Shown in pieces: positions 1 to 49,988 of a stretch of 49,988 nt of DNA. Position numbers and translations under genes: made by a program. How positions within the stretch are numbered: the stretch's first letter is position 1; each line of letters begins with the position of its first letter. This DNA comes from a virus. Taxonomy: Duplodnaviria > Caudoviricetes. Location of the stretch: the IMG/VR virus record IMGVR_UViG_3300040971_000365, positions 1 through 49,988 of that record; one strand, given 5' to 3'. The notes beneath the pieces are model-generated. The model worked only from the letters and a program-made list of their open reading frames with translations, had not been told where the DNA came from and made no database searches.

Positions 1-864
1 ATGAGTGCGGCCACCCCAAATGTCGCGGCATCCGTCCGTGCGCGCCTGCTCAATGTCGCCAAGGCACAAGGCGTCGATTTCAATCAGGTGCTGGTGCGCT
101 TTGCCTTGGAGCGCATCCTCTATCGGCTGACCCAGTCGCCGCACGCGGATCGCTTTCTGCTCAAAGGTGCGCTGCTGTTCACGCTCTGGTACGACATGCC
201 ACACCGGGCCACACGCGATGCCGACCTCTTGGGCTTCGGTGCCAGCGATCTGGAGTCAGTGGCCCAAGTATTCCGGGACATCGCAGCCGTACCGGTCGAC
301 GACGGCATCGTGTTCGACCCAGCCTCTGTCACGGTCGAGGAGATCCGCAAGGAAGCAGGCTACGGTGGCGTTCGCGTGATGATTGCAGGCGATCTTGCCA
401 GAGCACGCTGCAAGACCCAGATCGATGTCGGCTTCGGCGACGCCGTCACCCCGGCACCTGTTGATTCGGTCTACCCAGTACTGCTGGAGGAAATGCCCGC
501 ACCACGACTGCGGGCCTACCCAACGTACACCGTCATCGCAGAAAAGCTCCACGCCATCGCTTTGCTGGGCATGACCAACAGCCGCTTGAAGGACTACTTC
601 GATCTATCTGTGCTGTTGGAAAGAGAAACTCTGGACACCGATCTGCTGGCCCAGGCGATCAAGGCCACGTTTGAAAGACGGGGCATGGCAGTTCCTGAAG
701 CGCTGCCAGTCGGCCTGACGGACGAGTTTGCACACGACGCTTCGCGCCAGGCGCTGTGGCTGGCATTTCTCAAGAAGAACGAACTTCCGCCAGAACCCTT
801 GCACGCCATCGTTGGCCGCTTGAGCGTGGCATTGGCCCCCGCGTTGAACACCGTCGCTCGTTGA
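1..864 (+). CDS. abiEii: AbiEii/AbiGii-family nucleotidyltransferase toxin (type IV toxin-antitoxin / abortive infection)
   Basis: Motifs FLLKGALL, RATRDADL, IDVGFGD, AEKLHA and SRLKDYFD are typical of AbiEii. The antitoxin would lie upstream of the window. Confidence 0.9.
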   Translation: MSAATPNVAASVRARLLNVAKAQGVDFNQVLVRFALERILYRLTQSPHADRFLLKGALLFTLWYDMPHRATRDADLLGFGASDLESVAQVFRDIAAVPVDDGIVFDPASVTVEEIRKEAGYGGVRVMIAGDLARARCKTQIDVGFGDAVTPAPVDSVYPVLLEEMPAPRLRAYPTYTVIAEKLHAIALLGMTNSRLKDYFDLSVLLERETLDTDLLAQAIKATFERRGMAVPEALPVGLTDEFAHDASRQALWLAFLKKNELPPEPLHAIVGRLSVALAPALNTVAR

Positions 865-934
865 ATATCCCTTCATAGGGCAGCCGCTTCGCGCCCTTCG
901 CCACGGTCAGTGGCGGTCTCCATACGGACTTTGC

Positions 935-1414
935 ATGGAGACCACGATGACTACTCGACTTTGCGCGCACTGCAGCCACCCCTTCGAACCCCGCCCACAG
1001 GTTCCCGACCAAGCGTTCTGCTCCGCCCCTGAATGCCAGCGGGCTCGCAAGCGCGAATGGCAGCGGGCAAAACTCCAATCCGATCCTGACTACCGCATCA
1101 ATCAGCAGGCGGCACAGCGCGCGTGGTCAAAGCGCAACCACGACTATTGGCGCAATCACCGAGACGCACAACAGGCAGACGGCGATCAAGGATCGCAAGC
1201 GGATGGGCCTCATCAGCAGCGAGTCATCGATCCTGTAAAGATGGACGTGTCAGCTCTGCCTTCCGGCATCTACCGGATCACAAGACGGCCAGACGTCCCG
1301 AATGGAACACCGGGCTCTTGGGTAGTTGAAATCACGCTGCTGTACGAAACCTGTGAATGCAAGATGGATGCGTCAAGAGATGACTTGATCGACAGCCAGG
1401 GAATCCGGCCTTAA
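935..1414 (+). CDS. Hypothetical zinc-finger-like protein
   Basis: 159-aa ORF with CxxC (CAHC) and CxxxxC (CSAPEC) followed by a basic helical segment. The start could be 935 or 947. Confidence 0.6.
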   Translation: METTMTTRLCAHCSHPFEPRPQVPDQAFCSAPECQRARKREWQRAKLQSDPDYRINQQAAQRAWSKRNHDYWRNHRDAQQADGDQGSQADGPHQQRVIDPVKMDVSALPSGIYRITRRPDVPNGTPGSWVVEITLLYETCECKMDASRDDLIDSQGIRP

Positions 1415-1562
1415 CTTCAAGCCCAAATGGGCTCTCGATCATCCTGGATGGCAACAATTTCAACCCTGTGCATTCCGGCCGCGCGTTGCAGGCCACGTGT
1501 ATGCCATTGAGGTGAAAGGCAGGCCCGAGAGCAAGTTCACACAACATAAAGTGATCGGGTCT

Positions 1563-3128
1563 ATGCAGGCAGAAGAGTTCTCCATTCCGGGGGCGGATCA
1601 GCCACCGACATTTCGGGCCGCCGAGTACGTTCGGATGTCGACCGAGCACCAGCAGTATTCGACGGAAAACCAAGCCGACAAGATCCGCGAATACGCTGCC
1701 CGGCGCAACATCGAGATCGTTCGCACCTATGCCGACGAGGGCAAGAGCGGCTTGCGCATCGATGGGCGGCGGGCGCTGCAGCAGCTGATCAAGGACGTCG
1801 AGACAGGCAGCGCGGACTTCCAGATCATTTTGGTCTATGACGTCAGCCGCTGGGGCCGGTTCCAGGACGCCGATGAGAGCGCCTATTACGAATACATTTG
1901 CCGCCGCGCCGGAATTCAGGTCGCGTACTGCGCCGAACAGTTCGAAAACGACGGCTCGCCCGTGTCGACCATCGTCAAGGGCGTCAAGCGTGCGATGGCG
2001 GGTGAATACAGCCGGGAGTTGTCGGCCAAGGTGTTCGCTGGTCAGTGCCGCCTTATCGAGTTGGGCTTTCGGCAAGGTGGCCCCGCTGGCTATGGCCTGC
2101 GACGCGTGCTGGTCGATCAGTCCGGCACGCTCAAAGGTGAGTTGGCGCGTGGCGAGCACAAGAGCCTGCAAACCGACCGCGTCATCCTTCAGCCAGGTCC
2201 GGATGATGAGGTTGCCGTGGTCAACCAGATCTACCGCTGGTTTGTCACCGACAACCAGACGGAGCTGGACATCGCCGAACGGCTGAATGCACAAGGAACG
2301 CGTACTGACCTTGGGCGCGATTGGACACGAGCGACCATCCGCGAAGTGTTGTCCAACGAGAAATACATCGGCAACAACATCTACAACCGGCGATCCTTCA
2401 AACTCAAGAAGCACCGGGTGGTCAACAGCCCAGAGATGTGGATCAAGAAGGAAGGCGCGTTCGAGGGCATCGTGCCACCGGAGCTCTTCTACACGGCGCA
2501 GGGCATCTTGCGCGCAAGGGCACATCGGTACAGCGACGAGGAGTTGATCGAGAAGCTGCGCAATCTTTACCAGCGCCACGGCTACCTGTCCGGCCTGATC
2601 ATCGATGAAGCTGAAGGCATGCCCTCGTCGGCGGCCTACGCGCATCGTTTCGGCAGTCTGATTCGCGCGTACCAGACGGTGGGCTTCACTCCGGATCGGG
2701 ACTACCAGTATCTGGAAGCGAATCAGTTCCTGCGCCGATTACACCCGGAGATCGTCGGCCAGACTGAACGGATGATCGCCGAGGTGGGCGGCATGGTGGA
2801 ACGCGATCCGGCCACCGACCTCCTCACCGTGAATCGCGAGTTCACCGTTTCACTGGTGCTGGCTCGCTGCCAATTGCTCGATAACGGGCGACGGCGCTGG
2901 AAAGTGCGCTTCGATACCAGCCTCGCGCCCGACATCACGGTGGCCGTGCGGCTGGACGACAGCAATCAGGCCGCCTTGGATTACTACCTGCTGCCCCGAC
3001 TGGACTTCGGTCAGGCACGTATCCATCTGGCCGACCACAACGGCATCGAGTTTGAGTGCTATCGCTTCGACAGCCTGGACTACCTGTATGGCATGGCCCG
3101 GCGCATCCGCATAAGGAGGGCCGCATGA
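1563..3128 (+). CDS. Large serine recombinase (resolvase plus recombinase domains)
   Basis: Catalytic motif AAEYVRMSTEHQ, plus DEGKSG, VYDVSRWGR and GGPAGYG. The start is chosen at ATG 1563; the ORF is open from 1497. Confidence 0.9.
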   Translation: MQAEEFSIPGADQPPTFRAAEYVRMSTEHQQYSTENQADKIREYAARRNIEIVRTYADEGKSGLRIDGRRALQQLIKDVETGSADFQIILVYDVSRWGRFQDADESAYYEYICRRAGIQVAYCAEQFENDGSPVSTIVKGVKRAMAGEYSRELSAKVFAGQCRLIELGFRQGGPAGYGLRRVLVDQSGTLKGELARGEHKSLQTDRVILQPGPDDEVAVVNQIYRWFVTDNQTELDIAERLNAQGTRTDLGRDWTRATIREVLSNEKYIGNNIYNRRSFKLKKHRVVNSPEMWIKKEGAFEGIVPPELFYTAQGILRARAHRYSDEELIEKLRNLYQRHGYLSGLIIDEAEGMPSSAAYAHRFGSLIRAYQTVGFTPDRDYQYLEANQFLRRLHPEIVGQTERMIAEVGGMVERDPATDLLTVNREFTVSLVLARCQLLDNGRRRWKVRFDTSLAPDITVAVRLDDSNQAALDYYLLPRLDFGQARIHLADHNGIEFECYRFDSLDYLYGMARRIRIRRAA

Positions 3129-4036
3129 ATCAGGACAAAGAGCATCGGCATTCGGAGTTACGGATGATTCCTCTCGAACGGATTGAAGTTCTCAACCCCC
3201 GCGAACGCAACAGCCGTGTGTTCGAGCAGATCGTTGGCAACATCCAGAACATCGGCCTGAAAAAGCCCATCATCGTGACGCCGCGTCCTGGGAGCAACGG
3301 CGAGCACTATCTCCTCATCTGCGGCGAGGGGCGCTTCAAGGCCTTCAAGACGCTCGGGCATCAAGAAATCCCTGCAATGGTGATGAACGTCGATGACGAA
3401 TCGGCCTTCATCATGAGCCTCACCGAGAACATCGCCCGGCGAAAGTTCAGCCCGTTGGAATTGCTGTCCGGCATCGAGCAACTGCGGGATCAGGGCTATG
3501 ACAAGAAATCCATTGCACAAAAGACAGGTCTGAGTCCGGAGTACGTTCAGGGCATCCTGCAATTGCTGCAGAACGGTGAGCAACGACTGCTGATGGCCGT
3601 GGGCAGCGGGCGCATCCCTCTCAATGCGGCGATCACCATCGCCGGCGCGGGCAGCGATGAGAAAGCGATTCAAGCCGCACTACAAGATGCCTACGAAACC
3701 GGAAAGCTGCGTGGCAGCCAGTTGATTCAAGCCCGTCGTGTGATCGAACGTCGCCGCACCCAAGGCAAGTCCATCGGCGGCAGGATGACATCCCGCAAGG
3801 CCAATGAGGATGTCACCACGTCCAGCCTGGTGCGGAACTACCAGAGGGAAGTCGAGCGACAGAAGCTACTGGTCAGGAAAGCAGAGACCGCTCAACGCAA
3901 CTTGCTGTTCATCGTCGGGGCCCTGCGCCAACTGCTGGCCGACGAGAATTTCACCACCCTGCTGCGCGCGGAAGGGCTCGACACACTGCCCCAGTATCTG
4001 GCGGAGCGGGTCTGGGCTCGAGGGAGCAGCACATGA
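3125..4036 (+). CDS. ParB/RepB/Spo0J-family partition-like protein
   Basis: ParB N-terminal signature (GLKKPIIV...LLICGEGR...SLTENIAR) followed by an HTH. ATGA overlap with the recombinase stop. Confidence 0.85.
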   Translation: MNQDKEHRHSELRMIPLERIEVLNPRERNSRVFEQIVGNIQNIGLKKPIIVTPRPGSNGEHYLLICGEGRFKAFKTLGHQEIPAMVMNVDDESAFIMSLTENIARRKFSPLELLSGIEQLRDQGYDKKSIAQKTGLSPEYVQGILQLLQNGEQRLLMAVGSGRIPLNAAITIAGAGSDEKAIQAALQDAYETGKLRGSQLIQARRVIERRRTQGKSIGGRMTSRKANEDVTTSSLVRNYQREVERQKLLVRKAETAQRNLLFIVGALRQLLADENFTTLLRAEGLDTLPQYLAERVWARGSST

Positions 4037-4911
4037 ACAAACTGCCCCTTGGCTTCGTGCCAGAGCCATTGATTCTTTCCCTCTCGTCCGTTCTGCCTTC
4101 GCGCAAGACGCCAGAAGGCTTGCTTGCCTCACGGAAATTCAAGCAAATCACCGCATCTATCGAGGCGGTCGGGCTGATCGAACCCCTGTCGGTGGGAAAG
4201 CCCAACCGCGAGGGGCAGCACATCTTGCTGGACGGGCACACACGACTGGTCGCGCTGAAACAGCTGGGCTTCGACAAGGCTCCCTGCCTGGTAGCCACCG
4301 ATGACGAAAGCTACACCTACAACAACCGGATCAATCGCCTCTCCAGTATTCAGGAGCACCTCATGATCCGTCGCGCTGTCGAACGGGGCGTCACCCCGGA
4401 AAAGCTGGCGAAGGCCTTGGACGTGGACATCAGCCACATCATCAAGAAGCTAAACCTGCTGGAAGGGATCTGCCCGGAGGCCGCCGAGTTGCTGCGCGAC
4501 CAGACGTTTTCGGCAAACCTTGGTGCAGTCCTGCGCAAGCTCAAGCCGACGCGTCAGGTTGAGTGCGTCGAACTGATGGTCAGCGCCAACAACATCACGG
4601 TCGCTTATGCCCAAGCGCTGGTTGCGGCCACGCCCAGCAACTTGCTCGTCGGTGAAACCAAGCCCAAGAAGATGACCGGCGTCAGCGCCGACCAGATGGC
4701 CAAGATGGAGAGGGAGATGGGCAACCTCCACGAGCAGTTCAAGCTCGCCGAGCAGACCTATGGTCAGGACATCCTCAACCTGGTGCTGGCTAAGGGCTAT
4801 CTCGCCAAGCTAATGGCCAACGAAGCCATCTTGCGCCACCTGACCAGAAACCACCCTGACGTGCTGAACGAGTTCGACAGCATCGTCCGCATGGTGGCGC
4901 TGGACAAATAA
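4033..4911 (+). CDS. Second ParB-like / RepB plasmid-partitioning-domain protein
   Basis: SIEAVGLIEPL...LLDGHTRL ParB-like domain plus HTH. ATGA overlap with the preceding gene. Confidence 0.8.
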   Translation: MNKLPLGFVPEPLILSLSSVLPSRKTPEGLLASRKFKQITASIEAVGLIEPLSVGKPNREGQHILLDGHTRLVALKQLGFDKAPCLVATDDESYTYNNRINRLSSIQEHLMIRRAVERGVTPEKLAKALDVDISHIIKKLNLLEGICPEAAELLRDQTFSANLGAVLRKLKPTRQVECVELMVSANNITVAYAQALVAATPSNLLVGETKPKKMTGVSADQMAKMEREMGNLHEQFKLAEQTYGQDILNLVLAKGYLAKLMANEAILRHLTRNHPDVLNEFDSIVRMVALDK

Positions 4912-5179
4912 GCGGCGCGCAATCAGGCGTAGTGAGCGAAATCCTTCCACAGGAAGGTCGTGACGGCGTCCACGCAGGCGGCCCACGGTTCTTTAACAAT
5001 CCGGAAGCATCAGGGTCATCATCCCCACAACGGAGTTTTCGCGTCCCTCCGTGATCAAGGGCGGTGACCGACAGGCTTGCCGCTGGCCTGCTCATTCGTT
5101 CGGGGGCACGAATGGGCGAACAGCGGCACCGAACAATCCTGCGCCTTCGGGCCGCTGCTTAGATGTCTGCCACATGGGC

Positions 5180-5232
5180 TTGTGTGACAGGTAGACACAC
5201 TATAGAATGATGTTTTATGGTGCATAAAACAT
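5180..5232 (+). promoter_or_regulatory. Putative sigma70 promoter with adjacent palindromic operator
   Basis: TTGTGT (5180-5185), 17-bp spacer, TAGAAT (5203-5208), then a perfect inverted repeat ATGTTTTATG-gtg-CATAAAACAT (5210-5232). Confidence 0.6.
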
Positions 5233-5239
5233 TACTTTG

Positions 5240-5461
5240 ATGGCACGACCGCGACTTAACAAGAAGATCGTACGCACCTCCGTGTCCCTTGACGAGCACA
5301 TGTTCAACGAGGTGGCTCAACTTGCAGCCCAAAACGACGTGTCGGTAGCGTGGTTGGTTCGCAAAGCTGTTGCAGAACTTCTAGAGCGTCGTCGCGACGA
5401 GTTAGGACCGCAGTTGCCATTGTTAACAAGCGTTGCCACAGCTCGTGGAACCAAAGAATGA
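5240..5461 (+). CDS. Ribbon-helix-helix (CopG-like) regulator, putative R-M control protein
   Basis: RTSVSLD beta-ribbon followed by two helices (VSVAWLVRKAVAELLE). First gene of the operon. Confidence 0.75.
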   Translation: MARPRLNKKIVRTSVSLDEHMFNEVAQLAAQNDVSVAWLVRKAVAELLERRRDELGPQLPLLTSVATARGTKE

Positions 5462-5519
5462 CCTTGGCTTTCCGCGAAACAGATGGCCTCATCACCCCCC
5501 CAAAAACCAAAAGGAGCGG

Positions 5520-6968
5520 ATGATGGATTCACTGCGCGAAACCAATGAAATGTCCCAACTAAACACAGAAGCGATGCGAGAGAGCATTGGTATTCAGTCA
5601 GTGGGCAGAAATATCTCGAACACAAAACCGGAACGTGTTGTAGCTCAAGTGCATAAAAACCTAACAAAAATCCTGGAGCCGCTGGATGCGCTCTACCCGA
5701 TTGAGCAACGCTTCGATCTTGGGCCCTTTGTGCATTGGCGAGGCAACGCGTCATCGCCCATGCATCGTTGGTTGAGATATCGAGAAGCATATTCACCAGA
5801 GCTTATTGATAAGCTGCAGCTGGGCAGTCGAATTCTCGACCCATTCAGTGGTTGTGGTTCTATTCCTATTGGCGCTGCTATAAGAGGGAAAAAGTCTGTA
5901 GGTATCGATTTAAATCCGATTGCCGCGTTCTCGTCAAAGGTTAAGCTGACGCCACTGAAGCCGTCTTCAATACGCAAAATTAGGAGTTTCCTTGGAAGTT
6001 TTCCTTCCCTCCTTAGAAGTAGTGAACGATGGCCACTCCCCGAACTGAGCATATCGAAGAAAGTATTTGAGCCACAGATGCTTGATGCTGTTTTACGCGC
6101 CAGAACAGCTATTGAAATATCATTTAAAACCGACCCTCTTGCACGAAACTTTGTATTCCTTGCCTGGCTGGCCATCCTAGAAGGGGTCGGCAGCTACTTC
6201 AAGGAAGGCAACGGGATAAAGTATCGCAACAAGAAGCGTCAAAAGGGTAAGTACGAGAATCGCGCCGACGGCGAATGGCAACTGGAAAGATTCGGGGCGG
6301 ATCAAACGGCTTTTTTCTCCAAAACCTTTACGCACCAGCTAGAGATGATGCTGGAAGACACTGTTGAATGGCAATCTGGAGATTGGACGGGGCAGCAGCT
6401 GATAGAGGGTAGTGCATTCAATCTTGGCGAAATGCTCAAGGGGGAGACTTTCGATTCGGTGATCTTCAGTCCCCCATATGCGAATCGTTTTGACTACTTT
6501 GAGTCATTCAAGGTTGAGCTATGGTTTGGCAACTTTGTTAACTCCTATGCAGATCTTAATGCGCTTAGAAAAGCATCCTTAAGATCGCATCTAAACGCGG
6601 ACTATAAAAGGCCTTCAGAGAACTTGCCTGTTCTCGAGAAGTTAATTTCGTTGATGGATACCACAGCGAGTAGCTGGCGAATGGGTGTGCCAGACCTCAT
6701 GCGTGGCTATTTTCACGATATGGGTATGGTTCTTCGTCAGTGCCGAAGTGTTCTTCCCGCCGGTAAGTGTTATGTCGTTGTTGGAAACTCGGCCTTTGCA
6801 GGCGTGATTGTTCCTACTGACGTTCTCACAGCCATGGTCGGTATAAACGCAGGCTTTAGAAAAGCAACAATCATTGAAACCAGGCATTTGACCGTCGCGC
6901 CACAGCAGCGAAATATGCTGAAGGGTTTCGAAAAATATATGCGCGAATCGATAGTGGTACTTGAATGA
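5520..6968 (+). CDS. DNA amino-methyltransferase M1, alpha-class, probably N4-cytosine
   Basis: Motif I ILDPFSGCGS lies N-terminal and motif IV FSPPY C-terminal, followed by VVVGNS. RBS AAGGAG at 5511 precedes ATG 5520/5523. Confidence 0.85.
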   Translation: MMDSLRETNEMSQLNTEAMRESIGIQSVGRNISNTKPERVVAQVHKNLTKILEPLDALYPIEQRFDLGPFVHWRGNASSPMHRWLRYREAYSPELIDKLQLGSRILDPFSGCGSIPIGAAIRGKKSVGIDLNPIAAFSSKVKLTPLKPSSIRKIRSFLGSFPSLLRSSERWPLPELSISKKVFEPQMLDAVLRARTAIEISFKTDPLARNFVFLAWLAILEGVGSYFKEGNGIKYRNKKRQKGKYENRADGEWQLERFGADQTAFFSKTFTHQLEMMLEDTVEWQSGDWTGQQLIEGSAFNLGEMLKGETFDSVIFSPPYANRFDYFESFKVELWFGNFVNSYADLNALRKASLRSHLNADYKRPSENLPVLEKLISLMDTTASSWRMGVPDLMRGYFHDMGMVLRQCRSVLPAGKCYVVVGNSAFAGVIVPTDVLTAMVGINAGFRKATIIETRHLTVAPQQRNMLKGFEKYMRESIVVLE

Positions 6969-8389
6969 GTGATTTGAATGTTAAGCGAGGGAAAATGCCC
7001 GTCGAGCCACCCAGAAGTGGGCGGTCAAGAGGCGTTGCTACTCCAAAAGAAGGGCATGAGAGCCACGATGTAATCCGTGAAGTGGATGAGTTTCCCGAGC
7101 ACACTGAAATCAGTCATGGGGAGCTGCTGAGTCTAACTTTGTCGACTAAGACATCTGGGCTGACACATGGCCTTCACCGCTTCCCAGCCAAATATATTCC
7201 GCAGGTTCCTCAATGGGCGATTCGCAATTTTGCAGGAGATAAAAGTGTTGTCTGGGACCCATTTATGGGTTCAGGCACTAGCTTGGTCGAAGCGTTGTGC
7301 GCCGTTAAACAAAGTTACGGAACCGATATTGATCCTCTGGCCCGCTTAATCTCGAGCGCTAAAACTACCCCCTTAGACCCGTCACGACTAGCTACTCTAG
7401 CTGAGAAATTAGATTCTTCATGTCTGCCGTCATTGGAAGATTGCTTTCTTCCAATGGCAGGAGTTAAGAATGTGACTCACTGGTTTTCAGAGAAAACTTG
7501 GATAGACCTCTGTCGAATTTTCTCTGCCATCGAAAATCTTGACTGCAAGACAAGTGAGAGAAAGTTTTTCTTTGTTGTCTTTAGTTCAATTCTGCGTTGG
7601 GTGTCAAACGCCGATGACCAAACTCAAAAGACCTATGTGTCAGGGACTCTGAAAAAAAGTCCCCCAGAGGTCTTGCCAACGTTCGATAAAGCCCTACAGA
7701 AAGCACTACTCAGTGTTTCCAGCTTGGAATCTGTGTGGCAGGGGCGACAGGCCACCATTCTTGAGGGAAATGCATTGTCGGTTCCTCTTAAGGACGCGTC
7801 GGTTGACCTGATTGTCACAAGTCCACCGTACCTCGATTCGGTGGACTACATGTACAACTTTATGCTGGAGTATTTTTGGCTAGGTCCCCAAATTGGTGTG
7901 GCTAGCCGAGCTGAATACAACAGTCGCCGTAGAACGCCAATCGGAGCGAAGAATCCTTTAACACCAGCACATTCCGTACATGAAGCCTTGCTGGATTTGG
8001 TTGATCCACAGCAGATTCCCGAGTATCGAAGAAGTGCCGCCTTGAGCTACTTCGATCTGATGCAAAAGCACTTTATCGAAGCTGCTCGAGTAATGAAGGA
8101 TGGTGCCAGGTATGTTTTGGTAGTTGGGAATAGTCAGGCATCCACAGGTGTGCTACCAGTTCATGATTGCCTACTCCGGCTTGCAAAAACAGCAGGGCTT
8201 CACCTTGAGAAGGCGTTTGCGTATCGAATTCGTCGTCATTACATGAAGTTCCCACGAAAGGGACGTGGCGGAATTATTTTGATGGACTGGGTTATTACTC
8301 TTAAAAAAACTGATACTGCGCTTATGGAAGTGGAGGACCGGCTTCCACTTCCGCAGGTAACGATAGGAGCAGACGAGGTGGCAAATTGA
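6965..8389 (+). CDS. DNA amino-methyltransferase M2, alpha-class, probably N4-cytosine
   Basis: THGLHRFPAKY, VWDPFMGSGT (motif I), VTSPPY (motif IV) and VLVVGNS. ATGA overlap with M1. Confidence 0.88.
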   Translation: MSDLNVKRGKMPVEPPRSGRSRGVATPKEGHESHDVIREVDEFPEHTEISHGELLSLTLSTKTSGLTHGLHRFPAKYIPQVPQWAIRNFAGDKSVVWDPFMGSGTSLVEALCAVKQSYGTDIDPLARLISSAKTTPLDPSRLATLAEKLDSSCLPSLEDCFLPMAGVKNVTHWFSEKTWIDLCRIFSAIENLDCKTSERKFFFVVFSSILRWVSNADDQTQKTYVSGTLKKSPPEVLPTFDKALQKALLSVSSLESVWQGRQATILEGNALSVPLKDASVDLIVTSPPYLDSVDYMYNFMLEYFWLGPQIGVASRAEYNSRRRTPIGAKNPLTPAHSVHEALLDLVDPQQIPEYRRSAALSYFDLMQKHFIEAARVMKDGARYVLVVGNSQASTGVLPVHDCLLRLAKTAGLHLEKAFAYRIRRHYMKFPRKGRGGIILMDWVITLKKTDTALMEVEDRLPLPQVTIGADEVAN

Positions 8390-9582
8390 CGATTGCTTTC
8401 CCCCGCGCATCAAGGGCGCATGACTTTTGGCGTGTCAATAGCTACGGTTATCCCTGCTTCTTCAGCGACAGTGAGAAGTCACAGGAAGCTTGGACGACCT
8501 TGCTCTCATTTTTTGATTTTACCGACTATGACCAATTGAAGTCTCACTGGTCGTCGCCGGGAGCTCCTCGCCAATTAAGCTCACATGCAGTTGAAAGTTG
8601 GAAAGCAACGTTTGAAGAATTCGGTATTCTTTACGTAGAGTCGCGTTCGAACCGCATAACCATCACCCCAGCAGGCATACAGCTTCGCGAAGCCGCCGAA
8701 AGAGATGACCGCAACGAATTCGCCTGGATCGGGCTAAATCTTTTGTTGCGCTACCCATTACGAGGCCCTCGCCGTCCTAAAAGCGAAGCACACAGAGATT
8801 CCGACCTGCTTCTCTACAGATTTTGGTATGCGGCGCTACTCGACCTGGATGGCTATGTATGGTGGACTGAGTTAGAACGAATTCTGTGCCGAGTGTTTCT
8901 TACAAACGAAGCAATAGATGCGATTGAGGATGTTCGTAGTTTGAGGTTGCATCCAGAACTTATTGCCCAGGTTAATTTGCCTGCAGCACAAAGGCAAGGT
9001 GCTTTTTATAACTCACTTAATCAAGTTGCTGTTCACGCCGGAATGAATCACTTGCTACTTGGCGGTGAGGATATTGAATGTCCATATGGTGTAACCGAAC
9101 CTAAGAGGCGGCATTTCATTAGGCGAGATTGGATGGGAATGATCAGAAAGGCGCTATCCAACAGTGGGCAATCCGATCAGTGTTCGACCGGAGGGCTTGC
9201 AATCGCTCGCCTGCCTGCAGCACCTCGTTTTTCCGATGAGCGGGAGTATTTCGACTACCTTGGTGCGCGTGTCACACCGATGGCGACACTAGTAACATCC
9301 ACCCTTTCAAGCGTGGAGCTTCAGGGTGAAAGAGTGCTACTTTTGTCTTTGGGAGAAAACTATCAGGTCCTCGATGAACACCACATTGTAGGCTCTGTTG
9401 CATCACTCTGCCAACTCGCACGTGGACAGCGGATTATTCTGAGTCATGACGAGCAATGGACACATCTGGTTGAGGGCAAGGAGCTGGTAGATGCCCACGT
9501 TGTAAGAATAAGGATTCGTCGAGCAAGGCCCATATCAAATATCCAAGCAATCCGCACACTTCTCGGGGGTAATAATGTCTGA
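8386..9582 (+). CDS. Hypothetical protein, putative DNA-specificity subunit (AlwI/LlaJI.R1-like recognition domain)
   Basis: TTG start overlaps the M2 stop. The segment FGILYV...ITITPAG..L...LLLRYP...YRF...LLDLDGY...EL resembles winged-helix recognition domains of AlwI-family enzymes. No nuclease motif seen. Confidence 0.55.
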   Translation: MTIAFPRASRAHDFWRVNSYGYPCFFSDSEKSQEAWTTLLSFFDFTDYDQLKSHWSSPGAPRQLSSHAVESWKATFEEFGILYVESRSNRITITPAGIQLREAAERDDRNEFAWIGLNLLLRYPLRGPRRPKSEAHRDSDLLLYRFWYAALLDLDGYVWWTELERILCRVFLTNEAIDAIEDVRSLRLHPELIAQVNLPAAQRQGAFYNSLNQVAVHAGMNHLLLGGEDIECPYGVTEPKRRHFIRRDWMGMIRKALSNSGQSDQCSTGGLAIARLPAAPRFSDEREYFDYLGARVTPMATLVTSTLSSVELQGERVLLLSLGENYQVLDEHHIVGSVASLCQLARGQRIILSHDEQWTHLVEGKELVDAHVVRIRIRRARPISNIQAIRTLLGGNNV

Positions 9583-10816
9583 TATCAATGAAAGCGAGCT
9601 AGTTGATAGTGGCGCAATTCCTCCGACTGATTTTCACGAATCAATCGAACGTTTGCGTGAGATTGCTCAATATGACCTTGAATTTCCTGATGATTTTGAT
9701 AATCGCCTAGCGGAGGCCACATCTCAGTTGGTCGTTCCGGAGGACGTCCTCCGAGCGGCTGCTGCGGCAATACGCGTTGGACATATTGTGTTGCAGGGGC
9801 CACCAGGCACAGGAAAGAGTTCCCTTGTACGTGCCTTAGCTAAAGCATTCAACGCATCGACTTTCGCAGTGACTGCACATGAGGATTGGACGATCTACGA
9901 TGTCATTGGCCGACTTGAGTTGCGGCTAACCGAAGACCGCAAGGAAGAAATTACCCCGGTTAACGGCGCACTAACTGAGGCAGTGATTCGATGTGGAAAT
10001 AATGTTGTTCAGCATTTTGATGACCCCAGTCATCCGCAAGCCGAGTGGCTATTGATTGATGAATTAAATCGCGCTCATCTTGATAAAGCATTCGGCGAGC
10101 TTTTCTCTGTGCTAGGCACGGATGATCTGGTACCAATTAATCTCCCCCATCAAAAAGATGGAAACAGGGAATTGGTCATACCAAAGAGGTTTCGAATAAT
10201 TGCAACACTTAACTCATATGACAAGCAATTTGTTCAAAGTCTGAGCCAAGCTATTCGACGTCGATTTACATTTATTTCTCTTGACGTGCCACCTAAGAAG
10301 CCTTCGAACGAGACGTGGCGTTTTGATCCAGGCCACGCATCTCCCGCGATCAAAGAATTTTCGTATGTCATTCAAAGAGCTGCGCAACGCATCGCTCGTC
10401 GCGAATGTTCAATGAATCCGGAGCGAGCTGCTGCAACCACTGATCTCATATTGCAAGAGGCGAAAAACTCCCACCTTGAGCGTATTGCAGCATTGTTCGG
10501 AATTGTCGAATCTGTTAGATATGCTCCGGATGGTGGAGGAGTTCCACACCTTCCGATTGGAACAGCTCAGTTAATTGATACTGTAGAAATTTTTTTGACA
10601 AGACATCGGCAAGATGGAGAAGTCGATGCGACTGCTGATCTGAATCTCGACTGGGCAGCATCTGTCAAGTTGGCGCCGCTGTTCGAATCCGACGTTCTGG
10701 AGCCCGATCAACTCGTCAAGTTTGCGAGCGCACTACCACAGCCGTTTTCAAATCAATTTGCGCGCCAATTGCTCATTATTTCGGCATCGGGAATGCACTT
10801 TGTCCCAGAACAATGA
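9575..10816 (+). CDS. mcrB: McrB-family AAA+ GTPase lacking a fused DNA-binding domain
   Basis: Walker A GPPGTGKS, Walker B LLIDELNRA, FGEL, McrB NxxD signature (IIATLNSYD) and AIRRRF arginine finger. Confidence 0.85.
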   Translation: MSDINESELVDSGAIPPTDFHESIERLREIAQYDLEFPDDFDNRLAEATSQLVVPEDVLRAAAAAIRVGHIVLQGPPGTGKSSLVRALAKAFNASTFAVTAHEDWTIYDVIGRLELRLTEDRKEEITPVNGALTEAVIRCGNNVVQHFDDPSHPQAEWLLIDELNRAHLDKAFGELFSVLGTDDLVPINLPHQKDGNRELVIPKRFRIIATLNSYDKQFVQSLSQAIRRRFTFISLDVPPKKPSNETWRFDPGHASPAIKEFSYVIQRAAQRIARRECSMNPERAAATTDLILQEAKNSHLERIAALFGIVESVRYAPDGGGVPHLPIGTAQLIDTVEIFLTRHRQDGEVDATADLNLDWAASVKLAPLFESDVLEPDQLVKFASALPQPFSNQFARQLLIISASGMHFVPEQ

Positions 10817-12083
10817 CAATCAGCTGGGGCAGCGCTTCCTTAAGGAGGCGCTTCCTCTTATATCGACATACTTCTCTGGAGAGAGCGTAGAGCTTGCAGG
10901 AGCATCTGCGTCTATTGGCCAGGAGGCTGACGAAGAAAGTATCGAATTTGGTCAGCACATTCGATTTAGGCACGCCATTGCATGTTGTGCCGAGCTATTT
11001 CCAATAGTTCAAAGAATAGAGAGTGGCTTGTCAAGCGTAACAGATACCACTCGGACAGAGACTAGGGGAGTGATACGCGGTCGACTCGATATACCCCGAT
11101 ACGTGGCCAGGAGATCTGCGTCTTTTTCTTGGCCGAAGAGCTATCCCATCCTAGTAACTACGGAGAACGCATCGACGCCAGAAAATGAGCTGGTAGTGCG
11201 AGTTTTTAGGGTATTGCTTCAACGTCTACCCATATCTCAGTTTCCGCCGAACTCCGCCGAGACCATACTTGGGCGGAGGTATAAGAGCTGGATCCTTGGC
11301 CGAATGAAGCGTGATCCATGGAGTGTGATTTCCTGTACCTCATCCTTGCCCAGGCTGTATATGGAGGCATGTCGGCGAATTGCACGAAGACAGACAGGCA
11401 ACGAACAAGCTTATGCAGCCCTAGTAGCTTTGGTAAGGGATTGGCACTTAATTGGCGAGGAATTTTCCGGATCACCATCTTCGGAGAAGTTCGTCAACTC
11501 GCTTCTATCCTTTCCGGCTGATCAATCGTTTCTTGATCGAATCTACGAAATCTGGTGCATTCGTTCAGTCGCACAGGCATTCATCAAGCTTGGTGGGAAA
11601 TTGATAGATGGCCCATGCAAGATGACGGATAGCAGACGAAGGCCAATTTACACGTTTGATTTTTCATCAACACGCATTGAAATTTGGTTTCAATGCTCCT
11701 TGCCCAGTGATGATGCAAATTGGTTCTATGAATCCACCGGAAGCTCTCTGCGAGGCATACCGGATATAACAGTAGTTGCAGATGGGACTCATCGAATCAT
11801 AATCGATGCAAAAAACAGGATGGTAGTTGGGGCAACGCGGTCAGAGGAAACATACAAAATGCTTGGGTATTTTGAAAACTTTCGAAAAACCCTCGGTGGC
11901 GGAACAAATTGGGGCGTTCTTGCCTTTGTTTCCCAGAACGGATTCTCTAGAACCATCAAGTCGCCTGATGGGCGTTTGCTTGAATTAATCAGCGCACACC
12001 CTACAGCATTCGCGGAATGTAATTTTCACGAAGATATACAAAAAATAGTTGGCGCGTGGATGGGCAGGATTGATAGTAAATAG
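10800..12083 (+). CDS. mcrC: McrC-family PD-(D/E)xK nuclease subunit
   Basis: McrC-like IRGRLD...TPEN segment, IYEIWC, IPDITV...IIIDAKNR...YKMLGY. The start is uncertain; TTG 10800 was chosen. Confidence 0.8.
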   Translation: MSQNNDNQLGQRFLKEALPLISTYFSGESVELAGASASIGQEADEESIEFGQHIRFRHAIACCAELFPIVQRIESGLSSVTDTTRTETRGVIRGRLDIPRYVARRSASFSWPKSYPILVTTENASTPENELVVRVFRVLLQRLPISQFPPNSAETILGRRYKSWILGRMKRDPWSVISCTSSLPRLYMEACRRIARRQTGNEQAYAALVALVRDWHLIGEEFSGSPSSEKFVNSLLSFPADQSFLDRIYEIWCIRSVAQAFIKLGGKLIDGPCKMTDSRRRPIYTFDFSSTRIEIWFQCSLPSDDANWFYESTGSSLRGIPDITVVADGTHRIIIDAKNRMVVGATRSEETYKMLGYFENFRKTLGGGTNWGVLAFVSQNGFSRTIKSPDGRLLELISAHPTAFAECNFHEDIQKIVGAWMGRIDSK

Positions 12084-12106
12084 TTTGAATCGAGCAATTC
12101 GCAAAA

Positions 12107-12565
12107 TTAAATTCGTTCGGATGTTCCTAGTAGAAACGATTGCAGCATTTGCGCATCCTTGTTGCTTAGTTTTCGCAAGGATCGAATTAGTCCGACATTC
12201 ACCGCCCAGCCGTTAACGCGATGGTCGACATTCCTAAAGCGTTCTAGAGAATCCCAAAGCTCTTTCGTTTTTACCGGGACTTCTGCTTCTTCGTCGAGTA
12301 TGCGAATTGGGTCAACCTCAACTATGACGGGTAATCCGTGCTTCTTCGCATAGATGTGCTCGGGTGATTTGTATGGCTTTGATGCGACCTTCAAAACTCC
12401 ACACCAAGTCATTCTCTCTGCTAGGTAGCAAATCAAGACATCCCCAATCTCTACGTTTTTCAGGCTTGTCTCAAGAGTTAAGCGAAAGCCAAGTGCTTTG
12501 CTTGGCATTGCTTTAAATTCTCGCCAAGTTGATGGCTTAAATACTACTGAATAGCTGTTTGACAT
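12107..12565 (-). CDS. Stand-alone EVE (PUA-like) domain protein
   Basis: Pattern LKNVEIGDVLICY...CGVLKVASKPY...P.IVEV...SLRKLSNKD matches EVE domains. Confidence 0.7.
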   Translation of the reverse strand: MSNSYSVVFKPSTWREFKAMPSKALGFRLTLETSLKNVEIGDVLICYLAERMTWCGVLKVASKPYKSPEHIYAKKHGLPVIVEVDPIRILDEEAEVPVKTKELWDSLERFRNVDHRVNGWAVNVGLIRSLRKLSNKDAQMLQSFLLGTSERI

Positions 12566-12636
12566 ATCGCTCGACCAACTTGGTTATTAGGTGCAATGCG
12601 CAGACGGTTGCCGACACGCCGCAGTTAAGGATGCCA

Positions 12637-13113
12637 CTAGTTACTCAGTAATCTTTGCTCGAGCAAGTAGCTCTCGGCTATCCGACGTTTCATTAGTCCA
12701 GGCAGTAGCTTACCTCCCCCGTAGACCCACCTGCGTAGTTCTTGCCCTGCAGCAAACCAGTCAAGCTGATTCACCCGCCGACGAAGCGTTGATGTCTGCA
12801 GCCGCCCCGCGCCAAGGTTGAACGTGAAGTCGACAATGGCCGCGAGCCGCTCCTCCGGTTGTGTGGCCAGCACCGGGCAGTAGCGCAGCGTGGCAGCGAG
12901 TGCCGATTGGAGGTCGCGCGCCAGATAGACCTCTGCTTCCGTCTCCGTAATCGGTGGGTGCTTGGAATCGCAGAGATGGCCGTACCCAATCGTCCAGAAC
13001 CCTGCTGGGCAGATATAGGGAACGGCAGTGATCTCAATACCGCGCTTCACCTTGCGCTCGAATCCCTCAAAGCGCTTGGCCAGATCGATGGCCGCTTTCG
13101 GTACTTCGATCAC
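12637..13113 (-). CDS. Endolysin, GH24 phage lysozyme
   Basis: RFEG...PYICPAGFWTIGYG, DFTFNLG, RWVYGGGK.LPGL..RR. Confidence 0.93.
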   Translation of the reverse strand: MIEVPKAAIDLAKRFEGFERKVKRGIEITAVPYICPAGFWTIGYGHLCDSKHPPITETEAEVYLARDLQSALAATLRYCPVLATQPEERLAAIVDFTFNLGAGRLQTSTLRRRVNQLDWFAAGQELRRWVYGGGKLLPGLMKRRIAESYLLEQRLLSN

Positions 13114-13586
13114 GGCCGCACCCGGTCAAACACGCGCCCGAGGAACCAGAAGTTGAGCACCCCAGCCCACAGCGCCTGATCGGCCTCCGTCCAGGCATGC
13201 AGGATAGCTGTGCCCCATCCAGCGCCAGCGGTCACGGCTGCTGCAAATGCGGCCGTCTTGGCGGCGCAGTACAGGGCCATGAACCAGTAGGTGATCACGG
13301 GGCGCACGCTGCAAGACAAGGCATCGGCCCAGCTCACGCCGGTTTTCTCGCCCTGCGTGCGCACGGCTTCGCGCAAGGTTTCGATGGCACCGACGTTCCA
13401 CGCGGCATCGGCACCCGCGCCGATTTCAGACATTCGCTGTGCGCCGCGCAGTTTCTCGAACTCCAGCGCCTTGTCCTGCATCGCCAGTTCGTGGCCGCGC
13501 TCGCCTTTGCGGTCGAGCCACTTGAGGATTTCAGGTGCGAGTCGGAAGGCCCCACCGAGGAGACCACCGAGCAAGGTCTCGATCAT
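13110..13586 (-). CDS. Putative holin-like membrane protein
   Basis: Hydrophobic N-terminus, SVRPVITY, and C-terminal FWFLGR, as in 3TM holin-like proteins. Overlaps the lysozyme start. Confidence 0.6.
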   Translation of the reverse strand: MIETLLGGLLGGAFRLAPEILKWLDRKGERGHELAMQDKALEFEKLRGAQRMSEIGAGADAAWNVGAIETLREAVRTQGEKTGVSWADALSCSVRPVITYWFMALYCAAKTAAFAAAVTAGAGWGTAILHAWTEADQALWAGVLNFWFLGRVFDRVRP

Positions 13587-13888
13587 TGTGGGCCTCCCAT
13601 CAGTTTCAACTTGATGGCGGCACCGACCAGCAGCGCGGCCAGGATGCCGGTGGTGATGACCTTGACGGTGGTCTGCCAAGCCGTGCGGCGGGCATCTCGC
13701 CAGGCTTCCAGCAGGTCACGCAGTTCGCGGATGTCGCGTGCAGCGTGGCCATTTTCCAGGCCAAGGTGGGTCAGGACACGCTCGGCCCCGCGTTCAGCGG
13801 CGCGGTCGAGCAGTTCGTCGAAGTCCTCACGGCGCAAGAGCAGCATGTTCTCGACGAGCGCGGGCTGTTGTTGTTCGGGTTCGGTCAT
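13583..13888 (-). CDS. Lysis-cassette membrane protein (DUF6127-like)
   Basis: AAERGAERVL..LGL...DIRELRDLLEAWR plus a C-terminal TM helix. RBS AGGAG. Confidence 0.65.
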   Translation of the reverse strand: MTEPEQQQPALVENMLLLRREDFDELLDRAAERGAERVLTHLGLENGHAARDIRELRDLLEAWRDARRTAWQTTVKVITTGILAALLVGAAIKLKLMGGPQ

Positions 13889-13906
13889 AGCAGTCTCCTG
13901 AAATGC

Positions 13907-13943
13907 GAAACCCGCCCAGTGCATGAACATCTGGGCGGGTTTC
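13907..13943 (-). terminator. GC-rich hairpin (terminator or attenuator) upstream of the lysis cassette
   Basis: GAAACCCGCCCAG-N11-CTGGGCGGGTTTC, a perfect 13-bp stem. Confidence 0.55.
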
Positions 13944-13965
13944 CGGTGGGTACAAAGATGGATAT

Positions 13966-14316
13966 TCAGATGGCGATGCCAGCGCTCCAGCCGGTGGATT
14001 TGTAGGCCGAGAGCTTGGCCTCGTCCTCGATGAAGCAAAGCCAGCCGATCTTGGGCACGTGGTACTCCCAGGCATCGGCGATGCGCACGGCGATCTGATT
14101 GGTTTTGCCTGCCCACACGCCCGTGACAGCCGCAGGCACGATGTAGCGGTCGCCATTGATGGGGCTGGCCGGTGGTGTGGTCAGGTCGCGGTCTTTCACG
14201 GACAGACCGACCACCGCGCCGAGGCGCTTGAGGTTGGCGTCCATGCCGGTGTCCCAGCCACTTTCGCCGAGCGTCCAGCCGTAATTGAGTCCCAGGTTTG
14301 GGTCGGTTGATGACAT
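13966..14316 (-). CDS. DUF2793-domain tail-associated protein
   Basis: TTPPASPINGDRYIV..A.GVWAGK..QIA...W...P..GW is the DUF2793 pattern. Confidence 0.75.
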   Translation of the reverse strand: MSSTDPNLGLNYGWTLGESGWDTGMDANLKRLGAVVGLSVKDRDLTTPPASPINGDRYIVPAAVTGVWAGKTNQIAVRIADAWEYHVPKIGWLCFIEDEAKLSAYKSTGWSAGIAI

Positions 14317-14319
14317 GGT

Positions 14320-14928
14320 CTATCTCCAGAGATTCGATGCTTGGCCGATGGTTTGACGTATTCGCCGGACAGCATCCGGATCGCCGGTGCGGTGGCTTTG
14401 ATGCGGGTGCTGTCGCCAGTGCCGCCCAACGATGGGCAGGTACAACACGCCGCCACGCTTGGCCACGAGTAGGGTCAGCAGCCAGTCGGCGAAGTTGTTG
14501 AGGTCGGTGGTTTCTTTGAGCACGGCTTCCACGGCAGATCGACGCATCACGATCAGGCCGTGCACATGGCTGGCGCTGTTCGCGTGCTGCCAGCGGCTGT
14601 AGGCCAGACGCCGCACGGCGAGGTCCTGGCCGTTTTCGTCGGTCAGCGCCTCGTCGGTGTAGGCCATCACGGCTTGCGGGCAGGCGTCCAACGCATTGGC
14701 CAGTTGCCTGAAGGCACTGGCTTCGTACAGATCGTCGGGATCGACGAAGGACACCAGTGGCAGCGTGCCTTGCGCATAACCTGCCGCGCGTGCCTCACCA
14801 ATGCGGCCCGGAATGCCCGGCAAAACGTGCAACTGGATCGGTGCGTCCTCGAGGCTGGCGATGCAGGCCTCCCGCCATTCGGCAGGCTCGTTCAGGGTGA
14901 GCAGATGAACATCAATGCGTGCTTCCAT
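14320..14928 (-). CDS. Glycosyltransferase family 2-like protein (GT-A fold)
   Basis: IGEARAAGYAQG.LPLVSFVDPDDLY (the AR..G...F.D.DD motif), HGLIVMRRS and ADW. The start overlaps the tail-protein stop. Confidence 0.75.
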   Translation of the reverse strand: MEARIDVHLLTLNEPAEWREACIASLEDAPIQLHVLPGIPGRIGEARAAGYAQGTLPLVSFVDPDDLYEASAFRQLANALDACPQAVMAYTDEALTDENGQDLAVRRLAYSRWQHANSASHVHGLIVMRRSAVEAVLKETTDLNNFADWLLTLLVAKRGGVLYLPIVGRHWRQHPHQSHRTGDPDAVRRIRQTIGQASNLWR

Positions 14929-17198
14929 CACACACCTCCCCAATACTGTCCCCAGCGCAGGCCGTAGCCCGCGCGATCCATGACCCGCACCTGCGGCTGC
15001 CAGCTACTCAAACCATCGCGCTCGGCACTGATCTCGACCGTAATGCGGTCACCCAGCGCACCGGCATCCAGCGCGGCCACGGCTGCGGTCCAGATGTAAG
15101 TGGTGCCAAGCAACCCCGTCTCAGTACGAACCAGCACGTTGTTGCGATTGCGGATGCGCAGCGTGTAGGTCACACCCAGTTCAGGCCCGATATCGCCTTC
15201 GTCTTGCTGCACGAGGTAGGCGGTCTGCTGCGTGCGGTCGCGGTGGGCCCACGCGACGGTAAGGTCACCGGCCACCACGGCTGGCTCGGTCTGGCCATTG
15301 AGACGGATGCGACCGGGTGGATACGGCCAGGACTGCCGACCGGCCAGCATCATCGGCTGCCCGTTGGTGGCCAGCACAGGATCGCCCTGATCGGTCGACG
15401 TGCGAGGAATCGCACCCACGAACACCGATTCGCCCGGGGCGCGCTCCGCACCTTCGGATGCCAGCCATTCGCCGACACCGATCAGACGAGTCCCCGAGGG
15501 ATGTGCCTGAGGTGTGGTGTCGAGCACGCCGCGTGCGAGATCAATGGTTGCGTTTGCAGCATCGAAGGCCAGGACAGCGACGGCCTCTGCAATCGCCCCA
15601 CTGGCGGCCACCAGATAGGCGTAGTCGCCCACGGCCAGTCTTTCCGGCTGGCTGATAGCCGTCACTGGCATACCGATGGCATCGACCTCGCTGGCAGGCA
15701 AGGCTGCATCGAGCGTCAGCAGTGGTGCGTAGTCCTCGCCCACAACGGCTGTGAGGTCGCCGCCGGACGTGCCGATGGCCAGTTGCCAATTCAACTGCCC
15801 GGTGCCACCGGCTGCGGCCAACGCACCGAGATAGGTGTCTGTATCGGTCAGGTAGGCCAGATCTGCACGCGACAAGCGCCGGGCCAGCTCCCAATACGGC
15901 ACCTCGACGGCCAGCACCAAGGCGGGCGGCAAAGGTTCGATGGTCGGCTCATCGACGTGCGGTGGCGGGGGCGACAACACGGTGTTGCTCATCCCGAACA
16001 CATCTTCCATCGCTTCGATGCGCCATTCCGCCGCACCCAAGGTGCCGGTGTCGATGCCGGTGACGCGCACCACCATCTGGTCTACACCCAAGCGCGGCCA
16101 GTTCAGCAGGAACACATCGCCCGGCAGCGGCGCACGTTCCAGCGTGTCGCGTGCCACGGTCAGACTCATCCGGGCCAGCGGCGAACCCAAGGCGCGCAGG
16201 TCACGCAAGGCCAGCCGGGCAGCCAGCGGCCCGTAGTTGACGCCTGGGTAATCGCGGCGCTGATTGATCACGCCGCCTTGCAACTGGATGGCGGCAAGAT
16301 TTTCGACTGTGACCGTCGCATCACCGCCGGTTTGCCAATCGGTGTAGACCACGGTCAGTTCGTTGGGCAGCTCGCCCCACTGGGCGCGCTCGAAGCGTTC
16401 CAGCCGCACGATTTCGTCGGGGCCCAACTGCGGCAGGCTGTCGATCCAGTAGTCGTCGCGCAGCAGCTTGAGTTCAAACGTGCCTTGCTCCGGATCGGTG
16501 TAGAGGATGCCGCCAATGTGGTCGATGACCTGGCCGATGAAGCTCTCGATGGGCTGCTGGCGCGTCCAGATCAAATTGAGGCCGAAGCCCTCACTCGACA
16601 AAGCCCATGCCGCATTCCAGAAACTCCAACCGATGGTGCTCTGCGGATAGCCCATGCCCCAGTGCGGATCGGTGAGGCACTGAACCAGGATGTGCGCCGG
16701 ATTCATGCCGACGCTGATCTCCTGTCCTTCGTTCTCATCCCAGATGCGGACTTCAGAATCTCCCATCCAGGCATGGTCATGCCAACCGGCATTGAAGCGA
16801 CGCACCCGCACAGCCCAAGGCTTGATGTACGGGTTGTTGGCCGCAAACAGGATCTTGCGCGCCACCAAGGACAGCACGCCTCGGAATGCCGGAATGGCTG
16901 GCCCAAGGCGACTCATCAGATAGTCGTTGCGAGCTTGTCCTGCGTGACCCGGAAGCACATCGATGGTGCCGACCACGCCACCTTCGCGCTCGTCACCGCC
17001 AAACAGAGTGGGCTTGTTGATGGAGAGGCTGGTGAGCCCATGCCCGCTGGACAGCGGCGCGCGGTCGGCATCACCCCACGCGGTACGGTCGCCCATCTGG
17101 ATTTCCTGCACGGCATCGACGGGCCCTTGGCACAGGGCCAGATGCAGCCCCATCCGGTAGCGGTAGCCAACGGTTTGCGATTTGCTGCTGCCACCCAT
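14928..17198 (-). CDS. Phage tail tip / central tail protein
   Basis: MGGSSKSQTVGYRY...GPVDAV, LFGGDEREGG, PAFRG, NNPYIKPW, MNPAHIL. Lies after the baseplate hub gene. Confidence 0.85.
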   Translation of the reverse strand: MGGSSKSQTVGYRYRMGLHLALCQGPVDAVQEIQMGDRTAWGDADRAPLSSGHGLTSLSINKPTLFGGDEREGGVVGTIDVLPGHAGQARNDYLMSRLGPAIPAFRGVLSLVARKILFAANNPYIKPWAVRVRRFNAGWHDHAWMGDSEVRIWDENEGQEISVGMNPAHILVQCLTDPHWGMGYPQSTIGWSFWNAAWALSSEGFGLNLIWTRQQPIESFIGQVIDHIGGILYTDPEQGTFELKLLRDDYWIDSLPQLGPDEIVRLERFERAQWGELPNELTVVYTDWQTGGDATVTVENLAAIQLQGGVINQRRDYPGVNYGPLAARLALRDLRALGSPLARMSLTVARDTLERAPLPGDVFLLNWPRLGVDQMVVRVTGIDTGTLGAAEWRIEAMEDVFGMSNTVLSPPPPHVDEPTIEPLPPALVLAVEVPYWELARRLSRADLAYLTDTDTYLGALAAAGGTGQLNWQLAIGTSGGDLTAVVGEDYAPLLTLDAALPASEVDAIGMPVTAISQPERLAVGDYAYLVAASGAIAEAVAVLAFDAANATIDLARGVLDTTPQAHPSGTRLIGVGEWLASEGAERAPGESVFVGAIPRTSTDQGDPVLATNGQPMMLAGRQSWPYPPGRIRLNGQTEPAVVAGDLTVAWAHRDRTQQTAYLVQQDEGDIGPELGVTYTLRIRNRNNVLVRTETGLLGTTYIWTAAVAALDAGALGDRITVEISAERDGLSSWQPQVRVMDRAGYGLRWGQYWGGV

Positions 17199-17413
17199 CA
17201 GCCGTGCTCCCGCTGGCTGGACTGATTGCGGGCGTGCTCGACCACCCGCTGCGCCATTGCATCGCCGGTGGCCAGCAGGGTGTCGGCGTCACAGCCATCC
17301 CGCAGAAAGGCGCGGAAGTCCAGATCGTGACGCGCAAACCATGTGCGCGTGCCGTTCACGCACAGGCCTACGGCGCGCACGTGATCGATGGTGATGACGG
17401 TCTGCGTGGTCAT
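17198..17413 (-). CDS. Small tail-tip-associated protein
   Basis: LCVNGTRTWFARHDLDFRAFLRDG...LLATGDAMA is a conserved small siphophage tail gene. Coupled to both neighbours. Confidence 0.7.
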   Translation of the reverse strand: MTTQTVITIDHVRAVGLCVNGTRTWFARHDLDFRAFLRDGCDADTLLATGDAMAQRVVEHARNQSSQREHG

Positions 17414-17637
17414 TTCTTGCCACCTTTCTTCTTGATCGGATCGGCTTCCAGATCGCCGTACCAGACGACGTTGGAGCCGCGCAGCAGCACGGTGCCGAAC
17501 ACGACGGGAATCGGTCGGCCTTCTTCTGCGGTTGGGACATCGACGTCGGACAGGGACGCCGGTTTGGGTTCGGGCGGTTTCGGGGCGAGCGCGACCGAAA
17601 CCAGCGCCGCCACCACGATGACGACGAGGTACCACAT
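17410..17637 (-). CDS. Small tail assembly protein
   Basis: Hydrophobic N-terminus, then PTAEEGRPIPVVFGT...SNVVWYGD. Confidence 0.75.
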   Translation of the reverse strand: MWYLVVIVVAALVSVALAPKPPEPKPASLSDVDVPTAEEGRPIPVVFGTVLLRGSNVVWYGDLEADPIKKKGGKK

Positions 17638-17655
17638 GGCGATTTCTCCAGGGAT

Positions 17656-18444
17656 TCAGAACACGCCGGTCGAAAACGGGTTCTTGCTTGGGATGGCGGG
17701 AAAGCCGCCGTAGTTGTCGAGGTTGCCGAAGCGCGACTCGCACGTGGCCGTGCTGTGGTCGCAGCCGACCGTCAGCAGCACCTCGGTGCCGACCCCAATG
17801 GCCACCGGATAGAGCAACTCGACGCCACCACCGTAGTCATTGACGATCATGTGGCGGGCTCCTTCCGGGGTTTGCAACCAACCACCGGCCAAGCCACCGT
17901 TGACGCTACCGGGCGTGCCGCCATCGAGATCGACGTTGCGGCCATAGCTGTTGCTCACGAAGGCGCTGGCAGCAATCGGTGAAGCACCGCAGGCTGCCGA
18001 ATACAGAACGTGGGAACACTTGCGGCTGTAGAGCCGCCGCAACCCGATACGCTTGAGGCTGACCTGCGCCGACTCGCAGCGAACGCGAGCGACATCGTCA
18101 GCGACTTCGACGCCCAGCACCCGGCCCATCCAGCGCGTACCTGAGATCCACCAGTAGTCGCCCCACGTGTCTCGTCGTCCGATACGCAGGGTGATCGAGG
18201 TGGTGTCGCCGGTCAGCGAGTTGGCGAGCAGATGGCGCACGAGATCGCAGCTCGGCGGCAGTTTCAGATCCAGCCCAGCCTTCGCAGCTTCAGCTCCCAG
18301 CGTCAGTTCGTTGCGTTCGATGGGCAGGCTTGCGTACAGATTGCCGTCCAGATCGACGTCGAATTCGTGCGGCGTCAGGTAGAACTGCGCGCTTTTGCTG
18401 GCGAAGGCGTATAGCTCGACTTCCAGTAATGGGTTCTGGCTCAT
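17656..18444 (-). CDS. BR0599-family tail/baseplate hub protein
   Basis: C.H.LY...C and C-terminal GCDHS..TC..RFGNLDNYGGFP.IP..NPF. Confidence 0.85.
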   Translation of the reverse strand: MSQNPLLEVELYAFASKSAQFYLTPHEFDVDLDGNLYASLPIERNELTLGAEAAKAGLDLKLPPSCDLVRHLLANSLTGDTTSITLRIGRRDTWGDYWWISGTRWMGRVLGVEVADDVARVRCESAQVSLKRIGLRRLYSRKCSHVLYSAACGASPIAASAFVSNSYGRNVDLDGGTPGSVNGGLAGGWLQTPEGARHMIVNDYGGGVELLYPVAIGVGTEVLLTVGCDHSTATCESRFGNLDNYGGFPAIPSKNPFSTGVF

Positions 18445-18449
18445 CGTGC

Positions 18450-20021
18450 TTACTCTCCCTCGTAGGTTTGACGGTCATTGCCGCGTGGTTCGGGCAACTG
18501 GCGCGCGGTCAGGGTGATCTCCAGCAGCGTCGGGCTGTGCCAGTACAAGTCGATGGCGTCGTGATCCAGGCGGCAGCGCACGAGACGAATGACGCGGCTG
18601 CCTTCGGGCACCCAGTCGTCGAGGCCCGAGCGCAGCACCAACACACCGCCATGATCCAGATGGCAGGTCGCCGTCAGGGCGTACTGCCGGTAGGCGTCCG
18701 GATGCACGATCAAGCAGGCGGCGGGGCGATGCCAGAACGCAGAGATGTCTTTGCCATCCACGCGCAGGAAGCCATCTTCGGGATCGGCTTCGACGGTCAC
18801 CCACAGGATCGGGGCCAAGCCATCGGGCAGCCAGAACGCTTCCAGACGGCCTTGGGTGCGCCACAACCGCGCCCGCCAGATTTCGATTTCATCGAGTGAG
18901 CTGGCCAGATAGCGCCGCTGCAAAGTCGTCGTCGACCACGGATCGTCCCGGCGCACCCACGGATCTGCAGGCGAAAAGTCCTGGCGGGTGATCGTGGCTT
19001 GCACGGCGGCCGTCGGATCGTCACGCCAGTTGCCATCCGGCCAGACCGGTATCTCGTCGAGCCATGGGTCATCGAGGACATCCTGGTCGGGCAATGGTGC
19101 AGGCTGGATCTGTGTGGGAACGTTGCCGCCGACCATACCCGGCACCCACTGTGTGAGATCCGCCGGGTCGATGACCTTGCCCCACACCAAGGGTATGACG
19201 GTGCTGCCCACGGCTGCGGCGCGTGCCAAGGGCTCCGCCAGCCACAGCAGATCGCTTTCCACACGCTCAAGTTGCGCGATCTGCCAGCCATCGGCGGCGA
19301 TGATCAAAATCCAGCGGCCATTGTTCTCAGTTTCCTGCCAGCCCTGCACCCCGTCGTAGGTCAGATGCACATTGGCCGAGAGTGGCCCGAACTGTCGTCC
19401 GTCCGCTTCCGTCACGCTGAGCGCCAGTGCGCCACGTTCGCAGGCATCGGTCAGGTGAACCGCGTACTGCGGCAGCGGCCACAGAGCCATTTGACCGAGA
19501 TGATCGGCCAGCCAGTCGGCGACCAGGGCATCGGTCTGACGAGCATTGCCCACCTTGTAGGTGAGCCAGCGCCGAGGAACGCGTCGGCGTGCCTGACGGG
19601 ATTCGTTGCCACTGGCCAGCCGCGTGACGCTGGTCTGCCACTCCAGCCGTTCCACGAGGGGCTCCATCCAATCGTGGCGGAAGGCAAACACACCGCGTTG
19701 CGCATCCGGCCACGGCTGGTCGCCAAAGGCTTCCATACCGGTGGCGACGATGGCGCTCGAGGCCGTGTCTCGGCGCAGCACTTCGACCAAAAAGGTCGGT
19801 GTATCGATGGGTGCCCAGGGGCCCGCCAAGGATTCCGCCAGCAGGCTGGCCGCCATATTGGGAGGCAGCGGAGCCACAGCTGTTTCCGGCGTGAAACGGG
19901 CTGCGCTCGCCCCAAAGGTGGCACGCAAGAGCACCTCACTCTGGAAGGCGGGCAGTTCGCTTCCCGGCGTTGGTTTGCTGGAAACCTCCGCGATGTCTTG
20001 AACGACGACGCGATCCGTCAT
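18450..20021 (-). CDS. Phage tail protein (distal-tail-like)
   Basis: W...VERLEWQTSV...GNE.R...R..PRR and W...QGR..AFWLP motifs. Tail-module position. Confidence 0.7.
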   Translation of the reverse strand: MTDRVVVQDIAEVSSKPTPGSELPAFQSEVLLRATFGASAARFTPETAVAPLPPNMAASLLAESLAGPWAPIDTPTFLVEVLRRDTASSAIVATGMEAFGDQPWPDAQRGVFAFRHDWMEPLVERLEWQTSVTRLASGNESRQARRRVPRRWLTYKVGNARQTDALVADWLADHLGQMALWPLPQYAVHLTDACERGALALSVTEADGRQFGPLSANVHLTYDGVQGWQETENNGRWILIIAADGWQIAQLERVESDLLWLAEPLARAAAVGSTVIPLVWGKVIDPADLTQWVPGMVGGNVPTQIQPAPLPDQDVLDDPWLDEIPVWPDGNWRDDPTAAVQATITRQDFSPADPWVRRDDPWSTTTLQRRYLASSLDEIEIWRARLWRTQGRLEAFWLPDGLAPILWVTVEADPEDGFLRVDGKDISAFWHRPAACLIVHPDAYRQYALTATCHLDHGGVLVLRSGLDDWVPEGSRVIRLVRCRLDHDAIDLYWHSPTLLEITLTARQLPEPRGNDRQTYEGE

Positions 20022-21076
20022 GCCGACTCCACGCCGAACTCAGCGGCATTGAACGCGGCCTCCGTCCACTGCACGTTGCCGTTCGGGTTGCGCTCGAACA
20101 GCGTGCTCTGCCACGCCAGTTGCTCCTGCAGAATGATGTCGGTACTGACGGCGCTTTGAGCACCACTGACCACGAGTCCTTTGACCTTGCCCAGACCGGC
20201 GTCGGTCTTGCGGGCCAGCATGGTCAGTTGCACGCCGTAGATGGCGGGCGTGGCCATCACCGGCAGCGGCTCGACATCGAAGGACTGGCGCAGCCCCACG
20301 CTGGGCGCACTGATTGCCGTAGCCTCGTCCTCGTCACTGACGGCTTCCCATGCGGCGGTACCGACCGGGCTGGACGTCCACTGGTTAAGGCTGCCATCGG
20401 CCTGTGCCTGCAAGGCATCGACGCGCACATCACCGAGGAAGGTGTTGTTGATCGTGCCGCTGGTGTCGGCGATGTAGAAGTCGTCGACGTCAATGGTGAG
20501 CGGACAATTCTGACCGGGCACTGCGCCCACGAAAGCCGTAAGCAGTTGGCCACCGCCTTGGATGGTGTTCTGCGCCGTCATCTGGATGGCCAGGATGCCG
20601 TTGATGCGCACTGACAAAATGCCGTTGCTGGTGCCCTGCGTGACCTGCAGCTCGATGTAGTGCCAGCCGCGCGCCGGAGCGCTGGCGACTGAGACAGAGA
20701 TCAGCTGGTCGTAGCCGTACTGCCAGCGGTAAAGCTTGAGCCGACCGTCCTCGCCGATCTTCACTAAATGTGCGACCTGCGAGTTGGCATCGCGCACGCC
20801 GAGCAGCAAGGGCTCGGTGTAGGTGTTCTGGTACGGCACCACGCGAATGGCCGCCCCGACAATCAGGCTGGTCTTGGTGGCGTCGAGGTTCTTGACGTAG
20901 CCACCACCCGAGCCTTCCGGCAAACGCAGGGCATAGGAGGACGGACGACGGCCATTGATCCGGGTGGCCTGCGGCGACAGATACGCCGCCTTGCCGCGTG
21001 CCAGCCAGGGATCGCCAAAGCTGTCCACGGCCTGCGGGTCGTAGTGATCGAAACCGTCGATGAACAGAAGTGCCAT
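20018..21076 (-). CDS. Virion structural protein with a beta-sandwich (LamG/lectin-like) domain
   Basis: MALLFIDGFDHY, WHYIELQV...VRING, DDFYIAD.SG..N..FLGD. Directly after the tape measure gene. Confidence 0.65.
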   Translation of the reverse strand: MALLFIDGFDHYDPQAVDSFGDPWLARGKAAYLSPQATRINGRRPSSYALRLPEGSGGGYVKNLDATKTSLIVGAAIRVVPYQNTYTEPLLLGVRDANSQVAHLVKIGEDGRLKLYRWQYGYDQLISVSVASAPARGWHYIELQVTQGTSNGILSVRINGILAIQMTAQNTIQGGGQLLTAFVGAVPGQNCPLTIDVDDFYIADTSGTINNTFLGDVRVDALQAQADGSLNQWTSSPVGTAAWEAVSDEDEATAISAPSVGLRQSFDVEPLPVMATPAIYGVQLTMLARKTDAGLGKVKGLVVSGAQSAVSTDIILQEQLAWQSTLFERNPNGNVQWTEAAFNAAEFGVESA

Positions 21077-21095
21077 TGGACTTTCCCCTGAAAAT

Positions 21096-23801
21096 TCAGC
21101 CTTGCAGCGCCGCACGGATGGCCCGTGCATTGCGCCCGATGATGTTGACGATGACTTTCTCCCCGGCAGGTGACTGCAGGTGGTCGTGCGTCACACCCGG
21201 ATCGACCGCGTTGACGATGCGCACCGCCTGATTCATCTGCGGCTGCGCGGGCGGCACTTTCACTTCTGGCACAAGGCCACCTGCCGCGAAGGCCAATTCG
21301 CCGCCCTTGAAGCGTGGGCCTGCCGACAAGCCATTGAGGGAGTCGAGGAAGGCCACACCGACCTGGCGCACAGCGGCCGCCCGCACGACGTATTCGCCTG
21401 CCGACAGACGCGCCGGTATCGAGTCCGACGTGGCGCTGCCCGGCCCGGAAACCAAACCGCCACCCGCGAACTTCTTGATGCCACCCAAGAGCGCCATCAC
21501 AGCGGCGACCATGGCCACCATCGCGGCCACCGCGAGTGCCGGGCCAACGTAGGGAATGGAAGCCTGAGACGCCGCCGCCCCAGCTCCCGCCTTGGCCGCA
21601 TCCATCGACACCACGGCAGTGGTTTCCGTGGTCTTCTGCGCGACCTTGGCGGCGCTGGCCGCCGCATCGACGGTTTGCTCCTGCTGGATGAAACCCAACT
21701 TGAGCGCCAGCATCCGCGCCTGCATGGCGATCCACTGCTGGAACGGCTGGATCACGATCTGCTGCAGGAAGGCGTCGGCCACCTGCTGGAAAATGCTGGC
21801 CAAGGCACTGCGCCAGGTCTGCGCGCCGGTGATCATCCCGTTGAGCGCACCACCAAAGTTCTCGCCGATGCGGTTCCACAGCGGGGCCATTTCATCGACG
21901 GTAAGCCGGGTGCGATCCAGCTCGTTGCGCCACGCCTGCACGCGAATCACCGCATCGGGCCCGATGGCCTGCGCGGCTTGCTGCATGGTCGGCAACAAGC
22001 GCTCCATCTCGGTGGCTGATTGCTGTTGCAATGCCACGATCTGCTGACGGGCCTGCGCTTCGGTGAGCAGACCAGCCTGCTGCTGGGTCTGGATAGCTTC
22101 CTGCGCATTACGCAGACGCTCGGTGACCTGCCGCCATTGGGCTTCCAAGGCTTCCAGATTGGCCTGCGCGGCCTTCACGTTGATCAGCCGATCAATGAGC
22201 GACACGCCGTCGGCATCGCTTTCTGCAGCAAGACGCGCCCGCAGGTCGCGGTAGCTGCGCTCAATGGCAGCCTGCCGGTCGGCATCTGTGGCCGTGCCGG
22301 TGATCTGCGCCAGTTCCTCACGCGCCTGCGCCAAGGCATCAGCCAGTTCCCGCTCGGCTTGTGCCGCCTTGCGGGCGTTGGCCTGCTCGATGTCTGTGCG
22401 CCGGTTGTTGAGCGTGATGAGGTCGGCTTCCGCTTTGGCCACTTCAGCCTTGGCGCGCAGGCGGTCGTTTTCAGATTTGCCCGTGGTGGCGACTTGCTGA
22501 CTGCGGGCCAATTCCTGCTGCTTTCGGGCAATCTCGGCATCGACCTCGCGCTGCTCGATGGCCGTCCTCTGCGTGTAGTAGTCGCGCACAGAGACCAGAC
22601 GGTCTTCGAGTGCAGCATCCAGCGCAGTTTGCTGTCGCGCCAGTCCGTCCTTGAGCAGCGCGAACTCGGCGTCCAGCTGCGCTTTCATCAGCGTGGTTTG
22701 CGCGCCGGTTGTGTCCTGCGCTGGCTTGGCGGCCTTGGGTTTGGTCAGGCGCTGCAGCAGTTCCAGATCGGCCTGAATCTTGGGAGCCTTGACCTCAATG
22801 GGCTTGGGATCGAACAGGCTGTCACGGAAGGACGCCAACTCATCCAGCCGGTTGACCAGATTGCCTTTGAGGTCGGCAATGATGGCCTTCGCTCCGTCGG
22901 TGTTGCCCTTGAGCGCTTCGACTGCCGCCGCCACACCGGCACCGATGGCTTCGCCCAAGGCGACAAAGGCCTTGCCAACCGTGGCGGCACCGAGCGCCAG
23001 GGTCTTGAGCACCAGCACCACGCCATCCAGGATCGCGCGCAATGTGCCGCCTTGCTTGGCAGACTCGACCATGCCACCGGCCATGTCGTTCAGGGCAGGC
23101 AGCAAGGAGGCGATGATCTGGTTGCCGATGCTGGTAGTGGCCAGCTTCAGCTTGTCGAGCGCATCGTTGAAATTGCCCGCCTGCGCAGCAGTCTCACTGC
23201 TCATCTGCACGCCGAGCGCCTGCATCTCGGCAGCCAGCTCGTTGATGCCGTCGCGCCCCTGATTCAGAAACGGGATCAGCTCCGCTCCTGACTTGCCGAA
23301 CAGTTGCACGGCCAGCGCAGTCTTCTCCGCGCCATCGGGCATGGCCTTGAAGCGCTCGGCCAGATCCAGTAGCACCTGATCGGTGGCACGCAGGGTGCCG
23401 TCCTGGTTCTTGAACTCGATGCCCACCGCAGAAAATCCGCGAGCGGCATCTTCCGACCCGGTCGCGGCTTCCAGCATAGTGGTGGACAGCTTGCGCAGGC
23501 CCTTCTCGAAGGACTCGCCGGAGACGCCTGACTGCTCGGCTGCCGGTTTCCATACCGAAAGGGTCTCAACACTGACACCGACACGCTGCGACATCTCGTC
23601 CAGCGCGTCGCCAGTGTCGATGGCCGATTTCACCATCGCGGTCAGGCCCGCCACCGACACTGCCACACCAAGGTTGGCCAGCACACCGTTGACACTCTTG
23701 GCCGTATCGGTGAGACCGCCCAGCCCGCGCTTGATCGAGTCGAAGGCGGTCTTGGTCTGGTCAACGGCGCTGATCAGGATTTGGGCACGATTGCTTGCCA
23801 T
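21096..23801 (-). CDS. Tail tape measure protein
   Basis: 901 aa, Ala/Gln-rich coiled coil, C-terminal FAGGGLVSGPG..TSDSIPARLS.GEYV. Confidence 0.93.
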   Translation of the reverse strand: MASNRAQILISAVDQTKTAFDSIKRGLGGLTDTAKSVNGVLANLGVAVSVAGLTAMVKSAIDTGDALDEMSQRVGVSVETLSVWKPAAEQSGVSGESFEKGLRKLSTTMLEAATGSEDAARGFSAVGIEFKNQDGTLRATDQVLLDLAERFKAMPDGAEKTALAVQLFGKSGAELIPFLNQGRDGINELAAEMQALGVQMSSETAAQAGNFNDALDKLKLATTSIGNQIIASLLPALNDMAGGMVESAKQGGTLRAILDGVVLVLKTLALGAATVGKAFVALGEAIGAGVAAAVEALKGNTDGAKAIIADLKGNLVNRLDELASFRDSLFDPKPIEVKAPKIQADLELLQRLTKPKAAKPAQDTTGAQTTLMKAQLDAEFALLKDGLARQQTALDAALEDRLVSVRDYYTQRTAIEQREVDAEIARKQQELARSQQVATTGKSENDRLRAKAEVAKAEADLITLNNRRTDIEQANARKAAQAERELADALAQAREELAQITGTATDADRQAAIERSYRDLRARLAAESDADGVSLIDRLINVKAAQANLEALEAQWRQVTERLRNAQEAIQTQQQAGLLTEAQARQQIVALQQQSATEMERLLPTMQQAAQAIGPDAVIRVQAWRNELDRTRLTVDEMAPLWNRIGENFGGALNGMITGAQTWRSALASIFQQVADAFLQQIVIQPFQQWIAMQARMLALKLGFIQQEQTVDAAASAAKVAQKTTETTAVVSMDAAKAGAGAAASQASIPYVGPALAVAAMVAMVAAVMALLGGIKKFAGGGLVSGPGSATSDSIPARLSAGEYVVRAAAVRQVGVAFLDSLNGLSAGPRFKGGELAFAAGGLVPEVKVPPAQPQMNQAVRIVNAVDPGVTHDHLQSPAGEKVIVNIIGRNARAIRAALQG

Positions 23802-24442
23802 CAGACTTTGTCCAGTTCTTGTTGAATCGCCCGCGCCAAGGCAGGTAGTGCGCGTTGCACGCCACCCGCCAGATTCAGTCGTCGTTTGAGATCGACGCGC
23901 TTTACCAGCACTGCGATGGGAATCTCCTGGCCACGCTTGATCTGCTTGGCCCCGGTACGACTACGCTCGGCACGCTTGAAGCGGCCCAACTGCCCGGCGT
24001 TCTCTTTGATGTTCTCGGCCATCAGGAGCACGCGACCGTTCTTCTCGATGAAGAAGGCATTGCCCGTGCGCATCAGGCCGTCAATGACCGCCTTGAAGCG
24101 CTTGGGGCCGATGCGCCCGGGCAGCAGCGGTATCAGCAAATTGCCGCTCACCGTGCCGCCTTTTTCGTGCAGGCCGAGCCACGGAATCTTGCTGCCCACC
24201 AGCAAGGCGGGCAGTTGCTCCGACTTCTTGTCGAATACCTTCACGCCCATCGAGGAGATGAAGCTGTTGCGTTTGACGGTGAATGCGCTGCGCATCTCGG
24301 ATCGCGCGGCGTCACGCACTTCACGCCCGCCCGATTGCATGCCCTTGGCGACGGCAGCGTGGATGGCACGACGCCGCTCCGCACCCCACGCCGCCAACTG
24401 GCGCGGGTCCAGCAGGCCGGTGGTGGTGAGCGAGAGACGCAT
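23801..24442 (-). CDS. Basic tail-completion (gpZ-like / DUF6441) protein
   Basis: Arg/Lys-rich 213-aa ORF coupled to the tape measure start. Confidence 0.55.
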   Translation of the reverse strand: MRLSLTTTGLLDPRQLAAWGAERRRAIHAAVAKGMQSGGREVRDAARSEMRSAFTVKRNSFISSMGVKVFDKKSEQLPALLVGSKIPWLGLHEKGGTVSGNLLIPLLPGRIGPKRFKAVIDGLMRTGNAFFIEKNGRVLLMAENIKENAGQLGRFKRAERSRTGAKQIKRGQEIPIAVLVKRVDLKRRLNLAGGVQRALPALARAIQQELDKV

Positions 24443-24445
24443 GGC

Positions 24446-24660
24446 TCAGTCCTTCAGAAGATCGCGTTGCAGTTGTTCGATGCCACGTTTCTCGCCCTGC
24501 GCTGCCACGGCATGAATGCCGAGCAGTTGGGCCAGTTGCTGCCGCTCGATCTGTCCGTCGGTGTCCAGAAAGGCTTGCGCCTGTGTGAGCGTGTAGCCCA
24601 TCAAGTCACCGAGGCGGTGACCGGCGCGGATCAGGCGGGCGACGGCAGCGTCCCACCCGA
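24446..24660 (-). CDS. Tail assembly chaperone extension (gpT-like), probably read by -1 frameshift
   Basis: WDAAVARLIRAGH...YTLTQAQAFL lies in the -1 frame and overlaps the end of the chaperone gene. The 5' boundary is approximate. Confidence 0.5.
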
Positions 24661-25032
24661 GTTCGTCAGTGAGCGCAGCGTCGGCGCGAGTCGCTGGGCT
24701 GCGCCCTGAATGCTCGGCACGACGTGCGCCACGAAAAAATCCGCGTTGACCTCGAACACGGCTGCGGCCAGTTGCACGGCGTCCGCAAGCTGAAGGTCGT
24801 TGATCCACGCGCGTTCACGCCGGGTGGTGATCGCCAGCAAATCCAGCACGGCATCGCCGTGCCGTCCCAGCAGCGCCATCCAGTCCGGATCGCTGGTGAT
24901 TTCCTCGGCCAGCGGGCGCACCACGGCTAGCAACCGTGGCAATTCGCCCAGCCGGATCGGCGTCAATTCCAGCGCCGTACCGGACAGCGTCACGACCACA
25001 GGCTCAGGGGGGAATGTCTTGAAGCCGTCCAT
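24631..25032 (-). CDS. Tail assembly chaperone (gpG-like)
   Basis: Follows the major tail gene. Contains EVNADFF. Confidence 0.7.
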   Translation of the reverse strand: MDGFKTFPPEPVVVTLSGTALELTPIRLGELPRLLAVVRPLAEEITSDPDWMALLGRHGDAVLDLLAITTRRERAWINDLQLADAVQLAAAVFEVNADFFVAHVVPSIQGAAQRLAPTLRSLTNSGGTLPSPA

Positions 25033-25784
25033 CACAGCAGCACCAGACGGCCGAACTGACCGAGATCACCACCGACCGGCTTGGTCAGATCCGCCAGTAC
25101 TTGGCCCGACAGCTCGAACTTGAGCAATTCGTCCGTGATGATCGAGAGCTCCTTGGCCGGGTTGATGGCCACGCGGTAGAGGTCGATCACCACCTCGCGG
25201 TTGCCGTCGGCGGTGTTGAGCCCCTCGAAGCGAATCCAGCGCTCGGGCAGCGGCTGGGTGAACATCGCCGTGCTCTGCGCCGCGCCATAGGCGTAGTCGA
25301 CGGTGAACGGCTCGGTGTACGGGCCGCCCGACGTGGCATCGAGCACCACCAGCGAACCGTGCTTGGCATTGACACTGTATTGGCTGGGCGGGAGCGTCTT
25401 GGGCGTGGCATCCGAGTCCTGGATCTGCACGGCCGATACGTTCTGCATGGTCAGCGGGTACAGACTGCCCGGCGTGACCGGGAGGGGCAATGCTTCGCCA
25501 GTCACCGTACCAGGGGTGATCGTGGTCGTGGTGCCGTAGAGCGCCAACGCCAGATTGGTGGCGATCAGCTCTTCCAGCGTGCAGGCGAACTCGCCCTTCT
25601 TGGTCTTGATGAGTTGCAGGTCGGTCAGGCGCTGGCCCGACTGCGCTTCCTGGTGCTCGATGGTATCCACCGACAGCGACACCTTCAGTTCGGGCACGTT
25701 GCCGACGAAGGTCAGTCCTGCTGGGTTGCCGAGTTCATCGCGTGCGCCGATGTAGACGCGACCTTGTCCGGAAAAGTAAGCCAT
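25032..25784 (-). CDS. Major tail tube protein
   Basis: MAYFSGQGRVY...GNVPEL...H.E..SGQR, RFEGLNTA. Typical position. Confidence 0.8.
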   Translation of the reverse strand: MAYFSGQGRVYIGARDELGNPAGLTFVGNVPELKVSLSVDTIEHQEAQSGQRLTDLQLIKTKKGEFACTLEELIATNLALALYGTTTTITPGTVTGEALPLPVTPGSLYPLTMQNVSAVQIQDSDATPKTLPPSQYSVNAKHGSLVVLDATSGGPYTEPFTVDYAYGAAQSTAMFTQPLPERWIRFEGLNTADGNREVVIDLYRVAINPAKELSIITDELLKFELSGQVLADLTKPVGGDLGQFGRLVLL

Positions 25785-25786
25785 GT

Positions 25787-25999
25787 TCAGTCTCCTTGGG
25801 TGGCTGCAGTTGTGGAAACACCGGATGTGGCATCACGGCGGGTGGGTTTGGAATCGGTGGCGGGGATGGCCGCTTTGGCCGTGCCTTGCGTGATCAGCCA
25901 ACGAGCGCTCGCGTCATTTAGATCAAGGCGATCACCCACGGCGAGGCGCTTGCCTGCGTGGGTGTGGGGTTTCAGTAGTTCGATGGAGAGGGTTTGCAT
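25787..25999 (-). CDS. Small conserved phage protein
   Basis: LLKPHTHAGK...GD.LD....ARWL. RBS AGGA. Confidence 0.6.
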   Translation of the reverse strand: MQTLSIELLKPHTHAGKRLAVGDRLDLNDASARWLITQGTAKAAIPATDSKPTRRDATSGVSTTAATQGD

Positions 26000-26006
26000 A
26001 AGGTGT

Positions 26007-26432
26007 TCATCCTGTTTGGGTGAGGTCGATGGCGTGGGTGCGGTAGCGGATCTCGTAGCGGGCAGGCAGCGCGACGGCCCCGGCATCGGCGTCGTCGAAC
26101 TCCCATTCGCAGTCGATCTCGCGCACGGCGATGGCCAGACCGCCCAGATTCGGGTCCGCGAGCATTGCCGCGTGGGCCGCGACCAGGGCCAGGTCGGCCG
26201 CGTCGAAGGCATCCGCGCCGCGTGCCACCACGGCAAGCCGGACGATCAGCAACCGGTCGACAAGGTGGTTGGCGTGGGCGGTGATGCTGTCGCCATCGAC
26301 GAAGAGCAGCAGCGCCGGGCTGGCCTCGCGGGTGACCGGCACCGCAGGCATGCGCAGCACCGGCGTCGGGGCAATCGCAGAAGCCAGGCGCGTGACGATC
26401 TCCCGCAAGACGCGCTCGCGAACGGAGTTCAT
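26007..26432 (-). CDS. Putative tail terminator / minor tail protein
   Basis: S.RE..L N-terminus, AMLADPNLGGLA and Y.IRYRT. Located between the head and tail genes. Confidence 0.6.
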   Translation of the reverse strand: MNSVRERVLREIVTRLASAIAPTPVLRMPAVPVTREASPALLLFVDGDSITAHANHLVDRLLIVRLAVVARGADAFDAADLALVAAHAAMLADPNLGGLAIAVREIDCEWEFDDADAGAVALPARYEIRYRTHAIDLTQTG

Positions 26433-26442
26433 GGGGTGTTCC

Positions 26443-26721
26443 TCAGAGTTGGGAGAGCGAGGCGCGACGCTCAGTGCCGTCGCCGATGGCGCGCACGTCG
26501 CGCACCTGATAGGTATTGCCTGCCACCTCGACCGTGTCCCCGGCAGCCAGCGTCAACCAGGACGCCGGGTAGTCGATCTGGTAGTCCCGCGACAGTGCGA
26601 AACCATCCAGCACGGTTTCGTCCGGAGCGCGGAAGGCGCAGTGCACCGTGTTGCCCGCCACCGTGATGGCGGTGAGCAATCCGGCATTGCGTGCTGCTTC
26701 GTACAGCGTCGCGACGTCCAT
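26443..26721 (-). CDS. Head-tail joining protein (FII-like)
   Basis: GDTVEVAGNTYQVRDVRAIGDG.E beta-rich pattern. The start overlaps the capsid stop. Confidence 0.65.
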   Translation of the reverse strand: MDVATLYEAARNAGLLTAITVAGNTVHCAFRAPDETVLDGFALSRDYQIDYPASWLTLAAGDTVEVAGNTYQVRDVRAIGDGTERRASLSQL

Positions 26722-27743
26722 CAGGCAGAGATCAGCTTGATCAGCACGCCCGGGCGATGGCACATCGGCAATGGGTTCGATTGCGTATGCAGATCAGTGC
26801 CCCGGTCGAATTTGCGCGGCTCCTGCTTGGCATACAGCGGCTGGCCGATGGTGTTCACGGTCTCGTTGAAGTCCGCTGGCGCGAAGTAAGTCGCGAAGGT
26901 GTCCACCGTGCCGACCGGGAATGCATGGGCTTCACCGGCGGCGATGAAGCGGCGCGACCCCAGCGTGCCGTCGGCCTGCACAAAGGACGCCTGACCCCGG
27001 TATTCCTCGAAGGTGATGCCGCTATAGCTGAAGCCCGAGCGCATGTCGTTGATCAGCACCGCGCCCTGTTGCCAGTTCTGGTAAGCGGTCTTGACCTCCT
27101 TGTGGGTGGTCAGCGCCCGGAAGAACTCGGTCGAGCACAACACATGCACGCCGGTCGAAAACTCGCCCGTGAGCCCATCTTCCATGAGCCCAAGCAGCTC
27201 CAGGCAGGCACTCTTGATTTGCCCGTTGTCGGCCGCCGTCGAAAACTCGAAGGACACTGATTGCGCGGTGATGTCGAACTCGTCGAACAGATCGACCAGC
27301 TCACTGCCGTCGGCATCGAGGATCTTGCCCTTGAGTGCGCCCATGCGTAGGTGCTCCAGGGTGATCGCGTGCTTGTTACGCATGGTCTCCAGATGACGGG
27401 CCATGACACCGCCAATGGCTTCCATCTCAGTTTCGGAACCAAAGGCGCGCAGGCCTTGCACTTCTTCCGGCAGCACCACGTCGTCGTGCGGGATGTGCGG
27501 GATCACGAAGGAACGCAGGTTGCGCTTGCCACGTTCACCGACGGTGCCGGGTGAACCGGGCGCGCGGGTGGGCAGCAGGTTCAGACGACCGGCGTACTCC
27601 TCGACGATGATCTGCCGAGTGCGCACCGGCTTGGCCGGAAACAGGTTGAGTTGCTCCAGCCGCCCGTAGCGGTTGGGCAGGAGGTTGATGGCGGCCGTCA
27701 GGCTGGCCATCGAGAAACCGGGGTTTTCAAAGGGGTTCTGCAT
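26721..27743 (-). CDS. Major capsid protein (lambda E family)
   Basis: LTAAIN..P, TLEHLRMGALKG.ILDADG, ITFEEY, FAPADF.ETVNT.G, QSNPLP.C.RP. Confidence 0.93.
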   Translation of the reverse strand: MQNPFENPGFSMASLTAAINLLPNRYGRLEQLNLFPAKPVRTRQIIVEEYAGRLNLLPTRAPGSPGTVGERGKRNLRSFVIPHIPHDDVVLPEEVQGLRAFGSETEMEAIGGVMARHLETMRNKHAITLEHLRMGALKGKILDADGSELVDLFDEFDITAQSVSFEFSTAADNGQIKSACLELLGLMEDGLTGEFSTGVHVLCSTEFFRALTTHKEVKTAYQNWQQGAVLINDMRSGFSYSGITFEEYRGQASFVQADGTLGSRRFIAAGEAHAFPVGTVDTFATYFAPADFNETVNTIGQPLYAKQEPRKFDRGTDLHTQSNPLPMCHRPGVLIKLISA

Positions 27744-27763
27744 TTGGGATCTCCAGAAATGAC

Positions 27764-27786
27764 GAAACCCGCCAGTGGCGGGTTTT
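27764..27786 (-). terminator. Hairpin upstream of the capsid RBS
   Basis: AAACCCGCC-agt-GGCGGGTTT stem-loop. Confidence 0.5.
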
Positions 27787-27817
27787 CGGGGGAGTGAGAT
27801 GGATCGTTGGGACGGGA

Positions 27818-28195
27818 TCAGGCGCTATCGCGCACCAGTACCCCAAGGGCGGAGAGTTGGGCAACGGCAGTTGCCTTCTGCGCAACCGTGAGACCGGTCG
27901 GCCAGACCAATGCGCCGCGCGCAACGATGGCGTGGCGGGCGATCAAGATCGCGTCCTCGCGGTCGATCAGCGTCGCATCGACGTCGTTGCCAAGCACGCC
28001 AACGGCGATTTCCGTACCGTCCGTGGCGCTCGGGTCGATTACCTTGAGCTTGGCAGTGGCTGTTTCGCGGCCCACCACGGTGCCCAGCGACAGGTTCTGC
28101 GCGGCAGCGACGGTGTCCTGGTCGCGCGAGTAGAGGTTCGGCGCTTCGTACTTCAGCAGGTCGCCGAGGTTCTTGGGTTGAGAGACAGTGGGCAT
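27818..28195 (-). CDS. Head decoration protein (lambda D-like)
   Basis: LKYEA...YSR, L.LGTVVG, DG.E.AVGVL. Between the protease and capsid genes. Confidence 0.85.
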   Translation of the reverse strand: MPTVSQPKNLGDLLKYEAPNLYSRDQDTVAAAQNLSLGTVVGRETATAKLKVIDPSATDGTEIAVGVLGNDVDATLIDREDAILIARHAIVARGALVWPTGLTVAQKATAVAQLSALGVLVRDSA

Positions 28196-28198
28196 GGC

Positions 28199-29506
28199 TT
28201 ACTCCTTGGCGGTGAGTTTTTTGACGGCAGCGACCACCGGACTGTTTTCCGGGCGCTGACTGGTTCCTGCATCGGCGGTGATGCGCGAGGCGATTTCGGG
28301 TTGGTCGGCACGGGCATCCAGCAAGGCGCGGCGCACCTGCGCTTCCGAGAAGCCTGCTGCGAGGAATTCCGCTGTGCGTTGGGACTGGCCCGCGATCAGG
28401 CACATCTCTGCAATGGCCTGTGCTTGGCCGCGCCCACTGGCGAAGGACTGCGCCAGTGCTGCTTGGGCAGCAGGCGTCGGTTGCGGATCGCTGTCGGTCT
28501 GCGGCTGGTCGCCCTGCGGGTCGGTGTCGGTCGGATCGTTTGGGTTGTCGTGGTCGTTTTTGGGGTCGGTCATGGTGTTCTCCAGGGTGAAAGGTTTGCT
28601 TCGGGGCGGGCTTGAAATGGGCTGCGTGGACAGACTTCGCGGCGAGGCTCGGGCCACGCCGGGCTGTGTCAGCCGCTGCTTGGCCGCCAACGCATCGGTG
28701 AATTCGGTCATCACCTGTTCGAGCGGCATCACGGCGTCGGCGAGACCTGCTGCCACCGCCTGCTCGCCGTAGAACAGCCCTGCCTCGGTGGCGCGCACGG
28801 CATCCGGGTCAAGGCCGCGCATCTGCCCGACCTGATTCACAAAGATGTCGTAGAGGCGATCCACTTCAGCCTGCAACGCCTTGGTGGCCTGCGGGCTGAG
28901 GGGCTCGTGAGGCGAAAAATCGTTCTTGTGGCTGCCCGCGAAGACGGCGGTGTAGTTCAGGCCGTCCTTGGCGTCCTTCACCGACTGATCGACGTGCAGC
29001 GCGATCACGCCAATCGAACCGACACCAGCGGTCTGCGACAGCGTCAGGCGCTGGCAGGCCGCCGCGATGGCAAAGGCTGCCGAGTACGCGGCATCGTTGG
29101 CGTGCGCCCAGATCGGCTTGATGCTGCTGGCTGCGCGGATGCGCTCGGCCAGTTCGAACACGCCCGAGGCCTCGCCGCCGGGCGAATCCAGATCGAGCAA
29201 GATGCCCGCCACCTGAGGGTCGGCCAATGCAGCGTCCAGGCGGGCTTCGATCTCGCCGTAGGACATCAGGCCAGATGCGGCTTCGATGCCCATCGAACGT
29301 CTGACCAGCGTGCCGACCACCGGGATGACGGCAATACCCGCCTGACCCGATGTGGCGCTCTGGTGCGGCATGGGCAGCGGCATGGCCATGTCCAGATCGG
29401 GCAAACCGATGCGGGAACCCAGTACGGAGAGGATCACGTCGAGTTTGGGACGCGCAATGAGGAGCGGCGTCCCGTAGAGGCGGGACGCCAGATGAACGAG
29501 TTGCAT
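28199..29506 (-). CDS. S49 prohead protease / scaffold (lambda C-like)
   Basis: LDLDSPGGE, AYSAAFAIA, GVGSIGV, plus a low-complexity C-terminal scaffold region. Confidence 0.9.
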   Translation of the reverse strand: MQLVHLASRLYGTPLLIARPKLDVILSVLGSRIGLPDLDMAMPLPMPHQSATSGQAGIAVIPVVGTLVRRSMGIEAASGLMSYGEIEARLDAALADPQVAGILLDLDSPGGEASGVFELAERIRAASSIKPIWAHANDAAYSAAFAIAAACQRLTLSQTAGVGSIGVIALHVDQSVKDAKDGLNYTAVFAGSHKNDFSPHEPLSPQATKALQAEVDRLYDIFVNQVGQMRGLDPDAVRATEAGLFYGEQAVAAGLADAVMPLEQVMTEFTDALAAKQRLTQPGVARASPRSLSTQPISSPPRSKPFTLENTMTDPKNDHDNPNDPTDTDPQGDQPQTDSDPQPTPAAQAALAQSFASGRGQAQAIAEMCLIAGQSQRTAEFLAAGFSEAQVRRALLDARADQPEIASRITADAGTSQRPENSPVVAAVKKLTAKE

Positions 29507-29507
29507 G

Positions 29508-31040
29508 TCAGTTGTCCTGTTGGTCTTGCGGCATGGCCACCGTGGCGACCGCATTCATGGGAGCGCCCAATGTCGAGGGTTGGGGAGCCTTGTCATGGCG
29601 CGGGTCGGAGTCGAAGACCAGACCGAGCGCATCGGCACGCTGGTTGTCGGCGGCGATCTCGCGGTCGATGTCCTCGGCGTCATAGCCGAAGGCCGAGATG
29701 GCTTCCGAGCGCGATAGCAGCCCGGCGCGAATGGCGGTCAGCATGGCGTCGAACTCTTTCTTGGGATCGACCCACTGCCAACCCTGCGGAATCCACTTGG
29801 CCGCGAAGTAGTCGCGCTTTTTCTCGGTGAATTGCGGCAGCACCAGCGCGCCTTCAAGTAGCGCCTGCTCCATCCAGGCACGCCAGATTGGACGGCACAG
29901 TTGGTGGACGATCACGCCGTGCTGGATGGCCTCACAGCGGCGGCGAAACTCCAGCAGCCCAGCCCGGATCGACGAGTAGTTCACTTGGGTAAGGTCTCCG
30001 GTCAGCATCTCATAGGTGATGCCCATCGCCGCTGCCACCGCCCGGAACTGCATGCGCAGGAATTCGGCGTAGCTCGCGCCAACGTCGGCAGGCTGACTGA
30101 ACTTCACATCCTCGCCGGGCTCCAGGATTTGCATCGTGCCCGGCTCCAGCCCGGCCATCGCCGCGCCATTGGCATCCGGCAGTCCTTCACCCATCAGGTT
30201 GTCCTCGGGCGAAAGGCGCGTGATGAAGCCTGCGAACATCGCGGCGGTCTTCTTGCGCACCAATTCCGCGTCGTCGTACTGGTCGAGTTCGTTGAGCTTG
30301 ACCAGCGCGCGCGCCAGCCACGGTTCGCCCCGGAGCTGTCCGGGCCGCAAGGGACGAAACAGGTGGATGATTTCGCTGGCCGGGACACGCACAGTGTCCA
30401 AACCACCGACCATGCCACCGGTGCCCGACATCGGAGCCAGCGAGCCATCACCTGGATGCGAGCGATACAGGTGGTAAGCCACCCGCCGTCCGAGCTTGTC
30501 GAACTCGATGCCCGCACGGATGACGTTTCCGGAAGCCAACTCCTGATTCAGCGTGGCTGGCAGGTGTTCGGGTTCGAGCAGCTGCAGTTGCAGGCCCACC
30601 GGCAGACCATCTTCAGGGCGGCGGTAACGCAGCCGCACCAGGCATTCCCCGCCTTCGAGCATGGCGCGACAGGCCAAAGCCTGCAGGCCGTAGAAATCGG
30701 TCAGTCCGGCGGCATCGGCTTCCTCGCACCAGTCCCACCATAGGCTGTGGATCGCTTCGCGCAGGGGCTGATCGGCCAGCATGCTCTGCGGCTTGATGCC
30801 GGTGCCAATGGCGTTCGAGACAAAGGCCTCGACGCCTGCCGCTGCCCAGGCATTGCGGCGTACCAGATCGCGGCTCTTGGCGCGCAATTCGTTCTGGGTG
30901 AACGCGAGCGCTGCGACCGCACCGGGATTGCCGACCTGCCACGCCAACGCGCGACGGCCACCACCGATTCCGTCATAGAACGGCGTGCCGCCAAGCAGGC
31001 TCATGCCAACGCGTCTACGCATTCGGTCAAACCATTGCAT
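29508..31040 (-). CDS. Portal protein (lambda B family)
   Basis: RSRDL.R.N-like motif (KSRDLVRRN), GIEFD..G, RPGQLRGEPW, GDL..VNYSSIRAGL, WVDP.KE. Confidence 0.95.
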   Translation of the reverse strand: MQWFDRMRRRVGMSLLGGTPFYDGIGGGRRALAWQVGNPGAVAALAFTQNELRAKSRDLVRRNAWAAAGVEAFVSNAIGTGIKPQSMLADQPLREAIHSLWWDWCEEADAAGLTDFYGLQALACRAMLEGGECLVRLRYRRPEDGLPVGLQLQLLEPEHLPATLNQELASGNVIRAGIEFDKLGRRVAYHLYRSHPGDGSLAPMSGTGGMVGGLDTVRVPASEIIHLFRPLRPGQLRGEPWLARALVKLNELDQYDDAELVRKKTAAMFAGFITRLSPEDNLMGEGLPDANGAAMAGLEPGTMQILEPGEDVKFSQPADVGASYAEFLRMQFRAVAAAMGITYEMLTGDLTQVNYSSIRAGLLEFRRRCEAIQHGVIVHQLCRPIWRAWMEQALLEGALVLPQFTEKKRDYFAAKWIPQGWQWVDPKKEFDAMLTAIRAGLLSRSEAISAFGYDAEDIDREIAADNQRADALGLVFDSDPRHDKAPQPSTLGAPMNAVATVAMPQDQQDN

Positions 31041-31042
31041 GT

Positions 31043-31264
31043 TCAGAACCCTTTGCCGGTGGTGACTCGGATCTGGCGTGGCGCACCAGGCCACAGTCCG
31101 GTGTCCACGGCCTGCTCGAAGAGGTCGCGCTTGACCGCCGCAATGGCGGCCTGGAGTTCATCGACGCTGCGGTACTCGACGGTCTTGTCGCCGAAGGTCA
31201 CGCGCTTTTCGCCCTTAACCAGCGCCGCTTCCAAAGCGTCGAGGTGTGCTTGTGTGTAGGCCAT
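31043..31264 (-). CDS. Head-tail joining protein (gpW-like)
   Basis: AL..G.KRV.FGDKTVEYRS..EL. Directly before the portal gene. Confidence 0.8.
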   Translation of the reverse strand: MAYTQAHLDALEAALVKGEKRVTFGDKTVEYRSVDELQAAIAAVKRDLFEQAVDTGLWPGAPRQIRVTTGKGF

Positions 31265-31656
31265 CAGCGGAACACCGTAAGGTTGATTTCAGAGGAGTCG
31301 TCGAACGATGCGGACGTGGTGGCGCAACTGATGTCGACGTACTGGGCTGTCTTCTGGTCGGAGGTGGATCGCACGATGGCAATGCGCTGCGTGCCACTGT
31401 TGGTGCTGCTGCGGGCGAGCGCCGTCCAGCAATAGTTGGCATCGGGCATGGCAGCGGCAAAGGTCACGCGGTAGCGGCCCGCTGCCGTCCGGGTCACGCT
31501 GGCCACGTTGTGCGACGAGCGCACGACGATCTGGCTGCCGATGTAGCCGAAACACACCCACGCCCGGGCCAAGCCGGGGTGGGTGGCGTCGATCTTGGTC
31601 TTGACCTCAAGCCCGACACGACTTGCCAACGCACTGATGCGCGATGCGAGGCTCAT
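31264..31656 (-). CDS. Hypothetical protein with a fibre-tip-like beta domain
   Basis: ARAWVCF...VRSSHNVASVTR...GRYRVTF resembles phage fibre C-terminal domains. Confidence 0.55.
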   Translation of the reverse strand: MSLASRISALASRVGLEVKTKIDATHPGLARAWVCFGYIGSQIVVRSSHNVASVTRTAAGRYRVTFAAAMPDANYCWTALARSSTNSGTQRIAIVRSTSDQKTAQYVDISCATTSASFDDSSEINLTVFR

Positions 31657-32147
31657 CAGACCAGCGCGCCTACGAAGACCGCGACGAAGTCGGTATCGGT
31701 GTTGCCGACATCGCTGGCGGCGACAGCGCCGATGTTGCTGCGAGCCTGAAGTTGTTCGGCTACGGTCAGCGACTGCGCCGCATCGAAGCGCAAGCGGTTG
31801 TTGACGGCGGCGAGCAGCGCATCCAGACCACTGGTGCCGTTCTGCAGCAGTTGCTGGATTTCCACCAGCGTGTCGTAGGCGGCATCGGCTCCACCCAAGA
31901 TCTCAGTCTTGAGCGCATCGAGCAGTGAGACGATCTTGGTGGACGAGTACGTGGTCGTGGCCGCGACGTGCGCATCGTCGATCACTGCCGAGGACACCAC
32001 GGCGGCCTTCAGTTCGTTGATGGCAGCGACCAGATTCGACTTATCGGTGGTGGTGAGGTTGGCCAGGTTGCCTGCCTTGGCGCGGACGTCGTTGAACTCC
32101 TGCGCGACGCGGATGACCAGACTTTCGATACGGGTAGCAAGACTCAT
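31656..32147 (-). CDS. Hypothetical fibre/spike-like structural protein
   Basis: LTTTDKSNLVAAINEL, A.AAYDTLVEI and QLQARSNIGA are motifs common in phage fibres. Confidence 0.55.
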   Translation of the reverse strand: MSLATRIESLVIRVAQEFNDVRAKAGNLANLTTTDKSNLVAAINELKAAVVSSAVIDDAHVAATTTYSSTKIVSLLDALKTEILGGADAAYDTLVEIQQLLQNGTSGLDALLAAVNNRLRFDAAQSLTVAEQLQARSNIGAVAASDVGNTDTDFVAVFVGALV

Positions 32148-32164
32148 GTTTTCTCCTTGGGGTG

Positions 32165-34126
32165 TCAGGACAGCCAGCGGCTTTTGATCACGCGCCGACC
32201 GGTGTTGCGGTTGCCAGAAACAGCGAGGCCACCGCGTTGGGTGGCCTCGTTGATCGATTCAGTTGTTGTTTCAGGGGATGGCGGACTGGCCACCCCAAGC
32301 TGTCGCTCCAATTCCCGCCAGTGGCGTTCCTCGAAGCGATCCAGGCCCGCCGCCGATGCGGCCGCGCGGGCGTAGACGTAGCAGTCGAGCGCCTCATTGC
32401 GCTCGCGCATCTTTTGCCACTCGCGCACCGGGAAGCCGTTGCGGTCGCGGCGGGTGATCAGTTGCTCTGCGCAGAGTTGCTGGATGAACTCGGCGTCGAT
32501 CTTGGGCAGATGGACGAATCCGGCTGGAAACACTGTGGTCAAACCGTCCTCGCCGACATCAGCGCTCTTGCGCAGGTTGTTGTAGAACTCCAGCTTGGCG
32601 ATGCTGACTGCCACCGAATACACCTTGATGCCACGACGCAGCTTCTTGCCGCCCTTCGAGACATCGATGGCCGTCGGCGTGCCGATCAAGGCTGCACCGC
32701 GAGGCACGCCTTTGACCGGCATCACACGTGGATCGCGGCAGGCCCGCACGAAGGCATAAGCCTCCTGCGTGGCAAACCCGGTATCCAGTGCGAAGCGGGC
32801 CAGCGGCATCGCCGCGCCCGAGGCGTGTGTCCAGCTCTCGGCCAGCATTTCAGCAAGGCGTTTCCACACCGTGTCGCGGGCGGTGTCACCCATCAGCACG
32901 CGATGCTCGATGAGCCACGACTCCTTCCCGCGCCCGAATGCCCAAACCGATGCCTCGATGCGATCTTTCTGTACGTCGGCCGCGCCCACCAGCAGCAGAC
33001 CGCCTTGCGGCACGCTACCGACACGGTAGTCCTCTCGGCGCTCGACCAGTCGTTGCCAATCAGGCGCTTCGCCTTCCTCGACCCAGGTTTCACCCAGCTC
33101 GGTGTTCTTGAAGGTCTTGATGGCGGCGGCCGATCCCGACTCTTTACTGACGGCGGCCTCCCACGCAGCCGCGATCTCCCGCCAACTGCGCCAGCCCACC
33201 GGGCTGTACAGCGACGAAAGGTGAAAGCCTGCCGTCTTGCCCACGCCATCGGTGATCATCGCGCGCCATTCACCGTGTTCCAGCATCCACGTCTTGTGAT
33301 GCTCGGCAATTGCGGTGTCACATGACTCGCAGATGTAGGCAGCGGTTTCCGGTTGCCCTTTGTCCCAGCGCAGCTGCTCGAAGCGCAGCCACTGCCGGTG
33401 CGAGCAATGCGGACACGGCACGAAGTAGCGACGTTGGTCGCTGGCCTCGTACTCGCGCTCGATAGCCGACGCCCCTGAGATCGTCGGCGTCGAAACGATG
33501 AAGATCTTGCGCCGAGCAAAGGTGCGTGTACGGGCTTCGGCCAGCGAGATCGCATCGCCTTCACCCTCGACGTCCAACGGATAGCCGTCGACCTCGTCGA
33601 GGAACAGATACCGCACCGGCATTGAGCGCAGCCCGACCGCGCTGTTGGCCCCGGTCATCACCAGCACGCCACCCCGGAACTCCTTGGCCAGGATGGTGTT
33701 GCCGGAATCCCGGCTGCGCGCCGGTGCAATCAGTTCAGCCAGTGCGGACGACTCCTCGATCAGCGGATCGATTCGCTGCTTGGAGTTGCGCTTGGCCATC
33801 TCCACCGTCGGCCACACAGCCATCATTGGCCCGGGCGCGTGGTGGATGACATAGCCTATCCAGTTCGATCCCATCTCTGTCGCGCCAAGCTGCGCCGCCT
33901 TCATGAACACCACGCGCTCGACCGCTGAGGTCGGCGACAGGCAGTCCATGATTGCTTTCAGGTACGGCGTGCGGCTGGTGCGCCAGCGCCCCGGCTCGGC
34001 AGACGCCTTGCTGGAGAGCATCCGGTGGCGATCCGACCATTCGGACACGGTGAGCAGCGGGTCGGGCGTCAGTCCTTCACGCCATGCGCGTTCGATCTCG
34101 GCAGCGCCTTCGTAGTCCATGTCCAT
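32165..34126 (-). CDS. terL: Terminase large subunit (lambda gpA family)
   Basis: MKAAQLGATE, LFLDEVD, STPT, VPCPHC, DVQKDR, RNEALDC. Confidence 0.96.
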   Translation of the reverse strand: MDMDYEGAAEIERAWREGLTPDPLLTVSEWSDRHRMLSSKASAEPGRWRTSRTPYLKAIMDCLSPTSAVERVVFMKAAQLGATEMGSNWIGYVIHHAPGPMMAVWPTVEMAKRNSKQRIDPLIEESSALAELIAPARSRDSGNTILAKEFRGGVLVMTGANSAVGLRSMPVRYLFLDEVDGYPLDVEGEGDAISLAEARTRTFARRKIFIVSTPTISGASAIEREYEASDQRRYFVPCPHCSHRQWLRFEQLRWDKGQPETAAYICESCDTAIAEHHKTWMLEHGEWRAMITDGVGKTAGFHLSSLYSPVGWRSWREIAAAWEAAVSKESGSAAAIKTFKNTELGETWVEEGEAPDWQRLVERREDYRVGSVPQGGLLLVGAADVQKDRIEASVWAFGRGKESWLIEHRVLMGDTARDTVWKRLAEMLAESWTHASGAAMPLARFALDTGFATQEAYAFVRACRDPRVMPVKGVPRGAALIGTPTAIDVSKGGKKLRRGIKVYSVAVSIAKLEFYNNLRKSADVGEDGLTTVFPAGFVHLPKIDAEFIQQLCAEQLITRRDRNGFPVREWQKMRERNEALDCYVYARAAASAAGLDRFEERHWRELERQLGVASPPSPETTTESINEATQRGGLAVSGNRNTGRRVIKSRWLS

Positions 34127-34662
34127 CAATCCACCTTTGGGCGCATCTCGCCCAGTTCCTGCAGGTGCTCACGCACAGCTGCCTCCAGGGCGATGTGCAT
34201 CGTGTGAGGATCGACGCCGAGCTTGGCTGCCATCTGTGCTGAGATGCGCGCGGGCCAGTTGAGCCACGCATCGCGCTCGGATCGCGCCAGCTTGAAAACA
34301 TGGGCGATGGCCTGTGGCCGATCTACCAGTTCGCCTTTGAGACGGGCCAGGCGCACCTTGTTGGTTTGCGCCTTGACCACTTCGTTGACCGTGCGCGCTT
34401 GGAGCAGGGACGTGCCGCCTGCTGGCAATGCCGCTGGCCCGTCACCCGTGGAGCCGCTGGATTCCGCCACGGCGACCTTTACCGCGCGGGTGGCTGTGCC
34501 ATTGCGCGGCGCATCGGAATTGCGCGCCCATTCGCGGTCGACGCGCTCGGCATCAATCGTTCCGTCTGCCTCCGGCGTGATCCGTCCCGCAGCGATGGCT
34601 TTGCGCACCGCCGCATCGGACACCCCTCGGTGGCGTGCGTAGGCGCGAATCGAAATACCCAT
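34126..34662 (-). CDS. terS: Terminase small subunit (Nu1-like)
   Basis: N-terminal HTH (SIRAYARHRGVS..AVRKAI..GRI), then GELVDR. The stop overlaps the terL start. Confidence 0.8.
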   Translation of the reverse strand: MGISIRAYARHRGVSDAAVRKAIAAGRITPEADGTIDAERVDREWARNSDAPRNGTATRAVKVAVAESSGSTGDGPAALPAGGTSLLQARTVNEVVKAQTNKVRLARLKGELVDRPQAIAHVFKLARSERDAWLNWPARISAQMAAKLGVDPHTMHIALEAAVREHLQELGEMRPKVD

Positions 34663-34791
34663 ATTTCCCCTTCGGGGCACCTTCAATCATTTGTTCGCTC
34701 ATTTGCCAAATTCGCCTGCGGATTGAGCTTGGCTTCTATCTGGAACAGCGCGTTCATACGTTCGTCATCAACACCATGAAAGGACACGGAC

Positions 34792-34989
34792 ATGAGCAAG
34801 CTCGAACAACTCCTGACCCAGATCGCGCAAAACAAGCTGGGCATCGAAACCCTGGAAGCCCGCCGCTCGGACAGCCTCGATTTCCACGACGTGGCGGTCT
34901 GGTGCTTGCGCGATGCGCTCGAAGCAGCCTTCAACGCCGGTGTCGAGCAGGGCCGCAAAGCCACGCAGTCGGAAAAGGCCAACACCTGA
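34792..34989 (+). CDS. Small conserved protein (DUF6900-like)
   Basis: LGIETLE.R.SDSLDFHDVAVW..R.ALEAAF.AG. RBS AAGGA. Confidence 0.75.
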   Translation: MSKLEQLLTQIAQNKLGIETLEARRSDSLDFHDVAVWCLRDALEAAFNAGVEQGRKATQSEKANT

Positions 34990-35083
34990 TTGCGAACCCT
35001 GCAAGCCAAGCAGAAAGCGCTTGGCTTCACTTGGGAACAGCGCGTTCATCACATCACCGTCCACCACATCGAAGGAGTAAGAC

Positions 35084-35647
35084 ATGACCACCATCCAATT
35101 GACCCCGGCACAGCACGCGATCCTGGCCCACGCTGTTGAGCACACCAGCGGCAAAATCGACTGGTTCCCTGACAACATCAAAGGCGGCGCGCGCAAGAAA
35201 GTGCTCGACGGCTTGTTTAACCGCGCACTGATCACCACCGACGGCACCGACTGGTTTGTCGCGGCTGAGGGCTACGACGTCCTGGGCATGCCGCGCCCCG
35301 GATTGAAAAAGAAGAACGTCGGTCAATTCGAAGCCCATCTCGACCAGATCATTGCCAACGCTGAAGGCGCGTCAGCCGACACGAGCGATCACGAACTGGA
35401 AGCCGCCGTCACCGCCGCCGAAGCAACGTGGGTCAAGCCTCGCACCCGCGACAACAGCAAGCAGGCCGAAGTGATCCGGATGCTGCAACGCCCCGAGGGC
35501 GCAACCATCGGCCAGATCTGCACCGCCACCGGCTGGCAGGCGCACACGGTGCGCGGCACCTTCGCCGGAGCCTTCAAGAAAAAGCTGGGCCTGAACATCG
35601 TCTCGGACAAGCCACAGGGCGGCGAGCGGGTCTACCGCATCGCATGA
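35084..35647 (+). CDS. DUF3489-domain (winged-helix) protein
   Basis: SKQA.VI.ML.RPEGATI..I..ATGWQAHTVRG. RBS AAGGAG. Confidence 0.85.
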   Translation: MTTIQLTPAQHAILAHAVEHTSGKIDWFPDNIKGGARKKVLDGLFNRALITTDGTDWFVAAEGYDVLGMPRPGLKKKNVGQFEAHLDQIIANAEGASADTSDHELEAAVTAAEATWVKPRTRDNSKQAEVIRMLQRPEGATIGQICTATGWQAHTVRGTFAGAFKKKLGLNIVSDKPQGGERVYRIA

Positions 35648-35747
35648 AAGAAGATGGGGAGAAGAGCCATGAATAGCTTGGCTTCTCTCCCCACCAGCGC
35701 GTTCATACAGGTGTCGTGATTGACTACGCCACACCAGGAGAACCGCC

Positions 35748-36107
35748 ATGAGCACCATGACCATCACCATCGAACGCACCCACCGTACCCTGCAGTTTGG
35801 AGGCCAGAGCCTCCAGGTCGAAGAATTGAGCGTCCGCCTGCCGTTTGCACGCAAACCTGCCGACCTCGACGAACTGGGCGGTCGCGACCAGCACAAGGTC
35901 TACGTCACCGAGACCAGGGAACTGACCCCTGCCGAATTCGACGCCTTTGGGAGCAGCTTGCTGGTGTCGCGCGACTGGCTGCGTGGCAAGGGTGGCGGCA
36001 CTAGCGACGGCTACCTTTGCGTCGAGGTCACTGCTCCTGGACGACCCTATCTCTACGTCAATCCCGAGGGCGGTGATTACGCCCGCTACGTAGCCCGTCT
36101 CGGGTGA
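35748..36107 (+). CDS. Hypothetical protein
   Basis: RBS AGGAG, host-like codon usage, C-terminal VNPEG.DYARYV. Confidence 0.7.
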   Translation: MSTMTITIERTHRTLQFGGQSLQVEELSVRLPFARKPADLDELGGRDQHKVYVTETRELTPAEFDAFGSSLLVSRDWLRGKGGGTSDGYLCVEVTAPGRPYLYVNPEGGDYARYVARLG

Positions 36108-36207
36108 TCGAAATTGATGGAAAAAGAAGCCAGGAACACCTTGGCTTCTCAATCGAACAGCGCGTTACTACAGGTGTCGCAACGATCAAACCGAAGGAGA
36201 AAACGCC

Positions 36208-36570
36208 ATGACCAACAACCAGATCCCCACCACCCAGAACGAAGCCTGGGGCTTTTGGGGCACGATGAACGAACACGCCAGCACCGCATGGCCCTTGACT
36301 ATGACCGCCATCTCGGACGCCACTCACCAGCCCCTCGAGTCGGTGCGAATCTTCCTCGACAGCCGTCACGGACGCCACTTTGCCGACGACGTCCAGAACG
36401 GTTTGTACCAAGGCCAAGCCTTGCAGGATGCGATCAACGCCGCCACCCAACGCTGGATGGGCTGGACGATTGGCCGCCAGACCAGCAAGCAGCACGGCAT
36501 ACCGCGCGGCATGCCTTACCTGACGGGCTTTGTGATCCACTGCGAGATCTGCGAAGAGTTGGCCGCCTGA
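36208..36570 (+). CDS. Hypothetical protein
   Basis: RBS AAGGAG. Contains WGFWGTM and FLDSRHGRHFADDV. Confidence 0.7.
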   Translation: MTNNQIPTTQNEAWGFWGTMNEHASTAWPLTMTAISDATHQPLESVRIFLDSRHGRHFADDVQNGLYQGQALQDAINAATQRWMGWTIGRQTSKQHGIPRGMPYLTGFVIHCEICEELAA

Positions 36571-36794
36571 TGAAAACACCTGCCAACGAACGGGAGCAGG
36601 CCCTGCGTTGGCTGATTGCCAACCGGCGTCCCGACATCTCCATCGAGCAGGCCGTGCGCGTCATGTGCATGGCACTGCCGCGCGATCTCACCACTATGCA
36701 AATCCTGCGGCGTATCGCCGAGGAAGAAGAGGCCAAGCAGCCCGGCCAGCCATTCAACTGGCGCACACTTCCTGGTCTGCCGCCTCGCGGATAG
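36570..36794 (+). CDS. Hypothetical protein
   Basis: TGATG coupling to the previous gene. The 3' end overlaps the convergent methyltransferase. Confidence 0.45.
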   Translation: MKTPANEREQALRWLIANRRPDISIEQAVRVMCMALPRDLTTMQILRRIAEEEEAKQPGQPFNWRTLPGLPPRG

Positions 36795-37989
36795 CCGTCT
36801 GGCCGGTGAAGTCCTCCCACCGGCGCACGATCACATCCACGTACTTCGGATCGAGTTCGATCAGCCGCGCGACGCGACCTGACTTCTCCGCTGCGATCAG
36901 CGTCGTGCCAGAACCGCCGAACGGATCGAGCACCACGTTACCCGGGCGGCTCGAATTGCGGATCGCCCGCTCCACCAGCTCCACTGGCTTCATCGTCGGG
37001 TGCAAGTCGTTCTTCTGCGGCTTCTTGATCGCCCACACATCGCCCTGATCACGGTCACCACACCAGTGACGTTGCGCACCCTCGGGCCATCCGTACAGGA
37101 TTGGTTCGTACTGGCGCTGGTAGTCGGCGCGGCCGAGCGTGAAAGTGTTCTTGGCCCAGATGATGAACGTCGACCACTTGCCACCAGCGGCGCGGAAGGC
37201 GGCCTGCAGAACGTCCAGTTCGCTGGATGACATCGCTACGTAAATACCGCCCCGGCAATGTGTGACGGTGGGCGTCAGTGCTGCCAGAAGAAAGTCGTAG
37301 AAGCCATCGCCCAAGTTGTCGTTGAGGATCGCGCGATCCTTTCCGCGCATCTTGTCCTTGGCGCTGTTGGCGTAGTTCACGTTGTACGGCGGGTCGGTGA
37401 AGACCATGTCTGCCAAGTCGCCTTGCATCAGCCGGGTATAGCTCTTTGCCACGGTCGAGTCGCCGCACAGCAGCCGGTGCTGACCCATGATCCAGATATC
37501 ACCCGGACGCGAGATCGGTGTCTCGCCAACATCCGGTACAGCATCCTCATCGGTCTGGCCTTCGTTGTTCGGCTCGTCGCCCGCGATCAGTTCGGCCAGG
37601 GCGTCGGCGTCAAAGCCGGTGATGTCGAGGTCGAAACCGTCCAGCTGCAGCGCCTCCAACTCGATCCGCAACATCGCATCATCCCAGCCTGCGTTCTCGG
37701 CGATGCGGTTGTCCGCGATGACCAAGGCGCGGCGCTGAGTTGGGCTCAGGTGATCGAGTACGACCACGGGCACGATCTCCAGCCCGAGCTTCTGCGCAGC
37801 CGCCAAGCGTCCATGCCCGGCGACGATGATGCCGTCACTGCCTGCAAGGATCGGATTGGTGAAGCCAAACTCGGCAATCGATGCGGCGATCTGCGCCACC
37901 TGATCATCCGAGTGCGTCCGCGCATTGCGTGCATAGGGCAGCAGTTTGGCGGTTGGCCACTGTTCGATCTTGTCTGCCAACCAGTTCAT
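36754..37989 (-). CDS. ParB-domain-fused beta-class DNA methyltransferase (DPPY, probably m6A)
   Basis: ParB-like PYARNARTH...AGHGRL...ADNR, then FTDPPYN, HPTMKP and LDPFGGSG. Confidence 0.9.
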   Translation of the reverse strand: MNWLADKIEQWPTAKLLPYARNARTHSDDQVAQIAASIAEFGFTNPILAGSDGIIVAGHGRLAAAQKLGLEIVPVVVLDHLSPTQRRALVIADNRIAENAGWDDAMLRIELEALQLDGFDLDITGFDADALAELIAGDEPNNEGQTDEDAVPDVGETPISRPGDIWIMGQHRLLCGDSTVAKSYTRLMQGDLADMVFTDPPYNVNYANSAKDKMRGKDRAILNDNLGDGFYDFLLAALTPTVTHCRGGIYVAMSSSELDVLQAAFRAAGGKWSTFIIWAKNTFTLGRADYQRQYEPILYGWPEGAQRHWCGDRDQGDVWAIKKPQKNDLHPTMKPVELVERAIRNSSRPGNVVLDPFGGSGTTLIAAEKSGRVARLIELDPKYVDVIVRRWEDFTGQTAIREAADQEVCAS

Positions 37990-39410
37990 GCCAGCACCTC
38001 ATCATCAACGGTTGTGGCGCGCTCGGCGGCAACCTGTTCGAACGATTGACCTGTTGCCAGCAGCGTGACCGGCACGCCAGGGTGGTTCTGCTGAAAGCGC
38101 TTGATGGCCACGTCCACGTACTCCGGCGCGATCTCCATGCTGCGGCAGAGGCGGCCAGTGCGCTGCGCGGCCAGCATCGTGGTACCGCTTCCACCGAAGG
38201 GCTCGAACACAATGTCTCCGGCTTCGGTGTAAGCCTCGATGGCAAACTCCGGCAACGCCACCGGGAACACAGCCGGGTGATCGATGTCCTGCCCGATCTT
38301 GCCCTTGTGGCGCATCACGCGGATCACCGAGTCGGGGATGCGAGTGTCCTGCGTCGGCTGACCCTTGTGTGTCCAGCCGCCGACCTCGCCATCCTTACCG
38401 CGCATCGCCGTGGACGACCCGTCAGCGCGCAGGTGTGATTCCTGGCCTGCGTGCTTGCAAGGCACGATCTTGTTGGGTTTGCGGGTGCTGCGATTGAAGT
38501 GGAAAACAAACTCGAAGCTGGGAGCCAGTCGGCCCTGCCAGTCGCCTGGCATGCCTGGCCCCTGATCCCAGACGTACCAGGCAAAGCGCCGCCAGCCCTG
38601 TGACCGCATCCAGGACAGCCAGCCGTCCCAATAGGGGATGACTTCGTTGTCGCGGTGGATCAGCCCGAGGTTGATCAGCACCTGTCCGTTGCCCGCCATC
38701 GGCAGATGCGCGAACACACCGCGCATCAGTGCGTCCCAATCGGCGATGCCGCCGGAGGTGTAGTCGCGTTGATTGCCGTAAGGCGGCGAGGTGAAGCACA
38801 GCTGCGCGGTGTCACCCTGCATCAGCGTGGCGACAACGGCCGGTTCGGTGGCGTCGCCACAGATCAATCGGTGCGAGCCGATGGCCCAGAGATCGCCTTC
38901 GCGCGACACTGCGACCACTGGCGCAGCAGGCACATCGTCTGCTGAATCGGGTTCGTTGGCGTCTGCTTCATCCTGCACCACCGGTTCTGCTTCAGCGGAC
39001 GTGGCATCAGCCAGCAGTGCGTCGATCTCGATGTTCTCGAAGCCGGTCAGCGACAGCTCGTAACCTGCTTCGGAAAGCTCCGCCAGTTCGAGCGCCAACA
39101 TCTCCTCATCCCAGCCAGCGTCAAGCGCCAGTCGGTTGTCGGCGATGACCAGCGCACGTTTTTGCGCGGTGCTGAGGTGAGCCAGTTCGATCACCGGCAC
39201 TTGATCCAGCCCGAGCTTGCGAGCAGCAGCCAAACGACCGTGGCCCGCGATGATGCCGTTGTCGCCATCAACCAGAACCGGGTTTGTCCAGCCGTATTCG
39301 ACGATGCTGGCGGCGATCTTGGCGATCTGCGCATCGGAATGCGTGCGCGGATTGCGGGCGTAGGGAATCAGCGCCTCGACCTTGCGGTACTCGACGTTGA
39401 GCGTGTTCAA
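37986..39410 (-). CDS. ParB-domain-fused beta-class DNA methyltransferase (SPPY, m4C or m6A)
   Basis: Same ParB N-terminus, then FTSPPY, HPAVFP and EPFGGSG. TTG start. Confidence 0.88.
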   Translation of the reverse strand: MNTLNVEYRKVEALIPYARNPRTHSDAQIAKIAASIVEYGWTNPVLVDGDNGIIAGHGRLAAARKLGLDQVPVIELAHLSTAQKRALVIADNRLALDAGWDEEMLALELAELSEAGYELSLTGFENIEIDALLADATSAEAEPVVQDEADANEPDSADDVPAAPVVAVSREGDLWAIGSHRLICGDATEPAVVATLMQGDTAQLCFTSPPYGNQRDYTSGGIADWDALMRGVFAHLPMAGNGQVLINLGLIHRDNEVIPYWDGWLSWMRSQGWRRFAWYVWDQGPGMPGDWQGRLAPSFEFVFHFNRSTRKPNKIVPCKHAGQESHLRADGSSTAMRGKDGEVGGWTHKGQPTQDTRIPDSVIRVMRHKGKIGQDIDHPAVFPVALPEFAIEAYTEAGDIVFEPFGGSGTTMLAAQRTGRLCRSMEIAPEYVDVAIKRFQQNHPGVPVTLLATGQSFEQVAAERATTVDDEVLA

Positions 39411-39430
39411 AGATGATGTCCTGAAAATAG

Positions 39431-39462
39431 AAAACCCGCCGACGAAGCCGTGGGCGGGTTTT
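39431..39462 (-). terminator. Hairpin upstream of the first ParB-methyltransferase
   Basis: AAAACCCGCC-N12-GGCGGGTTTT. Confidence 0.5.
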
Positions 39463-39469
39463 GGGGTTA

Positions 39470-39581
39470 GTGCGAACTGGCGGGTGCGAACTGCGAACCG
39501 TGCGAACCTTGGTTCGCACCCTGACGCTAAAAAAGCGCCGCGCTCGCGCCCCCCGCATTGGTTTTTGGCCAGGAAGGACCC
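39470..39581 (-). other. Putative cos packaging site (cosQ, cosN and cosB-like repeats)
   Basis: The minus strand reads GGGTCCT (identical to lambda cosQ), about 16 bp, then ATGCG-GGGGGCGCGAG-CGCGG (compare lambda TTACG-GGGCGGCGACCT-CGCGG). TGCGAAC repeats follow. Confidence 0.7.
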
Positions 39582-39736
39582 GTTGATTTCCGGGCTGCTT
39601 CCTCTGCCGTCACCTCTGTCCAGACGATAGATGAATACTACGCAAGATCAGGTCGTTTTGTTGCAGGGGCAAAAACCGCTGATTGCCGCGTGATGGCGCA
39701 CATCCCCGACCATACGCGCCAAATCACGCCAAAACC

Positions 39737-40123
39737 CTACGCGACCACCACACCATTGAGTTGATCTGCGACCGTCTGCAATGCCCGCTGCCAATGCCGC
39801 CATGCCGTTGTGCGGTCGCATGCAAAGCGGATCGTGATGTCACGCCAGCCATAGCGCTTCGCGCGCATCCATACGAGATGCCGTTGCTCAACTGTGAGCC
39901 ACTGCACCCAGCGCATGACTTCCAGCATTCGTTCAATCGCGTCTGGACTCGGCGGAAAGGATCGATAAACCCTCTCGTCAGCAGCAAAGGTCTCCCACTC
40001 GTTTCGGACAATGGCGGGCCAGCAGTTGAAGTAACCCTGCACTCGAACAGGAGGCAACCGTCGACTGGTGCTTGCTGCCTCTTCAAACCGAGCAGCAACG
40101 TCCTCGATAGTCCACTTAGTCAT
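39737..40123 (-). CDS. DUF6362-like HTH protein, putative late-gene regulator (Q position)
   Basis: C-terminal sigma-4-like HTH (LVWMRA....W..I......RTTAWR.W..AL). Last gene before cos. Confidence 0.65.
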   Translation of the reverse strand: MTKWTIEDVAARFEEAASTSRRLPPVRVQGYFNCWPAIVRNEWETFAADERVYRSFPPSPDAIERMLEVMRWVQWLTVEQRHLVWMRAKRYGWRDITIRFACDRTTAWRHWQRALQTVADQLNGVVVA

Positions 40124-40319
40124 TGCGTCGCCCTCCGTAGAGCCGGTCACCGATGCGTCGCACGATCTCGCGTTCGATGAAGTCCAGACGTTCGTCGGAT
40201 GCGTTGACCACCAGGATGTGTTGGTCACGCCAGCCCCGTTCCTTGATCGAGTCCAGATCCGTGGCCTGCGGCTGCAGACGACCCAGGGGGCAGCGGTATT
40301 GGGGAGTCGGCACCTTCAT
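40116..40319 (-). CDS. Hypothetical protein
   Basis: RBS GGAGG. Coupled to its neighbours. Confidence 0.6.
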   Translation of the reverse strand: MKVPTPQYRCPLGRLQPQATDLDSIKERGWRDQHILVVNASDERLDFIEREIVRRIGDRLYGGRRND

Positions 40320-40320
40320 G

Positions 40321-40785
40321 TCACACCTCCTGTGTCTCGACAGCCCAGTGAAGCAAGGCCAGGGCGTCGGCTTCGTTGTCGTCGACTGGGGTGTGACCAC
40401 GCAGGCGGACAGACGCGATCATGTCGTCCTTGCCCGCATTGCCCTTGCCGGTCGCGTGCTTTTTGATCGTGCCGACCGGAACGCCTTGGTACGGAATGTT
40501 GTGATGCTCACACCATGCGGTCAGGTGTCCCATGAAGCCACCGTAGGCGTGCGCCGCATCAACGCCAGCGTGCCGTCGAACTTCCTCGAAGAACACCGCG
40601 TTGATGTGGTTGCTGGCCGAGAGCAGTTCATTGAGCCAGCGCTTGAAACGGAGGAAACGCATGCCGCCTCCCTCAAATCGCTGCGGCTTGAAGTGCTCCG
40701 TGCCGCTGGTGATCGTGCCGTCCAGGTGCAGCAATGCCCACCCAGTGTGTGTGCCCAGATCAAGGGCCAAGATCGTCGTGTTCAT
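40321..40785 (-). CDS. RuvC-like Holliday junction resolvase
   Basis: ILALDLG..TGWA, FEEV, IKKHATGKGNAGK, DNEADAL. Confidence 0.8.
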   Translation of the reverse strand: MNTTILALDLGTHTGWALLHLDGTITSGTEHFKPQRFEGGGMRFLRFKRWLNELLSASNHINAVFFEEVRRHAGVDAAHAYGGFMGHLTAWCEHHNIPYQGVPVGTIKKHATGKGNAGKDDMIASVRLRGHTPVDDNEADALALLHWAVETQEV

Positions 40786-40809
40786 CGTCGTGCTCCAGTT
40801 CAAGGGCCA

Positions 40810-40897
40810 GTGACGGATGCGACGGGTTCTTTGAAGAACATCCCTTACGTGCGCGCACGCGTAGCGCGTCAATCAGGAAACCCGTCAAATCCGTCAC
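40810..40897. repeat. Long inverted repeat downstream of the primase (candidate replication origin)
   Basis: GTGACGGATGCGACGGGTT (40810-40828) and AACCCGTCAAATCCGTCAC (40879-40897) are 17/19 complementary. Confidence 0.6.
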
Positions 40898-40910
40898 TCG
40901 CCCGGATCGC

Positions 40911-43202
40911 TCAGTCATCTCGGTAGGGGTAGCCGTGGCTGTACGGCTTGGGCCTGAGGGCAATGCCCGTGATGCCACGTGCGCCCCCGGTCAGCCGACA
41001 CTTCTCGAACTTGCGGGCCGCCATCAGCTCGGAGAAGCGCTTGACCGAGCCCACGTATTCACCTGCGCGCTCTGCCCATTCGCGCCAGTCGGCGAACAGC
41101 TCGGACACGCCTTCGCGGTGAGTCTTGCCCAGCAGGCAGCGCTCTTCGATCCACTGCCCGAGCGCGTCCTCGGCTTCGAAATACTCCTCGGTCGCCGACA
41201 CCACGCTGGCGGGCGGCTTCAGGCCCTGGCGTTGCCAAAGGCTGCAGCCCTCGACCGCCCACGCCAGAATCCCGTCTCGCTCCTTGAGTAGTTTTTCGGT
41301 CAGCCTGCCGTCCCGCCGTTCGGGCGGGATCGTCACCGTGAACGGGATCAGGTGCAGTCGCCGCTTCATCGCCTCATCCACGTTGCGGATCGATGGCTTG
41401 TGGTTGCCTGCGATCACCAACTTGAACTGCGGCACGTACTCGAAGAAGTCCTGGCGCATGAAACGCGCGGACACCTTGTCGCCACCGGTGATGGCCTTGA
41501 CCTTGGATTCGTTCCAGCGCCGACCCTGTTCGGTTTCGATGGATGACACGAAGCGTGCGCCGCGCAGGCCTGCCAGATCGGTCGGATGCCGGTCGGTGCG
41601 CGCCTCCATGAAGGTGTCCATCGGAGCGTTGGCCGCGTAGTCGCCCAAGATGGTGGTCAGGACGTTGACGAACACCGACTTGCCGTTCGCGCCCGTCCCG
41701 TACAGAAAGAACAGCGCGTGCTCACTGGTCACGCCCGTCAGGCAGTAGCCGACCATCAGTTGCAGGTAGGCCATCAGCTCGGCGTCGCCACCTGTGACGT
41801 CGGCCAGGAACGCGCGCCACGTCGGACTGTCGCCCTGCGGTGTGGCCGTGGTCACCTTGGTCATCCGATCATCGCGTCGGTGCGGTCGCATGCGGCCCGT
41901 GCGCAGATCAACCACGCCGCCTGGTGTGTTGAGCGCCCAGACGTCGGCATCCCACTCCTCGGCGGTGGACGCGTGCTTGGGATCGGAGCGTGCGATTTTC
42001 TCGACGGACGAGATCGTGGCGGAGCTGGCCAGCTTGCCTTTGAGCCGAGGGCTGTCCGCTTTGAGCGACGCCATCCTGCAGATGCCTCGCGCCAGGTGAG
42101 ATACATAGAGGATCTGATCGGGATTCCAGCGCACCCCAGTCCAGACCAGCCACTTGCCCCACAGCGCGCAGTAGCGCCAGTCCTCGCCGTAGCGACGGGT
42201 GAAGGCCGAGGACAGGCCATCCTCCGTAGTCCAGTCGACACCGGTCAGCAGATCCGGTGGTGGCGTCTCCTCGACCGATCGCATCACCGGCATCCGTTCA
42301 CCGACGGCGAGGAATCCACCGACATCGAAGCCTTCCGGGATGGCATCGGCCGCATCCCAGCCATCCGGCTTGTCATCGGGTGGCACCAGGATAGCGACCG
42401 TGGTCGCGCCCGCGTTCAGGATTGCTTGCGATGCACGGTCAGCGTAATCCCAGCCCGGCGCGTCCCGGTCAGGCCAGATCAGCACGGATTTGCCCGCCAG
42501 CGGTGACCAGTCGGTCTTGTCGACGGGCGCATTCGCGCCATGCATGGCCGTGGTCGCAGCCACGCCGATGGCAATCAAGGCCTGCGCGCACTTCTCGCCC
42601 TCGACCAACACAACGTGACCAGCAGCAGCCAGCCCCGGCTGGTTGTACAGCGGGCGCGGATCGGGCGGAGTCATCTTGCGCCGCTTGGCATCCCACGGCC
42701 GGAACTCCTTCTTGCGCCCGGGTGGGTCGTAGCGGTACACGACCGCAATCAGTTTGCCGGTGGCATCGAAGTAGTCCCACTTGGCCGTGGCAGGGCCGAG
42801 ATCATCAACCGGCGCCTCTTTCTTGGCGTGGCGTATCGGCACTGATCGCGAACGACCGAGCAGATCAGCAGCCTCGTTGAGCACCCGAGGAAAGTCGGTG
42901 TGGACGTTGGCCCCGAGGTAGGCGGCGATCAATGCAAAGATGTCACCGCCGTCACCCGTGGCACGATCTGTCCAGAGACCAGCCTTCTCGCCCTCGAGTA
43001 CCACCTCGAGGCTGTCGCCTGGGCTGCCCAGGATGTCCCCGATCAAAAACTTGCCCCGACGCTTCTTTCCCGCCGGAAACATTGTGGTCAGGACTGATTC
43101 CATGCGTGCGATCAGTTCAGTGCGAATTTCGTCCCGCTCGCTGTCATTGACGTTGCGCCGGCCCGTTTCTCCCGGTGGTGATGTGTCATTGAAATCAAGC
43201 AT
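40911..43202 (-). CDS. P4-family primase-helicase (TOPRIM plus D5/SF3)
   Basis: TOPRIM VEGEK...WPDRD, Walker A YGTGANGKS, KAITGGD and NHKP. Confidence 0.92.
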   Translation of the reverse strand: MLDFNDTSPPGETGRRNVNDSERDEIRTELIARMESVLTTMFPAGKKRRGKFLIGDILGSPGDSLEVVLEGEKAGLWTDRATGDGGDIFALIAAYLGANVHTDFPRVLNEAADLLGRSRSVPIRHAKKEAPVDDLGPATAKWDYFDATGKLIAVVYRYDPPGRKKEFRPWDAKRRKMTPPDPRPLYNQPGLAAAGHVVLVEGEKCAQALIAIGVAATTAMHGANAPVDKTDWSPLAGKSVLIWPDRDAPGWDYADRASQAILNAGATTVAILVPPDDKPDGWDAADAIPEGFDVGGFLAVGERMPVMRSVEETPPPDLLTGVDWTTEDGLSSAFTRRYGEDWRYCALWGKWLVWTGVRWNPDQILYVSHLARGICRMASLKADSPRLKGKLASSATISSVEKIARSDPKHASTAEEWDADVWALNTPGGVVDLRTGRMRPHRRDDRMTKVTTATPQGDSPTWRAFLADVTGGDAELMAYLQLMVGYCLTGVTSEHALFFLYGTGANGKSVFVNVLTTILGDYAANAPMDTFMEARTDRHPTDLAGLRGARFVSSIETEQGRRWNESKVKAITGGDKVSARFMRQDFFEYVPQFKLVIAGNHKPSIRNVDEAMKRRLHLIPFTVTIPPERRDGRLTEKLLKERDGILAWAVEGCSLWQRQGLKPPASVVSATEEYFEAEDALGQWIEERCLLGKTHREGVSELFADWREWAERAGEYVGSVKRFSELMAARKFEKCRLTGGARGITGIALRPKPYSHGYPYRDD

Positions 43203-43422
43203 CGGCAGCACCCTCGTGTGTTGTCTGCTGTGCAGAGATCCAGGCTTCCAGCTCGTTGGGTTTGAAGCGAACCAGTTTGCCGACGCGGTAATGCGGAATG
43301 CGACGTTCCTGTCGTTCCTTGGCTTGTGAGAGCCAATACGACGGTAGGTTGAACATCAGTGCAGCCTGGCGTACGTCGATCAGCTGCTCGCCAAGTACGT
43401 GATTCAAATTCGAGGTATTCAT
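43195..43422 (-). CDS. Excisionase-like HTH DNA-binding protein
   Basis: LIDVRQAA...IPHYRVGKLVRFK..ELEAW. Confidence 0.7.
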   Translation of the reverse strand: MNTSNLNHVLGEQLIDVRQAALMFNLPSYWLSQAKERQERRIPHYRVGKLVRFKPNELEAWISAQQTTHEGAADA

Positions 43423-44156
43423 GCTTGTGTCCTCCAGCAGCGGTCTTGCCACGCGCACATCCGGCATTCGAAATGGGTCGGGTCATTGAAGGCGCGCGGC
43501 AGGAGATCCCCTGCCTCGGTGGCCGTAATGACCTTCACCGCCCGATCCGACATGCGTTGGGCCAGGGCTGCGTCAAAGGGCACGGCCTCGGTGTAGATCT
43601 CCATCGTGTCGGCGTTGAGTGCCGTGAAGATCGCCGGGTGCTCGTGCAGTTCGAGATAGGCTTGGTAGATCGCCACTTGCGCGGCGTAGACCGGCTTGGC
43701 GACAGCGAGGCGGTTTTTCTCCAGCTCGCGCCATGACTTGTTGCCCAGACACTTGTTTTCCCAGAGCGCGGGATAAGCAAAACCATCCGGCCCGCCAACG
43801 ATGACGCCGTCGATGTGGCCCTGCAGGCGGCCGTCAACGACAGAGAAACCGAACTGCTCACCGTCGGCCTTGCGGGTGCGCAGGTCAAAGCCTGCATCCC
43901 GCAGCCACGCGACCATGCAGTCCTCCATGACATGGCCACGCTCGAAGATGCGCAGCATCCGGCCCGGGACATCACGCCCGTAGTCAATGGGCGCCTTGGC
44001 ATACTCGAACTGCAGCGCACGCTCGCAGGCCACGCCGAGACGCGATGCCCCGAGGTACTGGCGTTCGGACTGGCGGGCGCGGGCCTGCTGCATCCCGGCG
44101 TCGACCAAGACGGTGACCTGACCGGAGATGCTTGATGTGGAGTTGAAGTCGATCAT
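43419..44156 (-). CDS. Cas4/RecB-like PD-(D/E)xK exonuclease
   Basis: YLGASRLG..C, GHIDG, WENK, Q..IYQ, and a C-terminal C..C....C. Confidence 0.8.
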   Translation of the reverse strand: MIDFNSTSSISGQVTVLVDAGMQQARARQSERQYLGASRLGVACERALQFEYAKAPIDYGRDVPGRMLRIFERGHVMEDCMVAWLRDAGFDLRTRKADGEQFGFSVVDGRLQGHIDGVIVGGPDGFAYPALWENKCLGNKSWRELEKNRLAVAKPVYAAQVAIYQAYLELHEHPAIFTALNADTMEIYTEAVPFDAALAQRMSDRAVKVITATEAGDLLPRAFNDPTHFECRMCAWQDRCWRTQA

Positions 44157-44641
44157 GGCTTCCTCCCCTTTGGCTCTTCCCAGGGGAGGTCGTCCTCCAG
44201 ATCCGCGAACGGGTCGGCCAGAGGGTCGGGCGCAGGCGTCATGCCACGCACCGGCGGGTACTTGCTTGCCTCGTGGTGCGCGACCATTGCCTCGGTGTAG
44301 CAACTGACGATGGCGTCGATCACTTGCAGCGCCTCGGCTTCGGAGTAGTCGCCCAGCGGCTTGGTGAACCCGATCTCGCCCGCTGCCTCGCCGAAGGCCT
44401 TGAGGCACTTCTTCATCGCGGCCAGTTCGACATCAGACGGATCGATCATGACGACCTCCTTGCTGTCGACGCGACCTTCCTTGACCCGCAGCCAGTTGCC
44501 GTACAGCGCGTGAAACGCGTTTTGGCAGCGTTGCGAGCAGAACACCCAATCGATGGGGTAGCGCCGGGGATTGCCAACACCGTGACGGTTGTCGGTGTGG
44601 CCGAATCCCCGGGCCTGTCGTTTGCAGACCCAGCATTTCAT
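44153..44641 (-). CDS. Hypothetical zinc-binding protein (DUF6511-like)
   Basis: CWVC and FCSQRCQ. Confidence 0.65.
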   Translation of the reverse strand: MKCWVCKRQARGFGHTDNRHGVGNPRRYPIDWVFCSQRCQNAFHALYGNWLRVKEGRVDSKEVVMIDPSDVELAAMKKCLKAFGEAAGEIGFTKPLGDYSEAEALQVIDAIVSCYTEAMVAHHEASKYPPVRGMTPAPDPLADPFADLEDDLPWEEPKGRKP

Positions 44642-44650
44642 CGGCCTCCC

Positions 44651-45280
44651 TCACTGCGCCCAAGATGGCTTACCCGTCACGGGTGCGCGTTGCGGAGTCG
44701 GTGCCTGATACGCAGGCGCAGCGGCCTGTGTCGGACCGCCGGAATTTCCAGTTCCCGTAGCCTTGGACGGCACGCCCATCAGCTTTGCGTAGTCGGAGTG
44801 ATCGGGCTCGACCGCGATCTTGACCACGTTACGGTCTTGACCCTTGCTGTCTTTTTCGATGTCCACGCGGGCCAGAAACTCCAGGCCATCCAGTTCATGA
44901 AAGCCCTGGATGCGACGCGCAGCGGCCGCCTGCGGACTGTTGTCCTGGGGGTGGACGTTGCGGGCGCTGTTGAGCGCGGCGCGGATGAAGCTGCGCCCCA
45001 TCTGGCCCCAGGTTGGGCCCTTCTTGGAGTGCAGACCGATGTTCGACCACATCTTGCGCTTGGCGTGATCACCAGCCGTGACCACGAATTCGGCGGCGAG
45101 ATAGATGGAACCGGTCTCGAAAGACTCGGTGGCGTAGCCGCCGCCCCAGCCTTGTTCCGGGTCGTCATAGCCACCGGGCTTGATGGTCATGCGCACTGGC
45201 ACGACCGCGCCCTTGGGGATCAGGTCAAAACCGGACTGTTGGGGATCGGCATCTTGGAAATCAAAATAGTTGGACGACAT
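44651..45280 (-). CDS. Putative single-stranded DNA-binding protein
   Basis: Follows the AAA_24 ATPase. FDLIPKG N-terminus and a flexible tail ending KPSWAQ. Confidence 0.55.
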   Translation of the reverse strand: MSSNYFDFQDADPQQSGFDLIPKGAVVPVRMTIKPGGYDDPEQGWGGGYATESFETGSIYLAAEFVVTAGDHAKRKMWSNIGLHSKKGPTWGQMGRSFIRAALNSARNVHPQDNSPQAAAARRIQGFHELDGLEFLARVDIEKDSKGQDRNVVKIAVEPDHSDYAKLMGVPSKATGTGNSGGPTQAAAPAYQAPTPQRAPVTGKPSWAQ

Positions 45281-45285
45281 GGCGA

Positions 45286-46140
45286 TTACTCCTTGGATTC
45301 GGTGGTGTTTTCAGTAGTGGGGATGCCGCTGCTGACGGGCACTGGCGACTGGCCAGCACACTTGGCGATCAGCGCGCCGAGATGCGGCGGCTCCAGCAAG
45401 TCGAGGCGACCGCTGCGGTCTTTGGCCGGAAAGCCATAGGGATTGACGGTGTGCGTGACGAAGGCGCGGTAGGCGCTGCCGTCGTCAGCCTTGATCTCGG
45501 CCAGCGTCACGACCTCATCGACGATGCCGGGCAGTTCCAGACTGGTCTTGCTGCCTTCGATCTGCGGGACGAACACCTTGCGGTTGTAGTCATCGAGGCG
45601 TTCGTCGAGGATGGCCACGAACACCACGTTTTTGCCGCGTGCGTGCTGGAGGTGGGTCAAGGCGCTGACCATTTCCTGGCCGAGCAACCCATAGGCTGCG
45701 CGCAGATCGGGCTTGCCGGAGCGGTCGCTGGTGGCACCAGGCTGTGTCTTGCACCACGCAAAACACTGCCGTGACAACTGCGTGATCGAGTCCAGGAAGA
45801 AGGTCTGGTAACGGTCCAGCTGCGCCGGGTGGCCGAATTTCTCAATCACGTGGTCGTAGTGCGCCTGCGAAAAAGCGCTCTCCGGCGGCAGCGACTTGTC
45901 CGGGCCCGCGAGGAACACGAAAAAGTCGCGGCTTTCCGGCCACGATGCCGGGCGGATGGTGTCGCCCGGCCAGTCGGCCACGGCGAGATCACCCGCCTCA
46001 ATATCGAGGAACAAGGTGGTGGCAGGGTCGAGGTCTTTGAGCCGGGTGGTCTTGCCGATGCCGGATTTGCCCAGCATCAGCAACTTCACACCCTTGCGTT
46101 CGGCCAAGCGCTGCTGTGCGGAAATGATCGGGAGGGACAT
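45286..46140 (-). CDS. AAA_24 / Sak4-like ATPase
   Basis: GKSGIGKT, LFLDIEAG, FLDSIT, AKDRSG.L. Confidence 0.85.
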   Translation of the reverse strand: MSLPIISAQQRLAERKGVKLLMLGKSGIGKTTRLKDLDPATTLFLDIEAGDLAVADWPGDTIRPASWPESRDFFVFLAGPDKSLPPESAFSQAHYDHVIEKFGHPAQLDRYQTFFLDSITQLSRQCFAWCKTQPGATSDRSGKPDLRAAYGLLGQEMVSALTHLQHARGKNVVFVAILDERLDDYNRKVFVPQIEGSKTSLELPGIVDEVVTLAEIKADDGSAYRAFVTHTVNPYGFPAKDRSGRLDLLEPPHLGALIAKCAGQSPVPVSSGIPTTENTTESKE

Positions 46141-46898
46141 CACGCCACCTCCTTCAGTTGTTCAGCGACCGCCGGATTCCAGAGGATCTGGTAGCCGCTG
46201 TGGCCGTTGCGCGAGTACGGCATGGCTTCGGCCCATGCTTCACCGGCCTCAGTCAGCTCCCACTCGTCCCGGTCGTTGCGGAGCTGAAGGCCACTGGATG
46301 CCAGCAGCTGGTTCGTGGCCTTGGCTGAGCGATTCAGCAATTTGCCGAGCTGTGTGGCGTTAAGCGAGCAGATCGGCTCATTGGCGGCAGGCAAAGCGCG
46401 GCGCAGCACTTCCGTGGTCAGGCCGGTGTTTTCCTGAATGCAGGTCAACGTGGCAGCCATTGCAATGCCGGTCTTGACACCCGGCACCTTGGCGACCGCT
46501 TCGCCGATCAGCAGGATCGCAGTGACACGGTCATGGGTCGGCGCGGGCAAGGCTGCCACCGTGGTGGCGGCCGAATACCCGCCTGTCTTGCGGATCGCAG
46601 GCAACACTTCGCTGGTGATCCAGCGCTTGAAACGCTTGGCGGCATCCTTGGTGCTACCGAGGATCAGGGCGTAAAGGCCCGATTCATTGACGTGGTTCTG
46701 GCGTTGACGGCCACCCGCCGTAAGGGTCTCCAATTTCTGGAGATCCTCGGCATCGACGTGGGACTTGATCGCCTGAGACGGATTGCCCATCTCCAGCGCG
46801 TCGCAGACATCGGTGGCGTTGAACCACGGCTGCCCGAGTTCATCGACCTGGACGCGCACGGCATGCGCTTCGAACTGAAAGGGAATGATCGCGCTCAT
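46140..46898 (-). CDS. BRO-N domain antirepressor-like protein
   Basis: PWFNATDVC..L, VNESGLYALILGS...AKRFKRWITSEVLPAIRKTG. Confidence 0.9.
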   Translation of the reverse strand: MSAIIPFQFEAHAVRVQVDELGQPWFNATDVCDALEMGNPSQAIKSHVDAEDLQKLETLTAGGRQRQNHVNESGLYALILGSTKDAAKRFKRWITSEVLPAIRKTGGYSAATTVAALPAPTHDRVTAILLIGEAVAKVPGVKTGIAMAATLTCIQENTGLTTEVLRRALPAANEPICSLNATQLGKLLNRSAKATNQLLASSGLQLRNDRDEWELTEAGEAWAEAMPYSRNGHSGYQILWNPAVAEQLKEVA

Positions 46899-46900
46899 GA

Positions 46901-47188
46901 TCAGCCCTCCCACGACACGTCGGCGATACGGTCGGCTCCACGCGCGGCACGCTTGCGTACCTCGGTGTGGAGTTCTTCCAGCGCGGTGCGGCGGCGACCG
47001 AGCGCCAGCGATTCCGCGTTGGCCGTCTGGATAGCGAAGGCCAGTTCATCCACCGTGGCGGCATCGAGCGGGACAACGACGTCGTGGCCGTCCGCGCGGC
47101 GATACCGGATTTCGTCAGGCAGGTGTTCGCCGTAGATGGATGGCAGCTGTTGCCGCAGCGAGGCGATGAGATTGGTGCTCATGGTCAT
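46901..47188 (-). CDS. Hypothetical protein
   Basis: TAATG-coupled ORF in the early operon. Confidence 0.6.
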   Translation of the reverse strand: MTMSTNLIASLRQQLPSIYGEHLPDEIRYRRADGHDVVVPLDAATVDELAFAIQTANAESLALGRRRTALEELHTEVRKRAARGADRIADVSWEG

Positions 47189-47664
47189 TACTCCGAATCG
47201 ATAGAGAGGGTGAAAGACGGCTTGCCGGAATCCACGGTGCGAGCGGCGGCAAACTGCTGTTGCAAGGCAGGCGGCCAGTTCGTGAAACGGGATTCGGAGA
47301 CGGACAACTTGATGTCGAGGTAACCCTCGACCTTCTCGCCTGAGGCGACGATGCGTTCGGCGATTTCGGCCAGTTGCTTCTGATCCCAGCTGACCTTCTT
47401 GGGCAGCTCGAACTTCAGGTGCAGCGGGCCATCGCTGATGTGTGCGGTGCCGAAGTCACGGCCTGATTCGCGCAGCGCGGTACGGGCCTTCTCGCCGTAG
47501 CACTGATCCAGTGCCGCGTCGAACTTGGTGCGGGCCTTCTTGAGCCAGTCGATTGCCGCGTCGAGGTTTTTGTCGATCTCGTGTTTCTGCGCGGGCGGCA
47601 GTGCGGCCAGTTGGCTGACGGACATCTCGGCGATGTCGGCGGGGAAGATGGTGATGTCATTCAT
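47188..47664 (-). CDS. Hypothetical protein
   Basis: RBS GAGGAG. Contains LPKKVSWDQ..L, a conserved early-gene pattern. Confidence 0.7.
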   Translation of the reverse strand: MNDITIFPADIAEMSVSQLAALPPAQKHEIDKNLDAAIDWLKKARTKFDAALDQCYGEKARTALRESGRDFGTAHISDGPLHLKFELPKKVSWDQKQLAEIAERIVASGEKVEGYLDIKLSVSESRFTNWPPALQQQFAAARTVDSGKPSFTLSIDSE

Positions 47665-47675
47665 CGCATCTCTCC

Positions 47676-47939
47676 TCAAACCGCCGCGCGTTCGGATGTC
47701 GAGTCGTGCAGCGCTTCGCGCTCAAACTCGAGGATCGCGTCGACCGGGTAGCCGACACGCTTGGACAGCTTCAGGTAGCGTGGACCGCGCCCCTCACTGC
47801 GCCAGCGCTGCAAAGTCTTGGGGCTAACGCCCCAGCGTTGCGCGAGCTCGTTCTCGTTGAGCACGCGGCGGTCACCGGGTGACATGGTGTTGATCGCCTG
47901 CTGTGGCGACCGGGGGATACTGCTGGCTGGTGTCTGCAT
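47676..47939 (-). CDS. AlpA/excisionase-like HTH regulator
   Basis: LNENELAQRWGVSPKTLQRWR..G.GP.YLKL..RV.Y. RBS AGGAG. Confidence 0.85.
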   Translation of the reverse strand: MQTPASSIPRSPQQAINTMSPGDRRVLNENELAQRWGVSPKTLQRWRSEGRGPRYLKLSKRVGYPVDAILEFEREALHDSTSERAAV

Positions 47940-47990
47940 GGAATGCTCCTGTGACGTTGTTGAGTAACAGGTGTCATTCCAAACTTCGGG

Positions 47991-48045
47991 TGGCGAACCT
48001 TTAAGGGACGCAATGGCGAACCACGGCGAAACTCCAGGTTCGCCA
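47991..48045. promoter_or_regulatory. Clustered GGCGAA(C/A)C repeats upstream of the early operon (putative operators)
   Basis: TGGCGAACC at 47991 and 48014, GGCGAAAC at 48025, and inverted GGTTCGCCA at 48037. Confidence 0.55.
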
Positions 48046-48059
48046 ATGGGCCAGGGCAG

Positions 48060-48090
48060 AAACACAAACGGCGAGCACATGGCTCGCCGT
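48060..48090 (-). terminator. Intrinsic terminator after the recombinase operon
   Basis: Minus strand: ACGGCGAGC-catgt-GCTCGCCGT-TTGTGTTT. Confidence 0.6.
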
Positions 48091-48114
48091 CATCGGGTGT
48101 ATCCGGAGGGGAGA

Positions 48115-48579
48115 TCAGGCGTCGGAGAAACCGAGCAATCGGCGTTGCGCTGCCCAATCGCGCGGTAGTTGCTCTTGGCGGCCGCGCAAGGTGTGTAGAT
48201 TCAGGTGGCGTGGCTGACGTCCTTCGAATATCGCCTCCACGATATCGGGGGCCAGCATGGTCATGCGCAAGACCTCGGCAGCCCAGCCCGGTTCCACTTT
48301 CATGGCGCGCGCCAAGTCCGTTGTCGTGGGGTAGATGCCATCGTCGATCAAGCGCTTCCAGTAGAAGGCTTTGCCCAGCGTTTTGATCATCGGCACATCG
48401 AAGCCACCGATCCGGTCCGCAATTTCGGGGGCTGGCGGTATCAGCAGCTTCCGGTTCTGGCGGCGCTTGATCGTCAGGGGCACCAGGGTGACCCGCTGCC
48501 CCTCGCTGACATAACTGCGCGCCTCGGCTCCGATCTCGATACGGACGGCACGCTGGCGCTGGTGGCTCGTGGCATTCAT
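48115..48579 (-). CDS. Recombinase-associated HTH protein
   Basis: W..LIDDG.Y.T..DLA.......W...VLR...LAPDIVEAI.EG. ATGA-coupled to the recombinase. Confidence 0.7.
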   Translation of the reverse strand: MNATSHQRQRAVRIEIGAEARSYVSEGQRVTLVPLTIKRRQNRKLLIPPAPEIADRIGGFDVPMIKTLGKAFYWKRLIDDGIYPTTTDLARAMKVEPGWAAEVLRMTMLAPDIVEAIFEGRQPRHLNLHTLRGRQEQLPRDWAAQRRLLGFSDA

Positions 48580-49988
48580 GCCCAAACCTCCTCGACACGT
48601 TCTTGGGACTCTTCGATCAAGGGATGCGTGCTGATGTCCGCACCGAATCCGATCCAACCGTCCTCCCGCCAAACGATATCCAGGCCGTGCCCGTGTAGCT
48701 GCACGCGTTCGATTAACAGCCGTGTGATCCGTTGCTGCTCGGCAGGGAACAGTTGCGACCACACGTCACCGATGCGCTGCATGGCAACCACCACCTGTGC
48801 TTCGTCCAACGCCGCACCGACTGGATGCTGCTGGCAGGACCGCCATACAGCGATCAGCATTTGGGGCGATGAAAGCGCCGCATGGATTTGTGCCAGCACC
48901 GCTTCTTCGATCTCAGCGGCTGGCAGGTGGCCCACGTCCGGGGTATGCGGAGCCAGACTGGCACCTGCGTTGCGCCGCTTGTGCAGGTAAGGCACGTAGT
49001 AGCGGTACTGCCGACCGTTTTTCTTTTTCACGAAGGAGTGCAGCATGCGTTGGCCATCCGGTGCGAACAGCAGCCCCGCCAGCAATGCCGGATGCTTGGC
49101 ACGGTGTTCGCGCGGTGCCTGCTTTCGTCTCTCGATAAAGGCGTGTGCCGCGTCCCACAGCTCTTGAGAAATGATGGGGTCGTGCTGGGCCGAGTACCAC
49201 GTGTCGTGATTGCAGATCTCGCCAAGGTAGATGCGGTTTCGCAGCAAGGTAAAGAGGTACTGCTGATCGATGCTTCGCCCCAATCGCTCCCGGCCGGACT
49301 GGGTGACCCATGCCTTAGTGGTATGCCCTTCGATTTCCAATTCGCGGACGAGTCGCGCAGCCGAGCCGTGCTCGGCGTAGCGGCGGAAGATGTCACGTAC
49401 CAGCACGGCTTCACGTTCGTTGACGACGAGCTTGCGTTCGACCACGTCGTATCCGAGAGGTGGGACTCCGCCCATCCACATGCCCTTGGCCTTGCTGGCG
49501 GCGATCTTGTCACGGATGCGCTCGCCGGTGACCTCGCGTTCGAACTGCGCAAATGACAAAAGGATGTTGAGCGTCAATCGCCCCATCGATGTGGTGGTGT
49601 TGAACTGCTGCGTGACCGAGACGAAGGAGACGCCGTTGCGGTCGAACACGTCGACCAGCTTGGCGAAGTCCGGCAGGCTGCGCGTGAGGCGGTCGATTTT
49701 GTAGACGACCACGGTATCGATCTTCCCCGCTTCGATGTCGATCATCAGACGGCGCAACCCGGGCCGTTCCATGTTGCCGCCCGAGTAGCCGCCGTCGTCG
49801 TATCCGTCGTCGACGGCAATCCAGCCCTCATGCCGTTGGCTGGCAATAAAGGCCAAGCCCGCATCACGCTGTGCTTCGAGGCTGTTGTATTCCTGGTCGA
49901 GCCCTTCATCAGTGGACTTGCGGGTGTAGACGGCGCAGCGCTTCTTTGGCGTGATTGCGGGAGTTTGGTTTCGACGCACTGAGCTCAT
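48576..49988 (-). CDS. Large serine recombinase / integrase
   Basis: CAVYTRKS, YDDGGYSGG.M.RPGL, VYKIDRLTR, GG.PPLGY. Confidence 0.93.
   Translation of the reverse strand: MSSVRRNQTPAITPKKRCAVYTRKSTDEGLDQEYNSLEAQRDAGLAFIASQRHEGWIAVDDGYDDGGYSGGNMERPGLRRLMIDIEAGKIDTVVVYKIDRLTRSLPDFAKLVDVFDRNGVSFVSVTQQFNTTTSMGRLTLNILLSFAQFEREVTGERIRDKIAASKAKGMWMGGVPPLGYDVVERKLVVNEREAVLVRDIFRRYAEHGSAARLVRELEIEGHTTKAWVTQSGRERLGRSIDQQYLFTLLRNRIYLGEICNHDTWYSAQHDPIISQELWDAAHAFIERRKQAPREHRAKHPALLAGLLFAPDGQRMLHSFVKKKNGRQYRYYVPYLHKRRNAGASLAPHTPDVGHLPAAEIEEAVLAQIHAALSSPQMLIAVWRSCQQHPVGAALDEAQVVVAMQRIGDVWSQLFPAEQQRITRLLIERVQLHGHGLDIVWREDGWIGFGADISTHPLIEESQERVEEVWA

Follow-up and report, generated by a model that had tools for sequence, protein, structure and literature searches.

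Methylases of the m6A type belong to LlaI and methylases of the m5C type to BsuMI. These two systems, from Lactococcus pTR2030 and Bacillus subtilis, respectively, have been described as non-canonical three-gene McrBC systems (bioRxiv 10.64898/2026.08.31.748284). A separate DNA-binding subunit, a reader-less McrB motor, a McrC nuclease and cognate methylase(s) are common to both and to the operon analyzed here, in which the DNA-binding role of the separate subunit is predicted. The operon lies in a viral DNA stretch of 49,988 nucleotides (the window). We consider it, with a probability of about 0.8, to encode a restriction-modification system in which a pair of SPPY methylases puts m4C on both strands of a predicted CACGGG/CCCGTG target and a reader of FokI/BpuJI fold would aim McrB/McrC at unmethylated sites.

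The features of the locus are listed in Table 1. The first-pass annotation had described a six-gene operon of lower GC content whose last five genes overlap, which was confirmed by the open reading frames M1-M2-S-McrB-McrC and by a GC content of 47-51% as compared to 58-67% elsewhere. The five genes are conserved as a unit across Proteobacteria, Acidobacteria, Planctomycetes, and Actinobacteria. Genera with members of the family include Pseudomonas, Enterobacter, Serratia, Citrobacter, and Burkholderia, in which restriction at CACGGG could act as a barrier to phages and transformation. No match to the cassette was obtained in INPHARED phages or in RefSeq E. coli. Its description as prophage cargo is apt for the window locus and for several further loci; the cassette was also found in other contexts. 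Contigs from RNA libraries (three studies) span the operon; as contigs, they neither demonstrate transcription nor allow the genes to be ranked.

Table 1. Features of the operon and its surroundings (positions in the window).
Feature	Position	Strand	Description
Candidate sigma-70 promoter	5180..5208	+	-35 near 5180-5185, -10 near 5203-5208; placed by eye, putative function
Inverted repeat	5210..5232		perfect 10 bp arms, 3-bp spacer, directly before RHH start
RHH	5240..5461	+	ribbon-helix-helix protein; Pfam RHH_1 E 2.6e-7
M1	5520..6968	+	alpha-class SPPY amino-methyltransferase
M2	6965..8389	+	alpha-class SPPY amino-methyltransferase
S	8386..9582	+	398 aa, predicted stand-alone specificity subunit
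McrB	9575..10816	+	McrB-type AAA+ motor, without fused DNA-binding domain
McrC	about 10800..12083	+	McrC-type PD-(D/E)xK nuclease; presumed start codon
EVE-like protein	12107..12565	-	convergent; weak matches

Gene linkage was determined in 71 loci, near-identical copies and cut contigs included. McrB followed S in all 53 loci with both S domains, and McrB and McrC were both present in 38 of 38 loci with room for them. M2 was located upstream of S in 69 of 70 loci, and M1 and M2 were both present in 47 of the 48 with room. An S fragment with no methylases upstream (L080) counts against the restriction-modification reading. Eight loci kept the methylase genes and the N-terminal domain of S and lacked its C-terminal domain and McrBC; a fused HNH or NOV_C nuclease was present in seven of these. 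In some relatives the S N-terminal domain was fused to an HNH or PD-(D/E)xK nuclease, again with the methylase pair adjacent, and in others to a McrB-type motor. Among distant S matches (a hand-picked set) a fused AAA_5 motor was present in 25 of 62, and the McrB-type MNxxD loop in 7 of 22 that were checked. The fusions came from a separate search; a search for longer S-containing proteins that covered 721-2055 aa found none. For one distant S subfamily (alignment A8) the genomic context was not found, with 2 of 401 genomes matched, one of them G000.

Motif I (DPFxGxG) precedes SPPY in both methylases (residues 107 and 316 in M1, 98 and 285 in M2). This is the alpha order, in agreement with their earlier designation as two alpha-class SPPY methyltransferases. 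M1 and M2 are 27% identical to each other. The M1 profile matched M.DraR1 (E 3e-26), which has the same motif order and, although only 23% identical, is the nearest characterized enzyme found; the other plasmid methylase matches included no characterized anchor, and neither M1 nor M2 matched a C5-methylase Pfam domain. The SPPY motif does not strictly determine the target base. M1 is likely the m4C methylase for one CACGGG strand and M2 that for the other, the m4C product being suggested because SPPY amino-methylase motifs are present. Of the double-strand m4C at an asymmetric site that had been proposed, cytosine methylation, its presence on both strands and the asymmetry of the site are supported by single-molecule (SMRT) data for caCgGg from a homolog and by depletion of the system's own site (both below), and m4C itself is suggested by the SPPY motif.

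S was first noted as an orphan and remains one: it had no match in Pfam, PADLOC, NCBIfam or PHROG, nor in sequence searches against the PDB, and in an Atlas search all leads stayed under 0.9 (RE_AlwI, BpuJI_N, FokI) and the C-terminal domain was without match. Its structure model (pLDDT 89) matched Nt.BspD6I (Foldseek E 3e-6), and residues 1-300 could be aligned by VIA-align to Nt.BspD6I (Z 18.0, 244 aligned, rmsd 3.9) and to the recognition domain of BpuJI (Z 16.5, 242 aligned, rmsd 3.2), with Z 8.6 for S against FokI. According to these model comparisons, residues about 1-300 likely form a FokI/BspD6I/BpuJI-type recognition domain, which would make S the reader. Residues about 305-398 form a small beta-domain that occurs only with McrB and is likely an McrB adaptor; the best VIA-align rows for residues 310-385 were generic beta-barrels (Z 6-7.4), and Foldseek gave weak rows to SRA and PUA-like domains for the C-terminal region (E 0.01-0.5). 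The idea of a separate specificity subunit in a three-subunit McrBC-type complex is supported by the predicted fold of S and by the domain swaps among relatives.

McrB has Walker A starting at residue 75 as well as Walker B, NxxD and RRR, consistent with the lack of a DNA-binding domain that had been noted before. Its best PDB matches were the McrB proteins of E. coli (E 4e-12) and T. gammatolerans (E 2e-11), and its N-terminal 45 residues are conserved. The proposal of a GTP-driven motor was abandoned, since the aromatic stacking residue that follows the P-loop in canonical McrB and LlaI.R2 is absent (at least 90% of the 32 sequences compared have serine there) and since the R2 subunits of LlaI and BsuMI do not select GTP; the motor is probably not GTP-specific. 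McrC contains the catalytic motif PD..DAK, and P-D, D-x-K and YKxLGY are invariant among McrC sequences. Its profile matched none of the PDB sequences, and its identity was settled by a fold search with the model (pLDDT 85), in which E. coli McrC (E 2e-10), T. gammatolerans McrC and BsuMI YdjA (E 4e-5) were the top Foldseek matches, so that the PD-DxK nuclease assignment was retained.

Across 33 cassettes CACGGG was depleted more strongly than any other hexamer (rank 1 of 2079, Markov null; 22 observed and 56.3 expected by codon shuffling), and it also ranked 3 of 2079 in the cassette flanks, with depletion z-scores that are inflated because the cassettes are related. Observed and expected counts by relatedness group were 3 and 10.5 (close), 14 and 32.1 (middle), and 7 and 21.3 (far); in the window's own clade (3 versus 10.5) the hexamer ranked 12 of 2079. 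No depletion of CACGGG was found in two control sets (ratios 0.92 and 0.91) or in five nuclease-fused cassettes (3 versus 2.4 expected), and among 4- and 5-mers there was no specific avoidance signal, CCCGT alone not being depleted. The window cassette has zero CACGGG sites and is too short alone for significance. The depletion check proposed for the prophage gave a weak result (14 versus 20.6 expected), and the host genome, with 1,340 sites, was not depleted of CACGGG at genome level. Sites other than CACGGG are strongly avoided by the prophage.

The depletion was found before Tables S3 and S4 of Blow et al. (2016; PMC4752239) were read, in which caCgGg is assigned to M1/M2.Bag18758II of Bryobacter aggregatus MPL3, with one cytosine modified per strand and 73.3% detected in native SMRT data. 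In the same source the methylation type of Bag18758II is listed as unknown, M2 is tentative, no restriction enzyme is named, and, besides this pair, the one other methylase listed for B. aggregatus (three in all) is a type IIG enzyme. Homologs of S and M2 (WP_162180049) are located on one 1,433,905-bp contig of B. aggregatus; they are 52 and 53% identical, respectively, to the window proteins and share long identical blocks with them. The B. aggregatus S is moreover 85% identical to the S of L005, a locus that has McrB/McrC. We infer that the M2 homolog, although not matched by sequence, is part of M1/M2.Bag18758II. The predicted target of the window system is therefore likely CACGGG/CCCGTG, as judged from sequence; the specificity could have shifted from that of B. 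aggregatus because the identity is only 52-53%.

Of the 46 loci with enough sequence upstream of M1, 15 contained RHH, which is likely a controller, accessory to the system. RHH and M1 are coupled in L036, L002, L043, and L044; compared to these loci, the window has a 2-base insertion near 5503, which is why the two genes do not overlap there. The inverted repeat, likely the RHH operator, is identical in L036, L037, and L039-L041 and partly kept in L002, L043, and L044, and distant RHH genes are preceded by other palindromes. The -10-like stretch is kept in all five upstream regions that were aligned, and a promoter scan returned 3 promoter-like sites, versus 0.4 in shuffles, at positions slightly different from the placement by eye. 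The operon message is probably leaderless. The EVE-like gene, previously counted as part of the system, was rejected as a core component: it is convergent, occurs in 9 of 35 loci with room and in the window's own clade only, and in L036 is interrupted by an IS1595 transposase. Its family matches were Pfam E 0.012 (below the cut-off) and PRK00809 E 1e-4.

In the proposed mechanism RHH would autoregulate the operon at the inverted repeat, which would allow methylation to come before restriction. M1 and M2 would each modify one strand, at C3 of CACGGG and C2 of CCCGTG, if the positions in the homolog SMRT data can be transferred and the product is m4C. The N-terminal domain of S, as its predicted fold suggests, would bind the unmethylated site, and the C-terminal beta-domain may dock on the McrB hexamer, perhaps at the conserved N-terminal segment, as could be expected from their co-occurrence. 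By family knowledge, McrC would stimulate NTP hydrolysis and the complex would translocate and cut between sites like McrBC. Given the 1,340 host sites, the cassette would restrict DNA entering the cell and also penalize the loss of its carrier element.

It is unlikely, in our estimation, that the same methylase-protected McrBC machine recognizes a sequence other than CACGGG in the window copy: the identity of only 52-53% between the window and B. aggregatus proteins, the weak depletion in the prophage and the lack of depletion at genome level would fit, but the depletion in the window's own clade and the identical blocks in M2 and S argue for CACGGG. A dual system, which would attack unmethylated CACGGG and also modified phage DNA via the C-terminal beta-barrel of S or via EVE, is less probable again. 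The EVE gene adjoins the operon, a passage in PMC7641849 proposes that stand-alone EVE genes near restriction systems act on modified DNA, and the Foldseek rows of S to SRA and PUA-like domains point the same way; against this reading stand the best VIA-align rows, which are to generic barrels, and the convergent, clade-limited and IS-disrupted state of EVE.

We regard it as highly improbable that this is an ordinary type IV McrBC acting on modified DNA, with orphan methylases alongside that have no part in it. Such a system would be consistent with the missing cognate restriction enzyme of Bag18758II in Blow et al. and with PADLOC having no matching restriction model, but there is no space in McrB for a reader of modified bases, the genes overlap, the system's own site is depleted, and methylases and S stay paired even where a fused nuclease replaces McrBC. 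The restriction-modification reading with the predicted CACGGG target is preferred. A more tentative extension, to which we give somewhat less than even odds, is that the 95-residue beta-domain of S may be a plug-in adaptor making a type IIS recognition domain an aiming subunit of McrBC. One reader family would then exist in three architectures (nuclease-fused, McrB-docked via the adaptor, and McrB-fused), the adaptor copies that stand alone upstream of M1 in L073 and L085 would be decoys restraining restriction, and the system would represent the first McrBC protected by m4C and specific for CACGGG. If so, the motor-nuclease could be re-aimed by a reader swap.

Literature searches found no description of the M1-M2-S-McrB-McrC family, and PADLOC 2.0, one of the searches suggested earlier, detects only the methylases. 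Calling this a new defense system was nevertheless an overstatement, as the LlaI/BsuMI layout with methylases was already known. Only LlaI and BsuMI have been characterized in this layout, the target of LlaI being unknown and BsuMI.R1 being without a confident model. The present family combines a confidently modeled reader with a predicted target and published methylome data, and makes the aiming of McrBC at unmethylated DNA directly testable.

LlaI also has a controller gene, as the window operon has RHH. LlaI.R1 is described as ERCC4-like, which sets it apart, by description, from the predicted winged-helix BspD6I/BpuJI/FokI fold and small beta-domain of S. The window further differs from LlaI (m6A) and BsuMI (m5C) in its two SPPY amino-methylases and in its asymmetric predicted site, and from LlaI.R2 in its P-loop. 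LlaJI (Lactococcus pNP40; PMC1459862) likewise has a methylase pair, covering both strands of an asymmetric site, and McrB- and McrC-like subunits, but its methylases are m5C enzymes and, according to a passage in PMC12707154, its B3 reader is fused to McrB, whereas the window reader is encoded apart. E. coli McrBC shares the motor and nuclease folds and catalytic motifs; it is GTP-specific and has a fused modified-base reader and no cognate methylase, unlike the reader-less McrB and linked methylase pair here. The type IIS enzymes Nt.BspD6I, BpuJI, and FokI share the predicted recognition-domain fold and asymmetric site with S but carry the nuclease on the reader chain, whereas S lacks a nuclease domain and would be coupled to a motor-nuclease; the seven nuclease-fused S relatives look like ordinary type IIS-like enzymes. 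BpuJI reads CCCGT, contained in CCCGTG, which may be coincidence at only 7% identity to S. Bag18758II is likely of the same family, as judged from the S and M2 identities, its adjacent methylase pair and its caCgGg motif, the hexamer depleted here. Only methylases have been assigned to it, with no restriction subunits named, and the operon described here likely supplies the missing restriction half.

The six genes on one strand and the EVE-like gene convergent with them were confirmed where the first-pass annotation had placed them (see table), in a stretch of lower GC (47-51%) than the window (58-67%). M1 and M2 (27% identity) are alpha-class methylases, both with motif I ahead of SPPY, and PADLOC, suggested earlier as a check, matched both to type II methylase models. 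McrB carries Walker A at residue 75, as described, and its top PDB matches were McrB; McrC matched Pfam only weakly (E-value 0.065), and its model (pLDDT 85) had E. coli McrC, T. gammatolerans McrC and BsuMI YdjA as top Foldseek rows. RHH, a likely controller of the cassette, was present in 15/46 loci. EVE, previously counted in the system, is not core and was confined to close relatives (9/35 loci).

Coordinates of features in the window and in related loci (L numbers)
Feature	Position	Strand	Remark
AbiEii toxin gene, serine recombinase, two ParB/RepB genes	1-4911		different defence genes in the slot behind this module in L030, L031, L033
Perfect 10-bp inverted repeat	5210-5232		directly 5' of RHH start; kept in close relatives
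RHH	5240-5461	+
2-base insertion, C/A run	near 5503 (5458-5520)		uncouples M1 from RHH stop codon in the window's lineage
M1	5520-6968	+	own ribosome-binding site would serve a start at 5520
M2	6965-8389	+
S	8386-9582	+
McrB	9575-10816	+
McrC	~10800-12083	+
EVE-like	12107-12565	-
Two ParB-fused amino-methyltransferase genes	36754-39410		in tandem, within prophage
Interrupted S	L012:9083-11660		insertion-sequence-like genes
Split EVE gene	L036:11108-12052		IS1595 transposase
Stand-alone S C-domain	L073:3731-4171		adjoins M1 upstream
Stand-alone S C-domain (P0221)	L085:3896-4219		adjoins M1 upstream
Arthrobacter plasmid pZXY23	L090:2227-10026		same layout, unrelated reader

The orphan S, one search for which returned 246 homologues, was modeled on 56 sequences (pLDDT 89). 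The model matched Nt.BspD6I (Foldseek E-value 3e-6), with a Z of 18.0 across residues 11-302, and also the recognition domain of BpuJI (Z 16.5) and FokI (Z 8.6). This predicted recognition-domain fold supports the proposed role of S as a separate specificity subunit; a small beta-domain follows at residues 305-398, for which structure matches were only generic. In eight loci the N-domain is complete and both the C-domain and McrBC are absent, with an HNH nuclease domain in three, a NOV_C nuclease domain in four (three of the same 490-aa type) and no Pfam match in one. Among 62 of 145 S profile matches, selected by length, an AAA_5 motor was found in 25, HNH in eight and NOV_C in four. These distributions mark the N-domain as a portable recognition module and indicate that the C-domain goes with free McrB, on which we infer that S docks. 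Stand-alone C-domain copies (94-110 aa) also occur, including P0229, P0250 and P0253; those in L073 and L085 share 37-43% identity with the domain of their own locus's S, and such copies are possibly decoys or regulators of McrB. A distant S subfamily (~20% identity; P0172, P0178, P0180, P0182, P0202, P0206, P0208, P0217, P0220, P0226, P0262) retains both domains and has conserved cysteines; no gene context was located for it.

The loci used to count linkage numbered 71 and came from GTDB, IMG/VR, metagenomes and two plasmids, with near-identical copies and truncated contigs counted as well. McrB followed S with both domains in 53/53 loci, McrB and McrC were both present in all 38 loci with room, M2 lay upstream in 69/70, and M1 and M2 occurred together in 47/48, L080 being the exception.

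Words were counted in 33 cassettes selected so as to exclude near-duplicates. Under synonymous-codon shuffling no non-palindromic hexamer was more depleted than CACGGG/CCCGTG (22 vs 56.3; rank 3/2078 by ratio), and a Markov null placed it 1/2079 (22 vs 58.7), with z-scores inflated by kinship among cassettes; the depletion recurred in each of three similarity groups, and in the cassette flanks the word ranked 3/2079. Two controls, 20 chromosomal 20-kb pieces and 12 loci on islands or plasmids that lack the cassette, gave ratios of 0.92 and 0.91. The ratio in the genome G000 was an unremarkable 0.90, and five nuclease-fused cassettes showed no depletion (3 vs 2.4). The proposed check of the prophage gave weak depletion (14 vs 20.6). 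The prophage (window 12600-49988) strongly avoids CGATCG (1 vs 36), GGCGCC (2 vs 28.5), GCCGGC (1 vs 25.5), CCGCGG (0 vs 21) and GGACC/GGTCC (10 vs 80), and CACGGG hardly.

After the depletion had been computed, the supplementary tables of Blow et al. 2016 (PMC4752239) were searched. CACGGG appears there in two rows per table, M1 and M2.Bag18758II of Bryobacter aggregatus MPL3 (loci 5101 and 5102), with the motif caCgGg (capitals marking methylated positions), 73.3% detected, type listed as unknown, M2 tentative and no restriction enzyme named; only three methylases are tabulated for B. aggregatus. Homologues of S (WP_031501158, 52% identity) and M2 (WP_162180049, 53% identity) lie on one B. 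aggregatus contig, and the M2 homologue presumably corresponds to this entry. The modified bases are both cytosines, and M1 and M2 are amino-methylases akin to the m4C enzyme M.DraR1 (a C5 enzyme in a cited earlier paper); m4C on both strands is therefore the likely mark. Of the double-strand m4C postulated earlier, cytosine modification on both strands is supported by the homologue's motif, and m4C itself is likely.

M1 and M2 likely protect one strand each of the site, S would bind unmethylated sites and then recruit the McrB hexamer and McrC, and this complex may translocate and cut by analogy with other McrBC enzymes. The term GTP-driven is harder to maintain: the position after the P-loop, normally aromatic, holds serine in 90% or more of 32 sequences, and the LlaI and BsuMI motors use ATP and GTP alike, which together make GTP specificity doubtful.

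On one side of the cassette is a lambda-like prophage, which has terminase, portal, capsid, tail and integrase genes and whose endolysin end faces the cassette; on the other is a recombinase-ParB-ParB module that in other genomes adjoins other defence genes, among them a type III-like system and an m5C methylase accompanied by McrBC. In eight loci, including the distant loci L006 and L045, an endolysin gene directly adjoins the cassette or is separated from it by one gene, and the cassette occurs on four IMG/VR contigs. It was also found on a plasmid, beside a tyrosine integrase (L036) and, in two runs, with other flanks; prophage cargo is a fair reading of the window locus, but not an established trait of the family.

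Literature searches returned no description of a family of M1-M2-S-McrB-McrC cassettes; the methylases themselves are probably in REBASE. McrB clades linked to methylases are noted, and a further paper announced, in PMC11090510; the searches did not find that paper. L090 encodes a regulator, two DPPF methylases, a 266-aa orphan and related McrB and McrC, and the related motor of L091 bears a long N-terminal extension. The cassette was annotated as a candidate new defence system, but its layout is already that of LlaI and BsuMI (bioRxiv 10.64898/2026.08.31.748284). It is likely a restriction system that varies this layout, differing from LlaI and BsuMI in its putative free FokI/BpuJI-type reader with an adaptor-like domain, its SPPY methylase pair and its predicted site.
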